The translations under genes and the position numbers were made by a program. A DNA stretch of 31,406 nt, counting the filler, from Candidatus Woesearchaeota archaeon (GTDB lineage Archaea > Nanobdellota > Nanobdellia > Woesearchaeales > WJIZ01): the NCBI GenBank assembly GCA_018221205.1. It is 2 parts of 2 records of this genome, joined end to end, with 100 filler letters (N's around TTAATTAATTAA, not from the genome) between each part and the next. Parts side by side here need not be neighbours in the genome. Positions count along the whole stretch, not along the records: positions 17,109 to 31,406 come from JAAOYF010000026.1; 1 more part is not named here. One strand, written 5' to 3'. The notes beneath the pieces are model-generated. The model was not told the DNA's origin and did not search any database. It saw only the letters and a program-made list of their open reading frames with translations. Shown piece after piece: positions 1-31,406 of the stretch; position 1 is the stretch's first letter, and each line of letters begins with the position of its first letter.

Positions 1-2
1 CT

Positions 3-2276
3 GCCTACTCTTTTCTCTTTTCCTTTGTATTTTCTTAGAATCATCAATGAACGGGTTGCACAATGCCTAAAGCGCCTTTTGAGCACTTCTGATTTGTCTA
101 TGGCGTGGTGGACAATTTTAGCGAAATCCTCTGCTTTGATCATATCGAATGCTTTTTTCACATTAACTTGCTTTTCAGAAGCAACATAGAAGCCATTATC
201 GGTTACTCCTATCTCCACATCCTTATGCTGGGTCTTGCCGACTGCAAATGCGACTGCCCTGCTTAAGCAATCATTTACCCTTCTGCCGAACAACGTATGG
301 AAGACAGTATATTTCATCTTGTCTTCTTTGTAATGCTCTATCACTATCATAGTGCTTGAAGGTATTTTAGCATAGGAAAACTGCTCAAAAAAGTAATTAT
401 AGATCGATTCAGCTGCTTTTTTATCGACATAGAGATATTTTAAGATAAACTTCATGATTTCTGGTTTTTTCTTATGTGCGCAGAATTTCTCGTTCATCAA
501 TCTCCGGAATTTTCCGATCTCCATCGCAAGATCAAAGCTTAAGGGCAATTGTTCGGAGAACCAGCTCGGCACTGTCGGAGGACGATTCGGAGAGGCACCT
601 ACCTGTGCGACCATACCTCTTGAAAATTTGAACTCGTAGACCTGCCCGCCCAGAACAAAGATATCTCTTGGGCGCAAACGCTCTAAGAACGCCTCGTCTA
701 TTGTCCCGACAAATTGAGCGCCTACTTTCACCTGCACCTGCGCTTCATCAGGGATCGTGCCGATATTGGTCATATAGATCAGTCTTGCTAATTTACCCCT
801 TCTGCCTATCATCCCCGTCTCTTCGTCATGCCAGATCTTTGCGTAGACATGGCGGTCTTCCAATGAGATGAATTTTCCTGTGAGATAATCGATGACGTCC
901 TGGAAATCTTTTTTTGAAAGTGTGTTGTAGCAATAGCTTCTTTTTATTAACGTAAACAGATCATCATAATGGATCTTGTCTGCTATCGCTATCCCATAAA
1001 TATGCTGCGAAAGGACATCTAGAGCATTTGTCGGAATATGTATCTTATCTATCTTCTTTTCAATCGCTGATTTCAAGATGACTGCGCATTCGACCAGATC
1101 ATCCCTATCCAAGACAATAAGCCTTCCTTTTGTTGTGGCATGCAGCTGGTGGCCTGATCTGCCTATCCTCTGCAACGCTCTTGCGACAGACTTTGGACTG
1201 CCCAGCAGCAGGACCAGATCGATAAAGCCGATGTCTATGCCCAACTCTAAAGAAGTACTGGAGACAACAGCCTTGAGCTTTCCTTTTCTCAGCCGTTCTT
1301 CTATACCAAAGCGCAGCTCTTTAGAGAGCGAGCCATGATGAGCACCGATATTCTCTGAATAGTTCTTCGGAAACTTGTCTTTAAGATGATGGACAACCCT
1401 TTCAGTAGCTGCCCGAGTATTCGTGAATATGAGTGTTGTCTTATGATCCTGGATTAATTTGTCGATGAGCATGTACATTGCATTATGCATCACCTCATGG
1501 GTGTTGTCTATTAAATCTGAGACAGGACTTATCACTTTCAAGTCCATATCCTTGATAAACTGCACATCGACGACCTTACAAGGCCTTACTTTGCCATTAT
1601 CGTAGCCGACAAGGAATTTTGAGATCTCTTCTAAAGGAGAAATGGTCGCTGATAACCCTATCCTCGTGAGTGCTGGACTGAGCATCTGCAAACGTTCTAT
1701 GCTCAGGCTTAAATGAACACCTCTCTTGTTCTCAGCTAATGCGTGGATTTCGTCGATAATGAGCCATTGTACATCCTTCAGATGCTCCTTGAATTTGATG
1801 GTCGAGAGAAGGATCGCCAATGACTCTGGTGTGGTGATGAGGATATGGGGCGGCTTTTTGGTCATCTTTGACCGTTCATAAGTAGGAGTATCACCTGTCC
1901 GGACTGCTACCCTTATCTTATGGTCTTTTCCGGCTGCCTCTTCAATACCTGCCAACGGCTCTTTAAGGTTCTTTTCAATATCATTATTCAATGCTTTCAA
2001 GGGAGAGACATAGACACAGTAGATTTTATCTTCCAAGATGTCTTTCTCAGCTGAGTCCACTAATTCATTGATGATAGAGAGGAAACTGGTGAGTGTTTTT
2101 GTCGCTCCAGTCGGAGCAGAGATGAGGATATTATTTCTGGAGTGGATCTCCATGACCCCATAGAGCTGAGGCAAGGAAAAAGCCTTGAATCTAGAGAAAA
2201 ACCATTTCTTCACTGCTGGATGCAGTATCTTCTTTACAGAGGCCTCAGTATGAGGCTTTTTCATGAAATCTGGCAT
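3..2276 (-). CDS. lhr: ATP-dependent SF2 helicase, Lhr (Lhr-Core) family; 3' end runs off the window start
   Basis: Absent from the ORF track and translated by hand: MPDFMKKPHTEASVKKILHPAVKKWF...ISAPTGATKT (motif I variant), IIDEIHA (DExH), RIGLSATISP, HHGSLSKELR, VVSSTSLELGIDIG and LQRIGRSGH, which are typical Lhr motifs. Confidence 0.93.
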   Translation of the reverse strand, partial: MPDFMKKPHTEASVKKILHPAVKKWFFSRFKAFSLPQLYGVMEIHSRNNILISAPTGATKTLTSFLSIINELVDSAEKDILEDKIYCVYVSPLKALNNDIEKNLKEPLAGIEEAAGKDHKIRVAVRTGDTPTYERSKMTKKPPHILITTPESLAILLSTIKFKEHLKDVQWLIIDEIHALAENKRGVHLSLSIERLQMLSPALTRIGLSATISPLEEISKFLVGYDNGKVRPCKVVDVQFIKDMDLKVISPVSDLIDNTHEVMHNAMYMLIDKLIQDHKTTLIFTNTRAATERVVHHLKDKFPKNYSENIGAHHGSLSKELRFGIEERLRKGKLKAVVSSTSLELGIDIGFIDLVLLLGSPKSVARALQRIGRSGHQLHATTKGRLIVLDRDDLVECAVILKSAIEKKIDKIHIPTNALDVLSQHIYGIAIADKIHYDDLFTLIKRSYCYNTLSKKDFQDVIDYLTGKFISLEDRHVYAKIWHDEETGMIGRRGKLARLIYMTNIGTIPDEAQVQVKVGAQFVGTIDEAFLERLRPRDIFVLGGQVYEFKFSRGMVAQVGASPNRPPTVPSWFSEQLPLSFDLAMEIGKFRRLMNEKFCAHKKKPEIMKFILKYLYVDKKAAESIYNYFFEQFSYAKIPSSTMIVIEHYKEDKMKYTVFHTLFGRRVNDCLSRAVAFAVGKTQHKDVEIGVTDNGFYVASEKQVNVKKAFDMIKAEDFAKIVHHAIDKSEVLKRRFRHCATRSLMILRKYKGKEKRVG

Positions 2277-2307
2277 CAGAACAAAGGGAATATATGAAAT
2301 TTAAATA

Positions 2308-2454
2308 TTATACTACTTCATCTTCTTCATCGGATTTTTCGTCCTGCTCTGCTCCTTTCTGGAAGCCTGCTTCTGCTGAGGACATGCCATCATCATCTAC
2401 CTGGTCATCGGGATCTTCCAGGATCTTATCGTGCGATTCTCGCTCATTTTCCAT
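2308..2454 (-). CDS. small, highly acidic hypothetical protein (48 aa)
   Basis: Hand-translated as MENERESHDKILEDPDDQVDDDGMSSAEAGFQKGAEQDEKSDEEDEVV*. A GGGTGAG ribosome-binding site lies just upstream, and the ORF fills the lhr-lysS gap. Confidence 0.7.
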   Translation of the reverse strand: MENERESHDKILEDPDDQVDDDGMSSAEAGFQKGAEQDEKSDEEDEVV

Positions 2455-2561
2455 AAACTCACCCAGATTTATATGAGCTAGGACCTTTATATAGTTTTCG
2501 TTGGTTTATATAAACAGTTTTTACCATAATCTTTAAAAGACTAAGGCTATATCTTGCTGGT

Positions 2562-4211
2562 ATGTCAGAGAGTATGCATTGGGCTGATCGGATAGCGCAG
2601 CTGGTTAAAGAAAGAGTTGAGAAAGATAAGCTTCTTCAGGCTGTTGTGAAGGAGAAAGGATATATCTGTTATGATGAAAAGACGCCTTCTGGAAATATCC
2701 ATGTGGGCTCTGGAAGGGGGTGGGTCATCTTTGACTGCGTAGCCAAAGCACTGCGCAAGATCGGCCTGAAAGGACGATTCATCCTGAGTTCTGATGATAT
2801 GGATCCTTTTGACAAGCCAAGCAAGGAATTAGGAGAGGAATGGAATAAATATTTAGGAATGCCGTTCAGGGATATGCCTTCTCCTCAAAAGGGCTATAAG
2901 AACTATGCTGATTATTATTTCTCTCGGGTAACAGAGAAGTTTCCTGAATGGGGTATAGAGGCTGAATTGCAAAGCACTGGAGAGCGGTATATCGATGGGA
3001 GTTTTAATCCTCAGATCAAGAAGATCCTTGATAATGCAGACAAAGTCAAGCAGATCTATATGGACCTGTATGGAGAGGATACCCCTGCTGCCAAAAAACT
3101 GCCTTTCAATGTCAAATGCCCTCAATGCGGGAAGATAGCCACCACTATTGCGACAGAATGGAACAAAGAGAAAGAAGAGATCTATTTCGAATGCAAAGAA
3201 AATGTTGTTAAATTTGCTCAAGGTTGCGGTCATAAAGGATGGATATCTCCCTACAATGGCAATGGGAAGTTTCCATGGAAAGTGGAATGGCCTGCGAAAT
3301 GGCCTATGATGGGTGTTGTCTATGAGATCGCAGGCAAGGATCATTTCACCAAAGGAGGGGCACGTACGATAGCAAATAAGATTGCAGTCGATGTCTTGGG
3401 CTATCCTCCTCCTGTGCCTTCTGACGGCTATAAGACTGGAAAAGGGTATGAGTTTTTTACTGTAGGCGGCGCTAAAATGAGCACTTCTAAAGGAACAGGC
3501 ATGTCATTCAGAGGAATATCGGAATATGCGCCTGCGAAGATGCTCAGGTATCTTATTGTCAAATCTCGTGTCCATGCTGTCCTTGACTTTGATCCATACA
3601 ATGATAATGATCTTTTATTACTTTATGATCGATATGACAAGACTGAAAAGGATTATTTTGAAGGGAAAGATGAATTGCAGAAAAGGGTGTATGAATTGAG
3701 CCATGTGGGTAAGATTCCTACATCATGTCCTCCACACATCCCCTTGAATACTGCTGCTTTTACGATCCAGATTGCTTTATTTGATGTTGATAAGGCGCTT
3801 GATATCCTGAAAGGCCTTGATATGGTGGACAAAGAAGCCTCTAAGGAGGATATTGAGGCCATCAAAGAAAGACTTGAATTTGCTCGACGGTGGGTGAAGG
3901 ATTTTGCTTCTGATCAGTATAAGTTCGAAGTTGCTACAAAAGTCAGTGAGGATGTCAAAAAAAGTCTTTCTGAGAAGCAGAAAGAGGCCCTTACACTTCT
4001 GAAAGTGAAGCTTTCTGCCAAAGATTATGGGCAGAAGGAATTATATGAAGAATTCTATAAGATAAAGGAAGAGACCAATGTTGAGATCAAGGATTTCTTT
4101 GAAGCTGCTTATTTAATCATCATCAACAAGAAAAGAGGGCCTAAACTGGCTGGTTTTATTCTTTCTCTAGGTAAAGAGAAAGTCATTGATTTATTGAATC
4201 AGGCTGTATAG
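2562..4211 (+). CDS. lysS: lysyl-tRNA synthetase, class I (archaeal type)
   Basis: N-terminal HWAD, TPSGNIHVG (HIGH-like), CxxC zinc motifs, WKVEWPAKW, GKDH, KMSTSKG and C-terminal GPKLA. Confidence 0.96.
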   Translation: MSESMHWADRIAQLVKERVEKDKLLQAVVKEKGYICYDEKTPSGNIHVGSGRGWVIFDCVAKALRKIGLKGRFILSSDDMDPFDKPSKELGEEWNKYLGMPFRDMPSPQKGYKNYADYYFSRVTEKFPEWGIEAELQSTGERYIDGSFNPQIKKILDNADKVKQIYMDLYGEDTPAAKKLPFNVKCPQCGKIATTIATEWNKEKEEIYFECKENVVKFAQGCGHKGWISPYNGNGKFPWKVEWPAKWPMMGVVYEIAGKDHFTKGGARTIANKIAVDVLGYPPPVPSDGYKTGKGYEFFTVGGAKMSTSKGTGMSFRGISEYAPAKMLRYLIVKSRVHAVLDFDPYNDNDLLLLYDRYDKTEKDYFEGKDELQKRVYELSHVGKIPTSCPPHIPLNTAAFTIQIALFDVDKALDILKGLDMVDKEASKEDIEAIKERLEFARRWVKDFASDQYKFEVATKVSEDVKKSLSEKQKEALTLLKVKLSAKDYGQKELYEEFYKIKEETNVEIKDFFEAAYLIIINKKRGPKLAGFILSLGKEKVIDLLNQAV

Positions 4212-4251
4212 AACAATAATCTTTTTTAAGGAGTTCTCAACTTCTTTGTGT

Positions 4252-5331
4252 ATGGGGGTTGTAGTTGGCATTCCTAAGGAAAAGAATGATACTAGGGTGG
4301 CGGCCACGCCCTCTACGGTCAAAAGCCTGAAGAAGCTCAATCTTGATGTTGTTGTTGAGAAAGGGGCTGGAGAGAATGCTTCATTTTCTGATGAAATGTA
4401 TGTGGAAGCTGGTGCAACTATCGGTGATCTACGCAAAGCAGATATCATTCTTGGAGTGAATCCTCCTGATTCTGTTGATGATCTTAAAGAAGGATCATAT
4501 TGGGTGAGCCACCTTATTCCTCAAGTAGATGATGTTATCATCAAAGAGATGGCTGCTCGCAACATGACTGTTTTTTCGATGAATCTCATCCCTCGCATCA
4601 CGAGGGCTCAAAAGATGGATGCTCTCAGCTCTCAGAGCAATATTGCAGGGTATAAAGCTGTCATCGTGGCTGCTGAAGCTCTTGGTAAGATGTTTCCGCT
4701 GATGATGACTGCTGCTGGCACGATCCAGCCAGCTAAAGTGGTTGTTCTGGGAGCGGGAGTTGCTGGTCTGAGTGCTGTTGCGACCGCAAAAAGATTAGGT
4801 GCGCTTGTTGAGGCATCTGATGTACGGCCTGCTGCCAAAGAGCAGGTTGAGAGTTTAGGAGCAAAATTCATCGATGTTGAATTTGATAAGGATTCTGAGA
4901 CTGAAGGAGGCTATGCCAAAGAAGTGAGCAAGGATTTTCTTAAACGGCAGAGTGAGGAAATGGCTAAACGTATCAAAGCTGCTGACATTGTCATCACCAC
5001 CGCGCTTGTTCCGGGCAAAATAGCTCCGATTCTCGTGACTGAAGAGATGGTCAAGAGCATGAAGCCTGGGAGCGTCATCGTCGATCTGGCAGCTGGCCAG
5101 GGTGGGAATTGCGCCCTGACTGAGGCTGGAACGATCGCTATCAAAAACAATGTGACAATAATCGGTGAGACGAATATGCCTGCTACTGTCTCGGTGCATG
5201 CATCTGAATTATACGCTAAAAATATCCTCAATTTTGTCTCTGATCTGATCAAGGAAGGCGAAATTGCCCTGAACAAGGAAGATGAAGTGTTCAAAGAATC
5301 TTTAGTTGTAGAGAAAGGTGAGATACGATGA
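4252..5331 (+). CDS. pntAA: NAD(P) transhydrogenase alpha subunit, NAD(H)-binding part (domain I)
   Basis: GIPKE...RVAATP, PRITRAQKMDALSSQSNIAGY, GAGVAGL, GGYAKE, TTALVPG and DLAAGQGGNC. ATG 4252 is preferred over the TTG start at 4246. Confidence 0.95.
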   Translation: MGVVVGIPKEKNDTRVAATPSTVKSLKKLNLDVVVEKGAGENASFSDEMYVEAGATIGDLRKADIILGVNPPDSVDDLKEGSYWVSHLIPQVDDVIIKEMAARNMTVFSMNLIPRITRAQKMDALSSQSNIAGYKAVIVAAEALGKMFPLMMTAAGTIQPAKVVVLGAGVAGLSAVATAKRLGALVEASDVRPAAKEQVESLGAKFIDVEFDKDSETEGGYAKEVSKDFLKRQSEEMAKRIKAADIVITTALVPGKIAPILVTEEMVKSMKPGSVIVDLAAGQGGNCALTEAGTIAIKNNVTIIGETNMPATVSVHASELYAKNILNFVSDLIKEGEIALNKEDEVFKESLVVEKGEIR

Positions 5332-5606
5332 TCGATCTTTTCTCGCTGTTTGCATTGTTTGTCCTGGCTATCTTTGTCGGGTATGAGATCATCACGAAAA
5401 TACCTCCTACTTTGCATACTCCTTTGATGAGCGGAACAAATGCCATCTCGGGAATTGCCATAGTGGGTGCATTGTTATCTATTCCCCATAGCACGCCGAC
5501 TGTCGCGAATATCTTAGGATTATTTGCGTTGATAATGGCTACCATAAATGTGGTCGGCGGATTCATGGTCACTGACAGGATGTTGAGCATGTTCAAGAAA
5601 AAATGA
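5328..5606 (+). CDS. pntAB: NAD(P) transhydrogenase alpha subunit, membrane part
   Basis: PTLHTPLMSGTNAISG and NVVGGFMVTDRMLSMFK, with ATGA overlaps to both neighbours. Confidence 0.95.
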   Translation: MIDLFSLFALFVLAIFVGYEIITKIPPTLHTPLMSGTNAISGIAIVGALLSIPHSTPTVANILGLFALIMATINVVGGFMVTDRMLSMFKKK

Positions 5607-6991
5607 TAGGAATTGATTTTACGTATTTAGTCGCGGCTGTCCTCTTCATACTAGGTATCAAAGGATTGACTAAAGTCAAGACCTCTAAGAGAGGGAATAT
5701 GCTGGCAGCTATTGCCATGCTCATCGCTGTTGTCATCACTCTCGTCGATATGCAGCTCAAAGGAACAGGCATAGGCTGGGGATATATCATCTCGGGAATT
5801 GTCATCGGCGGCTTGATCGGTGCGATTACAGCACGGAAAGTAGAGATGACTGCCATGCCTCAGATGGTGGCTATCTTCAACGGCTTTGGTGGAGGGGCTT
5901 CTGTTCTCGTGGCTACTGCTTATTTCATCCCTACAGCTATCAATAATATGTTTGATATCTCTACAGTGATGCTGAGCATGCTCATCGGCAGCGTGACTTT
6001 TACGGGGAGTGTCATCGCATTCCTGAAATTGCAGGGATGGATCTCTTCAAGGCCCATCATCTTCAAAGGGAACAATATCTGGAATGGATTATTGTTCCTC
6101 ATTATTATTGGTGTAGCAGTTCGAGTGATCATGTTGGGGCAGAATACTCCCTATGGCATATCTCTTTCCTTCTTACTCATCGGGTTGGCTGCCCTTCTCG
6201 GTATATTGCTTGTCATCCCTATCGGCGGAGCAGACATGCCGGTTGTCATCGCTTTGCTGAACTCTTATTCGGGATTGGCTGCTGCAGCGACAGGATTTGT
6301 CCTCAAAAATACAGTTTTGATCATCAGCGGAGCTTTAGTCGGTGCTTCTGGCATCATCCTGACCACGATCATGTGCAAGGCTATGAACAGAAGCCTCGTC
6401 AATGTCATCTTTGGTGGATTCGGCCAGGAAGTCTCAAAAAGCGAACGGGGAGGCTACAAGAATGTCAAAGAAAGCTCTCCTGAAGAGGCTGCATTGTTCC
6501 TTGAAAGCGCAAGCTCGGTCATCATCATCCCTGGCTATGGTCTTGCAGTCGCTCAGGCCCAGCATGCGTGCCAGGAATTGGCTGAGATGCTTGAGAAGCG
6601 CAGCATCAATGTGAGATTTGCTATCCATCCTGTTGCTGGAAGGATGCCTGGCCATATGAATGTGCTTTTGGCTGAGGCCAATGTTCCGCACGAGAAATTG
6701 ATGGATCTGGATAGTATCAATGCTGACTTCAAGAATACTGATGTTGTCATCGTCGTTGGGGCGAATGATGTGGTCAATCCAGCTGCGACGAACGATAAAA
6801 ATTCTCCTATTTATGGTATGCCTATCTTAAAAGCTCATGAAGCACGAAGTGTCTTTGTCATCAAGAGAAGCCTAAGCCCTGGTTTTGCAGGAATAGATAA
6901 TGAATTATTCGATTATGACAATACCAGAATGATATTCGCAGACGCCAAACAGGCATTACAGCAGCTTGTTTTGGAAGTGGAGGAGTTGTAA
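5603..6991 (+). CDS. pntB: NAD(P) transhydrogenase beta subunit
   Basis: MTAMPQMVAIFNGFGG, IGGADMPVVIALLNSYSG, PGYGLAVAQAQH, HPVAGRMPGHMNVLLAEA and GANDVVNPAA. Confidence 0.96.
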   Translation: MIGIDFTYLVAAVLFILGIKGLTKVKTSKRGNMLAAIAMLIAVVITLVDMQLKGTGIGWGYIISGIVIGGLIGAITARKVEMTAMPQMVAIFNGFGGGASVLVATAYFIPTAINNMFDISTVMLSMLIGSVTFTGSVIAFLKLQGWISSRPIIFKGNNIWNGLLFLIIIGVAVRVIMLGQNTPYGISLSFLLIGLAALLGILLVIPIGGADMPVVIALLNSYSGLAAAATGFVLKNTVLIISGALVGASGIILTTIMCKAMNRSLVNVIFGGFGQEVSKSERGGYKNVKESSPEEAALFLESASSVIIIPGYGLAVAQAQHACQELAEMLEKRSINVRFAIHPVAGRMPGHMNVLLAEANVPHEKLMDLDSINADFKNTDVVIVVGANDVVNPAATNDKNSPIYGMPILKAHEARSVFVIKRSLSPGFAGIDNELFDYDNTRMIFADAKQALQQLVLEVEEL

Positions 6992-6992
6992 A

Positions 6993-7262
6993 ATGGCAAA
7001 GCAAGTTGATTTGGATTCCATGGTTAGTCTAGGAAGAGCGGAAATCACTTATGATTCTGTTGGGGGATTCACTGTGAAGATGGAAGGTAGAGAGGATTTG
7101 CACTATCAAGCTCGGCCATTCAGAGAAAAGGATCCGGAGTTTCATAGACGAAAAGCTAGTGATAGGGCACAAGTTCTTGCTGATGAATTTGGTGTGCATC
7201 TTGTGGGTGTATCCTATGATGGAAAAGTTTATGTTTGTGATGTTTACCGTCCAAGAGATTAA
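6993..7262 (+). CDS. hypothetical protein (89 aa)
   Basis: Open frame MAKQVDLDSM... starting immediately after the pntB stop, with GGAGGAG upstream. No recognisable motif. Confidence 0.6.
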   Translation: MAKQVDLDSMVSLGRAEITYDSVGGFTVKMEGREDLHYQARPFREKDPEFHRRKASDRAQVLADEFGVHLVGVSYDGKVYVCDVYRPRD

Positions 7263-7355
7263 GATACATTTTTAAAGCCCTATTTGCTCTTCTTACTCGA
7301 GAAATATGATATTTGCGCATATATCATTTTTACTGTAATATTGAAGTGGAGAATT

Positions 7356-7631
7356 ATGACATACAAAATATATCCTGCAATTGCAGATATGGTAGGAGAA
7401 GAAGTGAGAATTGAATATAGTGAGAAAGAAGGAATTTCATTCATTCCGCAATCAAATCGAGACACAGTGAGTTTAGATGATGCTAAGTATTTGACCCCCG
7501 AATTTACTGAACTTTCCAGAAGACGAAAAATTGACACTGTCCTAACAGATTTACAATTGGAGCTGGATGGTGGCTCTAGAAAAAAAGGAGGAAGTACCTT
7601 AGGAATTCTAAGACCTATAGGAAGGGCATAG
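7356..7631 (+). CDS. hypothetical protein (91 aa)
   Basis: Open frame MTYKIYPAIAD... preceded by GGAG. No recognisable motif. Confidence 0.55.
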   Translation: MTYKIYPAIADMVGEEVRIEYSEKEGISFIPQSNRDTVSLDDAKYLTPEFTELSRRRKIDTVLTDLQLELDGGSRKKGGSTLGILRPIGRA

Positions 7632-7663
7632 ATTTTTAAAGCCTTTATTTATTCTCTTATTCT

Positions 7664-8947
7664 ATGATTGTGATGAAATTTGGTGGTACTTCTTTAGGGA
7701 GTGCTGAACGGATCAAGAATGTGGCTGCCATCATAGAAACAAGGCTCGAGAAAAAACCTATTATTGTCTGCAGTGCTGTCAGCGGGATAACCAATAAACT
7801 GATTGATTTGGGTCGAAAATCTCTAGCTGGTCAATCTTACGATACCTCTGAAGTTAAAAAAATTCATTCGGATATACTTAAGGATCTGGACTTAGAAGCA
7901 AGTTTGCTTGATGCTCTTCTCGGTGAATTAAACGCTGCTCTAGGCAAAAAAATAAGTGAAAAAGAGTTCATGGATAGTATCCAGAGTTTTGGAGAGAGAT
8001 TATCTGTACGGATTGTGGCTGCCCATATGAAAACCAAGGCGTATGATGCGTTTGATGTCGGCATGATCACTGATTCGGAGTTTGGAAAAGCTGAGCCTTT
8101 AGATTCTTCATACGAAAAAATTGCTACATCGCTCGCTAATCTAGATCATATCCCTATCGTGACTGGTTTTATCGGGAAGAATGAAGCTGGACAGATATCT
8201 ACTCTCAGCAGAGGAGGATCTGACTATACTGCTTCTATCATCGGAGCTGCTGTGCATGCTGAAGAGATTCAGATATGGACTGATGTCAACGGCATAATGA
8301 GCGCTGACCCGAAGATTGTGCCAGACGCTATAACAGTCAAGCAGATGAGCTTCAATGAAGCCTCTGAATTGGCATTTTTCGGCGCAAAGGTATTGCATCC
8401 TAAGTCACTCATACCTGCTATAAATCACCATATCCCTGTTCGGGTGCTCAATACTCATAATCCTGAGCATGATGGGACTCTGATATTGGCTGAAACTGAA
8501 AGCAATGGCATAAAAGCTGTTGCCTGCAGAAAAAATGTTTCTTTAGTGCATCTGAGCAGCACGCGCATGCTGAATGCTCATGGTTATCTGGCTAAGATCT
8601 TTGATGTCTTTGCCAAGAACAAGAAAAGCGTTGATATGGTCACTACCTCTGAAGTGAGCGTGTCAATGACCATAGATGAGCCAGAAGGCATGGATTCAAT
8701 CGTGAAAGAGCTGGAAGGGATTGCCCATGTATCTATTGAAGACAACAAGTCTATCATCTGCATTGTCGGAGAGGGGATGGCCTATGGAGACGGTCTTTCC
8801 GGAAAAGTGTTCTCTTCAATCGGGAACGCAAATATTCCTGTGAAGATGATCTGTCAAGGCGCTTCTAAAATAAATATCAGCTTTATTGTGGATGATGAAG
8901 ACACTGAAAAAGCAGTCAAGATACTGCATAGTACGTTCATAAGATGA
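7664..8947 (+). CDS. lysC: aspartate kinase with C-terminal ACT domains
   Basis: MKFGGTS, SFGERLS, LSRGGSDYTA, WTDVNG, ADPKIV, GAKVLHP and ACT-like repeats. Confidence 0.95.
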   Translation: MIVMKFGGTSLGSAERIKNVAAIIETRLEKKPIIVCSAVSGITNKLIDLGRKSLAGQSYDTSEVKKIHSDILKDLDLEASLLDALLGELNAALGKKISEKEFMDSIQSFGERLSVRIVAAHMKTKAYDAFDVGMITDSEFGKAEPLDSSYEKIATSLANLDHIPIVTGFIGKNEAGQISTLSRGGSDYTASIIGAAVHAEEIQIWTDVNGIMSADPKIVPDAITVKQMSFNEASELAFFGAKVLHPKSLIPAINHHIPVRVLNTHNPEHDGTLILAETESNGIKAVACRKNVSLVHLSSTRMLNAHGYLAKIFDVFAKNKKSVDMVTTSEVSVSMTIDEPEGMDSIVKELEGIAHVSIEDNKSIICIVGEGMAYGDGLSGKVFSSIGNANIPVKMICQGASKINISFIVDDEDTEKAVKILHSTFIR

Positions 8948-10020
8948 TACCAGTAGGAATAATCGGAGCAACCGGCATGGTCGGACAGAAATATATCCAT
9001 CTTTTAGAGAATCATCCTTATTTTGAAGTAAGGTATGTCGCTGCCTCGCCAAAATCTGCAGGAAAGAGCTATGAAGAGGCTGTGAAAGGGAGATGGCATC
9101 TTTCTCAGGATATTCCTGCAAAGGTTAAATCGCTCACTGTTGAGGATGCGAATGATGTGAGCAAAGCAAAAGGTAAATGTTCTTTTGTGTTTTCAGCTGT
9201 TGAGATGGATAAAGAGAGGACAAAGGAATTAGAGAATAGTTATGCACAAGAAGGCATCTCGGTTGTGTCTAATAATTCAGCGCATCGCTTTACTGAAGAT
9301 GTTCCTATGCTGGTTCCTGAGATCAATCATGATCACGTCTCTATCATCTCCGAGCAGATGAAGCAGAGGAACTGGAAAGGATTCATCTGTGTCAAGCCAA
9401 ACTGCAGCGTGCAGAGCTATATCACTCCTATCTATGCTCTTGAGAAAGCAGGATTTAAAGTTAAAAGGATGATCATCTCAACAATGCAGGCTGTCTCTGG
9501 AGCCGGTTTCAATACTGTCGAGGATATGGATATGCAGGATAATGTTATTCCTTTTATCGGCGGTGAGGAAGAGAAATCAGAATATGAGCCTGCGAAAATT
9601 TTAGGAAAGATTGAAGATGGGAAATGTGTGCATGATGATTCTATCAAGATCTCTGCTCATTGCAACAGGGTTCCGGTCATTGATGGCCATACTGCCACGA
9701 TAAGTGTAGAATTTGGTGAGAAAAAACCGAGCAAAGAAGAGATTATTGCCCTTTGGAAAGATTTCAAATCAGTCCCCCAGGAAATGGACCTTCCTTTTGC
9801 CCCTAAACAGCCTATCATCTATCATGATGAAGATAATCGGCCTCAGCCCCGATTGGATAGGGATGCAGACAAGGGAATGGCTGTCTCATTGGGCAGATTA
9901 CGAGAATGTCCTGTTTTTGATTATCGATTTGTCGGCCTGAGCCATAATACCATAAGGGGAGCAGCCGGCGGCGGCATACTGAATGCTGAATTATTGTACA
10001 AAAAAGGATTTCTTAAGTAA
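8944..10020 (+). CDS. asd: aspartate-semialdehyde dehydrogenase (archaeal/fungal-type)
   Basis: GATGMVGQ, VPEIN, catalytic PNCS, QAVSGAG, RVPVIDGH, RPQPRLDR and HNTIRGAAG. ATGA overlap with lysC. Confidence 0.95.
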   Translation: MIPVGIIGATGMVGQKYIHLLENHPYFEVRYVAASPKSAGKSYEEAVKGRWHLSQDIPAKVKSLTVEDANDVSKAKGKCSFVFSAVEMDKERTKELENSYAQEGISVVSNNSAHRFTEDVPMLVPEINHDHVSIISEQMKQRNWKGFICVKPNCSVQSYITPIYALEKAGFKVKRMIISTMQAVSGAGFNTVEDMDMQDNVIPFIGGEEEKSEYEPAKILGKIEDGKCVHDDSIKISAHCNRVPVIDGHTATISVEFGEKKPSKEEIIALWKDFKSVPQEMDLPFAPKQPIIYHDEDNRPQPRLDRDADKGMAVSLGRLRECPVFDYRFVGLSHNTIRGAAGGGILNAELLYKKGFLK

Positions 10021-10067
10021 CTACACAAAAAGATAGTTTTTAATAGGGAGAGGATTTCATTTTGCGC

Positions 10068-11417
10068 ATGAAAAGCAATGATGACCTCATCAAGAAACCT
10101 ATTCCAGAAATGCTCAAACGAATCGCTATTCCTGCCAGCATAGGCTTCTTTTTCATGACCATGTATAATGTCACTGATACTTTCTGGGCCGGCAGATGGA
10201 GCACTGAAGCTTTGGCTGCTCTTGCACTTAGTTTTCCTATCTTTTTCATCATCATTGCCATGGGCAATGGTGTGGGTACGGGATCAGCTGCCCTGATAAG
10301 TAATTCATTAGGAGCTGGAAAGAAAGAGAAAGCCAAGGAATACATGGGACAGGCTGCTTCTTTTGGATTCCTTCTCAGCATAGCCATTACCATTATAGGG
10401 TTAACGGTATCACCATTCCTGTTTAAGATTTTAGGAGCATCAAATGACTATCTGGGTGTTGCGCTTGAGTATATCAACATCATCTTTTATGGAAGCATCT
10501 TTTTCCTCCTCACTAATGTGATGAATTCTGGATTGATCGCTACGGGAGACACGACCAAATTGAGGAATTTTCAGATCATCGGCTTTTTTGTCAATCTAGC
10601 ATTGGATCCTATCTTCATGTTTGGATTGTTCGGCATGCCAAAACTGGGAATTGCGGGAATAGCCTTAGCTACTGTCCTCATCCAGGCTGTAGGTATGGTA
10701 TATATCACCTGGTCTGTGTTCAGGACTGGGTTATTATGCAAGAAAAGCCTGCATAATCTTATCCCTCGAAAACGCCCCTATAAGGAAATCGCTATGCAAG
10801 GATTTCCAGCCAGCTTGAATATGATGACCGTCGCTTTGGGCATCTTTGTCATCACCTATTTCATCTCATGGTTCGGCCAGGAAGCGGTCGCTGCTTATGG
10901 CATTGCCACGAGGATTGAGCAGATTGCGTTGCTGCCGACTATCGGCCTGAACATGGCTGCTTTATCTTTGGTTGGACAGAATAACGGTGCGAAAAAATAT
11001 GATCGTGTCTATGAGACGTGGAAAACTGGATTGAGATATGGTTTCATCATCCTTGCTTTTGGAGGCATATTAGTCTTCTTTTTCGCCAGACAACTTATGG
11101 GATTGTTCACCAAGGAAGAGGCTGTCATCGCGATCGGTGCTCAGTATTTGCCTATTGCAGCCCTCATCTTCTTTGCATATACTATCCTTTTCCTGACAAT
11201 AGCCACTTTACAGGGTCTGAAAAAGCCGATGTATGCTTTGTATATCGGTGCGTACAGGCAGATCTTCGGGCCTTTGGTCTTCTATTGGATACTGGCAAGC
11301 ATCTTCGGCATCAAGGGTGTATGGTGGGGGGTCTTTATCGTCACCTGGAGCGCAGCCTTGATCACATTGTGGTATGGAAGAAGGGTGATGAAGAAATTAC
11401 ACATCATATCTACTTGA
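10068..11417 (+). CDS. MATE family efflux transporter
   Basis: About 12 TM segments, YNVTDTFW, LDPIFMFG, GIAGIALATV, VAAYGIATRIE and GVWWG. Confidence 0.92.
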   Translation: MKSNDDLIKKPIPEMLKRIAIPASIGFFFMTMYNVTDTFWAGRWSTEALAALALSFPIFFIIIAMGNGVGTGSAALISNSLGAGKKEKAKEYMGQAASFGFLLSIAITIIGLTVSPFLFKILGASNDYLGVALEYINIIFYGSIFFLLTNVMNSGLIATGDTTKLRNFQIIGFFVNLALDPIFMFGLFGMPKLGIAGIALATVLIQAVGMVYITWSVFRTGLLCKKSLHNLIPRKRPYKEIAMQGFPASLNMMTVALGIFVITYFISWFGQEAVAAYGIATRIEQIALLPTIGLNMAALSLVGQNNGAKKYDRVYETWKTGLRYGFIILAFGGILVFFFARQLMGLFTKEEAVIAIGAQYLPIAALIFFAYTILFLTIATLQGLKKPMYALYIGAYRQIFGPLVFYWILASIFGIKGVWWGVFIVTWSAALITLWYGRRVMKKLHIIST

Positions 11418-11556
11418 AGACAAAGCCACAGCCTTTGCAGATATGTTTCTCTCTTTTCTCGTCAAATTCTGTGGTGACGCCATAGTCGATGATCACTTTG
11501 CATTGTGGACACTTAGGCTCGAGAAAATCCACTGAGTCAAAAATATTCAGTTCCAT
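11410..11556 (-). CDS. small zinc-ribbon protein (48 aa, two CxxC motifs)
   Basis: MELNIFDSVDFLEPKCPQCKVIIDYGVTTEFDEKREKHICKGCGFVFK, with a purine-rich AGGGG upstream and a TTTATAAA box further upstream. Confidence 0.75.
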   Translation of the reverse strand: MELNIFDSVDFLEPKCPQCKVIIDYGVTTEFDEKREKHICKGCGFVFK

Positions 11557-11690
11557 TACACGCCCCTTACTTTTTTTCTTGAAAACTATGTTTATAAAAG
11601 TTGCGAAAGAGGTGTTTTTGTTTTTTTGATCAAAGAGTAAAATCCAAAACATATTTAAAACACTTCCAAATTAACGAGCTAGGGGATAAC

Positions 11691-12995
11691 ATGAATGTTC
11701 TACTTATCGGAAATGGTGCACGAGAGCACGCCATAGCAAAGGCAATTGCCCGGAGCAAAACAAAACCAACACTTTTCTCTTATATGAAAGCCAAGAATCC
11801 TGGTATTGCTGAACTTTCTTCTGATGTGAAGATCGGAAGCTACACTGACCTTCCAGGCATTGTTGAGTATGCTAAGGCTCAGCAGGCTGATTTTGTTGTC
11901 ATCGGTCCTGAGGATCCGTTGAACAATGGTGTCGTTGATGTTCTTGAGAAAGAAGGCATACAATGTGTCGGTCCAAAGAAGGAATTAGCACAACTGGAAA
12001 CGTCTAAGTCGTTTACCAGAAATCTTATGAAGAAGTATGATATTGAGGGCTGTCCTGATTTCAAAGTGTTTACCCGCATTGAAGGGATAAAAGACTATAT
12101 GGATAGTCTGCCTGGTGTTGTGGTCAAGCCTGATGGATTGACTGGCGGCAAAGGTGTCAAAGTCCAAGGAGACCATTTCCAGACCATTGATGAAGCGCTT
12201 GATTATTGCAAGGAAGTGTTAGAGAAACATTCTTCTGTCATTGTTGAAGAGAAATTGGAAGGAGAGGAGTTTTCTTTACAGTGCTTTACTGATGGCAAGA
12301 CTGTTGTCGATAGTCCTCCTGCACAAGACCATAAACGAGCTTTTGTCGATGATAAAGGCCCGAATACTGGTGGGATGGGCTCTTACACTGATGCTGACCA
12401 TCTTTTGCCTTTTCTGAAGAAAGAACATGTAGAAAAAGCCCATGAGATAACCATTGCTGTTGCTGAAGCTATCAAGAGCGAGACGGGCGAGCAGTATAAA
12501 GGAGTGATGTATGGTGGCTGGATCATCACTCGAGATGGTGTGAAGCTTATCGAGTATAATGCTCGATTAGGGGATCCTGAAGCGATGAATGTCCTGCCGA
12601 TCATGACATCAGACTATGTTGAACTATGCCAGGCTATTGTTGATGGTACGCTGGAAAACTATCAGATTTCTTTCGATAAAAAAGCCACTGTCTGCAAATA
12701 TGCAGTTCCTGAAGGCTATCCTACAGATCCTGTCAGGGATGAGAAAGTCTCTCTGGGAGAAGTTTCGGATGCTGAAGTGTTCTATGCTTCTGTCGACCAG
12801 AAAGAGGATGGATTGTATATGTCTGGGAGCAGAGCTATTGCTTTTGTCGGTGTTGGCGCTAGTTTAGATGAGGCTGAGAAAAAAGCGCAGGCTGCGCTTA
12901 GTGCTGTCTCTGGAAAGGTATTCTTTAGGGAAGATATCGGCACTAAAAAGTTGATCCAAAAAAGAATCGATCATATGAAAGCTTTATTTGGGTAG
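11691..12995 (+). CDS. purD: phosphoribosylamine--glycine ligase
   Basis: GNGAREHA, IGPEDPL, LETSKSF, KPDGLTGGKGV, QDHKR, GPNTGGMG and EYNARLGDPE. Confidence 0.96.
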   Translation: MNVLLIGNGAREHAIAKAIARSKTKPTLFSYMKAKNPGIAELSSDVKIGSYTDLPGIVEYAKAQQADFVVIGPEDPLNNGVVDVLEKEGIQCVGPKKELAQLETSKSFTRNLMKKYDIEGCPDFKVFTRIEGIKDYMDSLPGVVVKPDGLTGGKGVKVQGDHFQTIDEALDYCKEVLEKHSSVIVEEKLEGEEFSLQCFTDGKTVVDSPPAQDHKRAFVDDKGPNTGGMGSYTDADHLLPFLKKEHVEKAHEITIAVAEAIKSETGEQYKGVMYGGWIITRDGVKLIEYNARLGDPEAMNVLPIMTSDYVELCQAIVDGTLENYQISFDKKATVCKYAVPEGYPTDPVRDEKVSLGEVSDAEVFYASVDQKEDGLYMSGSRAIAFVGVGASLDEAEKKAQAALSAVSGKVFFREDIGTKKLIQKRIDHMKALFG

Positions 12996-13697
12996 TTTCC
13001 ACGCAGGAATGTTCTTTTTCTCCAATATGGTATTGTCCTCAGCAGTGTGTCGGATCTTATCAAACGGATTTGTTACGGAACTCGAGATGCCCATGAGGTG
13101 GGCTGAGATCCTCTTGAGAAATCTGCACGCAAGTGCGCAGACAACTGCCTTTCGGGAATCTATTTTCTTATCGTTGATTATCCTGTCAATCATTATGTTG
13201 AGCTTCTCGCCTATATCATTCCTATGCAGATCGATAACTTTTTTGGCAGAATCCGGGTCATCCTGTTCGAATGCTTTGTTGGTGAGAGAGAACATCTCCT
13301 CAATCTGCTGAGAGGTCTTTATGAGCTGAGTGACATAACTCCCGCCTTCAAGCGGTTTTTTATTGAGATATGACAATTCGTAGATGTTCTTGCAGTAGTC
13401 GCCGACCCTTTCCAGATCCCTGCTTACCTCTAAAAGAAGCAATGATGCAGGAGTATCCTGCCGTGGGTTGATCGTAAGGTGCTCGATGATCTTCTTCCTG
13501 TTATCCATCTCTAATTGGTTTATAGTCTGGTCTTCCTTATAGATATCTATGGTGAGCTTTTTCCCTTCAAACAGGCCGGCAGTCGCCTCTTTGAACATCA
13601 GCGTGTCGTTCTTGAAGAGCAACCGTATATTATCAAGTGCCTGATTCAGAAGATTCTTCTTTTTCCAGACTTCCACTAATTCTTTGAATACCATCAT
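12984..13697 (-). CDS. PhoU-domain protein
   Basis: Two helical PhoU-like repeats (DQTINQLE...RDLERVGDY and FLKRISAH), directly downstream of a Na/Pi cotransporter. Confidence 0.85.
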   Translation of the reverse strand: MMVFKELVEVWKKKNLLNQALDNIRLLFKNDTLMFKEATAGLFEGKKLTIDIYKEDQTINQLEMDNRKKIIEHLTINPRQDTPASLLLLEVSRDLERVGDYCKNIYELSYLNKKPLEGGSYVTQLIKTSQQIEEMFSLTNKAFEQDDPDSAKKVIDLHRNDIGEKLNIMIDRIINDKKIDSRKAVVCALACRFLKRISAHLMGISSSVTNPFDKIRHTAEDNTILEKKNIPAWKLPK

Positions 13698-13726
13698 CAA
13701 TCACTTGTGTTTTGATGTTTAAATAG

Positions 13727-14812
13727 TTATTGTCTCACGAGCAGTATCGTCAAGGGTATGATATATGCTAAATAATAGCAGGCAAAAAAAGCAATGGATC
13801 GCTTCTTTGATACTGCTGTTATCTTTGCAAACCACTCTGCGAGCTTGATGGGGATATTCTTGAGCGGATAAAAGATAAGTATGCCGAATATATTAAAGAC
13901 TAAATGGGAAAAGGCCACTGTTATGGCAACGACGTTCAATGTCGCGAACGCTGCCAGCATCGATGTTATGGTCGTGCCGATGTTTGATCCCAGCATATAG
14001 GGGAAGACTTTTCTTACTGTCAGCAGTCCTGCTCCGACAAGCGGGATAACAACAGATGTCGTCACTGAGGAGCTCTGGACAATCGCTGTAAGGATCGTCC
14101 CAAAGATGAACGCTGAGTAATCATCCTTGAACAGGAAGGTATCGAAAAATTTCCCTATTTTAGGGATGACAGCCACTTTCATGATCTTGACCATATAGAT
14201 GAGTGAGAAAAAGAGGAGGAACAACGAAAGGATCGTCAGTATGATCGGATGAGAAATGCCTTCTGATATGATGTGGACAATAGGATTGGTTATCAATTTC
14301 AAGGGAGAGGCTACAGCGATGCAGCTGGGACAGGTAAAGATTGTGCCGAGCCAGATGGCTACCTTCTCTATGGGATGGAAGAGCATCTCAAGGGGGAAGA
14401 GGACCACTACTGCCAATACATTGAAGAAATCATGGACTGTCGCAGCGGCAAATGCTTTTTCAAATTCATGTTTCCGGCTTACATGGGCCATCGAGACCAG
14501 TGTATTGGTTACGGTCGTGCCGATGTTCGCGCCCATCACAATGGGAATGGCTATAGGAAGAGTGAGGGCGTCTCCAGCGACCAGCCCTACGACAATAGAA
14601 GTGGTAGTAGATGAGCTCTGGATAAGAGAAGTCGCTGCTATGCCGATGAATAGGCCAACCAATGGGTTAGATGTTGTCTTGATCAGCTGCTCAGCAAAAC
14701 CTGTGCCGAACATCTTAAATGAAGCCCCTAAAAGCTGTATCGAGACCAGGAATATGTACAGGACAACGATGAAATATACAATCTTGAAGATTGTCTTTTT
14801 CTTGACCTCCAT
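13727..14812 (-). CDS. Na+/phosphate cotransporter (NptA/SLC34-like)
   Basis: Duplicated QSSS motifs (LIQSSSTTTS and IVQSSSVTTS), GANIGTT/GSNIGTT and ATVHDFFN. Confidence 0.92.
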   Translation of the reverse strand: MEVKKKTIFKIVYFIVVLYIFLVSIQLLGASFKMFGTGFAEQLIKTTSNPLVGLFIGIAATSLIQSSSTTTSIVVGLVAGDALTLPIAIPIVMGANIGTTVTNTLVSMAHVSRKHEFEKAFAAATVHDFFNVLAVVVLFPLEMLFHPIEKVAIWLGTIFTCPSCIAVASPLKLITNPIVHIISEGISHPIILTILSLFLLFFSLIYMVKIMKVAVIPKIGKFFDTFLFKDDYSAFIFGTILTAIVQSSSVTTSVVIPLVGAGLLTVRKVFPYMLGSNIGTTITSMLAAFATLNVVAITVAFSHLVFNIFGILIFYPLKNIPIKLAEWFAKITAVSKKRSIAFFACYYLAYIIPLTILLVRQ

Positions 14813-14889
14813 TTTGTCTTCACTGTTAGATGGTTATATATAAAGATTATGAAGAAAAAGTATATATACCGGCAGGGTTTGATTTTCTT

Positions 14890-15411
14890 ATGAAAGATGA
14901 ATTGAGAAAAAAATTTCTTGAGCTACGTTCAACTCTCTCACCTGAAGAAGCGAAGAGAAAATCTAGCGCTATCATCAAGAGATTACAGGAAGATCCTGAT
15001 TTTCAGAAAGCAAAAAAAGTCATGTTCTTTGTCTCTTATAACAATGAAGTATATACCCATGATATCATCAAAGAGACCTTGAAGGAGAAAGAGGTCTTTG
15101 TGCCGAAGATGAAAGCCGGCATAAAATGCTGCATCTTACGGGCTTTCGATGATATGGAATTATCGTCTGTCGGCATATTAGAGCCGCCTGTCTGCGAAGC
15201 TTTGGATATAGCTGATATGGATGTCATCATTGTTCCGGGCGTTGTTTTTGATAGAAAAGGGCACAGGATCGGATTCGGCAAAGGTTTCTATGACGAGCTT
15301 TTACGAGGCTTTGCAGGCAAGAAGATAGGATTGGCCTATGATTTCCAGATCATCGATGAGATCCCAAAAGATGACTGGGATGTGCAGCTGGATAAGGTTA
15401 TTTCTGATTAG
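14890..15411 (+). CDS. 5-formyltetrahydrofolate cyclo-ligase
   Basis: MKDELRKK, GILEP, VPGVVFDRKGHRIGFGKGFYD and C-terminal DVQLD. Confidence 0.92.
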   Translation: MKDELRKKFLELRSTLSPEEAKRKSSAIIKRLQEDPDFQKAKKVMFFVSYNNEVYTHDIIKETLKEKEVFVPKMKAGIKCCILRAFDDMELSSVGILEPPVCEALDIADMDVIIVPGVVFDRKGHRIGFGKGFYDELLRGFAGKKIGLAYDFQIIDEIPKDDWDVQLDKVISD

Positions 15412-15457
15412 GAAAAGTATTTAAATTGGCTTTAGTTCATTTTTGACGGTGAGGGGA

Positions 15458-16786
15458 ATGAATTTAATGAACGATATCAACACATCTGATCCAGAGATAG
15501 CTGGATTGATCAAGAAAGAATTGCAGAGAGAAGAGCAGGGTGTTGAGCTGATCCCCTCTGAGAACAATGTTACTAAAGCTGTCCTGCAGGCTATGGGCAG
15601 TATCTTTACCAATAAGTATTCTGAAGGGTATCCCCGCAAACGATATTACGGCGGCCAGGAATTCGTGGATCCTATGGAAGAGATCGCGATCGATCGAGCC
15701 AAGAAATTATTCGGTGCTGAGCATGTAAATGTACAGCCATATTCAGGCAGTCCTGCCAACCAAGCAGTGTTCTTTGCTTTATTGAATCTCAAAGACAAGT
15801 TTCTTGGTTTTGATCTTACTTCTGGCGGGCATCTGACGCATGGCAGTCCTGTGAATTTTTCAGGAAAGAACTATACCTGCGTCCCTTATGATGTCGATAA
15901 AGAGACTGAACTATTGGATATGGATATCATCAAGAAGCTTGCTATCAAGGAAAAGCCTAAGATGATCATCTCTGGATTGACTGCATATCCCAGAAAGATT
16001 GATTTCAAGGCATTTCAAGAGATATGCGAGGAAGTCGATGCCTATCATCTGGCTGATATCTCCCATATCTCTGGATTGATCGCTGGTGGTGCACATGCAA
16101 GCCCTTTTCCTTTCACTGATGTCGTGACCACCACCACCCATAAATCTTTACGTGGACCACGTGGTGCGATGATTCTCTGTAAAGAAGAAGATAGACTGCA
16201 TGAAAAATATCATTCTGATAAGAAAACAAAAGATGGCTCGGCGAAAAAACTTTCTCAGCTTATTGACGCTGCTGTCTTTCCTGGACTGCAAGGAGGACCG
16301 CATGATCATACGAATGCCGCTAAAGCAGTCGCGTTCAAAGAAGCGTTGCAGCCTGATTTTAAGGATTATGCTCAACAGATTGTGAAGAATGCAAAAGCCA
16401 TGGCTGACGATCTTATGGGCCAAGGCATTAGATTGGTTACGGGAGGTACTGATAATCACCTTATCTTGATTGATCTTCAGCCTAATGGACTGATGGGTAA
16501 GGGAAAATTAGTACAGAATGCTCTTGATGAAGCAGGCATCACGGTGAATAAGAACACTGTGCCTTATGAACCCAGCTCTCCTTTTAATCCATCTGGAGTC
16601 AGATTAGGGACTCCTGCTGTCACGACACGAGGAATGAAAGAATCTGAGATGAAAGTCATTGCCAGCGGCATCGCAAAAGTGATCAAGTCTCCAGAAGACA
16701 AACTGGTCATTGCAGGAGTGAAGAAGGATATTCTTGCGCTGACCAAAGAATTTCCACTCTATCCAGGATTTGATATTCTGAAATAG
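15458..16786 (+). CDS. glyA: serine hydroxymethyltransferase (bacterial-type sequence)
   Basis: LIPSEN, NKYSEGYP..RYYGG, GGHLTHG, PLP-lysine motif TTTHKSLRGPRG, FPGLQGGP and SGVRLGTPA. GGTGAGG RBS before ATG 15458. Confidence 0.97.
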   Translation: MNLMNDINTSDPEIAGLIKKELQREEQGVELIPSENNVTKAVLQAMGSIFTNKYSEGYPRKRYYGGQEFVDPMEEIAIDRAKKLFGAEHVNVQPYSGSPANQAVFFALLNLKDKFLGFDLTSGGHLTHGSPVNFSGKNYTCVPYDVDKETELLDMDIIKKLAIKEKPKMIISGLTAYPRKIDFKAFQEICEEVDAYHLADISHISGLIAGGAHASPFPFTDVVTTTTHKSLRGPRGAMILCKEEDRLHEKYHSDKKTKDGSAKKLSQLIDAAVFPGLQGGPHDHTNAAKAVAFKEALQPDFKDYAQQIVKNAKAMADDLMGQGIRLVTGGTDNHLILIDLQPNGLMGKGKLVQNALDEAGITVNKNTVPYEPSSPFNPSGVRLGTPAVTTRGMKESEMKVIASGIAKVIKSPEDKLVIAGVKKDILALTKEFPLYPGFDILK

Positions 16787-16948
16787 ATATATTCTATTAT
16801 CTTTATTTTTATAAATCAAATGGGCTTTCATGATAAAATGACACACATCAAAGCTTCTAGCGGAACTTTTACCCTACAATCACCGGGTACCCATAGAATC
16901 AGGTATGGTCCAGGAAAGTCAATATCAATACTTGGACCTAATTTTAAT

Positions 16949-16994
16949 GCGAGCGTAGCGAGCACAGGGGTTTAATTCCCCGACCTTTAGGTCG
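16949..16994. repeat. GC-rich palindromic element at the contig end (REP-like or IS200/IS605-end-like)
   Basis: GCGAGCGTAGCGAGC followed by GGGGTTTAATTCCCC and the hairpin CGACC-TTTA-GGTCG, about 15 bp from the assembly break. Confidence 0.5.
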
Positions 16995-17008
16995 ACTTCT
17001 TAGAAATA

Positions 17009-17108
17009 NNNNNNNNNNNNNNNNNNNNNNNNNNNNNNNNNNNNNNNNNNNNTTAATTAATTAANNNNNNNNNNNNNNNNNNNNNNNNNNNNNNNNNNNN
17101 NNNNNNNN
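17009..17108. other. artificial contig-joining spacer (N runs around TTAATTAATTAA)
   Basis: 44 N, then TTAATTAATTAA (stop codons in all six frames), then 44 N. Confidence 0.97.
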
Positions 17109-17254
17109 ACAACTAAAGTTCCGGAGAACTTGCCGCCTTGGATAAATGGCGCTGGGTACTCGTTGAGTCCCGCTGCTGTTGCTCCGAGTAGAGTGGCTCC
17201 CAACATGGAAGCGCCCATCCCCAGGGCAACTATTTTTTTTATTGTTTTTTTCAT
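17109..17254 (-). CDS. probable S-layer protein, N-terminal fragment truncated by the contig end
   Basis: Signal peptide MKKTIKKIVALGMGASMLGATLLGATAA then LNEYPAPFIQGGKFSGTLV, resembling Methanococcales/DPANN S-layer N-termini. GAGGTG RBS. Confidence 0.75.
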
Positions 17255-17282
17255 TCATACACCTCTTGTGTGGATGTTATTT

Positions 17283-17344
17283 GAGTAGTCGGTATTGTAC
17301 CAATACCGCTCATTATACTCTCTTCCTTATATGTAGTTTATAAG
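17283..17344 (-). promoter_or_regulatory. S-layer gene promoter (TATA box) and 5'-UTR hairpin
   Basis: CTTATAAA on the minus strand at 17337-17344, and a perfect 8-bp stem CGGTATTG/CAATACCG at 17290-17308. Confidence 0.55.
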
Positions 17345-17527
17345 TATGCTTGTCAATAAACCCTTTATACCATACCTGATACTTTATATCCTAAGAATTT
17401 CCATGAATTAAGCTTTATAAAGCTTAATTGTGTCAAGAACAACAGTCAGATATTGACCAGTGGTTCTTGATTCATGATCAGGAATACTTCCCCTAGCCAA
17501 GAGAGGATAGGAAGTATTCCTGACATA

Positions 17528-18367
17528 TCACCTCAAAACAGAGTAAAAAGCATCAAATATGGACATATCAGTGCTTATCTGGAAGAAATCCATACCAAGG
17601 ACCTCTGCTTCATGCTTGAGGGTGGTAAAATGGCTGTCCATCCTCTGTGTGTAATCGCTCCTTGATTTAAGGGAAAAGTACACTCTTAGGTTCTCCTTTG
17701 ACTCCGCATCCTGAAGCTTGAAGTCTCCTTCCATCTCAGGCCGCTTCTCCATAGCATCCAGCACCTGGATAAGCCTTACCTCATGCCCGCTGAAATAATA
17801 GAGAGCTTCTCTGATCTCTTCAATAGGCATCAAAAAATCAGAGATTATGATGATTAAAGCCCTAGATCCTATGAATCTCTTATATTTCTGGGCTATATCC
17901 AGTATCCTGGTCTTACCTTCCTGTTTGATCTTATTGAGATAGTCTATCATAGAGACGAGCTGGCTCATGCCCCTCTTTGGCTGGTAGACCTCCAGATCCT
18001 CAGCAAAGGTGGAAAACTGGAATTTATCGTTGTTTTTCAGGGCCAGATAGGCAAAGCCCACTCCCAGCATGCTTGCATAATCAAACTTCTTTCCGAATCC
18101 CATAGAAGCAGATTTGTCCACAATGATATGCGCCACAAGGTTCTTCTCTTCCTCATAGTTCTTGATCATAAGATTATCGGTCCGGGCAAACACTCTCCAG
18201 TCTATGCCTCTGAAATCATCCCCTGGCGCATAGATCCTATGATCCTTGAAGATGATGCCCCTTCCCTGAGCAATAGATCTTCTTGGCCCAGAATAGCTGG
18301 AGGTAACCCTCTTACGGACAATAAGATTGAATCTGTTCAATCCTTCTAAAAACGTGGTGTCTATCAT
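17528..18367 (-). CDS. DUF58 family protein (MoxR-associated, vWA-like)
   Basis: GRGIIFKDHRIYAPGDDFRGIDWRVFART, DKSASM and IIISDF. Confidence 0.92.
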   Translation of the reverse strand: MIDTTFLEGLNRFNLIVRKRVTSSYSGPRRSIAQGRGIIFKDHRIYAPGDDFRGIDWRVFARTDNLMIKNYEEEKNLVAHIIVDKSASMGFGKKFDYASMLGVGFAYLALKNNDKFQFSTFAEDLEVYQPKRGMSQLVSMIDYLNKIKQEGKTRILDIAQKYKRFIGSRALIIIISDFLMPIEEIREALYYFSGHEVRLIQVLDAMEKRPEMEGDFKLQDAESKENLRVYFSLKSRSDYTQRMDSHFTTLKHEAEVLGMDFFQISTDMSIFDAFYSVLR

Positions 18368-18434
18368 TTTAGTTCGTGGGGCTTGCGAAGCAATGCCCTA
18401 CCCTTTCACTTTTGAAAAAGCCCTCATATATGCA

Positions 18435-19370
18435 TCAACGCACCTTCTTCATGATCTCTTTGATTGCATCATCTGGTGTCATTCCTTTCCTCTCTGCCTC
18501 GAAATTAAGGATGATCCTATGTCTGAGAACAGGATAGGCCATGGTCTCTATATCCTTGGTATTGACGTGTGTCCTGCCATCCAGGAGTGCTGATGCTTTA
18601 GCTGCCAGCACCAGACCGATAGAGGCCCTTGGAGAGGCTCCAAAAAGGATCAATTCCTTATTCTTCCTTGTCGCCTGCACAATAGACACTGCTTTCTTCC
18701 TTAAATCGTTCGCGATAGGCATCTGCTTCGACAGGTTCTGCAGAGAGAGTATATGTGTCTTATTGAGCATCGGCTTCAGCTTAGCGACCTTCTTGCTCTC
18801 TGTGTAGATATTGACGATCTTCAGCTCATCTTCATAATTTGGATAGTCCACCATGATCTTGAGCAAAAATCTATCCTGCTGTGCTTCTGGTAATGGATAT
18901 GTCCCCTCCTGTTCGATAGGGTTCTGAGTTGCGAGGACAAAGAACGGCATATCCAGCTGGAAAGTAGAGTTTCCTACACTCACCTGCTTCTCCTGCATCG
19001 CCTCAAGCAGAGCAGACTGTGTTTTAGGGGTTGCCCTATTGATCTCATCAGCCAGCAGGATGTTTGTGAACACAGGTCCTTGCTGGAACTTGAAGTCCCT
19101 CTTGCCCCCCTTCTCCTCGATGATATACGTTCCCGTGATATCCGAGGGCATCAGATCAGGAGTGCTCTGGATCCTATTGAACTTAAGGTCCATGAGCTCT
19201 GCCAGGGTCTTCACCGCCAGGGTCTTGGCCAGTCCTGGAAAACCCTCAAGCAATGCATTAGCATCGCTGAGTATGCAGATCATGATCTGCCTCAGTATCT
19301 CATCTTGACCGATGACTACTTTGTTGATCTCTTTAAACAGGCTATCGAATGCATTTTTATAATTCCTCAT
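18435..19370 (-). CDS. moxR: MoxR family AAA+ ATPase
   Basis: LLEGFPGLAKT, RIQSTPDLMPSDITG, LLADEINRATPKTQSALLEAMQE, ATQNPIEQEGTYPLPEAQQDRF and GASPRA. Confidence 0.96.
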   Translation of the reverse strand: MRNYKNAFDSLFKEINKVVIGQDEILRQIMICILSDANALLEGFPGLAKTLAVKTLAELMDLKFNRIQSTPDLMPSDITGTYIIEEKGGKRDFKFQQGPVFTNILLADEINRATPKTQSALLEAMQEKQVSVGNSTFQLDMPFFVLATQNPIEQEGTYPLPEAQQDRFLLKIMVDYPNYEDELKIVNIYTESKKVAKLKPMLNKTHILSLQNLSKQMPIANDLRKKAVSIVQATRKNKELILFGASPRASIGLVLAAKASALLDGRTHVNTKDIETMAYPVLRHRIILNFEAERKGMTPDDAIKEIMKKVR

Positions 19371-19379
19371 TTTGGCACC

Positions 19380-20129
19380 TCAAGTTTTTTTTCGTTCGAA
19401 ATATCTTTGTATGAGTAGTTGTTGCTCTTCTGTGAATTCAGTCTCATAGGCAGCTCCAGAGCTGATGAAGACTTCCCTGGGGAAGGAGCTCTGGAAAGTA
19501 TAGTCGCCAATCTCCTCAACATCGCTGAAATCAATATCCATACCGACTGGATTGATCTCCACCTCGATCTTCTCATCCCCTACCTGCATGATGGACTCTT
19601 CAGTTGTAGTGTATTGGCCCTGCTCTGTCTCGTTGCTTTCATCCACTGTGAATCGTTTCACCGCAGCATCCAGCACATCATTGATATCGATGATCTTCAC
19701 ATTCTGGCTTGCGATATAGAGAGAGGCACTCACTGTGACGATAAGCAGGAAGATGAGGATGACTGCCCGATGATAGGAGAAAAAGTTGCTCAGTTCTACT
19801 TTCTTCATATCATTGACAATACTTTCTTCGAGTGCTTCCAAGACGACATTGTCCTCATTCTGGTAGTCTCTCGCAGTGATAAGCTTATCTTTCAGGCCCC
19901 CATACTTACCCTCTACCCTCTTGACATAGTCGATCCTTCCCTGGACAAAGACAGAGGAAAAAAAGTAGATGATCGGTGGGAGGAATGCGTAGTTGGTGTT
20001 GACGCCGACCATGAAAAAGAAGAGATAAGAGACCGTGAGCAAGACAAGGGTCTTTATCAATACCTCAAAGATATTCACCTTTCTCAATAATGAATCGATC
20101 TCTTTGAGTATGTCTTTTATTCTTTCCAT
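19380..20129 (-). CDS. membrane protein of the MoxR/vWA operon
   Basis: About three hydrophobic segments, LKDKLITARD and an acidic C-terminal tail. Tightly packed in the operon. Confidence 0.75.
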   Translation of the reverse strand: MERIKDILKEIDSLLRKVNIFEVLIKTLVLLTVSYLFFFMVGVNTNYAFLPPIIYFFSSVFVQGRIDYVKRVEGKYGGLKDKLITARDYQNEDNVVLEALEESIVNDMKKVELSNFFSYHRAVILIFLLIVTVSASLYIASQNVKIIDINDVLDAAVKRFTVDESNETEQGQYTTTEESIMQVGDEKIEVEINPVGMDIDFSDVEEIGDYTFQSSFPREVFISSGAAYETEFTEEQQLLIQRYFERKKT

Positions 20130-20130
20130 A

Positions 20131-20628
20131 TTAACTGCATTCGCTCATATCGCCACCGCATATCTCCTCGATATCATTCTTGAGACGGTTGACCGTGCTT
20201 CTGTAGGCTGTAATAAGGCTCTCTTGGTTTTCAAGCTCTGACTTGACTGTGATAAGTTCAGATTGTGCCACCAACAATTGGTTGGTCTTCGTGACTAATT
20301 CATTGGTTCTGCTTGTAAGCTCTGTCTTCAGGTTGGCATTCTCGCCTGTCAGTTTTATGTTCTCCCCCCTGATATCAGAAAACTTACTGCTCAGCTCAGT
20401 CTCGTCTTGCTCCTTGACACGGAGATCTGCCGCAGTCTGATTCAACCTGGATTTCTGAAGAAAAAGCTCATCCGTCACGTCCTGCAGATTGGTCAATTGG
20501 GTGGTGTACTCTGCCGAGAGAGAGTTGTAATTCAGGTTATAGTACACACCGATGGCTGTCAACGAGACCGCCAAGAGCATGATGATAAACAACAGTCCTA
20601 GATTAAGATTTTTTTTCATGAAGCTCAT
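20131..20628 (-). CDS. membrane-anchored coiled-coil protein
   Basis: N-terminal hydrophobic helix followed by a long heptad-like region, ending CGGDMSECS. Confidence 0.75.
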   Translation of the reverse strand: MSFMKKNLNLGLLFIIMLLAVSLTAIGVYYNLNYNSLSAEYTTQLTNLQDVTDELFLQKSRLNQTAADLRVKEQDETELSSKFSDIRGENIKLTGENANLKTELTSRTNELVTKTNQLLVAQSELITVKSELENQESLITAYRSTVNRLKNDIEEICGGDMSECS

Positions 20629-23081
20629 TTTAACTGCACCCGGTATTTTTTATGTTCGAATATCTTCCTAATAATGATTTCGATTATGAAAATGAGTAAT
20701 GCAAATGCTAAGGGGTAGAGCTTTAAATCTTTTCTGATTAATTCCTTGCGTTCGCTGAAGCTCGCCAGTTCTCGCAAGATGTCATCGTCCAAGCCCAATA
20801 CCTTGCCTCCTGAAAGCTCGACCATCTCTTTCAGGCCAGGATCAGTGCCCAATGAATAATACTCTCGATAAGGATTGACTGCGATGATGCCGTCGAAAAA
20901 CTGATAATAGCCAGGATTCTCTGCGTTGTACACTGCCTTGTACAGGTCAGTGCCTTCCTTCGTGAACGTAAGGTCCTTTGAGACAGGGTATTTACTTGAT
21001 TTGACAAGGATCTCATTGCCCTCCCCTAAAAAGCCGTCATCGCTTACCATATAGATATCCTTGTCCCGCTCAGGATTTCCGACAGCGTAGTTGATCATTC
21101 TCGTCAGTAATTGTGAATTCTGGCTGGTGAGCAGCTGTCCTGCCCAGCTCGCGCCATCATCGGTCGCCAACGCGATGACCCTCCCTAATCCGAAGTTCCA
21201 GCTGACAACGATTGGATTGCCGTCGCCGGTGAAGATCAGGCTTCGTGCTCCGGATTTAGGGATGACAAAATTGACTCCAGTGACTCTAGCATTGAGGTCA
21301 AGATCTTGGGTGATGAAATGTTCCCGATCGATGATTGCAAGATTAGAGCTGCCCGAAAAGATTTGCTCTTTCGCCTCTGGCTTTCCGAAAAAGACATTGA
21401 GGAACTGGAATTCTGTCGGCTCAAAATAGTTGCCGTTTCCGATCGTCGCCAATGTCGTCATGAACTGCCTGTTTACATCGATCCCATAGAGCGCCGAGGG
21501 AAGTCCTACAGTATAAAGGGTGATGCCTTTCTGTGCCATCCTCTCTGCCACGATCTTAGGGACATGAGGCTCCTGGATCCTTCCCATTTTGCCGTCAGAG
21601 ATCAGGATCGCATTTTTGGTACCTTTTACTTTCTCCAGTGCTATTTCAGCCCACAACAATCCTTGATCGATCGCCGTCCCTTCTCCTTTTCCAAGGGTCT
21701 TGATTTTCTGGATGAGCATCTCGCGATTGTCTTTGAGCTCGACAGGATCAGAGACGATCTGCCCTAGGCTGGCGAAAGCTACCAATCCTACATTGATATC
21801 ATCTCTGAAATCCTCGACCATCTTCACCGCCATCCCTTTGCCAAGGTCCAAGGCAGAATCGTCTCCCCCTTTCTTGTATGAGAAATCCGCAAAGCTTTCA
21901 GAGACATCCATGACAATGACGATGTTATGCTTGAGAGGAGAGATGATCTTTCCTGCGCCCATCTTGACCGGAAGCATTCCTTCAAGAAGCGTCTCTTCAT
22001 AACCTCCTCTGTCATATGAGTTCTGTCCGCCTATGAACAGTATGCCGTTGCCGTCTATAAGATAGCCGGTGAGATCATCGACTCGTGAGGAGACCGAAGA
22101 ATAAGGGAGGTCATTGAAGACGATGGCCTGATAAGATGCCAATGATGAAGGCAGGCTTGGCATCTTCGTGAGCTTGTATATCCTTTTCAGGCCGTCCTCA
22201 AGGGGGCTTGATTTCGTCGTCACAAAAAGTACTTTTGGTTTGGGGACCGACCTTACGGTCTTATAGAATATATTGTTCTCTGTAAAGAAATCTTCCAGGA
22301 CGATCTGGGCAGTGACTTTATGGTATCCCTCTCCAAAACTCTTGATGATCTCCTTTTCGAAGACACTCTGACCTGAAAACTCCAGCTTATCATCGACGAA
22401 GATCTGCAGAGTAAATGCTGGCTGGCTGCCTACGAAGTTCACCTTGACGACAAATCGGTTGGGCGTGCCCTCGATGGCCTCAGAAGGGCCGATGATCTCG
22501 ACAGAGGCGTCATTCCGTGTCGGATCGATGTCAAGGGCGAACAATCTCGTATCAGATACTCGTGCATATAATCCCACATCTCTCAGGCTCTTCCCGAAAT
22601 TGTTTTTGCCGTCTGATATGATCAGCAGATTATCATTCCCTTCTATCTTCCTGAGGATACCCTCTCCTAACTCTGATTTGGTGCCTGCGCTGATCTGGCT
22701 TATCTCCATCACCTTCCCTTTGAGCTTGTCTCTCGTATTTTCCAGCAGCTCTGGAGAGAACACATCCATCGACACACTATTGTCGACGAGAACTTTAGTG
22801 GTAGGATCTCCATGAGTAGTGATCTCCTTAGTGGTGAATGGATAGGTAAAAGCAAGAAGAAGTGCAAGAAGGATGAGCGTCCTGGTGATGAGCATAGAGA
22901 ACCGGAGCCATTTATTCCGTTCTCTGAAACTCTTCTTCTCTTCTGGGTTCCGGAATTTCACAAGATCGAAATAGAGGAAATAGAGGAGCAGGAAGAAGAT
23001 AGGCACGATAAGGAGGAGAATATAGGCTTGTTCCATGCAATAGCCCTGATAGCAGATGCTTGTAGGCAGTGCCCGTATCAT
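20625..23081 (-). CDS. large membrane-anchored vWA-domain protein
   Basis: Two MIDAS-like motifs (DNSVSM...ISDG and DVSESF...ISDG), a GGQNSY segment, and N- and C-terminal TM helices. Confidence 0.85.
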   Translation of the reverse strand: MIRALPTSICYQGYCMEQAYILLLIVPIFFLLLYFLYFDLVKFRNPEEKKSFRERNKWLRFSMLITRTLILLALLLAFTYPFTTKEITTHGDPTTKVLVDNSVSMDVFSPELLENTRDKLKGKVMEISQISAGTKSELGEGILRKIEGNDNLLIISDGKNNFGKSLRDVGLYARVSDTRLFALDIDPTRNDASVEIIGPSEAIEGTPNRFVVKVNFVGSQPAFTLQIFVDDKLEFSGQSVFEKEIIKSFGEGYHKVTAQIVLEDFFTENNIFYKTVRSVPKPKVLFVTTKSSPLEDGLKRIYKLTKMPSLPSSLASYQAIVFNDLPYSSVSSRVDDLTGYLIDGNGILFIGGQNSYDRGGYEETLLEGMLPVKMGAGKIISPLKHNIVIVMDVSESFADFSYKKGGDDSALDLGKGMAVKMVEDFRDDINVGLVAFASLGQIVSDPVELKDNREMLIQKIKTLGKGEGTAIDQGLLWAEIALEKVKGTKNAILISDGKMGRIQEPHVPKIVAERMAQKGITLYTVGLPSALYGIDVNRQFMTTLATIGNGNYFEPTEFQFLNVFFGKPEAKEQIFSGSSNLAIIDREHFITQDLDLNARVTGVNFVIPKSGARSLIFTGDGNPIVVSWNFGLGRVIALATDDGASWAGQLLTSQNSQLLTRMINYAVGNPERDKDIYMVSDDGFLGEGNEILVKSSKYPVSKDLTFTKEGTDLYKAVYNAENPGYYQFFDGIIAVNPYREYYSLGTDPGLKEMVELSGGKVLGLDDDILRELASFSERKELIRKDLKLYPLAFALLIFIIEIIIRKIFEHKKYRVQLK

Positions 23082-24850
23082 AGGTCACCTCTCCGTTTGA
23101 TGTAATAGAGCTCAAAGAGGAATAGGAGAAGGGCGATGAACAACAGATAGCTCGATAGATTGACATCCAGGTCGACCTTGTCCTGGGTCTCGAAGAATGC
23201 GGTTTCGTTGATGACTTCTGATTCCTTATAGATATTTGATTCCACTGGATCGAGGAGGTTCACTGCTATCCTCTCCCCATCAAGGGTATGGAAGCCTGCA
23301 GTGTCAAGAAGGGTGGTTGATTTATTAGTCTTCAAGTAGATATCTCCGGTGCGATAATTGAAATTCGCAAGGCTCTTCTTCCCGAGCAGGGCATTGATTA
23401 CATCATCCCAGAAAAGGGGATAAGCTATTTGGTCTTTGAAACCTGCATATTCATCGATGATACCATAATAGAACAGGCCCTGCTCCATCACGAAGATGGG
23501 TGTCTGCTCGGTTGTCGAAGCAAGTACGACCGATTCCTGTCCGATAGTGAGAGTATAGAACGCTTCCAAGTCGCTGAAACATCGTGGATTGCTGATTCGA
23601 GAAGTATACTCATTGACAATATCAGTGCAGGCGCTCTGCTCTGCGCGCTCGAAAGTGCCGACAGAGAACTGTGTCAGGCCCTGCAGATTGAGCTGATTGA
23701 GATCTTCCTGGCTTGTCAGGACAACTTTTCCTCCATCGTCACGATATTTCCTGATGTCCCGGAACATATTAGGCAGCAATTGGCTTGGATCGACCTCATT
23801 GACGACAATGACATCATGTCTGAAGTCAGGAACAACAGGAGGTTGTGCTATCTCGACGTCAAAATGGGCGTTTGCCTCCAGGGCATCTAATAAGTGGCTG
23901 TCTTGATTGTTTGTGATGAGCAGTACTCTCAGATTACGATCATATGGATTCATCACATAGAGGGTATTGTCATTCGGAAGGGCGTCTCCGGAAAGGATCT
24001 CCAGTTTGGTCTCCCCTCTGAAGATATCGAAAGTGATCCGTTCGATGGAGTTGGCGGCTATCTGCACTCTTACTGTCTCCTGCCTCTCTGATGAATCCAA
24101 CCTGACATCCACAGCCTTGTCTCGTCCGCCATAGTTCTTGACGAACGCCTCTCCCTTCCCTCTGATGATGTTAAGATTGACAAATCCAAGGTTCTCCTTC
24201 GGAGAACCGATCGGTATGAAGACGACTCTTTTGTCGCCTGCCTCGAGCAATTTTTTTGCGGCAAGGACATCATCATTATTATTGACGGCAAAATCAGAAT
24301 AGACGATGATGTTCCCTTTCTGCTCTCCCAAGATATCTTGGGCAAGCATCATCGCTCCGTCCAGTCTCGTCGAGACATCTTTGGCTGCTAGGTTCGAGAC
24401 AAGGGACCTAGCTCTTCCTCCTGAGACGTTGCTAGCAACAAGGACAGGATTCTCCTCAGCGAGTATCAAAGAAGTTCGCCCTTTTATGAGGTTGAGAAGA
24501 TCCTGCTTCCGTGAATCTATCCTTGTCAAGACTCCTTCTCTCGTATGCATAGATGCGCTCACATCGACGATGGCGATAGTATTGAGGGAGAATGCATCTA
24601 CCGGGACCTGGATATGGGGATTGGCTGCAGAGAGCGCCAGGAGGATGATAAAAAACAATTGGATGAAGAATAATAATCTCACCAGCAATTTCTGAAGAAT
24701 CGAATTATATTTCTTTTCTTTCTGATAATCTGCGAAAAAGAGCAGGGAAGGTATCTTCACGACCCTCGGCTTCTGCTTGATCAGATAGAGAAGTATCAGG
24801 GCGATGATAAAGGATAATAGATACAATCCTTCTGCTGTTTCAAATGCCAT
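23078..24850 (-). CDS. BatA-type N-terminus, vWA-domain membrane protein
   Basis: LILLYLIKQKP...IPSLLF (BatA-like), DVSASM MIDAS and a C-terminal TM helix. ATGA overlap with the next gene. Confidence 0.88.
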   Translation of the reverse strand: MAFETAEGLYLLSFIIALILLYLIKQKPRVVKIPSLLFFADYQKEKKYNSILQKLLVRLLFFIQLFFIILLALSAANPHIQVPVDAFSLNTIAIVDVSASMHTREGVLTRIDSRKQDLLNLIKGRTSLILAEENPVLVASNVSGGRARSLVSNLAAKDVSTRLDGAMMLAQDILGEQKGNIIVYSDFAVNNNDDVLAAKKLLEAGDKRVVFIPIGSPKENLGFVNLNIIRGKGEAFVKNYGGRDKAVDVRLDSSERQETVRVQIAANSIERITFDIFRGETKLEILSGDALPNDNTLYVMNPYDRNLRVLLITNNQDSHLLDALEANAHFDVEIAQPPVVPDFRHDVIVVNEVDPSQLLPNMFRDIRKYRDDGGKVVLTSQEDLNQLNLQGLTQFSVGTFERAEQSACTDIVNEYTSRISNPRCFSDLEAFYTLTIGQESVVLASTTEQTPIFVMEQGLFYYGIIDEYAGFKDQIAYPLFWDDVINALLGKKSLANFNYRTGDIYLKTNKSTTLLDTAGFHTLDGERIAVNLLDPVESNIYKESEVINETAFFETQDKVDLDVNLSSYLLFIALLLFLFELYYIKRRGDL

Positions 24851-24853
24851 CTG

Positions 24854-25051
24854 TTACCTCTTTTTTTGGATATTTTCCCTCAGCTCTTTCTGGTTCACCA
24901 GTTTGGTGGAGACGATGAGACTGCCATTGAATTCATACCAATACAGCTCTGAGCCGAGAGAGATGTCTAGATCCTTGCGCGCTTCTGTCGGTAAAGTGAG
25001 CTGTCCCTGTCCTGTCAGCCTCACTTTCCCGATAAATTTTGGTTCGTGCAT
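24854..25051 (-). CDS. AbrB/MazE/SpoVT-family DNA-binding protein
   Basis: VRLTGQGQLTLPTEARKDLDISLGSEL matches the swapped-hairpin consensus. Confidence 0.85.
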   Translation of the reverse strand: MHEPKFIGKVRLTGQGQLTLPTEARKDLDISLGSELYWYEFNGSLIVSTKLVNQKELRENIQKKR

Positions 25052-25097
25052 ATTAAAATTAATATTTTTATTAAATTTAATAATCCACCTTTATAAA
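25051..25097 (-). promoter_or_regulatory. TATA box plus two tandem palindromic operator-like boxes upstream of the AbrB-led operon
   Basis: TATTAAAATTAATA (25051-25064) and TATTAAATTTAATA (25069-25082), with TTTATAAA at 25090-25097. Confidence 0.55.
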
Positions 25098-25141
25098 TGT
25101 TTCTGTGATCTGATGAATAAAAAAAAGTAAAGAAAAAGGAT

Positions 25142-25798
25142 TTAAAGCTTTTTCCTTAAATCTTTGAGGATCTTGGATGCTTCTTCCTTAAAACCGAGGC
25201 CGAACGAGATGGCCAAAGCAAGCATCACTCCTCCTAAGACGATAAGGAAGGCGGTTTCAGCCACTAACAATTCGATGCCGATCTGCTTCAAAGCAATCAA
25301 TACGACAAAGACCATAGTGACAAGTTTGGCTGCCGATGCAAGCGAACTTCCCTTCTTTCCTCGTGTCTCTTGGATCTTTTGGCCGATATACTCAGAAAGC
25401 ACATAGCCAGCCATCGCGATGACGATTGCCAAGATGATGTTCGGTACCCATAACGCAACTGCCTGAAAAAACTGCGACAGCATATCGAGCTTGACAACCT
25501 GCGCAGCGGGATTCAGGAAGATAATGAAGACATACCACTTCGTTATCAGTCCTAAGAAATAATTGATGTTCCATTTACCCACTTCACTTTGTAGTCCTGC
25601 TTTCTTGACGATTATCGATACTATTTTTGTCTTATCTAATATTCTCTTCAATACATGTCCCAACAATGCCCCAACTAAATAACCGAGCACTAGAATGAGA
25701 ATTGCTGCAATCAATCCCGGTAAAGCAGTCATGATATCAAAATAAAGTTCTGCGAATGCTCCACCGATTGCATTGCCTGTATCTACAACTATTGTCAT
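25142..25798 (-). CDS. TM-helix repeat membrane protein (CmpX/MscS-associated type)
   Basis: Repeated LPGLIAAILIL and VPNIILAIVI segments, ALKQIGI and ALAISFGLG. GGAGGTG RBS. Confidence 0.8.
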   Translation of the reverse strand: MTIVVDTGNAIGGAFAELYFDIMTALPGLIAAILILVLGYLVGALLGHVLKRILDKTKIVSIIVKKAGLQSEVGKWNINYFLGLITKWYVFIIFLNPAAQVVKLDMLSQFFQAVALWVPNIILAIVIAMAGYVLSEYIGQKIQETRGKKGSSLASAAKLVTMVFVVLIALKQIGIELLVAETAFLIVLGGVMLALAISFGLGFKEEASKILKDLRKKL

Positions 25799-25938
25799 AC
25801 ATAACACCTCCTTTTTCTCTCAAACTATTCTTTCTTACTTAAATATCTTGCGAAATTGCTTTTAAATGCCCCTCATTATTTATAAATAAACGAAATATTT
25901 ATATATATTAGTTTACATAAGCCTATACAGAATAGAAG

Positions 25939-26241
25939 GTGCTTAAAATAGAAAAAAGCATAAAGCACGATCGCTACCTTGAAGACCTATTCCAGAGGCT
26001 ATCTTCTCAATATGATATCATCCTGAAAAACGTCCCGCTCTATTCAAAAAGAAAAAGAAAAGTTGCAGAGATCGATATCCTTGCGTGTAGAGATGGTGTC
26101 TGTGATATCTACGAAGTGAAATGCAGTCACCGAATAACGAAAGCGAGAAAACAATTGAGAAAGATTGAGAAGCTGCTTCCATCAAAAGTAAGATCATCAT
26201 TCTTTTTCTGTGGAGAATCAGGCTTATTGACAGTGATCTAG
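25939..26241 (+). CDS. small PD-(D/E)XK nuclease-fold protein
   Basis: AEIDILA...IYEVKCS...KARKQL motif order, GTG start, convergent with thrS. Confidence 0.7.
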   Translation: MLKIEKSIKHDRYLEDLFQRLSSQYDIILKNVPLYSKRKRKVAEIDILACRDGVCDIYEVKCSHRITKARKQLRKIEKLLPSKVRSSFFFCGESGLLTVI

Positions 26242-28103
26242 CCGACAAAGATCGGCCTTCTGCTTAATTCTTTAGGCAGTGCCAGTGGATAGAACGGCAT
26301 GTCTTTTGTTTCCTTCTTGACATGATCCATCAAGCTTTTGACATCCATCTCAACGAGATCTTTCTGTCCTCGGATTCTGACTGGAAGCTTGCCTGATGCC
26401 TTCTCTTTCTCACCAATGACGACGATGAGAGATGCCCATTCCCTCTCAGCTTCTCTTATCTTTTTGCCGACATGCAATGTCCGATCATCAAGATCAGCTC
26501 GGATACTGTTCTTCTTCAACTCATCAACAAGCTGATTAGCATCTTGAGTAAAACTCTCTGAGACAGGAATGACTCTCACTTGGACAGGGCTCAACCACAT
26601 CGGAAGCTTACCCACTTTGCCTGCTTTCTGATCAAAGGCTGCTTTCTCGAGCAGCGCATACATCACTCTTTCGATGGCACCAGAAGGGCTGCAATGCAGC
26701 ACCAGAGGATGCTTCTGCTTGCTATCCTTATCAGTGAACTTCATATCATATCTTTCGCCATTCTCGATATCGATCTGGTCTGTGCTCAAAGCAGATGCCT
26801 TGTCAAGCGTGTCGACAAAATTGAATTCATATTTCAAGATAAAATAGAATATCCGTTCATCCCACATCTCTAAAAGAATGGGCTTGTTTAATTTCTTCAC
26901 CAATCCAAAGATAAAATCTTTATTCTTCTCGAAGAAATCCTTCGTTGTTCGAAGTGCCATCTCGACATCTTCATCTCCTAGTCCCATATTATTCAGGACG
27001 CTTAAGCAGAGGTCAAATCTGATCTTGAACTCATCCATGGCTTGGTTGATGTCCGCGACCAGAGCATGGCAATCAGGCATGGTGAATGCACGCAACCTTC
27101 GCAACCCTGTCAGCTCTCCGCTCTGTTCTCTCCGGAAAGAATATCGTGTCATTTCATAGAGCTTAAGGGGAAGGTCCTTATAGCTGATTGTCGCATCATG
27201 CGCAATCAGGAACTGGCCGAAGCAGGCAGCAAATCTCAAGAAGAATTTCCTCTTATCAGAATCGATCTGATATTGCCGTGCAGGAAACCGCTGAAGATAT
27301 TTTGATAATGATGGGTGATTCATATCATACATGATCGGAGTTTCCACTTCCACTCCCCCATATTCAATAACTCGCTTATTGACATACTCCTCGATCAGCT
27401 TCTTCACCAACCGTCCCTTAGGATAATAACGCATGTTGCCGCCATCAGAAGCAGGTTCATAATCGACCAATTCAAGTTTCCTCATGAATTTGACATGGGG
27501 GGGCTCTTGATCTACAGCTCGTTTCTTATCTTTCTCATAAAACGCAAATTTCTTCAGTTTTGGATGGTTGGAATAATCAAATTTATCCACTTCATGGAGC
27601 TCGCCTTCTGGAGTCAGGATGTGCCAATAGCTTGTAAGCTTCCGCTCTTTCTTCAAAGAATCAGTCTCATCATCTTTTTTCGCATCTCCAGGGCCAAACT
27701 CTCTGCTCAGCTCTGCTAAGGGATGGCCTTTGACGCTGATATTGAAGGATTTATACCATCCAAAGGGACTGCGATGGACAGCATAGTCATTCTTCAGCTC
27801 TTTTTCCATGCCATCAAGCACTTGAAGTGCAGTATCCGGCTTGGAAGGAGTATTCGTCAGATGGACATAAGGATAAAGCACGATGGTCTTCTCTTTCACT
27901 TGGTCAGCGATATCTTTCACATGGCCGATGGCTTGCTTGATGATATCTTTTGGATTAGCTTCATCTCTCTCCTCGACAGAGAGAAACACCACTAAGCAAT
28001 TCTCGACCTTCTCTTTCTTGTTTTTCAGTTCCTCGGGTTGTTTGATAGCTTTCTTCTTCGCCTCGAACTCAATAAAGTCAGAGTGGAGTGCTAATAGTTT
28101 CAT
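26238..28103 (-). CDS. thrS: threonyl-tRNA synthetase, archaeal type with N-terminal editing domain
   Basis: LYPYVHL and RSPFGWYKSF...KGHPLAELSR (archaeal editing domain), LRFAACFGQF, FRREQSGE, FTMPDCH, LHCSPSGAIER and an anticodon-binding domain. Confidence 0.97.
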   Translation of the reverse strand: MKLLALHSDFIEFEAKKKAIKQPEELKNKKEKVENCLVVFLSVEERDEANPKDIIKQAIGHVKDIADQVKEKTIVLYPYVHLTNTPSKPDTALQVLDGMEKELKNDYAVHRSPFGWYKSFNISVKGHPLAELSREFGPGDAKKDDETDSLKKERKLTSYWHILTPEGELHEVDKFDYSNHPKLKKFAFYEKDKKRAVDQEPPHVKFMRKLELVDYEPASDGGNMRYYPKGRLVKKLIEEYVNKRVIEYGGVEVETPIMYDMNHPSLSKYLQRFPARQYQIDSDKRKFFLRFAACFGQFLIAHDATISYKDLPLKLYEMTRYSFRREQSGELTGLRRLRAFTMPDCHALVADINQAMDEFKIRFDLCLSVLNNMGLGDEDVEMALRTTKDFFEKNKDFIFGLVKKLNKPILLEMWDERIFYFILKYEFNFVDTLDKASALSTDQIDIENGERYDMKFTDKDSKQKHPLVLHCSPSGAIERVMYALLEKAAFDQKAGKVGKLPMWLSPVQVRVIPVSESFTQDANQLVDELKKNSIRADLDDRTLHVGKKIREAEREWASLIVVIGEKEKASGKLPVRIRGQKDLVEMDVKSLMDHVKKETKDMPFYPLALPKELSRRPIFVG

Positions 28104-28240
28104 CTTCTATCACTTCCTTTGCGAACGAAGTGAGCGCGTGGTGCTTTAGCACCACTATTTTCGTTAACGTTTTTAATTTCGCTTGCGAAATTCAAAAGGT
28201 TAAACTCGATGAAATCTGAATGCAACGCTAAGAGTTTCAT
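28100..28240 (-). other. duplicated, synonymously re-coded thrS 5' end (13 codons) plus a palindromic insert, forming a 46-codon upstream ORF coupled to thrS
   Basis: ATG AAA CTC TTA GCG TTG CAT TCA GAT TTC ATC GAG TTT (28240-28202) and thrS ATG AAA CTA TTA GCA CTC CAC TCT GAC TTT ATT GAG TTC both encode MKLLALHSDFIEF. The upstream frame ends at TGA 28102-28100, overlapping the thrS ATG. Confidence 0.9.
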
Positions 28241-28277
28241 AAAAGAAATGAATTGATAAAGGATTTATAAAACTTAC

Positions 28278-29201
28278 TTAAGATTTATTCCAGGCGCTAA
28301 CTACATGGACTGTATGACCGATTGTCTTTCCTTGTTCATATAATCTTAGCGCTTCTTTTGCATTAATTCTATGTCTTGTCAATCCTTTTTTTAGCCTTTC
28401 ACCATCCATGTTAAATTGTTGAACAATCCCAAGATTGATTGCATCAACCATATGGGGCGGCAGTGCATAGAAATCAAATTCAAGTTTTTGCTCAGCTTTC
28501 GCATAGCTTTGTAAGACTTCTTCTGGTTCAGTTTGAACTTTGATACCAGTAAATATTTCTTTATAAGAATATCCTTCACCTTCAACCATATTCTTGACTA
28601 TATCTAGAGGTACTCGTCCCCCGATTGCCATCACCAATCTACCTCGAGATTTTAAGACTTGTTTAGCTTGAACAAGACAAGCATAATGGGGTAATAATAA
28701 ATATGCTTCTGCTAATTCATTGTTAAATGATGCTAAATGCTGTTCATTAAAAAAGGAGCCGCTTGTTTCTAATTCAAACTCTTCATCTGAAATAGGAATG
28801 TTTGCTAGGTTTTCCACGATAATATCTAACTTAATCCCCCTTTCAATAAAGGGCTCTAGGAGATTTCCAGTGTAACCTTGAAGTGAACGGCCCCCCATAT
28901 AAGGAGACAGATTCATTAAAGCTAGTGATAAGTCATTCTCATCAAGATTAGTTACAAAAAGATTATATGCAATAAATCCTAGTTTTACTCCTATAGCATC
29001 AGCACCTGCACCAGTGCCAACAATACCTAAGTCAGAGACAGCCCCTCCATATTTATGCAAACCACTCAGAACGAATGGTGCCCAGTTATCCCAAACATTA
29101 TCTTTGATAGAATAGGAATCAGCTGGATTTATTTTGATTCTGCCAGATTTGCTGTAGTTGACTGTTTGTCGCATCATATCTGTGATATCTATCATGACCA
29201 T
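28278..29201 (-). CDS. putative class I SAM-dependent methyltransferase
   Basis: Motif I-like DLGIVGTGAGADAIG, GNLLEP and IVENLANIP (NPP-like motif IV region). AT-rich relative to flanking genes. Confidence 0.65.
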   Translation of the reverse strand: MVMIDITDMMRQTVNYSKSGRIKINPADSYSIKDNVWDNWAPFVLSGLHKYGGAVSDLGIVGTGAGADAIGVKLGFIAYNLFVTNLDENDLSLALMNLSPYMGGRSLQGYTGNLLEPFIERGIKLDIIVENLANIPISDEEFELETSGSFFNEQHLASFNNELAEAYLLLPHYACLVQAKQVLKSRGRLVMAIGGRVPLDIVKNMVEGEGYSYKEIFTGIKVQTEPEEVLQSYAKAEQKLEFDFYALPPHMVDAINLGIVQQFNMDGERLKKGLTRHRINAKEALRLYEQGKTIGHTVHVVSAWNKS

Positions 29202-29230
29202 CAAGAATGAAAATCATAATATAATATTTC

Positions 29231-29248
29231 TACCGGATATATCTGGTA
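29231..29248. promoter_or_regulatory. palindromic operator-like site between the HTH regulator and the methyltransferase
   Basis: TACCGGATATATCTGGTA, with 16 of 18 positions dyad-symmetric. Confidence 0.5.
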
Positions 29249-29884
29249 TTAGATCTTTCTTGCTATAGAATTGATAAGCTTGTTTTCAGCCTTAAGTAAA
29301 TGTTCTCCCGCAGTAGCAGGGCTTAATTTCATTGCTTTGGCAATTCTTAATATGGTAACCTTCCTTGGTTGAGAATAATAACCCTTATCATAGGCATACT
29401 TGAAAATCTTCTTTTGCTGTTGAGATAGCAATGAGTGCTCGAATCCAACTTCACCTATGTACAATACTTTCAGCAAACCCATCTTCTTAGCTTCAACGAT
29501 TATTTTATCGATTGATTGCCTATCTACCACCCCGATATGCCAATATTCATAGCCATGAGATACTGTATGCAAGTCAATAAAGAAACCATGGTATTTCTGG
29601 ATTACATTCTGGATGTAGCCTTTCTGGGAAATGACGACTAAGAGAAGCAGGGTTTCAGTGCTCCTCTCAATTTCCTCTACTAGCTTAAATCCTTTGGCTT
29701 TATGTAGATAGGAGACTACCTCATCAAATTTTCGTGGATTCCCGGTAATGTAATAGAAATACTGCTTTTCTTTTGGGTGGGTTGATTGAATATCAACAAC
29801 TGTTATATGGTGCTTTGGGAATTTTATGCTTAAACCAGTCTCAGCACAATTTCTATGCCGGACTTTAAAGCTAAGTTTATACAT
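29249..29884 (-). CDS. Bat-like (HTH_10) archaeal transcriptional regulator
   Basis: C-terminal LSQQQKKIFKYAYDKGYYSQPRKVTILRIAKAMKLSPATAGEHLLKAENKL, typical of bacterio-opsin activator-type HTH domains. Confidence 0.88.
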   Translation of the reverse strand: MYKLSFKVRHRNCAETGLSIKFPKHHITVVDIQSTHPKEKQYFYYITGNPRKFDEVVSYLHKAKGFKLVEEIERSTETLLLLVVISQKGYIQNVIQKYHGFFIDLHTVSHGYEYWHIGVVDRQSIDKIIVEAKKMGLLKVLYIGEVGFEHSLLSQQQKKIFKYAYDKGYYSQPRKVTILRIAKAMKLSPATAGEHLLKAENKLINSIARKI

Positions 29885-29932
29885 AAGACAGCAAAACAGA
29901 GCAGGATATAAAAAGGTTAAGAAAAAAAAGAA

Positions 29933-29949
29933 TGGGCCCGCGGAGATTT
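29933..29949 (-). repeat. displaced variant copy of the tRNA-Ile 3' end (T-loop end, T-stem, acceptor strand, discriminator)
   Basis: TGGGCCCGCGGAGATTT versus TGGGCCCGGTGAGATTT at 30815-30831 (15/17 identical), followed on the minus strand by TTCTTTTTTTT. Confidence 0.8.
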
Positions 29950-30119
29950 TCCGGCAAAAGCATAATCTGACTTAAGAACACTAGACATTTTCTCTGTGCG
30001 TAGGGTATATAAATCAAAAAAAGCCATTTCAATCACATAGGAGATATTCAACTCTCAAATCATGATTTCAGAAAAATCATTTACAGAGTTTCATTGTATT
30101 TAGCAAATGGTGATTAAAA

Positions 30120-30833
30120 ATGATATTTGATTTAACGTCAATTAATTTCAGTAGTTCAGACAGAAAGAAGGGGCTGGCTTTGCCGAGAAAAATGAGCATA
30201 GATTTAGCTGAAGAAATTGGGATTCATATCGGCGATGGAAGTATGAACATCTATTCCAAAAAAGGATTCTATCAGCTTCGTGGCCATATCCATGATGACA
30301 AACCTCATTACTTGAGAAGAATTTCAGAATTATACAAAAAACTGTATAATATCGATGTAAACATTCGAAATATGCCTTCAACAGGAGTAATTGGATTTCA
30401 AGTATGGAGTGATGCGCTCGTTGAATTCAAAAGCAGTATCCTAAAGCTTCCACTAGGCAAAAAAACGGACATCAGAATTCCTAAAGTGATTGATAGCAAA
30501 AAGTTATTTTTTGCATTTATGCGTGGATTATTCGATACAGATGGATGTTTATATCTAGAGAAAAGGAACTATGTATATTATCCACGAGTAGAGATCAGAA
30601 TGGCTTCTGAATCATTACGGAACCATATCATTACCCTATCACAGAAATATGGGTTGCCTATAAAGCATTTTAGATTCAAAAGAAAAGAAAAAAACTGGGA
30701 GGACATATGTACCTTACGATTAAATGGTTTACCAAGTCTCAAGATATGGAATAATCTTATCGGAACAAATAACCCAAAACACCAAAGAAAAATGCGTTTA
30801 TTGAGTAAAAAAGGTGGGCCCGGTGAGATTTGA
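30120..30833 (+). CDS. free-standing two-motif LAGLIDADG (DOD-type) homing endonuclease
   Basis: LAEEIGIHIGDG and FMRGLFDTDG motifs with its own GGTGAT RBS and no intein splicing motifs. The 3' end overlaps tRNA-Ile in antisense. Confidence 0.9.
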   Translation: MIFDLTSINFSSSDRKKGLALPRKMSIDLAEEIGIHIGDGSMNIYSKKGFYQLRGHIHDDKPHYLRRISELYKKLYNIDVNIRNMPSTGVIGFQVWSDALVEFKSSILKLPLGKKTDIRIPKVIDSKKLFFAFMRGLFDTDGCLYLEKRNYVYYPRVEIRMASESLRNHIITLSQKYGLPIKHFRFKRKEKNWEDICTLRLNGLPSLKIWNNLIGTNNPKHQRKMRLLSKKGGPGEI

Positions 30834-30907
30834 ACTCACGACCTCACGATATCAGCGCAACTCTGGCATATCAGTCGTGCGCAATAGCCAGGCTATGCTA
30901 CGGGCCC
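30815..30907 (-). tRNA. tRNA-Ile(GAU) with an 18-nt intron at 37/38 (intron 30851-30868)
   Basis: Acceptor GGGCCCG/CGGGCCC+A, anticodon stem CACGA/TCGTG, loop CT-GAT-A^A and T-arm GTGAG-TTCAAAT-CTCAC. Confidence 0.92.
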
Positions 30908-30988
30908 ATGATAAAAAGGGGGACTGAGGAGCTTTGCTCCGAACGTCGCCCGCTTTTTACGAGATTTTTTGCAAAAATCTCCCATCGA

Positions 30989-31092
30989 CGCCCCCTCCCA
31001 GATTTGAACTGGGGACCTTGTGATGACTGTAGCGGATATAACAGTTTCGTAGGTTTAAACCACACACGCTCTAACCGCTAAGCTAAGGGGGC
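30989..31092 (-). tRNA. tRNA-Asn(GUU) with two introns: 17 nt at 30/31 (31046-31062) and 14 nt at 37/38 (31025-31038)
   Basis: Acceptor GCCCCCT/AGGGGGC+G, spliced anticodon arm TGTGA-CTGTTAA-TCACA and T-arm CCCAG-TTCAAAT-CTGGG. Both introns form BHB motifs, giving a 73-nt mature body. Confidence 0.9.
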
Positions 31093-31119
31093 ACAAGAAT
31101 TTTAGGTTCTAAATTTGAT

Positions 31120-31404
31120 TTATAAACGTTTCGAATAAATATTCTGAACCTTTACCAAATGTTTCGGATTATTCATTCCAATGAGTTTCATCCATAAATC
31201 AAGATTTGTAAATCCGGGAATTTCTAGCCTAAAATGTATTGCTTTTCGAGAAACGGAACCGTAGAAGCCCAAACCTCTTAGCCTTTGTATGATTCCAACT
31301 AGGAAAGTCCGCGATTTGCTAGCTATCTCTAATCTTGGATAGTAAGGATTCTCTCTATGTTGCCTACTTAGTACGACACAACCATCAGTATCAAATAACC
31401 CCCT
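31120..31404 (-). CDS. second LAGLIDADG homing endonuclease, C-terminal part (5' end outside the window)
   Basis: Hand-translated as RGLFDTDGCVVLSRQHRENPYYPRLEI...LWMKLIGMNNPKHLVKVQNIYSKRL*. It shares RGLFDTDGC, YYPR.EI and W..LIG.NNPKH with 30120-30833. Confidence 0.88.
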   Translation of the reverse strand, partial: RGLFDTDGCVVLSRQHRENPYYPRLEIASKSRTFLVGIIQRLRGLGFYGSVSRKAIHFRLEIPGFTNLDLWMKLIGMNNPKHLVKVQNIYSKRL

Positions 31405-31406
31405 CA

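Follow-up and report, generated by a model that had tools for sequence, protein, structure and literature searches.

A doubled, silently divergent thrS start flanking a hairpin insert in a Woesearchaeota genome, and its possible origin by end replacement

The thrS locus and its doubled start

The stretch of DNA analysed here (the window, 31,406 nucleotides) is made up of two contigs of the Candidatus Woesearchaeota genome G000, namely C73 and C74, joined across a gap of N's. C74 harbours thrS (26238..28103, minus strand), which codes for an archaeal-type threonyl-tRNA synthetase of 621 residues with an editing domain (PF08915). Codons 1 to 13 of this gene occur twice on the minus strand, as copy 1 (28202..28240), likely the native and now displaced start, and as copy 2 (28065..28103), likely imported, whose start is in frame with thrS. 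Both encode the peptide MKLLALHSDFIEF, and they differ at nine of the 13 codons (10 nt), all differences being synonymous. Only 23 of the 108 single changes possible in the thrS start are silent, and nine silent codon changes are expected by chance with a probability of about 9e-7; when sets of 10 changes were simulated, none out of 400,000 kept the peptide, in each of two mutation models.

The copies are separated by a 98-nt insert (28104..28201, minus strand), consisting of a hairpin cassette of about 80 nt and an SD-bearing leader for copy 2. A TATA box (28264..28271, minus strand) lies 23 nt 5' of copy 1, at the position of a leaderless-type promoter. From copy 1, an upstream ORF of 46 codons devoid of Thr codons (28100..28240, minus strand), a predicted relay frame, stays open up to a TGA that overlaps the thrS ATG (ATGA). 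The doubled codons with their silent differences and 98-nt spacing, the argument that a simple duplication should not diverge in this way, the TATA box and the overlapping upstream frame had all been put forward in the original prediction, drawn from the window alone, and were reproduced. Its two hairpins are also present, the second as GTGGTGC/GCACCAC (28138..28155), seen in the insert sequence, and the first in a longer form than had been given, with 19-nt arms that are 89% complementary (28164..28203). A third hairpin (28110..28133, minus strand), predicted to pair with and bury the SD-like motif GGAAGTGAT (28109..28117, minus strand, 5 nt upstream of the thrS ATG), had been missed. The insert further contains a 15-nt module (28121..28135, minus strand) that is common to other cassettes and to tRNA introns of relatives, and of which a variant form is found in an IS200-type left end.

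Compared with shuffled sequences, the insert has a folding z score of -3.7 as RNA and -4.7 as DNA, with a range of -3.3 to -5.0 over both strands and both chemistries, and its folding energy shows no strand bias. In the predicted fold, seven of the nine bases of the SD-like motif have an unpaired probability of 0.0 to 0.1, and the ATG of copy 2 reaches at most 0.06, that of copy 1 lying at 0.75 to 0.84. A 16S 3' end for pairing was sought in the assembly and none was found, and the motif is only SD-like. An Rfam search gave no match on the insert, and its use as a DNA query against 41 genomes yielded no full-length homologue, the best match having an E value of 0.001 over 22 nt. The viral contigs gave no match to the thrS start pattern, and so no viral attP was seen. 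With regard to sequence support at the junction, a contig of run X1, which may be the source sample of G000, corresponds to 27657-28194 without a single difference; it covers copy 2 and 91 of the 98 insert bases, copy 1 lying outside the match.

Single starts in relatives and the provenance of the two copies

The starts of thrS were gathered from 61 and 401 related genomes, from metagenomes (119 of about 420 stretches) and from a GTDB collection (51 loci), giving 161 distinct starts whose flank measures 45 nt or more; it reaches 300 nt in 151 of them and 1 kb in 98. A same-strand upstream copy of the start was found in one of the 161, that of G000 alone; the other 160, three genomes of the same family included, are single and represent empty alleles. 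In 130 of the 161, a TATA-like motif lies 16-32 nt before the ATG, as at copy 1. No LAGLIDADG gene was found upstream of thrS among the 161 starts (98 of them with a flank of 1 kb or longer), two regex matches being look-alikes as judged by eye. Of the two kinds of allele named in the original prediction, the empty ones are abundant and those bearing LAGLIDADG were not seen. The start pattern matched in 31 of the 401 genomes, with two matches in G000 and G008 only; the 401-genome tallies for thrS and tpiA include G137, G212 and G214 as single-start rows, and no claim depends on these alone. In L005, whose start is among the 161, an inverted copy of the thrS start (2512-2555), identical at 43 of 44 nt, lies about 600 nt upstream and in frame inside another ORF; being in mid-ORF and on the opposite strand, it was discounted, and is a probable amplification or assembly chimera. 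The doubled start is a derived state and not a conserved leader, since one in 161 starts is doubled and copy 1 is the promoter-proximal one with the better host codon fit; the alternative of a universally conserved leader, raised beforehand, does not hold.

That codon fit was assessed against 590 host genes, giving a log-likelihood of -9.4 for copy 1 and -12.7 for copy 2 (ln ratio of 3.2 in favour of copy 1), and against the body of thrS, giving -9.3 and -15.0, respectively (ln ratio of 5.7, again favouring copy 1), both on the strength of nine codons. The upstream copy is also the more host-like, though weakly, at tpiA (0.95), cdc48 (0.23) and metK (1.26), so that the sign is alike in four out of four genes, with a sum of 5.7. 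Judged by sequence, copy 1 is likely the allele of the host and copy 2 that of a donor, although no donor was found. Nine homologues with the same peptide show 3-10 nt differences, and the 10 differences between copies 1 and 2 stand at the top of this range, for which reason copy 2 is better read as the ordinary allele of another species than as the specially re-coded start that had been proposed, the silent character of the differences remaining as described. Among 163 homologues compared with both copies, 61 were nearer one and 72 the other, with 30 ties, and neither copy is favoured.

Doubled gene ends, LAGLIDADG genes and hairpin modules elsewhere

Peptide and DNA repeat scans of G000, with gene identities by Pfam, revealed the same layout at tpiA (C12), cdc48 (C14) and the genes for a DRG-type GTPase (drg) and a GH57 protein (both on C1), the latter with three starts and two inserts; the genome-wide look for repeated ends advised at the outset was in this respect productive. 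The repeat scores of thrS, tpiA and drg amount to 53-70, where the best of 482 random pairs reached 35. For each of the six 5' inserts that have hairpins only, the frame opened by the displaced start runs across the insert and terminates between -3 and +8 nt from the next ATG, and a joint shuffle null for six open coupled frames out of six gives 1.8e-4 with fixed length and 3e-6 with random frame. The number of differing codons between repeats over the six loci forms a gradient of 0, 0, 0, 5, 5 and 9, the coding repeats of drg (35 nt) and GH57 being identical. At tpiA, two overlapping contigs of run X1 span both copies and the insert with no differences. The tpiA start is doubled nearby in one of the 46 genomes with a match, and a same-site series leading from nuclease-bearing to hairpin-only forms was not found among these 46. 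Duplicated 3' ends likewise flank hairpin inserts at C1:54961 and C12:2336, and also at C1:22936, behind a tRNA. By eye, these three 3'-end inserts are all oriented against the gene, and the 5' inserts with recognisable modules are oriented with it. Two tRNA genes (C39:199 and C44:17639) each have a partial copy broken by a hairpin insert.

G000 contains 11 LAGLIDADG_3 matches. At metK (C40, L256), a LAGLIDADG gene of 285 aa separates the orphan start MAKITYFTSE from the real start MTKISYFTSE; its stop codon shares an ATGA overlap with the latter, and no hairpin cassette is present in this element. An orthologue with 63% identity, also behind an orphan start, occupies the metK start of G032 (C16, L266), which belongs to another family; among the metK loci of relatives, 39 of 40 look empty, L148/L266 being the occupied one. 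The same gene and site in distant hosts with a patchy presence would fit what homing predicts, on the evidence of these sequences. The two metK copies of G032 resemble one another more than they do those of G000, so that a donor copy is not carried far.

Duplicated tRNA ends likewise enclose LAGLIDADG genes on C34, on C39 and in the window (29925-29949 and 30807-30831). In the window (29925-30907), the gene (30120-30833, plus strand) runs antisense to an intron-bearing tRNA-Ile and overlaps its 3' end, and the 3' end of the tRNA is partly repeated on the far side of the gene. The following region (30918-31406) holds a family-A hairpin cassette between two tRNAs, together with a second LAGLIDADG gene that is broken by the contig end and resumes on C38. 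A hairpin TGATTT..AAATCA is found near the start of six of the nine free-standing LAGLIDADG genes examined (on C1, C38, C39, C63, C72 and C74) and is possibly a shared translational or operator element. In two other genomes, related LAGLIDADG genes (L267 in G040 and L268 in G080) overlap the start of another gene, which we take to resemble peptidyl-tRNA hydrolase 2; no doubled start was seen at these two loci.

About 43 hairpin clusters in G000 are assembled from exchangeable modules, and several interrupt tRNA genes. A profile of the family-A cassettes (11 members) returned 42 matches at E<=10, the thrS insert not being included. Exact matches to the 15-nt module of thrS were obtained in 10 of 121 genomes, against none for the reversed control; those in G007, G016, G105 and G107 lie within tRNA inserts or next to them, and further ones belong to other intergenic hairpins. 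Long hairpin-rich tRNA inserts with G000 cassette modules were also observed in the T-loop or D-loop in four related genomes (L225, L245, L246 and L247). At 12 G000 contig ends, one of them in the window (16942-17008), an IS200-type left end has a variant of the 15-nt module as its tip, and a repeat resembling an IS200/IS605-type right end stands at 13 contig ends, the element body being absent from the assembly. Given these two sets of contig ends, the body has probably been collapsed out of the assembly. A left end of this type precedes a Y1 transposase in G003, G144 and G082. The 15-nt module, the only one that the thrS insert shares, ties it to tRNA introns and to the IS200 end. A 56-nt alignment of the insert to the IS end was set aside, as it is carried by the 15-nt module and its extension adds about 5 score points; both the TTAAT target preceding the IS end and the subterminal IS hairpin are absent at thrS. 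In the G000 assembly (94.8% complete, with repeats collapsed), no Y1 transposase and no reverse transcriptase family was detected, nor was any match to the tyrosine integrase PF00589. Mini-hairpin motifs of the GNA type (GCGNAGC/ACGNAGT), which are described as stable in the form of DNA (PMC13037366), fall 14 to 1 on the strand that runs against the cassette orientation in 33 cassettes whose copies are not independent, hinting at a single-stranded DNA stage.

Probable end replacement, a predicted translation relay and the alternatives

We consider it very probable that an end-replacing insertion took place after codon 13 of thrS. This part of the original prediction is borne out by the 160 single starts, the more host-like copy 1 and the intact LAGLIDADG form at metK in G000 and G032. 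It is also probable, on the model of the predicted fold and frames, that the old start was kept as a relay frame passing ribosomes to the new one. To the whole chain of end-replacing insertion, relay and nuclease, we would give an even chance. In this scheme, a unit composed of cassette, SD and codons 1-13 would enter behind host codon 13 by homologous repair, with codons 1-13 as the left homology arm and the gene body as the right one, the duplication acting as both arm and rescue. The break would be supplied by a free-standing LAGLIDADG enzyme, working in trans or formerly encoded by the cassette with about equal probability. Both copies would have been functional until recently, which may be why only silent sites differ. 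A leaderless transcript would load ribosomes at copy 1, and these would unwind hairpin 3, terminate at the ATGA overlap and reinitiate on thrS, with no need of an intron or intein; occupied alleles would survive only where the old start relays ribosomes.

No nuclease-bearing allele of thrS was found in the 98 starts flanked by 1 kb or more, the collection including 119 of about 420 metagenome stretches, and the thrS insert was not among the best matches listed for the LAGLIDADG-leader hairpin profile; the earlier view of a homing cassette that had lost its nuclease gene is thus a conjecture. The repeats of drg and GH57 have no coding differences, as expected from a plain target duplication, and such an event around the thrS insert would also agree with the gradient of divergence among the loci; long target duplications have been described for restriction-modification genes (PMC2853133). 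An orphan copy, however, could not gain 10 silent and no replacement changes by mutation alone, so that a second event with an end exactly at the repeat would be needed, and the Haemophilus influenzae example given in PMC2853133 has near-identical duplicates (44/46). For thrS, we regard target duplication as improbable. A HUH engine (Y1, IS200-type) is a somewhat better candidate, if still an unlikely one: the cassette would be a single-stranded DNA hairpin element, and a small circle with the cassette and a captured gene start would integrate by one crossover in the homologous start of another lineage. The variant of the module at the IS200-type tip, the Y1 genes behind such ends in three relatives and the strand bias of the mini-hairpins, in copies that are not independent, speak in its favour. 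Nevertheless, the 15-nt module alone is common to the insert and the IS end, TTAAT is lacking at thrS, the folding energy is without strand bias, and the assembly holds no Y1 gene, though the IS body has probably been collapsed. IS200/605 transposition is not known to make target duplications.

The remaining explanations carry little weight. The structure of the insert, which is predicted to mask the SD and the start codon, could belong to an evolved regulatory leader for threonine sensing or ThrRS autoregulation, but the other 160 thrS starts, three of the same family among them, lack the leader, its 46 upstream codons contain no Thr, unrelated genes have the same layout and Rfam gives no match, so that this very improbable reading is already largely refuted. 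Splicing of the insert from RNA at a bulge-helix-bulge, or its bypass, might instead bring copy 1 together with codon 14. Related cassettes are indeed tRNA introns in G000 and its relatives, one at L225 showing a bulge-helix-bulge by eye. Yet at thrS none of seven candidate motifs would excise 137 nt, and no suitable motif was seen at tpiA, drg or the second GH57 insert (GH57b); the formal matches at cdc48 and the first (GH57a) derive, all except one, from a self-complementary 4-mer in the repeat, and copy 2 comes with an ATG and SD of its own. We see hardly any probability in this. A chimeric assembly of two strains, to which copy 1 and its junction, uncovered by run X1, might point, has the least of all, as an assembly join would not account for six genes in which a unique structured insert coincides with an open, coupled frame, and the X1 contigs match copy 2 with 91 insert bases here and the complete arrangement at tpiA.

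End replacement followed by relay has its nearest described counterparts in fungal mitochondria, where endonuclease elements bring a foreign gene end, as in atp6 of Allomyces macrogynus and atp6, atp9, cox2 and nad3 of Glomus (PMC3630166), and where free GIY genes are duplicated together with the atp9 N-terminus (PMC7487136). In the cases described, as at thrS, the insertion lies in a conserved gene end, the foreign end differs mostly in DNA, the native end is orphaned and splicing is not involved; the metK element is a close match to those of PMC3630166. The thrS case differs in its archaeal chromosome, its 5' end, its 13 codons, the absence of an endonuclease gene (no ORF in the 98 nt) and an orphan predicted to be in use as a relay. 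For the 16S rRNA of Thermoproteales, co-conversion with an adjacent homing intron is reported to be the means by which short hairpin and remnant introns moved (PMC4496867); these are also archaeal nuclease-free hairpin inserts beside LAGLIDADG elements and provide a model for movement in trans, but as described there they are spliced at a bulge-helix-bulge and lie without duplication, and no such motif fits thrS. The inserts of PMC2853133 resemble that of thrS in a direct repeat of more than 30 bp and the lack of mobility genes, and differ in carrying restriction-modification genes between near-identical repeats. The ATGA overlap, the SD within the upstream frame and the structured initiation region recall the translational coupling by termination-reinitiation and upstream-dependent unfolding described in PMC6728339, unlike which the upstream frame of thrS is the gene's own displaced start. 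In the literature covered, which was incomplete, no account was found of archaeal hairpin inserts lying between two silently divergent copies of a gene start.

Two other kinds of mobile DNA invite comparison with the thrS unit. Integrase-driven islands insert in and restore gene ends such as prfC, dusA and trmE; they share with thrS an element that brings a replacement end, and are set apart by the lack of a tyrosine integrase in G000, the length of 98 nt and the many target genes. IS200/IS605 ends and REP-type hairpins are substrates of HUH/Y1 enzymes, and resemble the cassettes in the 15-nt tip module and the strand-biased GNA mini-hairpins; the thrS insert departs from IS200/IS605 by lacking the subterminal hairpin and TTAAT, and its repeat is long and diverged.

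If the proposed reading is true, end duplication with translational coupling would be a third route, beside introns and inteins, for selfish DNA in essential prokaryotic genes. As nuclease-bearing (metK, tRNAs) and nuclease-free forms (thrS, tpiA, cdc48, drg and GH57) coexist in one genome, the question of mobility can be tested, and the doubled starts offer natural test cases for termination-reinitiation on leaderless archaeal mRNA. More tentatively, and with somewhat less than even confidence, we propose that DPANN archaea host tiny non-coding selfish elements made of swappable hairpin modules, which would be natural nuclease-free "cleave and rescue" passengers, crossing species and swapping gene-start alleles. 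They would do no harm where they are spliced from tRNAs as introns, where they lie between genes, or where they sit in essential gene ends with a foreign spare start and an obligatory relay frame. For annotators, such loci are a warning of wrong starts and false short ORFs. As a minor observation on the same genome, C64 (4496-18900) holds about nine paralogues in tandem, a series that ends in TSHAAIVSRE, presumably a PEP-utilising-type motif.

Follow-up and report, generated by a model that had tools for sequence, protein, structure and literature searches.

Stand-alone LAGLIDADG cassettes and hairpin arrays beside duplicated gene ends in Woesearchaeota and other DPANN archaea

Features of the locus

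The window, meaning the whole stretch of DNA analysed here (31,406 nucleotides, filler included), was taken from assembly GCA_018221205.1 of a Candidatus Woesearchaeota archaeon. The following features lie towards its end, on record JAAOYF010000026.1:

26238..28103, minus strand: thrS, a host gene for an archaeal-type threonyl-tRNA synthetase of 621 aa (ORF; Pfam tRNA-Thr_ED, tRNA-synt_2b and HGTP_anticodon)
28065-28103, minus strand: live copy of the duplicated thrS N-terminus
28100..28240, minus strand: upstream frame of 46 codons, running from the displaced thrS start, open through the array, to a stop overlapping the live start codon
28104..28201, no strand: nuclease-free hairpin array of 98 nt, with stems at 28164-28203, 28138-28155 and ~28110-28133
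~28109-28117, minus strand: Shine-Dalgarno-like stretch within the thrS array
28202..28240, minus strand: displaced thrS codons 1-13, identical in peptide
~28264-28272: TATA-like box, ~25 nt above the displaced thrS copy
29933..29949, minus strand: stub of 17 nt, the displaced tRNA-Ile 3' end (positions 57-73; repeat D1)
29979..30013, plus strand: cassette promoter, comprising a TATA-like box at 30006-30013 and, upstream of it, a conserved motif of 9 bases at 29979-29987
30120..30833, plus strand: LAGLIDADG gene 1, a predicted monomeric double-motif endonuclease of 237 aa, tRNA-Ile clade
30815..30907, minus strand: live tRNA-Ile(GAU) (Rfam tRNA), with a 19-nt intron at 37/38 (30850-30868)
30815-30831: replacement end of the live tRNA-Ile, namely its 3' end, overlapping the last codons of gene 1
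30909..30988, no strand: hairpin array of a dispersed repeat family, without flanking duplication
30989..31092, minus strand: tRNA-Asn(GUU) by reading (Rfam tRNA, 49 bits), with two introns (30/31 and 37/38)
31120..31404, minus strand: 3' part of LAGLIDADG gene 2, cut by the contig end and continuing on contig C38

An earlier sequence-only reading had described two paralogous stand-alone LAGLIDADG genes adjoining tRNAs, a re-coded tRNA terminus duplication and a re-coded protein N-terminus duplication lacking a nuclease, and all three were found. Both genes score above the Pfam LAGLIDADG_3 cut-off, are 38% identical and have Rfam tRNAs alongside. Gene 1 is placed between the live tRNA-Ile 3' end and the recoded stub, which carries two T-stem differences and joins between T-loop positions 56 and 57; in other genomes, live tRNA-Ile alleles have a T stem that matches the one in the stub. 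Gene 2 stops 27 nt ahead of the 5' end of the tRNA-Asn, an isotype assigned by hand from stem pairing where ARAGORN called Leu. Its 5' part lies on contig C38, which shares an 83-nt overlap with the end of contig C74, and inspection by eye of the sequence upstream of gene 2 showed no tRNA-Asn stub. The nearest relatives of gene 2 (54-62% identical) also adjoin tRNAs; in two cases the tRNA was read as Asn.

The first 13 thrS codons occur twice, and the 10 differences between the copies are all synonymous. It is the displaced start, below its TATA-like box, that occupies the start-codon position of most orthologues. The claim that several similar hairpin clusters accompany these duplications stood only in part: clusters at 28110-28203 and 30909-30988 are alike in architecture but not in sequence. 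These two fold better than shuffles (z -2.65 and -2.24 respectively); shuffles of 29945-30090 and 31090-31160 fold equally well. No same-species empty allele was found, the best thrS relatives being 78% identical, and the contigs from two sequencing runs contained no joint spanning either insert. A low-depth contig, which may belong to another organism, has a different 28-nt hairpin in place of the 30909-30986 array.

Nuclease cassettes at tRNA and protein ends

The structure model of gene 1 (pLDDT 87.9) has the canonical fold, with I-Tsp061I, intein endonucleases and I-DmoI as the closest structures (profile match to 2dch, E 2.4e-18; Foldseek, E 3.9e-11). The catalytic aspartates D39 and D141 are both kept and are invariant in the alignment. 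By its helices, acids and fold, gene 1 is predicted to encode a double-motif monomeric LAGLIDADG homing endonuclease. Domesticated LAGLIDADG proteins of the WhiA type have lost their catalytic residues; both acids are retained in 93 of 96 relatives, which sets this family apart. Gene 1 does not appear to be intein- or intron-encoded: it stands alone, has LAGLIDADG domains only and its own promoter, lies antisense to a complete tRNA and matches no Rfam intron family. Nor is the cassette a tRNA-targeting integrative element, since each cassette has one ORF, the genome has no PF00589 match and the stub differs from the live end. One scan of one clade for viral carriers returned 113 pattern hits, none of which was confirmed.

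A cassette is ~0.9 kb long and has a single ORF with its own promoter, without intein, intron or integrase. The genome under study contains nine, and every one lies at a tRNA or protein terminus. Stubs are clear at six of them, namely those at tRNA-iMet, Ala, Arg and Ile, at the metK N-terminus and at the ppsA C-terminus. The GC content of the nine, 0.32-0.38, lies below the gene median of 0.43. Order-wide, a detector-called tRNA lies within 68 nt of the stop of 66/97 stand-alone genes, compared with 6/89 control windows. Further tRNAs were read by eye (17 downstream, 7 upstream in tandem), so that 90/97 adjoin a tRNA end. An intron-less, intein-less family sitting at conserved gene ends, as had been proposed, is thus borne out. 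Its restriction to the ends of translation genes is not: tRNA ends dominate, but ppsA, metK and tpiA are metabolic genes. Two further candidate targets were rejected. RNase HII starts were ruled out, as tRNA-iMet lies upstream at those loci, and a gene on contig C1 that seemed to end in 5S rRNA has a tail that is the displaced ppsA end.

Nuclease clades track the target gene, as the sequence-only reading had suggested should be checked, and starred clades keep one target across host families; the tree was made by a quick method, its 'RNaseHII' labels mean iMet and an L110 label, one of two, is wrongly assigned. Either end of a given tRNA type can carry the same clade. Among relatives of gene 1, 56/73 scorable loci are at tRNA-Ile and 4/73 copies are broken. 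Presence is patchy, at 66/121 genomes of the order and 57/151 of the phylum; in these as in the other counts, the genomes are not independent of each other. On sequence grounds, this family of nuclease cassettes extends across DPANN.

Stubs scoring at least 9 were found at 19/82 tRNA-type loci, compared with 1/82 in the reverse-complement control and 1.2% of 905 in the cross-locus control, so the proposed association between these genes and duplicated termini was not refuted across genomes. Relatives of gene 1 have stubs at 5/57 loci, three of which end at the same base as the window stub. For metK, both nuclease-bearing loci have a stub; among 27 loci without nuclease, 26 are under threshold and the one flagged match was judged by eye to be chance. 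Terminus rebuilding is seen at the window tRNA-Ile and at own-genome, order-wide and metK loci, where the nuclease ORF lies between a replacement and a displaced native terminus. At some loci the stub is identical to the live end, which points to recent arrival. Cassettes without detectable stub are nevertheless the majority (63/82, 52/57 and 11/12 in three samples), and a large group at 5' ends of tRNA-Ile, which may be old and vertically inherited, has zero stubs.

Under collaborative homing, an intron at the nuclease target would protect the linked allele. Introns were compared between the two tRNA-end types, against a background tRNA set that held false calls, and showed no significant enrichment by side. 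T-arm introns occur in 18/45 3'-type versus 7/33 5'-type loci (p 0.09), and D-arm introns in 4/33 5'-type versus 4/45 3'-type loci. About 20 cassette-linked tRNA-Ile genes (74-75 nt) have no intron, which leaves immunity there unexplained and counts against the explanation preferred below. It is most improbable that the segment between the copies is itself an intron at the RNA level, which the tRNA splicing endonuclease would excise, with the duplication as splice substrate and nothing replaced. Related tRNAs are rich in introns, an intron lies at or beside the stub junction at several loci, and array modules occur inside tRNA introns (L295); however, the window tRNA-Ile is complete without the stub, the nuclease is antisense with its own promoter, and new ribosome-binding stretches and coupled stops before rebuilt starts would be superfluous if spliced.

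A shared promoter motif was found in 52/96 cassette leaders, with 0 on the opposite strand, and in 10/21 of a held-out set. It was absent from array sites among the matches listed. A sigma-70 promoter scan, a model unsuited to archaea, stayed at chance level. Two kinds of host gene, encoding an RNase_H_2 exonuclease and a PD-(D/E)XK nuclease, share the motif, as might be expected were the nucleases domesticated host genes beside tRNAs, for example cutting tRNA-like attachment sites of viruses or plasmids or acting on intron-containing tRNA loci, with stubs as relics of arrival. The tRNA-Ile link, deeply conserved across DPANN and mostly without stubs, fits that alternative too. The patchy presence, low GC, broken copies, stubs identical to the live end and occurrence of one clade at either end of one tRNA type all speak against domestication, which is quite unlikely.

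Under the homing explanation preferred here, the enzyme would cut the cassette-free allele close to the end of the gene, which in the window means the T arm of tRNA-Ile, and spare its own, as the target-linked clades indirectly suggest. Repair off a cassette-bearing copy would then import the nuclease gene together with a recoded, cut-resistant terminus. The old end would remain as the stub, giving the cassette a second, short arm of homology when the host is distant, and would erode after homing ceases.

Hairpin arrays and their relation to the cassettes

The arrays are 60-160 nt long, consist of shuffled hairpin modules and are dispersed at 49 sites, mostly without duplication; a subset is flanked by copies of a tRNA end, start region or stop region. 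A conserved end-hairpin is present at 18 sites; across the arrays, duplications range from 11 to 48 nt or are lacking. The 30909-30988 array (flanking-repeat score 9, no duplication) has near-identical copies at C12:16435, C64:24435 and, partially, C45:11179, and the thrS array matched itself alone in the module comparison. No Rfam family was found for the arrays, and searches of the genome (95% complete) for a mobiliser gave no match to PF01797, PF01609, PF00078, PF00589 or PF07282.

Nuclease-free duplications are real and recurrent. Flanking direct repeats were detected at 7/31 unbiased clusters (two of the seven being array-module repeats) versus 0/31 controls, and nuclease-free tRNA stubs at 10/161 sides (six in other genomes) versus 0/248 controls. 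Beyond its own genome, the B module reached a flanking score of at least 14 in 0/28 and 2/20 cases, with 2 and 1 in controls. Protein copies, compared as the sequence-only reading had suggested, have pS 0.61 and pN 0.04 and so diverge like distant orthologues; the initial detection of these pairs relied on similar peptides, a bias towards low pN. Five array-bearing N-terminal frames were read; each stays open and has its stop no more than 8 nt from the new start, compared with 24/90 open control frames. Such frames probably relay ribosomes to the rebuilt start, judging from their layout. In one metagenome locus (two records, L170/L171), a LAGLIDADG gene overlaps the thrS start.

The idea that cassettes decay into palindrome-only scars was not supported. 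Array modules are missing from cassettes, including every own-genome cassette leader, most arrays have no duplication, and the arrays occur at metabolic and weakly conserved genes as well. Their targets include GH57, NnrD, DUF3179 and TIM, for each of which a dedicated nuclease is improbable, and hypothetical genes. The expected enrichment of hairpins in cassette spacers likewise failed, with strong hairpins in only 2/19 stub-to-gene spacers. A single family in two stages, with the hairpin duplications being ORF-less cassette remains or non-autonomous copies captured at LAGLIDADG breaks in trans, is accordingly unlikely. It would account for the shared outcome and target kinds (tRNA ends, start and stop regions), for both classes ending exactly at a functional terminus with synonymous recoding and for the LAGLIDADG gene over the thrS start, and intron endonucleases have been proposed as movers of yeast GC clusters (PMC4478555). 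Compared with other spacer windows, cassette junctions also score a little higher for likeness to the array end-hairpin (Mann-Whitney p 0.001), a weak likeness in which 0/19 reach score 8. Against it stand, besides the target genes, the cassette spacers without array modules, the promoter motif unlisted at array sites and the B module elsewhere without an excess of flanking repeats. No stub or short scar was seen at the 27 nuclease-free metK loci, and no thrS N-terminal copy in 17 loci of the order or 76 metagenome loci, a good part of which belong to different groups of archaea. At some arrays the two copies are identical (GTPase, 35 nt), as a fresh insertion would give.

The preferred reading, to which a probability of roughly two in three is given, is that two kinds of selfish insert both resupply the host gene end: homing LAGLIDADG cassettes and a probably separate hairpin repeat family that is not made of decayed cassettes. 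Selfish DNA would in this way likely persist in essential genes with no need of an intron or intein. Some enzyme would insert an array and duplicate a long stretch of target in doing so, and an insertion at a gene end would survive only where that end is restored. Where a start codon is hit, the old start would be kept as an open frame handing ribosomes to the new start.

These findings carry the terminus-replacing design beyond a few genes of fungal mitochondria to the chromosomes of archaea, where it occurs at scale and at either end of tRNA genes, and place the arrays beside the cassettes as a second kind of element. They also account for two sources of confusion in the annotation of DPANN genomes, orphan tRNA fragments and duplicated starts. 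Many natural meganucleases are predicted, with targets readable from the genome as stub plus live gene, so specificity is directly testable. If homing drive operates here, regular DNA exchange between cells is implied. A wider proposal, which is unlikely, is an intron-free homing economy throughout DPANN genomes, in which dozens of target-specific cassettes under a shared DNA-exchange or damage promoter would spread from lineage to lineage through the ends of tRNA and enzyme genes, and breaks would capture arrays to yield terminus duplications, relay frames and new tRNA introns. If true, break-captured arrays would be a testable route for archaeal tRNA intron gain; the arrival of such introns is described as an open matter in a 2026 preprint on Asgard tRNA introns, the main text of which contains neither 'homing' nor 'LAGLIDADG' (10.64898/2026.10.13.758758).

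Comparison with known systems

I-Tsp061I and I-DmoI are archaeal rRNA intron endonucleases, and PI-PfuI and TliVMA are intein endonucleases. All four share the monomeric double-motif fold and catalytic acids with gene 1, but are encoded within spliced introns or inteins, whereas the cassette genes stand alone. The terminus-replacing design itself is already known from fungal mitochondria. No archaeal description was found, and a literature search of main articles, with thin coverage of subscription papers, returned none of DPANN stand-alone LAGLIDADG cassettes or of such arrays.

In fungal mitochondrial mORFs (Allomyces macrogynus atp6; Glomus atp6, atp9, cox2 and nad3), a free-standing, mostly LAGLIDADG ORF likewise brings a replacement terminus and displaces the native one (PMC3630166). 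The ppsA cassette has this layout. The mORFs are organellar and involve protein C-termini and hundreds of bases (PMC3630166), whereas the archaeal cassettes are chromosomal, lie mostly at tRNA 5' and 3' ends and at N-termini, have tRNA stubs of 14-28 nt, show three geometries and comprise many target-specific clades. The free-standing nucleases of phage T4, such as SegB at a tRNA cluster, and those of intronless or collaborative homing are also mobile outside introns and inteins, near conserved genes and with their own promoters; they are GIY-YIG or HNH enzymes with cut sites hundreds to thousands of bases off, and no rebuilt terminus is described in the parts of these accounts used here (PMC2988022; PMC10448857). 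The cassettes, in contrast, combine a LAGLIDADG enzyme with an insertion that splits the gene end. The tRNA-Thr(GGU) locus of Caldiarchaeum subterraneum resembles them in its tRNA 5' fragment, one-ORF insert and full tRNA with an extra intron, and has an empty allele in the same population, but it is a single locus of 1,868 bp, treated as a transposable element, with an ORF predicted to act in DNA binding or recombination (PMC3293823).

For the arrays, yeast mitochondrial GC clusters (PMC4478555), REP/BIME mosaics and MITEs are likewise short dispersed hairpin modules that merge and shuffle and are sometimes flanked by direct repeats, and insertion with a long target duplication has a known parallel (PMC2853133). 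REP/BIME elements differ in their Y1 tyrosine transposase (RAYT family), for which the genome has 0 PF01797 matches. A MITE would have terminal inverted repeats, a cognate transposase and a short target duplication of fixed length; the arrays share a conserved end-hairpin, but the length of their duplications varies. The GC clusters have repeats of 2-3 nt (PMC4478555), whereas those of the arrays measure 11-48 nt, stop where a functional gene end does and in many cases show synonymous recoding.

Nuclease genes and duplicated gene ends in the window

The genome, with a size of 1.28 Mb and a completeness of 95%, is represented in the window by two of its contigs. Two N runs at window 17009-17108 join C73 to C74, and the two halves are not known to be neighbours. 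All four items observed in the sequence-only reading are present on C74, namely paired LAGLIDADG genes, a recoded tRNA end, a recoded thrS start and hairpin clusters, and the feature is real. The relevant features are as follows.

Features of the locus (window positions)
Contig C74, ending at 31406: holds the studied feature
28278-29204, minus strand: 308-aa ORF, low GC (0.37)
29249-29884, minus strand: 211-aa protein with a C-terminal HTH_10 domain (Pfam), low GC (0.37)
30120-30833, plus strand: LAGLIDADG gene 1, a LAGLIDADG_3 protein
31120-31404, minus strand: LAGLIDADG gene 2, a LAGLIDADG_3 protein, completed on contig C38

Gene 1 runs into the 3' end of tRNA-Ile(GAU) and stops there. This 3' end is repeated as a 17-nt recoded copy, the displaced old end or stub, 880 nt away on the promoter side of gene 1. 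Contig C38 overlaps the end of C74 by 83 nt and supplies the remainder of gene 2, which ends 27 nt upstream of a two-intron tRNA (Asn by manual reading); no stub was seen at this gene 2 locus. A second copy of thrS codons 1-13 lies 137 nt upstream; the two copies differ by 10 synonymous changes and no non-synonymous ones, and a hairpin array lies between them.

The 308-aa ORF had no Pfam match; its language-model features resemble those of SAM-dependent methyltransferases (score 0.98), with the PrmA family on 10-61% of cluster members. Together with the 211-aa protein, it may make up a short stretch of acquired DNA that separates the thrS array from the tRNA-Ile stub. At its end, the tRNA-Ile intron (window 30850-30868) repeats the anticodon loop over a short stretch in direct orientation, as though a small insertion with duplication had given rise to it. 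Elsewhere on C74, a minus-strand cluster of MoxR-type ATPase and von Willebrand A (BatA-like) genes occupies window 17528-24850; BatA and VWA_2 were matched in its 590-aa ORF, and the other members were read by eye.

Cassettes across genomes

Cassettes, that is, stand-alone LAGLIDADG genes with their own promoter at a gene end, are not confined to this locus. Ten LAGLIDADG ORF matches in the same genome (G000) represent nine cassettes, every one adjoining a gene terminus, with clear stubs at six of the nine (tRNA-iMet 3', Ala 5', Arg 3', Ile 3', the metK start and the ppsA end). The GC content of eight lies under the 5th percentile of the genes of this genome, and that of the ninth under the 10th.

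At the level of the order, profile matches were found in 66 of 121 genomes, a tally that includes intein domains and the unpublished genome G124, whose loci were left out of the locus analysis. Loci were fetched for the profile matches listed, with open frames of less than about 420 aa; 20 further matches were unlisted. Among the matches listed, 106 ORF matches, less six near a contig end and three duplicates, gave 97 genes, seven of them from G000. For 66 of these 97, a custom detector called a tRNA no more than 68 nt from the stop, vs 6/89 control windows. Reading by eye added 17 with a downstream tRNA and seven with a same-strand upstream tRNA, for a total of 90/97 stand-alone genes adjoining tRNAs among the matches listed. 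Four others adjoin protein starts: metK twice, both with stubs, and two genes that we take to be DUF763 and ribosomal L11, at which no stubs were found. The remaining three are truncated or frameshifted.

The proposed association of stand-alone LAGLIDADG genes with duplicated gene termini across genomes was not refuted. Among the matches listed, an anchored search refound the terminus on the far side in 19/82 testable loci (4/6 in G000, 15/76 elsewhere), vs 1/82 in the reverse-complement control and 1.2% in cross-locus comparisons. In the held-out phylum set, a tRNA neighbour was detected in 12/21 and seen by eye in seven more, yet a stub occurred in only 1/12; stubs are therefore real but present in a minority of cassettes.

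Within starred clades of a quick tree, nucleases from different host families have a common target, and in three starred pairs one nuclease is found at either end of a single tRNA type. Among the 73 gene 1 relatives that could be scored, a set in which L380 and L360 are seemingly one locus, the detector called a tRNA at 62, and 56 lie at tRNA-Ile. Stubs were seen at 5/57; all five belong to the 3' class, and three of them terminate at the very T-loop base found in the window. Relatives of the nuclease are mostly in records with the titles Woesearchaeota, Pacearchaeota, Nanoarchaeota and other DPANN, with some titled 'uncultured Methanosarcinales'; the host is probably a Woesearchaeota-like DPANN archaeon. 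The best gene 2 relatives also adjoin tRNAs, two of which were read as Asn. Both catalytic acids are retained in 93/96 proteins, and the predicted fold matches I-Tsp061I and I-DmoI. The target-linked clade pattern is as site-specific homing would predict, and we infer cleavage. One LAGLIDADG gene of about 385 aa (L170/L171, about 2850-4004) has extra N- and C-terminal regions and a stop overlapping a thrS start; no stub was seen at this locus.

In 52/96 cassette leaders, a TATA-like box is preceded, at a distance of about 20 nt, by a 9-base motif; the opposite strand gave 0. The motif recurs in 10/21 held-out leaders, but in only 10/73 of the Ile clade. In G000 the same motif precedes an RNase_H_2 exonuclease, a PD-(D/E)XK nuclease and several small unannotated protein genes.

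Non-cassette promoter motif sites in G000
C19:12441
C27:6486
C48:94
C52:10264
C65:53369

The cassette motif and these host genes may represent a candidate DNA-processing regulon that the cassettes would borrow.

Nuclease-free duplications and hairpin arrays

An unbiased peptide scan of 1,306 ORFs and a hairpin scan of G000 revealed duplications without a nuclease at the starts of TIM, CDC48, DRG-type GTPase and GH57 genes, and at the ends of NnrD, DUF3179, a hypothetical gene and several tRNAs. The GH57 start (L326, C1:43040-43340) exists in three copies with two different arrays and a new ribosome-binding stretch after each array, and is best read as serial insertions. For nine nuclease-free pairs, of which eight contain an array, pS was 0.61 and pN 0.04, and for two cassette pairs pS was 1.08 and pN 0.10; two copy pairs are identical. 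Because pN is low relative to pS, most copies diverged while both were protein-coding; the pattern points to allele copies joined by recombination rather than decayed in place. In each of the five N-terminal cases with an array that were read, the old-start frame stays open up to a stop codon no more than 8 nt from the new start; control frames were open in 24/90. At L330 (C28:37870-37990), two 19-nt copies flank an array that apparently lies in frame within the N-terminus of a protein.

Among tRNA sides with a nuclease within 1.3 kb, 15/87 have stubs, 13 of them spanning the nuclease gene; among sides lacking a nearby nuclease, a stub lies 64-161 nt away in 10/161, six in other genomes; the control gave 0/248. 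Hairpins lie inside nine of these ten nuclease-free duplications, and the case at L093 may be a longer tRNA fragment instead. At L058 (genome G015), the 5' end of one tRNA is occupied by a nuclease and the 3' end of that tRNA by an array-filled stub.

The arrays had been proposed to be scars of decayed cassettes. Arrays and cassettes do share a common outcome, cassette junctions weakly resemble the array end-hairpin, and the LAGLIDADG gene at L170/L171 overlaps a thrS start. Against this, cassette spacers lack array modules, no scar was found at nuclease-free metK loci, many array targets are weakly conserved, and the arrays are mosaics of common modules dispersed over 49 sites in G000, so that the evidence leans against descent from cassettes, which is probably not their origin. 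Duplications accompany 11/49 array sites, a proportion biased upward by seeds partly drawn from known duplications. One array module was found in 37/151 order genomes. The flanking-repeat excess is gone in 48 arrays of other genomes, although tRNA-end duplications are clear at L274 and L315; L295 is a tRNA intron. L274 (genome G049) is a single tRNA with array-filled duplications at both ends, beside an Ile cassette. At C5:2163-2272 of G000, the first codons of a presumably fibrillarin-like gene coincide with an array hairpin module. Profile searches of G000 with PF01797, PF01609, PF00078, PF00589 and PF07282 found no candidate mobiliser of the arrays. The hairpin arrays are a second, unexplained element beside the cassettes.

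Comparison with known systems

No description of the cassette family or the arrays was found in a literature search that lay mostly outside subscription papers and supplements. In the available part of PMC6125680, DPANN LAGLIDADG genes appear only inside rRNA group I introns, and the nearest archaeal report, in the accessible text of PMC3293823, is a Caldiarchaeum tRNA-Thr locus whose ORF was annotated differently. Free-standing T4 endonucleases, as described in the portion of PMC2988022 at hand, cut far from their own gene, unlike the cassettes. The layout of the cassettes is that of the mORFs of Allomyces and Glomus mitochondria, as outlined in the accessible part of PMC3630166; the likeness is one of layout, and by analogy the cassettes would work in the same way. 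In the nuclease cassettes, a known selfish design takes on a new, archaeal form, one that is unusually widespread and lends itself readily to testing.

Follow-up and report, generated by a model that had tools for sequence, protein, structure and literature searches.

The window, by which we mean the whole stretch of 31,406 nucleotides analysed here (filler included), comes from a 1.28-Mb archaeal assembly that is 95% complete. Near its end lies a cassette that is real and intact: a LAGLIDADG gene docked against the 3' end of a tRNA-Ile gene, together with the displaced 3' end of another allele of the same tRNA. The nuclease gene is situated between the two 3' ends, as a preliminary description of this DNA had noted, and 882 bp separate them. 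The features of the locus are as follows.

29922..29929, minus strand: oligo-T tract behind the orphan 3' end, a putative terminator judging by its sequence
29933..29951, minus strand: displaced 3' end (the orphan) from a different tRNA-Ile allele, made up of tRNA positions 60-73 (29933-29946) with GAAAA before them
29979..29987, plus strand: conserved box CACT(G/A)GACA (the CACTGGACA box) before the nuclease promoter, likely an operator
30006..30013, plus strand: predicted TATA box of the nuclease gene, with the same box spacing in paralogues and homologues
30120..30833, plus strand: free-standing LAGLIDADG endonuclease of 237 aa with two motifs, retaining the acidic residues D39 and D141; its final codons run antisense to the 3' end of the tRNA
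30815..30907, minus strand: resident tRNA-Ile(GAU) gene; anticodon 30870-30872; T-stem GTGAG/CTCAC
30851..30868, minus strand: 18-nt tRNA-Ile intron at 37/38, likely the immunity element; central splice helix imperfect
30860..30886, minus strand: predicted target region, D-stem 3' strand and anticodon arm, suggested by allele comparisons
30989..31092, minus strand: adjacent tRNA-Asn(GUU) gene that contains two introns, as read from the sequence; mislabelled as Leu by ARAGORN
31120..31404, minus strand: second LAGLIDADG gene, of which the C-terminal part lies here, directed towards tRNA-Asn; it continues on contig C38

The ORF at 30120-30833 matches LAGLIDADG_3 (Pfam PF14528, E 6e-6), and it is the only ORF of more than 100 aa in the interval between tRNA-Ile and the orphan, with LAGLIDADG as its sole domain. 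Neither an integrase nor an intein domain was detected in this ORF by the domain search, and the Rfam search of the nuclease interval yielded no further RNA family and no ribozyme match for the 18-nt intron, in agreement with the preliminary statement that the interval contains no integrase, intein or self-splicing intron. The ORF overlaps the final 19 nt of the tRNA gene and ends in GGPGEI and a stop codon, the latter being the antisense of the T-loop; the end of the nuclease gene is indeed the antisense of the tRNA 3' end. The overlap is what holds of the original wording that the gene is inserted in the T-arm, a placement that is inexact, as the tRNA is complete and the gene is behind it.

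In the AlphaFold model of the protein (pLDDT 91.6) a beta-sheet saddle comes after each of the two LAGLIDADG helices. The best fold matches of the model are the TliVMA intein endonuclease, I-Tsp061I and PI-PfuI (Foldseek E 1e-10 to 7qsu and 3e-10 to I-Tsp061I; WhiA is also among the matches), and sequence identity to solved enzymes is 13-22%. Acidic residues at the ends of the LAGLIDADG motifs are catalytic. Among the Ile-adjacent proteins D39 is kept in 103/107, D141 in 106/107 and K115 in 107/107, and the acidic residues ending both motifs are invariant in all 23 proteins of a smaller homologue set. The CACT(G/A)GACA box occurs at 36 of 140 loci and at 15 of 23 convergent loci, compared with 2% in shuffles, and at several loci it follows closely behind the orphan. 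A structured leader RNA was considered for the window and rejected: the hairpin at 30020-30125 is no better folded than shuffles (z -1.3), and a leader profile built without the window sequence does not recover the window leader. Hairpins that sequester the ribosome-binding site are found in the leaders of some homologues.

Rfam identifies the tRNA at 30815-30907 on the minus strand (55.8 bits); its anticodon is GAU, and an insert of 18 nt follows position 37. Once the insert is removed the gene forms a cloverleaf with a perfect GTGAG/CTCAC T-stem and one mismatch in the D-stem, which bears out the earlier pairing of GTGAG with the functional CTCAC. The 37/38 intron was absent from the preliminary description. 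Imperfect splice helices like that of this intron occur in several relatives as well, and we assume that it is removed in vivo. The genome is rich in introns, 18 of the 25 tRNAs found in the assembly exceeding canonical length, and therefore the resident tRNA-Ile intron alone proves nothing. A sequencing run (X1), which may be the source sample, contains identical pieces over 29800-29937 and 30157-30934; none of its pieces spans the orphan and none carries an empty allele.

The orphan 17-mer (29933-29949) matches the resident end (30815-30831) at 15 of 17 nt, with both mismatches in the T-stem, so that the two ends differ in the T-stem only, as had been claimed. None of 100 shuffles produced an orphan-like pair. 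The best partner of the orphan in the whole assembly is the resident tRNA-Ile (2 mismatches), followed by a tRNA on contig C63 (3 mismatches), and among the assembled tRNAs of this 95% complete genome there is no exact match to the 17-mer. Derivation from a different tRNA gene was ruled out because the resident tRNA-Ile fits best assembly-wide. The claim that the orphan stems from a different tRNA-Ile allele is upheld by four loci (L322, L323, L354 and L366), each with an intact tRNA-Ile that ends in exactly the orphan 17-mer and without an Ile-clade nuclease.

One of these alleles, L366, matches the orphan exactly over 21 nt across the junction of an intron and its 3' exon, and combines an uninterrupted CACGA/TCGTG arm with the CGGAG stem. 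Upstream of it lies a tRNA-Asn with a homologue of the second nuclease of the window. The GAAAA that precedes position 60 of the orphan resembles the end of a 59/60 tRNA intron; such introns are present in 7 of 47 control alleles, six ending in TGAANN and one in AGAAAA. The intron-free allele L322 also matches the orphan, over 20 nt, and the 59/60-intron reading is therefore only suggestive. The orphans of L006, L018 and L099 show the same intron-like context. A giant intron extending from 59/60 to the orphan was ruled out in the window, as splicing the present tRNA-Ile to the orphan breaks two of the five T-stem pairs, and in L099, which has its own 3' exon. In the simplest account of the orphan, the recipient would have resembled L366, and donor sequence would have replaced its tRNA from the anticodon arm on, sparing only the last 14-19 nt.

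A homology search with the window nuclease returned 452 homologues, labelled Woesearchaeota and other Nanoarchaeia. The genome contigs gave no matches in a single-protein search and did give matches in an alignment-based search. The locus set comprises 190 fetched loci, of which one, from an unpublished genome, was dropped and 155, unique and with the stop codon, were kept. A tRNA-Ile was called beside the nuclease in 108 of the 155, where the gene is upstream on the same strand in 83 cases, convergent in 23 and downstream in two; many of the upstream-type members end on the TATA box of the tRNA. The remaining 47 loci include members of other clades as well as Ile loci that the script missed, at least nine in number (L010, L060, L087, L088, L092, L095, L099, L110 and L114), and none of these nine has an uninterrupted consensus arm of either type. 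In L001, L021 and L106 the calling script anchored on the wrong CTGATA, the class 'intron' still being right. ARAGORN in its default mode missed both tRNAs of the window and mislabelled intron-bearing tRNAs, and anticodons were therefore read by script and by eye. BLAST with a tRNA query returned mostly other tRNAs, a loose sequence pattern with many false rows was used as a lead only, and the tRNA-Asn control script parsed only six genes.

A quick tree built from 157 proteins places the Ile-adjacent genes in a clade of 122 rows (SH-aLRT 93), and the genes adjacent to Thr, Asn, His, Arg and initiator Met tRNAs are separate from it. A constant tRNA-Ile partner combined with a free position of the gene suggests that the target is within the tRNA, in the portion that gives it its Ile identity. 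The Ile-type nuclease is present in 2 of 7 genomes of the family, in 9 of 401 genomes of the first order (above 290 bits) and in 8 of 131 genomes of the second order (above 235 bits; one further copy is cut by a contig end), the second order being centred on a genome labelled Pacearchaeota. The gene is thus optional among relatives, and it stands outside introns and inteins. An intron-encoded member of the clade occurs in L110 and L114, which represent one event: it lies within a 691-nt intron at 30/31 of tRNA-Ile that is closed by a 10-bp stem. The ends of this intron resemble short introns at the same place. No relatives were found in viral contigs, and hence no viral carrier.

The window's own assembly has at least seven tRNA-docked LAGLIDADG genes. 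Four converge on the 3' ends of the tRNAs for Ile, initiator Met, elongator Met and Arg(TCT), and the others stand in front of Asn and two other tRNAs. Orphan 3' ends accompany three of the four convergent genes, and an orphan 5' end accompanies one upstream gene (on C39). Across the locus set a fixed rule detects orphans at 7 of 28 convergent loci versus 0 of 70 upstream-type controls. Two further orphans, in L015 and L099, were recognised by eye. The orphan is identical to the resident 3' end in L018, L099 and L106. In several loci the orphan starts near the T-loop. The original idea of a homing cassette is supported as likely.

The form in which that idea had been put is that cleavage takes place in the T-arm or 3' end of alleles with the CGGAG/CTCCG stem, for which the cassette substitutes a resistant GTGAG/CTCAC version. 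We regard this as unlikely, with arguments on both sides. The orphan and the resident end differ in the T-stem alone, alleles of the orphan type occur without the nuclease, and several orphans begin near the T-loop. The GTGAG/CTCAC stem is seen beside nucleases only (in the window, L088 and L004/L094) and in none of 45 control alleles, which is a point in favour of cutting in the T-arm. The clade docked at initiator tRNAs is apparently tied to the T-arm (see below), and members of the family could differ in specificity. Another LAGLIDADG gene was encountered in 5 of 47 control loci; four of these go with tRNA-Asn or are cut by the fetch, and the fifth, L335, has a distant nuclease converging on an uninterrupted tRNA-Ile with an unusual T-stem, its protein scoring 27 bits against the Ile-clade profile compared with a clade minimum of 158.

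Against these points stands the direct comparison of alleles, in which the supposedly sensitive CGGAG/CTCCG stem is equally common with the nuclease (9/31, including the close homologues L002 and L085) and without it (13/45, the alleles parsed of 48 given; p = 1). Intron-free alleles of the second order, 28 adjacent to a nuclease and 73 free of it, do not differ at positions 49-65. The orphan that equals the resident end in three loci is not what a change of stem predicts, a T-arm target leaves the fidelity to one anticodon unexplained, and at the 83 of 108 loci with the gene upstream no 3' end is replaced. Moreover, a swap of the 3' end alone would not bring the matching 5' strand GTGAG; since both T-stem strands of the window tRNA are of the non-orphan type, the break is to be sought further upstream. 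The T-stem difference is probably a passenger of co-conversion. The predicted empty site, a tRNA-Ile followed by the flank now next to the orphan, was not found: in G002, the sole relative carrying the flank genes of the window, the same genes follow a tRNA-Gly, and the HTH flank gene stands beside none of the fetched tRNA-Ile loci.

A difference between alleles with and without the nuclease emerges in the D-stem and anticodon arm. The 108 nuclease-adjacent tRNA-Ile alleles comprise 75 with introns, mostly at 30/31-31/32 or 37/38, 32 with variant arms, and only one with the uninterrupted arm CGACTGATAATCG. The same uninterrupted arm is present in 124 of 401 genomes, or 119 after leaving out five unpublished ones (G117, G277, G306, G337 and G371). 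When only alleles of the same stem type are compared, it is found in 1 of 31 nuclease-adjacent alleles versus 119 of 387 (p = 0.0003, a value that, like every p-value given here, is overstated because related genomes and co-inherited cassettes are not independent, and that refers to target windows picked after inspecting the data). At the level of genomes the counts are 0 of 9 with the nuclease versus 119 of 387 (p = 0.06). The exception is L089, which keeps the uninterrupted 13-mer and whose nuclease gene stands in front of tRNA-Asn. The unrelated LAGLIDADG gene of L335, with its uninterrupted tRNA-Ile, also counts against a target in the anticodon arm.

The commonest arm of the second order (Pacearchaeales-type), AGAGCRCTRCTCTGATAAGGYAG, is present in 32 of 131 genomes versus none of 189 nuclease loci. 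Beside the nuclease, the 5' half of AGAGCRCTRCTCTGATAAGGYAG is retained by 24 of the 45 alleles with an intron and by none of the 32 that have no intron (p = 1e-7). The 32 intron-free nuclease-adjacent alleles have 25 different sequences. Intron-free alleles with the gene (28) and without it (73) differ at positions 10, 11, 22, 24, 25, 28, 42 and 44-46 (each p < 0.01). The span with an excess of variants, about 25 bp centred on the anticodon, fits the usual size of LAGLIDADG sites. In the uninterrupted allele the predicted target would correspond to about positions 22-46, and in the resident allele it is split by the intron. By hand count, intron-bearing alleles of the second order are present in 7 of the 9 genomes with the nuclease and in 23 of the other 96, and 7 of 30 intron-bearing Pacearchaeales alleles, about a quarter, have the gene now (also a hand count). 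Since most intron alleles are at present without the nuclease, loss of the gene after its spread would be needed.

Initiator tRNAs offer a parallel case. All five genes of the iMet clade obtained from the protein search are located at initiator tRNAs with T-arm introns, which overall make up 7 of 75 published rows, and in a blind fetch the iMet gene accompanied 2 of 5 alleles with T-arm introns, but neither the single allele with a different intron nor any of 14 intron-free ones (p = 0.06). Different nuclease clades therefore appear to be tied to different tRNA arms.

We consider it probable that the gene of the window encodes a free-standing homing endonuclease that would cut tRNA-Ile genes in an intact D-stem and anticodon arm, that immunity is conferred by a protein-spliced intron or by substitutions, and that the orphan is a scar of the recipient allele. 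The resident allele is likely protected by its 37/38 intron. In such a process two alleles would meet in one cell, and the enzyme would break the uninterrupted one near the anticodon. Repair would then copy the intron, T-arm, 3' end and nuclease gene of the donor, and because it copies from the donor both strands of the T-stem would be of donor type. The copied tract would rejoin the recipient near the T-loop, leaving the last 14-19 nt of the recipient as the orphan, which may act as a short homology arm in later rounds. Intron-free alleles could persist beside the gene only with substitutions in the D-stem, anticodon stem or variable loop that spoil the site. Judging from the allele sequences, such enzymes are likely to spread tRNA introns as well as variants of the tRNA sequence itself.

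The displaced 3' end could also be read as a 3' exon, if the gene formerly resided within a 59/60 tRNA intron and the tRNA later regained a 3' end in front of the gene. This is quite unlikely in our judgement. The orphan does begin at position 60 after GAAAA, as expected after a real 59/60 intron, three other orphans share the context, and in L110/L114 the clade is found within a tRNA intron. But the 5' exon joined to the orphan leaves two of five T-stem pairs broken, and the structure is therefore not a working intron now; no gene inside a 59/60 intron was present among the loci inspected by eye; and L322 matches the orphan region nearly as well as L366 does (20 versus 21 nt). The context would be explained equally by a recipient with a short 59/60 intron, and this fits cutting in the anticodon arm followed by co-conversion.

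Site-specific recombination deserves mention since a displaced 3' fragment of a tRNA is the usual mark of tRNA-integrated elements, as the accessible text of PMC3293823 describes. A recombinase acting in trans might have inserted the cassette at the T-loop, with the orphan as an att site and the nuclease as cargo or as a domesticated DNA-binding protein; the clustering of boundaries at the T-loop, the promoter box close behind the orphan in several loci and WhiA among the fold matches would suit such an origin. We hold it to be very unlikely. The interval is without an integrase gene, the repeat is imperfect (15/17 nt) and absent from most loci (21 of 28 convergent ones), the gene is found upstream, downstream and inside of the tRNA, the catalytic acids are retained, and avoidance of the uninterrupted arm is left unexplained. 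Most unlikely of all is the absence of any mechanism, with nucleases and tRNA introns simply piling up in element-rich lineages and tRNA neighbourhoods serving as safe sites, because this accommodates the seven or more such genes and the mostly intron-bearing tRNAs of the window genome, the weak genome-level test (p = 0.06) and the many intron alleles without the gene, but not the 32 intron-free variant alleles with their 25 sequences, the fidelity of clades to particular tRNAs or the intron-free tRNA-Asn neighbours in L003, L010, L020, L095 and L102 (by ARAGORN lengths).

A wider generalisation has in our view an even chance of being right: that Nanoarchaeia carry a radiation of tRNA-specific LAGLIDADG drives, with one clade per tRNA and arm, alternating between free-standing and intron-encoded forms, and that these drives spread small protein-spliced introns, fix them at particular positions and force compensatory changes in tRNA stems that are otherwise conserved. 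The short tRNA-Ile introns at 30/31-31/32 may have arisen by shrinkage from introns that, like the one in L110, contained a nuclease. The findings bear on how small archaeal tRNA introns spread and why they occur at odd positions, and with this clade come an enzyme that can be named, a site predicted to span about 22-25 bp, and natural candidates for sensitive and resistant alleles. If true, the proposal would imply that the sequence of tRNA genes is itself shaped by selfish nucleases, that gene exchange in reduced archaea is frequent enough for homing, and that hundreds of compact meganucleases (452 homologues) with predictable targets are available.

Among known systems, I-Tsp061I, I-DmoI, PI-PfuI and the TliVMA intein are the closest solved folds and sequences. 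The L110/L114 members are intron-encoded, like the enzymes of archaeal introns with bulge-helix-bulge (BHB) splice sites, whereas the copy in the window is outside any intron or intein, and the host gene here is a tRNA rather than the rRNA or protein gene of archaeal BHB-intron and intein enzymes. Among open-access papers searched in full text, none on free-standing LAGLIDADG genes at archaeal tRNAs came up. In fungal mitochondria free-standing endonuclease cassettes replace the 3' end of a gene and displace the old one. The arrangement is similar here, a replacement 3' end standing before the nuclease gene and a displaced fragment behind it. The mitochondrial cassettes, however, reside in protein genes of an organelle, whereas here 14-19 nt of a tRNA are displaced, and the displaced part is apparently not the sequence that is recognised. 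Displaced gene ends were not found in the available portions of PMC7202290 and PMC8393795.

The idea of Randau and Soll, as given in the accessible text of PMC3293823, is that tRNA introns block tRNA-integrated elements, and the same text notes the lack of direct evidence for a connection between mobile elements and disrupted tRNA genes. The present locus resembles those elements, as far as that text goes, in the tRNA fragment at its far end and in introns that would protect tRNA genes; it differs in having no integrase, and the pressure would come from a nuclease travelling with the intron. The Seg and Mob genes of phage T4 are described in the available part of PMC2988022 as optional free-standing genes near the cleavage site that are inherited by co-conversion, with SegB located in the T4 tRNA cluster and its target listed as a tRNA intergenic region rather than an arm of a tRNA. 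Shared with these, within what is described there, are the optional free-standing gene near the predicted site, the proposed co-conversion, host promoters embedded in the nuclease ORF and leader hairpins that sequester the ribosome-binding site. The T4 enzymes are phage GIY-YIG and HNH nucleases, and that part of the text describes them without a displaced tRNA end.

Intron-encoded homing enzymes cut near the insertion site of their intron, according to the accessible parts of PMC6083498 and PMC2988022. The former describes F-CphI, whose gene adjoins the intron-containing psbA of cyanophage S-PM2, as a case of collaborative homing in which the psbA intron is proposed to guard against self-cleavage and to be co-mobilised. 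From what is described there, F-CphI and the gene of the window are alike as free-standing nuclease genes adjoining an intron-bearing target gene, and here too the resident target bears an intron and relatives have intron-free alleles. In contrast to F-CphI, the present enzyme is a LAGLIDADG protein on an archaeal chromosome with a tRNA as its putative target, and the introns are short and protein-spliced where that of psbA is a group I ribozyme. The archaeal system would also stand apart in that immunity could be gained through substitutions as well, 32 of its 108 nuclease-adjacent alleles being intron-free.

Five nuclease genes in the window's own genome (assembly G000, whose contigs carry C-numbers) are preceded by a CACT(G/A)GACA box, with a TATA box 17-22 nt further on, and the same box stands ahead of the TATA box, at the same spacing, in a few host promoters of that genome. 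One of these host copies is palindromic and precedes a putative exonuclease gene, while the others lie close to ParA-like and small DNA-binding-like ORFs. The box may be a host operator that is common to the nuclease genes.

window 29979-30013: CACT(G/A)GACA box with TATA box
C19:12441, C25:26689, C48:94, C52:10264, C65:53369: further sites of the box in G000

Some nuclease genes of several clades also appear, from their sequences, to share a conserved leader of ~140 nt at the 5' side, predicted to form a long interrupted stem and then a hairpin over the ribosome-binding site. The window contains at best a degenerate copy of this leader.

C38:9478-9621, C39:2738-2881, C63:39335-39458: leader copies in G000
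L015, L068, L072, L074, L107, L179, L188 (loci of homologues): further leader copies

The 64-nt hairpin-rich repeat that separates tRNA-Ile from tRNA-Asn (window 30918-30981; z -4.3) has near-identical copies adjoining tRNAs on C64 and C12 and weaker copies on C45, C28 and C1, and a related sequence is found within a tRNA of C63. Elsewhere in the window, the first 38 nt of thrS have a second copy 137 nt upstream with 76% identity (28066-28240); a hairpin is present between the copies and a nuclease gene is absent. This duplicated start is possibly the "thrS case" mentioned in the preliminary description. The terminal repeat of contig C73 (65-67 nt, window 16942-17008) also occurs at the ends of ~10 other contigs, and the assembly was therefore probably broken by this repeat.

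At loci where the nuclease gene lies upstream of tRNA-Ile on the same strand, such as L123, L127 and L147, the TATA box of the tRNA (CTTATAA) contains the nuclease stop codon, and loss of the gene end would therefore delete the tRNA promoter. In L011 and L016 the nuclease gene adjoins only a 3' fragment of tRNA-Ile, with no whole tRNA-Ile called nearby. Behind tRNA-Gly(CCC) of the relative genome G002 lie two degenerate copies of its own 3' end (L369, about 2130-2373), with no nuclease gene between them.

A full nuclease of the Ile clade is encoded within a 691-nt intron at position 30/31 of tRNA-Ile in two loci.

L110 and L114, ~2459-3226 in the oriented locus: tRNA-Ile interrupted by the nuclease-encoding intron

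The GC content of this intron is 0.39 compared to 0.46-0.48 in the flanks, which hints at another host lineage. The uninterrupted tRNA-Ile of L335 has a distant LAGLIDADG gene in convergent orientation beside it, and the T-stem of this tRNA, ACGTG/CACGT, is unique among the 45 control alleles; the locus could be a true case of a T-arm-targeting nuclease.
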